In this document: in pieces, positions 1-64,000 of the stretch
How positions within the stretch are numbered: position 1 is the stretch's first letter
Layout: the number at the start of each line of letters is the position of its first letter
Source: Negaprion brevirostris
Taxonomy: Eukaryota
DNA: 64,000 nt
Direction of reading: 5' to 3'
Assembly (NCBI GenBank): GCA_030324005.1
Contig: JARDVH010000084.1
Location: forward strand, 31,566,653-31,630,652
Made by a program: the position numbers and the translations under genes
Notes under the pieces: generated by a model
Told to the model about the DNA's origin: nothing
The model's input: the letters and a program-made list of their open reading frames with translations, nothing else
Databases searched by the model: none

Positions 1-2177
1 AGTTGTTGTGGTTTTGATCCCAAAGTCTAAATTTCTAATACAAATTATGAATGGTGGTTCCAGAACTGATTGTTGTAAGGACTGCACTTCCCACTTTCTG
101 AATAGTTACCCTTTACTCCTGCTTTCTGTCTTCAGGCTAGCTAGCCAGTCTTTCTGCTTAAGTGTGCACGTTCTCACTTTATCCATTTATCTATTATGTC
201 GCACCTTTTGCAAATCTAAATTAAATGTTCTCCATGCTGTAGTCCATGGTGATCCCTCATGTGGTCCATGGGCTGGTTCAAAATACATGTCACTGACGCA
301 CATTGCGAGGGCTGTGAGGATGAAAAGTATTAGATTACATATTGGAAGCTTTGGTGAAAGAAGTAATGGAAATTCAGAGGTGCACTGACCATAGCAACTT
401 CAATATGAAAGAAAGATGTGGAAAGTCGCAGTGAAAGAGCACAAGCACAATTTGAGCATTCTTGGCTGGTTCTGTNNNNNNNNNNCAGGAAGGACATGGG
501 CACGGATGACCATTAAGAGAAAAATACTTATCCCAAACAAAATATAATAAATATACATTTATTTGCATTTAATAGGACTTTCTTATTCTTGAGTTATCAG
601 TTGGAAGTACAATTTTCTGTTAATAGGTCCAACTGCTATTATGTGCTACAAGTTTTTCTCTGCTGTTCTCTCTTATGGTGGGAAATGGAAGATTTAAAAC
701 ATAGAACTCAGCTCTTATGATCTNNNNNNNNNNNNNNNNNNNNNNNNNNNNNNNNNNNNNNNNNNNNNNNNNNNNNNNNNNNNNNNNNNNNNNNNNNNNN
801 NNNNNNNNNNNNNNNNNNNNNNNNNNNNNNNNNNNNNNNNNNNNNNNNNNNNNNNNNNNNNNNNNNNNNNNNNNNNNNNNNNNNNNNNNNNNNNNTTACT
901 TCATCGCAACCCAATGATTTTAAAAAAGTGTGTTTGCAAACTGCTGTTAATTCCTGAAAGTACTTATTCCCCTGCATCATTTTTGGGGGGGGTTACTCCA
1001 GTGATAGAGTGGGGAATTCCTCTTGGAAAGAGGTCTGGAAGGGCTAACTTCAGACGCTTCTGCCAGCTTTACCCTCATTGTTACACTGAAAGGGTTAAAT
1101 GAAATAAAAGCAAATCTAACTTCAGTGTAATTTTTAAAGACTGAGACCGAGACCCACATGGGACATCTCCCTCACCTGAATCCATAACACAGCTTGTGCC
1201 CATGAAAAGGAGACTTGTTCTTCTTAACTGCATTCTATTTTCACCGTGCTGATGCAACCAGAGGCGCACTTCACTGCTCCTGTCTCACCCTTCCTAAGTG
1301 AGGAAGGTCGGGTGAGATGGGGCTTTGGATTTACAGCAAAGGTAAGTCCCTTCTGTGTGGCAGTCTGATGCTTATTGCCACTCTGAGGAAGTTAACAGAT
1401 CTTCTCAAGTAAGCAAAACCTGCTGAACTTTGTAAGGGAAATGGCAAGATAGTTGGAGCGAAACACTTGCTGCATTTTGTAGTGAGTTCTTGGAATAATA
1501 CAGTTTAAAACTGACAACGCTATTGCACAGTACAGAGAGCTTAGCTNNNNNNNNNNNNNNNNNNNNNNNNNNNNNNNNNNNNNNNNNNNNNNNNNNNNNN
1601 NNNNNNNNNNNNNNNNNNNNNNNNNNNNNNNNNNNNNNNNNNNNNNNNNNNNNNNNNNNNNNNNNNNNNNNNNNNNNNNNNNNNNNNNNNNNNNNNNNNN
1701 NNNNNNNNNNNNNNNNNNNNNNNNNNNNNNNNNNNNNNNNNNNNNNNNNNNNNNNNNNNNNNNNNNNNNNNNNNNNNNNNNNNNNNNNNNNNNNNNNNNN
1801 NNNNNNNNNNNNNNNNNNNNNNNNNNNNNNNNNNNNNNNNNNNNNNNNNNNNNNNNNNNNNNNNNNNNNNNNNNNNNNNNNNNNNNNNNNNNNNNNNNNN
1901 NNNNNNNNNNNNNNNNNNNNNNNNNNNNNNNNNNNNNNNNNNNNNNNNNNNNNNNNNNNNNNNNNNNNNNNNNNNNNNNNNNNNNNNNNNNNNNNNNNNN
2001 NNNNNNNNNNNNNNNNNNNNNNNNNNNNNNNNNNNNNNNNNNNNNNNNNNNNNNNNNNNNNNNNNNNNNNNNNNNNNNNNNNNNNNNNNNNNNNNNNNNN
2101 NNNNNNNNNNNNNNNNNNNNNNNNNNNNNNNNNNNNNNNNNNNNNNNNNNNNNNNNNNNNNNNNNNNNNNNNNNNNN

Positions 2178-2292
2178 AATGCTGGAAAATCTCAGCAGGC
2201 CTGGCAGCATCTGTAAGGAGAGAAAAGAGCTGATATCTCAAGCTTTGACACAGGGTTATCTGGACTGAGATTTTCCAGCATTTTCACTTTTG
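2178..2292. mobile_element. Small Penelope-type terminal-repeat relic (second family), with inverted ends
   Basis: aatgctggaaaatctcag (2178-2195) is the exact reverse complement of 2265-2282; related degenerate copy at about 27610-27710. Confidence 0.55.
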
Positions 2293-2956
2293 CTTTATAA
2301 TAGTGGTGTTGTATTCAGAATGTCTTCGTAATTCTAGTGTTGTACATACAGTATGTTGTAGTAATTGAGCAAGTTAAGGTTTTATTTGTCTTGGATATTC
2401 TGAAATACATAGTCCAGATATGAGAGAGGATGTAGGGAAAGCTATCTTAATCTCACGGTTTGTGTTCTGGCAATCTCTTTACAGTTTCTGGTGAGTTATA
2501 GCCATTTATTATTTTTCCTCCTGTCCTGTTGTATTGTACAGATTAGTGAGATTCCAGTTGGATTCCTTTCAAATCTGAGATGTGTTTTGGCACTTCTAGC
2601 TTCCCCAAAAATGATTTAAACTGGATTTCATATTATATGTCTTTTGTTCTGGCACTCCATATTTTAATTATGGATAGTTTTTATGTTAAGTTATAACAGT
2701 ACAAAAATTTACTTTTATCATGTTTGCTGTTATAATAGTTAAAAACTTATGCCTTATGCATGATACCTATATTGCGCTGTCAAACGGGGCAATATATCAA
2801 CTGCTGGTAGGATTTCCGGTCCCAAAAATGTTTGCAAAAATCTGGAAGAATTAGGAGGAAGCAGAGAATTTGACAATAACTTCACATTTTCTCATTTGCC
2901 ATAGTCATATTTGATCCAAGTTGAAACTTTTAATGAAGTTTGTTTTGCGTTTGTAG

Positions 2957-48663
<45,707 letters not shown>

Positions 48664-50200
48664 TTGATAATTCCCAATTGTAGGAAAATGGGGCATCAGC
48701 ACCTAACTATAAAACCTTTTTTTGGAGGTTACTTAAAGCTGCATGTTTGACTTTGTATCCATACACTATTGCAAAAAAAAACTCAATGGGATGTGTACGA
48801 ATAGTTTAGCATTTTAACACTATATTCAGTTTTGGGGACAAGTCCTGTGCTGCCGATATGCTACAGTTTTATTTTTGTTTTGGAAGTGAGCTGATATTTC
48901 AAACAGGGTAGCTGGCATTATTTTTCCACTCTACTGCTAACGCCAATTTTGATTTCAAGTTGGACCAATTATCTTTTTGTAGATAGCAAAGTGGATGATA
49001 ATTTCCGTGTCCGCTGATTCAATCAGAAATGCCATAATACATGAGTGAGGACAAGATATTTAGCTTACATATCATCTCTGTTTTCTACTTTTTCAAATTT
49101 ATGTGACTCCCATTTTCATAATGTTTGTAATGTGCATTGACATCTGTATACGTGCAACCCAAGTTTGCCAACAAATTATTTACTAGGTTCTTTGTTGTCA
49201 TGGTGTTGCCTGAACCCTGAGCTCTGTAATGTAATTTGTCACTATGCAAAGTAATACATTCCTGCAGAGCATTTGACAGTGTACTGTAATTTTTCTTTTT
49301 TGTATTAATGTATCTGAGAAATGTATCTTATTTATTGTAAATATACATATGACAGTCTTGGATGTCTTTCTGGGTTTGTGCCACATAGATATTTTGTTGT
49401 CATGGAGAGATGTAGTGAATGTGTAATGGAAGTACTTTCACAAAAAAGTGAGCATTTAAAAAAAAATACATTTTAGTACTTATTTAATCAATGCAGAATG
49501 TCACCACGAACTATGGCAGTAGAGTTCCTTGTGTTGCATTATTATAGCATGTTGGCTTTAACCCCATCCCTTCCAATGTACTGAACTTCTTACCACATTT
49601 CAAAATGTGTATATTNNNNNNNNNNNNNNNNNNNNNNNNNNNNNNNNNNNNNNNNNNNNNNNNNNNNNNNNNNNNNNNNNNNNNNNNNNNNNNNNNNNNN
49701 NNNNNNNNNNNNNNNNNNNNNNNNNNNNNNNNNNNNNNNNNNNNNNNNNNNNNNNNNNNNNNNNNNNNNNNNNNNNNNNNNNNNNNNNNNNNNNNNNNNN
49801 NNNNNNNNNNNNNNNNNNNNNNNNNNNNNNNNNNNNNNNNNNNNNNNNNNNNTGTTATGTTAATGATGTATTGCACTAATAGAACATGGAGCTTCTGCTA
49901 GCTTAACAATCATAGATTGCCTTGTTTTATTAGTAGCTCCATTTTGCTAAATGTGTCAGTTAGTTCGACTGAGTAAGTTTGTTATCGGTTAATACTGACT
50001 AATTTTAATTGCTGTGTTTAACCTTTTAAAATAAAAAGAAGAAAAAAAGGAAAAAAAAGGAAAAGGTTCTGCAGAGTACTGTGGAGCCTGTGCTTTTGCT
50101 CACAGTGCATCTGACTGATTTCTTTCTGCTATAATGTTTTCACTCAAAGTTAATGAGGAAAAATACTTGAAATAAAGGGGGTGTGTTTACTGCCGTGAAT
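48664..50200 (+). other. MAST2 3'UTR (inferred, contains one N gap)
   Basis: AT-rich and free of recognisable TEs until 50288; ends after AATAAA hexamers. Confidence 0.7.
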
Positions 50201-50230
50201 CAAAAGTACTGCTTTTTTGTGTTTTTTTAA
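50171..50230 (+). terminator. Polyadenylation signal AATAAA (50171-50176) with downstream U/GU-rich element; alternative AATAAA at 50030-50035
   Basis: AATAAA followed about 35 nt later by gcttttttgtgttttttt. Confidence 0.65.
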
Positions 50231-50439
50231 ATTCATTTGCTAATTTGGGGTGAGGAATGTCCTTGTTTTCTAAATGTTTCAGTCCCTCATAGAAACTAAA
50301 AGCAGGAGTAGGCTATTTGGCCTTTGAAGCCTACTCTGCCATTCATTTTGATCTTGGCTGATCATCGAATTCAATATCCTGACCCCCACCCCCCAAATAT
50401 CCCTTGATCCCTTTAGTCCCAAAATCTATATCTCATTTC

Positions 50440-50751
50440 TTCATGATTAAGAATGGAAAAATAGATTATGAAAGTAAGCTAGTGGGGAACATAAAAACTA
50501 ACTGTAAAAGTTCATCTGGTATGCAAAGAGAAAAAGATTGACAAATCTGCACCTCTTAGAGTCAGAAAGAGAATTCATATTGGGGAATAAAGAAATGGCT
50601 GAGGAGTTAATTTCGTATTTTGCTTTCACAAAGGAAGAAGTGAACATGTTTCAGTGAGCAGCTGAAGGAAATCAGCATTACTATAGAAATGGTTTTGAGG
50701 AAATTGATGGGATTGAAGGTGGATAAATCTTCAAGTCCCGATAATCATCCC
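50440..50751 (+). mobile_element. CR1 ORF2 fragment, truncated by the Gypsy LTR
   Basis: KEMAEELISYFA; VLRKLMGLKVDKSSSPDNHP (KSPGPD-HP-like). Confidence 0.75.
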
Positions 50752-51053
50752 TGTGATGTGTTGGTACATTTATGGAACTCTTGTTCGAATTCCAAAATGA
50801 TAATGATCACCTGGTATGATGATACTTGGGTTCCTTTATGCAATCTCTCAAATCATGGACAAAGGGTTAGTAAACAATAAGTACGTTTGATTTATTTTAA
50901 AACTACAACTGTCTCAACCGACGCACCTAGTCTGGAAATTTATCAACACCATTACTTAAAGCTGCACTTGCTACTACAATCAGTTACTGGTCACATGCTA
51001 CTTTACATCCTTGTGCAATACACTACTGGCTTATTCTTTTAAATGATGTCACA
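50752..51053 (-). repeat. Putative 3' LTR (about 302 bp) of the Gypsy element
   Basis: Inverted termini TGTGA...TCACA; polypurine tract gaaaaaggga immediately 5' on the minus strand (51058-51067); internal AATAAA on the minus strand near 50895. Confidence 0.7.
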
Positions 51054-52254
51054 GCATTCCCTTTTTCAACCTCAAGATAACATTACATAAGTGGTTGCAA
51101 AATCTTTCTCCATAAATAGTAGATCACTGTTCATCAATTGGGAGTTTAAGAATCTGTAGGTATCTTACTAATCTTCCCAAATCTCATGATGTATGACAAT
51201 CTTGATTTATTGGTTTGGTGATCTTAACTTGTAGATACATTGCTCTCCTGCATATTGTCGAACTGATAATTATTTTCATGATGGCCTTCCACAATTTGAC
51301 ATTGAGTCCATCTTTGGATGTGTTCTCGATGTATTTGGAATGCTGGGTGTTGTGCAGTTGTACAATTCCCTTAGCTGACTTCTGTTTCTCCATAACATCA
51401 CCCCATTAAGTGTTGCGACCTCATAAGATCTAGGCTTACTGTACACTTGTGATATTTTCACTAGTAACCAGGTTTCCTGGTTAGGATGTATAACCTGAAT
51501 GTATTGTTCTACATGCAGACTAAGCAGTTCCGCACCTTGGTCATATGCCATCTTCCTTCTCCCTTGTTTTCTGAAAGATTTCTTCCTCTATTATTAGGAT
51601 TTGGAAAGGAGGTGGCTTGGCAAGGTTGTTCTAACCAGCCTCTCAAACATGATTTCTGCTGAGAACGGTAGGCCCATCCCTAAAGGTGTTGCCATCGAAT
51701 GTAATTTAGCAAGATGGAGATCTTGTTCTGTTTCTCTGCACTTCACGATTAGTACCTTAACGGTGTGAAACATTTGTTCGGCAAAACCACTCAATCTAGG
51801 ATAGTGTGACAAGTCTGCCACATGAGTTATGCCTCATTTAGCACACGCATCCCTAAAATGGCTGAAAGTACATGGTTGTCTGACATAATGCCTTCAGGTA
51901 TACCCAAAAAATTGAGCATTGAGCTCATTGTGTCCACCACAGATGCCCTCACAATATCCTTCAATTGTCTGATGATTGGTTACTTTTCCATGTTTTCAGT
52001 GATTAAGAGAAAGTTGTTGCCATAGACAGTGAATAAGCCTGTTGCAATTTTGGTTCAAATATGTGATGTAATCTCAACAGGGTGTAGTCATTTTGTTTGT
52101 TGGTGTGGTTGGAAACTCTGGCATGCTTCGCACATCCTGATTACCATCTCAACGTTGGTTTTGAACCTTGGCCAAAACACACTTTCTCTTGCCAAGTGCC
52201 TTGTTCGCTGTATGCCCAGATGCTACTGGTGTAACTCTGGCATAGAGCTTCAGG

Positions 52255-52510
52255 AAGTCTCACAACACCAGGTTAAAGTCCAACAGGTTTATTTGGTAGC
52301 AAACATCACTAGCTTTTGGGGCTTTGCCCCTTTTACAGGTGAGACTTCATCTGTTGGACTTTAACCTGATGTTGTGAAACTCACCTGATGAAGGGTCAGA
52401 GGCCCGAAATCTAGTGGTGTTTGCTACCAAATAAACTTGTTGGACTTTAACCTGGTGTTGTGAGACTTTTTACTGTGCTTACTCCAGTCCAATGCTGGCA
52501 CCTCCACATA
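52255..52510. mobile_element. Miniature palindromic Penelope-derived element inserted in the Gypsy integrase region
   Basis: Arms about 52255-52343 and 52380-52468 inverted; central partial third copy; flanking ttcagg repeat; tail extension on the right side. Confidence 0.85.
52382..52416 (+). ncRNA. Minimal type I hammerhead ribozyme-like motif
   Basis: cac-CTGATGA-a-gggtc(aga)ggccc-GAAA-tc-TA-gtg: catalytic boxes, stem II and stem I (cac/gtg) present; helix III has tc where other copies have gc. Confidence 0.65.
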
Positions 52511-54004
52511 ATAGTTTCAGGTACAGGCACCTGCATTCCTTTGAAAATCAAACCCCTTGAAATTAATTTCTGTATGGCCAAAAGCATCTTTGGGTGTTTG
52601 GAACCTCCTGCATTGCATCAGGCTGACCTTCTACAATAACTTTCTATAGTGCCTTCAGTCATGGAGCATTTGCTTTTTCCTCATGAATTCGGTTGCACTT
52701 GAATTGATCAAAACACGTCAAACTGACAATGAGTGTATCTTCTACTTTGATATCTACTCCTACTCACAGGGCCATGCTGGGTCCACAGGTTTTTTTAAAT
52801 TTGGTTACCCAGTCTGTCTCTGAAATTACCATTTTGTACCTCGGTTTGTAACCATCTTTGAAGTCGTATCTCAATCTTAATTCAAAATCACTCTCATCTG
52901 AGTGGTGCACTGTCAATGGCTTGTGCAAAATCATTTCCAATATTTGTAGCAAATTACCACATTAAATTGTTTACCAGAAAGATATGTGTAGGACCAAATA
53001 TAAAAACAAATCCCTCGCTCTTCATGTTCAAAATAGTTGGATTGTACTTGTGATGCACCTTTGGAACCAAATGCAATTGGTTTTTCCATCTTGAATAATG
53101 CACAGTCCTAAGGCTTTCTGAGATGCCTCAGGCCCCAAGACCACCACCTTTCTTGGGTCAGTGTATTTATTGTAGAACACCGGTCTCTTCTGACGTGTCG
53201 ATTGTCCTCCTACCATACATAAAGAACTTCCTCCTTTAACGGTCTCTAAGCAATGATGCTCTATCACCAAAGTTGGGTATGTATAGCGCTGAGAAATTGA
53301 AGAATCCGAAACATCTCCGCAGGAGAGTTGTAGGCAAACACAGTACATCTTCAAGCTTGCCTGGGTCAGGACAGATCCCAGAAGCTAAATAAGTAGAGCC
53401 AAAAAAAAATCTGACTCACATTCACTGACGTTTCTCACTGTTGAAGNNNNNNNNNNNNNNNNNNNNNNNNNNNNNNNNNNNNNNNNNNNNNNNNNNNNNN
53501 NNNNNNNNNNNNNNNNNNNNNNNNNNNNNNNNNNNNNNNNNNNNNNNNNNNNNNNNNNNNNNNNNNNNNNNNNNNNNNNNNNNNNNNNNNNNNNNNNNNN
53601 NNNNNNNNNNNNNNNNNNNNNNNNNNNNNNNNNNNNNNNNNNNNNNNNNNNNNNNNNNNNNNNNNNNNNNNNNNNNNNNNNNNNNNNNNNNNNNNNNNNN
53701 NNNNNNNNNNNNNNNNNNNNNNNNNNNNNNNNNNNNNNNNNNNNNNNNNNNNNNNNNNNNNNNNNNNNNNNNNNNNNNNNNNNNNNNNNNNNNNNNNNNN
53801 NNNNNNNNNNNNNNNNNNNNNNNNNNNNNNNNNNNNNNNNNNNNNNNNNNNNNNNNNNNNNNNNNNNNNNNNNNNNNNNNNNNNNNNNNNNNNNNNNNNN
53901 NNNNNNNNNNNNNNNNNNNNNNNNNNNNNNNNNNNNNNNNNNNNNNNNNNNNNNNNNNNNNNNNNNNNNNNNNNNNNNNNNNNNNNNNNNNNNNNNNNNN
54001 NNNN

Positions 54005-54230
54005 ATAAATGTCCTTGTTCCAGGGACAGGGAGATGATATCTGCTGTGGTGAACCTGTTGCGGTGATAGGCAAACTAGTGGATCCAGGCAATCTGAGAGA
54101 CCAGTTGAACAATGGAAGGCCGTGGGAAAACTGTGGGGAAGGAAGCTGGATCCCAATAATGTAACATGACATGCAGACAAACACGGGGGTCAAAGGGATA
54201 CACATCACTTACTGGAAGAGAATAGATGAA
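54005..54230 (-). mobile_element. Rex1/Babar LINE fragment
   Basis: Minus strand DCLDPL/FAYHRNRFTTADII-like, homologous to about 56440-56500. Confidence 0.6.
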
Positions 54231-55959
54231 GACTCCAGAGGCAGTGGGTTGAAGTCCAAATGGGGCATGGGTGGCTCCTGATAATGGGCCGAGGGTGGGG
54301 TGGAAGGAGTTGAATGAAGAACAGACTTCCTCTTTTGACTGCTAGCCTTTACCCTCTGGGTTGCTGACATCATGCATGGTCTGGTGAAAGCTGGGGAGAA
54401 TAATGTGTGCGCTGAACTGGTGTTTAAATATGGCACCAGGACCTATGAAACCCCCAGCTGAGGGTGGGCTGACAAATTGGCTGCCCTGGCCAGTGGGACA
54501 GCTGGAGCTACCTGCAATCACACTTGAGCCAGAATTCTCCCATCCAGCCCACCACTGAAATTCTAGTGGGCAGGGGGTGGACAATATAAAGGTCCATTGA
54601 AGTCAGACAGGAATCTTCAGTTTTCAGGCAAGCAAGACTGGAGAAGCCCACCCTTTGTCTCAAAATGGGAGAATTCAGCCTTATGTCTTAGACTCTTTGT
54701 GCGTCTTTTCCAAATCCCTAATCCCCATAAACATGACTATTTTTGAAATCCTTTTATTACACAAAGGTCTGATCAAATCTCAAACTTCAGAAGACTTACT
54801 GAATCGGCTGAAATGGAACTATTCAAGTTACTCATGTTTCTGACCTTATTACATGCAGACTGGTGGCCAGCGGAAAAATTAAAAGCTTTCTTCGCTATTC
54901 ATTTTATACATGATTTCAGTTTGTTTTGTTCTGGTTAAGTATCCAGTTCTAATCTTATAAATCAGTATCATGGCACTTTTCAGGATGACTGCTACTGCTG
55001 CAGCTTTGTACGTTATAGAAAGATCGCACGATTCATTATGCAATATCTGCATTCGCATATCCATTTTGCAAATCTATTGAATATGAAGTCATTTTTGAAT
55101 CATATTTTTCCTTTACAGTTGAATGCATTTCATCTCTAGCACTTAATTTAAAGTCTGTACTTGAATGTTTAATCTTTCTATTCCATACTCCCAGAGCTGA
55201 TTCATTTCAATTGATTCCTTTAGACACTATGTAGGAGATACCAACGTATTCACTTAAATATGGCTTATCTCAATGTCTTTTAATTATTTAGTTCTTGTTC
55301 AAAAGGAAGAGACTTACTAAATTGGACCAGTATTAGTTTACCTGCCCGTGGAGGTAGTGTGTCACACCAGATAAACTATGCATTGGGTGTTAAATAAAGC
55401 TGCATTGCATTGGAAACGTATTCTTTTTTGTCATCATCACGGTAATTCTTGTAAATAAAACCTTCTTGTCCCTATGCGCTCAATACTACTGTCAAATTTG
55501 CTTTGATTAATTATAATTCGGGTGCACTGTGTAGTTCTTTGGCCCATCTTCTCAAGCTGAACAGAACAACAGATAATGGAATCAGATTCTGAGTAGCTAC
55601 TTGCAGGAGATGAGTGGAGCCACCACCATCTGGACGGAAGTGGTTGGAGGTTCGAACCATTTTCATGGTCAGCTTCATCCTCGTTTTCTCAATGATCTGC
55701 AAATCCTCAATCAAAAAGAGGCTTTAAATCCAGTGCAGTGCAGAAAGACAATACCAGTGGAGGATCATGTATCAGGGTGTATGTTTTGAAACCTTTATTC
55801 CTAATTTCTTTTGAACGACCTGTAGCAATCTCATTAAGAACTGTTTATTATCAACAAGTTGGGGGAGGCAATGAACTAACAATCCAGAGGTCTGAGTCAA
55901 AAGTTAGGGGATAAAGGCACAAGTTCCTATTTTCTGTAGAGTCCCAGGCTAGCCACACT

Positions 55960-57662
55960 GACCCCCGCTGACTATAGCATGGTCTGCAAGACATAACAGG
56001 CTACAAGATTAAAGCATATAAAATCATCAGTTCCAACACACCTCTCCCTGATGAGCTCAGTACATTCTATGCCTGTTTTGAGCAAGAGATCAACAAGACC
56101 ATGCCCTCCATCCTGGAAGTTCTGGATGAACCTGTATCTGGGGTCACTATTGCAGATGTCAGAGCAACTTTCTCGAAGGTCAACCTATGGAAAGCAACTC
56201 TCTTGGATGGGGTTCCCTGACGAGCACTCAGATCCTGTGCAGGTCAGCTGGTGGGGGTATTCGCAGACATCTTCAACCTCTTTATAACAATCTGAGGTCC
56301 CAATCTGCTTTAAGAAGATCCTGATACTTAAGAAAAACCAAACAGTGTGCCTTAATGACTATGGCCAATGGCTCTGACATCCATCATTATGAAGTGATTC
56401 GAAAGGCTAGTCTTGGCATGAATTAAATTCCAACCTCCCCGACTACCTGGATCCATTACGGTTTGCCTACTGTCACAACAGGTCCACAGCAGATCCCATC
56501 TACCTGGCCCTGCACTCAACCCTGGAATGCCTAGATAACGTAGACACCTATGTCAGACTCCTATTTATTGACTACAGCTCAGCTTTTGAAACTATTATTC
56601 CCACGAAATTCATCTCCAAACTCCGTGGCCTGGGCCTGGGCCTTGGCTCCCCTTGCTGTGACTGGTTCCTCAACTTCCTAACTCTTAGACCACAATCAGT
56701 AAAGATAGGCAACAACACCACCTCCACGATCATCCTCAACACCCGTGCCCCACAAGGCTGTGTTCTCAGCCCCCTACTTTACTCGTACACTTGTGTGGCC
56801 AAATTCCCCTCCAATTTGATTTTCAAGTTTGCTGACGACACCACCATAGTGGGTTGGATCTCAAACAGTGACAGGACAGAGTACAGGAATGCGATAGAGA
56901 GTCGGGTAAACTGATACAGCGGCAATAATCTCTCCCTCAATGTCGACAAAACGACGGAGATTGTTATCAACTTCAGGAAGCATAGCGGAGAACATGCCCC
57001 TCTCTGTATCAATGGGGATGAAGTAGAAAGGGTCAAGAGCTTCACGTTTTTAGGTGTCCAGATCACCAACAACATGTCCTGGTCCATGCCAACACTATAG
57101 TTAACAAAGCCCACCAATGCCTATACTTTCTCAGAAGACTTAGGAAATTTGGCATTTCAGCTACGAGTCTCACCAACATTTACAGATGCACCATAGAAAA
57201 CATTCTTTCTGGTTGTATCACAGCTTGGTATGGCCCCTGCTCTGCCCAAGACCGCAAGGAACTACAAAAGATCATGAATTTAGCCCAATCCATCACGCAA
57301 ACCAGCCTCCCATCCATTGACTCTGTCTACATTTCATGCTGCCTTGCAAAGCACCCAGCATAATTAAGGACCCCACGCAACCTGGACATTCTCTCTTCCA
57401 GCTTCTTCCTTTGGGAAAAAGATATAAAAGTCTGAGGTCACATAACAACCGACTCAAGACCTGCTGCCCTGCTGCCGTCAGACTTTTGAATGGACCTACC
57501 TCGCACTAAGTTCATCTTTCTCTACAGCCTAGCAATAGCTGTAACACTACATTCTGCACTCTCTCCTTCTGTGTGAACGGTATTCTTTGTCTGTATAGCA
57601 TGCAAGAAACTATATTTTTCACTGTATAGCAATACATGTGACAATAATAAATCAAATCAAAT
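55960..57662 (+). mobile_element. Rex1/Babar-clade LINE, 5'-truncated, with degenerate RT and intact 3' end
   Basis: [87 protein letters not shown]; ends aataataa(atcaa)n. Confidence 0.9.
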
Positions 57663-57799
57663 GTGCGTCATTGCAGTCTCCTTAAATGCATCGTTTACAA
57701 CATCAATCACATGAGGAAATACTGCTATGGAGTCTCCATGGCAAACTGATTAAACTGATATCTTCTTTTGTGGATATTCTTGAAAGGGCTCATTTGATA

Positions 57800-58258
57800 A
57801 TTTCAGCTATGAAGAGAAGCTGGTTAAGTCTGGTGTTTTCGTCAGAGCAGAGAAGGCTGCAGGGGGACCAGATTGAGGTGTGTAAAATTCTGAGGAACGT
57901 AGATAGGGGAGATGGGAAGAAACATATCCCCTTAGTCAAAGGGTCAATAATCAGGGGCCATAGATTTAAGGTAAGGGGCAGGAGATTTTGAGGGGATTTG
58001 AAGAAAACTTTTTCCATCCAGAGGATGGTAGGAATCTGGAACTCACTGCCTGAAACTGTAGTTGTGGTAGAGGTAGGGACCTTCAATACTTAAGAAGCAT
58101 TTACTTGAGCACTTAAAATGCCATAGCATAGAAAGCTACAGACGAAGAGCTGGAAAGTGGGACTAGAACAGTTAGGTAAGTGCTTTGGCTGGCGCAGAAT
58201 CAATGGTCCAAATGGCTTCTTTCTGTGCTGCAAATCTCCATGACTGTGACTCTATGAC
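57800..58258 (+). mobile_element. CR1 LINE 3' fragment
   Basis: FSSEQRRLQGDQIEVCKIL...RGHRFKVRGRRF; tail tgactgtgactctatga. Confidence 0.85.
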
Positions 58259-58399
58259 CTTCCGTCCTTTCTATATCATTTCTGTATTCTCTCTTTTAGA
58301 ATTTAGTTAGCATGTCACAAAATATTATGCAGTGATAAAGCAAAGACATACCTTTCTGTCATCAGGTATCTTGGCCACAACTGCAGAGAAGCTGGATTT

Positions 58400-59060
58400 A
58401 TTTGCACTCGAGGGATAATTGAGGGGCAATCCCCTGATAAATATTTATCCCTCGATCAGCATCGCTAAAAGCACTTGATCTGGTGATTAATTCCCTGCTG
58501 TTTGTGGGCTTTATTGTATGTAAGTTGGCCACTGCACATTTTCAACATTCCAATCGTGACTACATTTATTACTTTGAGATGTCCTTATTTCTTCATTAGT
58601 TTCACAAGTAGGCTCACATTGACACTGCAATGAAGTTCTGCGAAAATCCCCAGCCACCACATTCTGGCACCTGTTCAGGTACACTGAGGGAGAACTTAGC
58701 NNNNNNNNNNNNNNNNNNNNNNNNNNNNNNNNNNNNNNNNNNNNNNNNNNNNNNNNNNNNNNNNNNNNNNNNNNNNNNNNNNNNNNNNNNNNNNNNNNNN
58801 TATTGAATGGTGGGGCAGGCTCGAAGGGCTAGATGGCCTACTCCTGCTCCTATTTCTTATGTTCTTATGTTCTTCTGGACTGTGGGAAGAAACCAGAGCA
58901 GCCGGAGGAAACCCACGCAGGCACGGAGAGAATGTGCAAACTCCACACAGACTGTGGCCCAAGCTGGAATCAAACCTGGGTCCCTGGTGCTGTGAGGCTA
59001 ACCACTGTGCCACCATGCCACCTGAAATTGTGAAAGGTGCTATACAAACGTGAGTTTTTT
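58400..59060 (+). mobile_element. Deu/SacSINE1-like SINE 3' half, split by a minus-strand V-SINE (58590-59020) that itself contains a + strand CR1 end (to 58872)
   Basis: aatatttatccctc...ctttgagatgtcct [insert] cctgaaattgtgaaaggtgctatacaaa. Confidence 0.75.
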
Positions 59061-59369
59061 AAATTCAAGTTTCTTAAGAAAAATCTTAAGTGGGAAGCTG
59101 ACAGATATTTGATGATAAGATCAATTGAGGAATGTGAATTGCTTTCAGTTTATGAGCACTGGTACTGGTTGCATGGGGCTGTAATTTTTTTTAGGTCCTC
59201 CAAATTCTTATCTTGCTGCCGTTCTAGTTTCCAGAAACATCACATTTTATTCAAAATATTTTCGGACTCCTAAAAAAAAGCAGCCGACTCCCTATTCTGA
59301 CAGGTGAATGCCTATGGAACATGCCTTTTTAGATGTAAAACTTGACATTGCATTACACGTCGGCTGAAG

Positions 59370-60450
59370 TTGAACGCAGAGAAATCTGAAGTGATGTATT
59401 TTAGCAGGAAATGAGGAAAGACATTATAAATTAAAATGGTACAATTTCAAAAGGGGCGCCGGACAGAAAGACTGGGGATTTATTTTTGCAAAAAATTTCA
59501 AGGTGGTAACGCAGGTTGATAAAGCTGTCACATTGCACAAGATCCTAGGCTTTGTAACAGAGGCATCAGGTATAAAAACAAGGCTGTTAAACCTGTATAA
59601 AGGCTTCAGCTGGAGTATTGAGTCCCATTCTGGACATTTGTACTGGATTTCAAGGCCTTGGATAGAATGCAGAGGAGATTTACCGGAATGATAAAAGGAC
59701 TGAGGAGCTTCAGTTATGTGCTGGAGTCATGCACATGTGCATGGGCATCGAGTGTTTAGGGGAGATTTCATAGACGTGCTCAAAATGATGAGAGTTATTG
59801 ATAGAATAGATAAGGAGAAACTGGCAGGAGAATGGATACCGAGAGAACATAAATTTTAAATAATTAGCAAAACCTCAGGCGGGAAATGAGAATTTTCTCT
59901 ATCCAGTGAGTTATGACCTAAAATATGTCACCTGAAAGCGTGCTGGCGGCAGGTTCCCTCCTAACTTTCAAAAGTGANNNNNNNNNNTTAACCTGGTGTT
60001 GTGAGATTTCTTACTGTGGCGAAAAGCAGGGGACTGTGACAAAATGGATACCTCAAAATCCCTTTCGATTACACTCTCAGGCAGTGCATTCCAGATCCCA
60101 ACCACTGTGTAAAAATATTTCTTCTCATTTTTGCCTTTGGTTCTTTAGCCAATAACTTCAAATCTATCTCTCTTGAGCCTTCTGCCAATGGGAATAACTT
60201 CTCTCTATATCCTCTGGTTAGGTCCCAGATGATTGTGAAAACCTCAGTCAAATCTCCTCTTTCTAAGAAGGCATTTTCCAGTTCCTCCAATCTGATCGAA
60301 TAAATGAAGTCCCTGGAACAATTTTGTAAACCTTTCTTCCACCTTCTCTAAAACCTTCCCACTGTCCCTAAAGTGCAACATCCAGAATTGCACACAACTC
60401 TCCAGTTGAAACAGAACCAGTGTTTAGGAAGATCCATCAATACTTCATGG
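59370..60450. mobile_element. Two degenerate CR1 fragments, + (59370-59975) and - (60070-60450), around a gap with a Penelope-type terminus at about 59988-60018
   Basis: CR1 C-terminal motifs on both strands; ttaacctggtgttgtgagatttcttactgtg. Confidence 0.65.
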
Positions 60451-61554
60451 CTTACCACTTGTCTTTCTTTGCAGGTTCAAACTAGACAGTCTACACTTTC
60501 TGCACAGTGAAAATGCCTTTTATGACACATTGTGGAGTTGGTGGACATTATTAGCAAGATGCGGAAGTACTTACTAAATCCTCTAATCCCATTGTGTTCT
60601 CAATTTTCTTTTTGGTTTAGACTAATCTCATCTCTGCAGCTGTAATATTCTGAACTCTACTCCATATTTCAGCTAACTGAGGGCAGAGGTAGGAATTCAA
60701 AATCAAGGTTCTTGGCAATTAATGCACAAAAAACAATCAGCTAAAGTGAGATCACTACAACAGTGGGAGAGAAATATGGTGAATAGGTGCGAAGATGAAA
60801 AAGAATAATCAAAATGTAATAAGGGATTGATTGCGACAGACTTGCCTGAGCCCAGTGGCCACTCCGTAAGTCACATCTATCTTTGTAAGAACGATTATGC
60901 TTGCAGAAAAAAACAGCTTTCTATTTCAATCACTGTCCGGCTTTGATAGATGGTGCTGTCTAATTCAGTAGAGCCTTACTTTAAGGGGTTTTGATGAGGA
61001 CTGTTTGTACAGATGGTTTGACAGAGGTGGCTTCTTCAACTTCACTTCTGCTACATATGAATGACCAATATTGATAAAATCAGACAGCATAATTCATCAA
61101 AGACAGGAACTACAGCAATCTGAAATGGGTTCTGTCTCGTTGAGGACCTACGGCTCTGTTCAATGACCGGCATGCCAGTGATAAGCCTGTGATGCTTCTT
61201 GCTCTACTTTTATATTTCTTTTGTTCCTACACAATGAAGCCAGCGTTCAGATTTTGATCTCTATATCTCGTCATAATTATTCTGCCCCCCTTTAACAGGA
61301 TTTTCCTCTGCAGGTTTTGGCAGTCTGCTTCTAAAGAATGCAGGCGCTTGATTCAATAATTCAATAATTCATAATTCAATGCACGTGCTTTATGTTGAAC
61401 TGACTTTGATCTAAAAAGACTGGGCTGTAAATTCTGAGCTCCAGGATACCATATTTGGTGGCGGGCTACTGCAAAGATGAACTGGAGAAGGCTCCCCACC
61501 CCCCCCAACCTACACCATCCCAGATGTTCCCAGGAAAGGTTTGCCCTGCATTTA

Positions 61555-61840
61555 ACTTTAAAGTTTATTTATTAGTGTCACAAGTAGGCTTACATTCACA
61601 CTGCAATGAAGTTACTGTGAAAATCACCNNNNNNNNNNNNNNNNNNNNNNNNNNNNNCTAAGGGACAATTTAGCATGGCCAATCAACCTAACCCGCACAT
61701 CTTTGGACCTTGGGAGGAAACCGGAGCACCCGGAAGAAACCCATGCAGACACGGGGAGAATCTGTGCTGACTGTGCACATAGTAACTCAAGTTGGCAAGC
61801 GAACTTAGGTCCCTGGCGCTGTGAGGCAGCAGTGCTAACT
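61555..61840 (-). mobile_element. V-SINE with alternative (Rex1-like) 3' tail
   Basis: V-core plus minus-strand tail ttttcacagtaacttcattgcagtgtgaatgtaagcctacttgtgacactaataaataaac. Confidence 0.85.
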
Positions 61841-64000
61841 CTGGGAAGCAGGGAAGCAGAAGTGGAATTTGCCTGACAAGTGTAAACTTCCAATGGCAAT
61901 TGCCTTGCGCAGGGACCAATTTGGAAATGCGATTTAAATTATGAATTTCAGTTAGGTCTGACTGATGCATCCTCCCCCTCCCCAGGTCCTACCTACTGAG
62001 CTTATATATTAACACTCTTCCTGGCTTGGCCGGTTTTAGTAGTGCTGTAGAAATGGGGTGGGGGTTACTTACCTGAGATTCTGTGGGCCTTGACACTAGG
62101 CCTCAGGGACATGCTCCAAGGCCCAGATCTTTCCTGGAATGAGTCAGTAAGAAAGGCAAGATAGCTGGCCTAGATTTCAGGGTGAAGACGTTCAAAGGGA
62201 GTTACAATCAGACTCCATTAGAAGTTACAGCCCATTATGTTAGATATTATCTAATTACTTGTATATTTCGCTCTCCAGAGTTTATGTTTCTGTTCAAGGT
62301 TACACATACCCCCAGACTCCTCCCTATTCACCTTCTGAATCATGTTTCATGCAACTTAAAGAATTGTTAACCATCACAAGCAGGGAAAGAACACATCGTC
62401 AAATTTAAATTAATGTGGATAAAAATAATCTTTAGCAGAGAAGATGTACCTTTCTGTTGTATACTTTTTTCCTCACAGCATAACTGTTTTCCAAACTAGG
62501 ATAAGTTCATGAATGTGGATTTGTAACTTCAAAGCAGTCAATATTAGTTGCAGAGTCTCAGGAGAGCAAATATACTCAAGAAGTATATTCTGGGGCAAAT
62601 GATACATGAAAAGATTTAGATTCACAGCCTCAGAGTATAATAACTATTCTCCTTTTCTTCAATTACCTTTTTAAACTATCCTTAAATTTTGGCATAATCC
62701 TTGCTTCGACCATTAACTCTAATAATGGATTCCACAAAGTGTGAACTGGCAACAAATGAAGTGAACAGGTTAAAAATTGAAAATACTGCAAATATTCAGC
62801 AGGGCTGGCAACTTGGAGACAGAAACAGAGTTAATGATTCAGGTTGTGATTTTTCACAACAAGCAGGTCCTACTGCCAAATCAATTAAGCTCAAATTGTC
62901 ATCTGAAACTATACCATGCAATTTTCAAGCCACACCCACAATAAGATAGGAAGCTAAACCTTCAGTGGAAGGATCTGGTACTTCAAGTGTTACTATAGGA
63001 TGGAGTACAGCACTATGCACATGATGATGTAAGAAAGCACACAACCTAGAGCTAGGGTCAGTCTAAAAATGAGTATCAATGTGTAAAGGAGCTAGAATGG
63101 ATCCTCTCCCTATCTACTGTAAATACAATTTTGTTAATAAAGACTTCCNNNNNNNNNNNNNNNNNNNNNCTTCGTGATGTTCATGCAGTATCCTTAAAGT
63201 GTGGGGACAACAGAATACAAAAGATGTACCAGTGGTAGAATCTATCAGAACCAGAGAATGCAGATATGAAGTTAAGATCAGCAAAGACTCTAATCTCCAA
63301 TGTTAAAAAGATAAGGAATAATTTCATAAACTAGACTTCCTTCAATCCCAGAAAGGAACCACATAAGTATTTATGGTCCTTCATGGGATAAAGTAAACTC
63401 GGAACAATATTTTCAGATTAACTAAGAGAATATTTTTGAGTTTGCAAAGACCTGGTGCACAAAGTGTTTGTTTATCTGGAAGGTGAACAATTAATAAAAC
63501 TGGTTATCAGGGTGGATAATTGAGACCAGGACACCAGGCTCATTTAAGAACCAGCTAGGTAATATAATGAGATGGTTATAGAGCTAGTAAACTGGAAGGA
63601 TGAGAACAAACGGTCTGAATGGCCAACTATATTAAGTCAGTGATTTCTATTTTCTGCATGAGGTAATGTTGCAAGAAGATTGCTCTGATCAGTGACAGGA
63701 TGTAAAATGCATTTAAGAAGGTCTAATCTGGTTGTTATTTCTAAGTAAGTTGCCTTGTTCTAGTACTGACCAGAGTTCCATTAAAATGTCTCCTTCTGAT
63801 TTATTCAGTTTATAATTTTTGACAGTTCTTTGAAAATAATGTAATTTACAACATTGTGGTTTCAAAAATCCATTGATGTTTTAAAATCCTAAGAGACAAA
63901 AATAAGTGGATGCTAAGAATGTGCCTTACATACATAATGTATTGAAAAAATTGTTAATGTGTTGTTTCTGTGTTAGCTTTTCCATCATATACTCCTATGT

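Follow-up and report, generated by a model that had tools for sequence, protein, structure and literature searches.

A high-copy shark V-SINE subfamily with a tail matching both ends of a Rex1 LINE

A high-copy V-SINE subfamily in a 2.69 Gb genome with shark-like repeats ends in ~95 bases that match both termini of a Rex1 LINE. We consider it likely that a V-SINE with a CR1-like tail switched template onto a short, two-ended Rex1 copy, and that the resulting subfamily (hereafter R) was then copied by the Rex1 reverse transcriptase (RT). The initial annotation of this DNA had proposed a switch to a Rex1/Babar partner, a proposal now supported by the confinement of the R end to Rex1-type ends and by the 5' end and primer-encoded motifs that mark the accompanying LINE as a Rex1. 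This reading accounts for a repeat of ~220,000 copies in a shark genome.

V-SINE copies with one head and two tails

The 64 kb stretch of DNA analyzed here (hereafter the window) carries at least seven copies of one tRNA-type SINE, as identified through repeat comparison within the 64 kb. The V-SINE/HE1 label used for this element, including its V domain, is taken from the initial annotation and from our own assumption. Neither ARAGORN nor Rfam returned a match for the SINE head, and A- and B-box-like motifs are visible in the SINE consensus. Three copies, located at 22036..22332 and 29290..29579 on the minus strand and at 42944..43270 on the plus strand (the latter being the nearest to the consensus among them), carry by tail comparison a common CR1-like tail (hereafter C), in agreement with the original description of the copies at 22.0, 29.3 and 43.0 kb as ending like CR1. 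The C tail matches at 81% the stem region (58184-58225) of a LINE 3' end located at 57800..58260 on the plus strand, which we take to be CR1 from the appearance of its translation, and R lacks this CR1-like tail in its entirety.

The copies at 17.8, 58.6 and 61.6 kb share the R tail, as had been noted, but the 20-mer quoted as their common end is matched only approximately by the first two. The sole contiguous R copy in the window (17797..18073, minus strand) bears a deletion across the 5' arm and loop of the stem, and the copy at 58.6 kb (58588..59017, minus strand) is split by the insertion of an antisense LINE end and by a gap of 100 N. The inserted antisense LINE 3' end lies at 58801-58870, adjoining the gap, and a similar end is present at 5283-5336. 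The focal copy, also on the minus strand, comprises an R tail (61555..61628) with a Rex1-type bulged stem (arms 61613-61620 and 61578-61586), a 26-nt loop and a short terminal repeat, followed by a run of 29 N (61629..61657) and by a V-SINE head and core (61658..61839) with diagnostic bases of the C subfamily. The run of N covers the position at which intact copies carry a 20-mer resembling the Rex1 5' end, so that this 20-mer is not visible in the focal copy. Both C-type diagnostic sites are present in the focal head, a combination found in none of 143 contiguous R copies. Given its N gap and C-type head, the focal copy may therefore be the junction of two elements, with head and core possibly inserted separately from the tail, and it is a poor type specimen for the R subfamily. 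Elsewhere in the window, a V-SINE at 42592-42900 has a 52-nt core end in three repeats and is directly followed by a second SINE, and a further repeat family occurs as short inverted pairs (4904-5034, 6236-6476, 31836-32037 and 52254-52513).

The two subfamilies were also surveyed in an unselected sample of 80 stretches of 10 kb, amounting to 652,542 non-N bases. This sample contains 124 SINE heads, 59 of them with a C tail, 46 with an R tail and 19 without a detected tail. Consensus sequences built from 46 R and 19 C elements are near-identical over ~195 nt and wholly unrelated after the core, and 46 copies in the unselected sample are full-length and contiguous from head through R tail, which bears out the claim that two unrelated tails occur on one head and core. 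The tail shared with the CR1-clade HER1, which characterizes HE1 sensu stricto, is present in C alone and absent from R. The 65 R-tail matches in the sample correspond to ~100 per Mb, or ~220,000 genome-wide. R copies stop exactly at a Rex1-type terminus, and 5'-truncated R copies retain that terminus. Three other runs with the labels of different organisms likewise contain the R module deep within contigs, and a short stretch of the SINE core turns up again in one unrelated run (X21).

A further subfamily (R2), representing about 5-6 of the 44 full R modules in the unselected sample, is defined by a 26-nt deletion at the core end, a 27-nt loop and a 2-nt deletion after the stem, all of which fall outside the eight stem pairs. 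At ~166.262-166.263 Mb of G000:C1 (L338/L339), head-less R tails form a tandem array of at least three units that repeats every 122-124 nt. Genome-wide, 884 R ends have both stem arms exact and have lost at least 10 loop bases.

Resemblance of the R tail to both ends of Rex1

The candidate partner LINE in the window (55937..57661, plus strand) is 5'-truncated and frameshifted, and encodes an RT (56471-56908) and a PF09004 domain (57091-57282). Its 3' end combines stem arms at 57619-57626 and 57633-57641 (plus strand) with 5-nt terminal repeats. A PF09004 search of the genome returned 31,740 candidates, nearly all of them belonging to the same family (hereafter family A; 6-nt loop, 5-nt terminal repeats), the 3' ends of which amount to ~145,000 genome-wide, fewer than the R copies. 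Rex1 primers target RT motifs about 550 bp apart (PMC4635592), and the peptides they encode are present in the family A RT with one to three substitutions, spaced 563 bp apart in the window LINE and between 546 and 573 bp apart in 10 of the 12 copies taken from the genome; at the DNA level the primers match family A poorly. Rex1/Babar elements feature an AP endonuclease upstream of the RT and 3' tandem repeats of 5-7 nt (PMC4635592, PMC6274825), and family A presents both an AP endonuclease and 5-nt 3' repeats. One copy (L390), overlapping the window LINE at 72%, extends from a Rex1 start as far as the endonuclease region and aligns with residues 91-568 of a full-length homologue.

Comparison with the first 400 letters of each ScyCan_Rex1-2 and -3 consensus (PMC13343379 supplement) identified a start motif with 503 exact genome matches (control, 0), and the 30 loci read begin sharply at a common point, differ in the DNA upstream of it and continue as in the published sequence. 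By eye, family A 5' ends match ScyCan_Rex1-2 over the first ~150 nt. In a tree of RTs bearing no clade label, the family A RT joins the RT+PF09004 homologues, and four CR1-like RTs from this genome lie outside that group; protein searches returned no match labelled Rex1. Judged by its 5' end and primer-encoded motifs, this LINE is a Rex1. A rare, older Rex1-type family (family B; L266, L267 and L279) has another stem and another 5-nt terminal repeat, and a search with a family B query returned mostly family A.

At the 3' end, the initially reported 18/20 identity between the minus strand of 61567-61586 and the plus strand of 57633-57652 was reproduced on recheck. Allowing up to three mismatches, the LINE 20-mer has 46 matches in the unselected sample, consisting of 31 LINE ends, 15 R tails and no others, and five replicates of doublet shuffles yielded none, so that in this sample the 20-nt match occurs at Rex1-type ends and in R tails and nowhere else. 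Scanning the 652 kb for the R arms as two blocks (33 positions, 3-40 nt spacer, score ≥26/33) recovered 35 R copies, 21 Rex1-type ends and three unlabelled positions, by eye two Rex1 ends and one R copy, against 0.33 per replicate in shuffles. After R copies, the best matches to the R end (≥26/33) are thus all Rex1-type, with no CR1, L2 or RTE end among them.

The difference in loop length described at the outset was confirmed, with 26 nt in the SINE and 6 nt in the LINE. The compensatory T-A to A-T change proposed for the stem holds as a family trait in the unselected sample, where 26 of 31 long-loop (SINE) ends carry A-T and 15 of 18 short-loop ends carry T-A, the single short-loop T-T match being a mis-registered SINE; it amounts, though, to one event and is weak evidence by itself. 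The four R copies folded are no more stable than shuffles (z −0.63, 0.48, 0.59 and 0.17; LINE z −1.92), and the outer stem was recovered in the focal copy only. With one evolutionary event and folding no better than shuffles, the structural argument is modest. Similarity between R and the family A end is limited to blocks of 11 and 22 nt, with differing loops and terminal repeats, and the near-identical 3' 50-100 nt and identical terminal repeat of a classic stringent SINE/LINE pair are absent. The family A loop itself varies, with 12 different 6-mers among 29 ends. As to the origin of the 26-nt loop, weak matches were obtained to the Rex1 5' continuation (291/5000 shuffles) and to a 3' stem variant (157/5000).

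Six genome pattern searches and the unselected sample yielded no LINE that carries the 26-nt loop, the A-T pair or the terminal repeat of R, each negative-context pattern passing a given LINE context only about one-third to one-half of the time. Patterns requiring a context other than that of the SINE at the base of the stem produced 249 matches, and the 30 examined are 5'-truncated or locally deleted SINEs with no common upstream sequence and no RT end. Short-loop A-T stems produced 884 matches, of which the 100 listed all look like SINE loop deletions, and junctions placed further upstream produced 597 and 883 matches, where the 100 listed for each, including 30 of the 883 that were examined, are SINE variants. 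The R terminal repeat combined with another loop end matched 839 times, with no LINE-type arm among the 100 listed and 30 examined, and a SINE-like start with LINE-like continuation matched 22 times, the 20 examined all being SINEs. Reads aligned to L002 presented no internal loose-end cluster among the matches listed. Since these searches turned up no such LINE, and since family B exists, family A in its present form need not be the direct partner; the donor was probably related or ancestral to family A, or else the loop and repeat were altered once captured.

The initial reading of the tail as Rex1-like stands, but it missed a stronger sign, namely a piece of the Rex1 5' end within the tail. 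The 20 bases ending 6 nt upstream of the R stem correspond to bases 5-24 of the Rex1 start, with 18/20 identity to the published consensus and 17/20 to the genome-majority start, a score reached by 7 of 20,000 shuffles (9 of 10,000 in a whole-SINE version of the test). In the window, this 20-mer is present as a motif match at 58652..58671 and in decayed form, with four mismatches to a CpG-tolerant motif, at 17858..17877, both on the minus strand. One of the two differences from the Rex1 start is a CpG change, and at the second the SINE base is present in 21 of 50 Rex1 starts, the selecting pattern having allowed both bases. The genome Rex1 5' copies were picked with the same motif and their base counts are therefore not independent, whereas the published consensus is. 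The C tail has no Rex1 5' match (score 13 vs 25). Within the first 400 letters of the supplement consensus set, ScyCan_Rex1-2 and -3 are the sole entries to contain the two halves of the motif together; one teleost L2 consensus starts with 12 of the 20 bases, and many Rex1 and some L2 consensus sequences begin with similar bases. The match spans 20 nt only and was spotted after the fact. The R SINE lacks the first bases of the LINE, presumably a YY1-type Pol II motif. On these sequence matches, the R tail reads as bipartite, with a Rex1 5' piece and then a Rex1 3' stem, in order, behind a small-RNA head, and its donor appears to be a Rex1 of the shark Rex1-2/-3 kind.

Short Rex1 copies that join both ends are common in this genome. 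Among 50 distinct Rex1 5' ends (within L340-L409), 37 are joined to a family A 3' end within 1 kb (three of these with internal N), one is long, and 12 are without a 3' end within the DNA examined. The two-ended copies consist of a 5' part of 45-150 nt and a 3' part of 102-298 nt, with units down to ~120 nt present (L344), and the 32 that were aligned fall into 23 junction classes, indicating that they arise repeatedly. In the unselected sample, two Rex1 5' ends were found against 43 3' matches.

Origin and mobilization of the R subfamily

Median divergence (K2P at non-CpG sites in the unselected sample, mixed subfamilies inflating all three values) is 0.095 for R (n=46, 0.052-0.160), 0.109 for Rex1 A (n=18, 0.066-0.156) and 0.129 for C (n=55, 0.096-0.206). 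Nested copies comprise R inside Rex1 (L020, L082), Rex1 inside R (L095) and R inside C (L077, L175 and L238, with L124 ambiguous). R is thus younger than C, and the activity of R and Rex1 overlaps. Because the divergences cover R, C and Rex1 only, timing does not exclude CR1-type LINEs. Target-site duplications show no excess over shuffled pairs for R (5.01 vs 4.88, n=71), C (5.00 vs 4.86, n=60) or Rex1 (4.77 vs 4.50, n=52), and insertion signatures consequently do not separate the candidate partners. The comparison of target sites and tail repeats suggested in the initial annotation revealed no target-site signal in any family and terminal repeats that differ between R and family A.

In the sequence of events that we favor, a template switch would have joined the RNA of an older, C-tailed V-SINE to a very short Rex1 RNA that retained both ends, giving a product that would keep the Pol III head and lose the CR1-type tail. 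This product would be transcribed by Pol III from its tRNA-like head, the Rex1 protein would recognize the bulged stem rather than the loop, and priming would take place on the terminal repeat of the SINE itself. Recognition of stem over loop fits with the variable loop of family A and with the R2 changes, which spare the stem. The R subfamily is most likely Rex1-dependent. A broader reading, possible but distinctly more tentative, is that Rex1 represents a further LINE clade in which the two RNA ends act together. Its protein might hold the bulged stem at the 3' end together with a short hairpin at the 5' end, and copying might often jump from the 3' part to the 5' end, leaving two-ended inserts with scattered junctions. 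The SINE would then embody a minimal Rex1 signal of ~80 nt, stripped of the Pol II start and unconstrained in its loop, in a 200,000-copy family swapped from CR1 to Rex1.

Among other explanations, we regard as unlikely a plain capture of the 3' end from a rare or extinct Rex1 family, or from another Rex1-dependent SINE, with family A merely a cousin of the true partner and the 20-mer a product of chance or a generic GC-rich LINE start. The loop, stem pair and terminal repeat of R are all unlike those of family A, the older and rare family B demonstrates that a second Rex1-type family exists (and more may escape sampling), and the similarity of many Rex1 and some L2 starts would suit a generic origin of the 20-mer. 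However, the continuation that marks the shark Rex1-2/-3 families is part of the 20-mer, which sits 6 nt away from the 3' piece and in the expected order, in a genome where short two-ended Rex1 copies are common, and has a score that only the 7 shuffles in 20,000 attain.

Considerably less probable is that R is moved by the machinery of CR1/L2 (or RTE) elements, tolerant of a foreign hairpin, with the Rex1-like pieces being passengers of a one-off insertion into the SINE. CR1-type LINEs dominate shark genomes, with 16.6% CR1 vs 1.4% Rex1 in the catshark (PMC13343379 supplement), R (~220,000) outnumbers family A ends (~145,000), and target-site signatures do not separate R from C. Yet R has lost the whole CR1-like tail and ends precisely at a Rex1-type terminus that 5'-truncated copies keep, and the 3' recognition exerted by such LINEs is described as stringent (PMC3747384). 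That the focal element is an assembly junction, resembling a LINE end by chance in A/T-rich DNA, is hardly credible despite its gap and C-type head, given the 46 contiguous full-length R copies in unselected DNA, the R modules deep in contigs of the three other runs and the failure of shuffles to yield such matches; for the R family as a whole, chance or assembly artefact is refuted by the contiguous copies and shuffles.

Relation to known SINE/LINE pairs

The template switch from a CR1-like to a Rex1 tail that we favor can be set against several described systems. HE1 and HER1 (CR1 clade) are recorded as a SINE/LINE pair in sharks and rays (PMC3747384, PMC3472496 supplement). HE1, compared here by description rather than by consensus, resembles the C copies, the tRNA-type head and core of which (~195 nt) are common to R and C and the tail of which matches the window LINE end; it differs from R, whose tail is unrelated and of Rex1 type and which is younger and has inserted into C copies.

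The pairing of a SINE with Rex1 had been described as not known to be well documented, but at least one published precedent exists, SINE2-5_NV and Rex1-24_NV of the sea anemone Nematostella (PMC3747384 Table 1; PMC3472496 Fig. S1). Like R and Rex1, this tRNA SINE and its Rex1 LINE share a short hairpin only (~22 nt) and have different terminal repeats, whereas the hairpin sequence is another, the host is a cnidarian, and the table and figure report no V domain or 5' piece. Among vertebrates, the salmonid SlmI, HpaI and OS-SINE1 are paired with RSg-1 (PMC3747384). These are, like R, vertebrate SINEs with a shared LINE tail. RSg-1 may be Rex1-like with a similar end, an assignment for which the literature searched gave no confirmation; if so classed, it makes the vertebrate SINE/Rex1 pairing already known, though without a V domain.

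Bipartite SINEs such as Bov-tA, WALLSI2, CoeSINE4/5 and SINE2-1_ACar (PMC5786205) combine, as R does, a small-RNA head, a conserved core and LINE 5' and 3' pieces, and their donor LINEs also make short two-ended derivatives, as Rex1 does here (37/50). Their 5' piece measures ~35-130 nt, compared to 20 nt in R, and the donor of R is Rex1 rather than RTE or Vingi. The main text of Kojima 2018 (PMC5786205) ascribes LINE 5' parts in SINEs to RTE and Vingi only and two-ended short LINEs to RTE, Ingi, Vingi and R2 only, does not contain the term 'Rex', and leaves the clade restriction open as 'sampling bias or specific requirement'. The 5' end of ScyCan_Rex1-2 and -3 is like that of family A, and no mention of two-ended copies or dependent SINEs was found in the text accompanying them (PMC13343379).

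SINE tail swapping and one SINE/Rex1 pair are already known. Neither a V-SINE with a Rex1 tail nor two-ended Rex1 copies were found in the literature searched; Repbase, Dfam and the Ogiwara papers lie outside that search and may hold the family. The new element would be the role of Rex1 in supplying both two-ended short elements and a SINE body. The R module constitutes a minimal, naturally occurring candidate for the signal that Rex1 recognizes, of which no description was found in the literature searched, and sister subfamilies with one head and different tails offer a clean test of partner specificity. As a minor observation on Rex1 in this genome assembly, three short contigs (L031, L032 and L033; 710-1232 bases) carry well-preserved Rex1-type fragments that cluster with teleost proteins, pointing to contamination or horizontal transfer.
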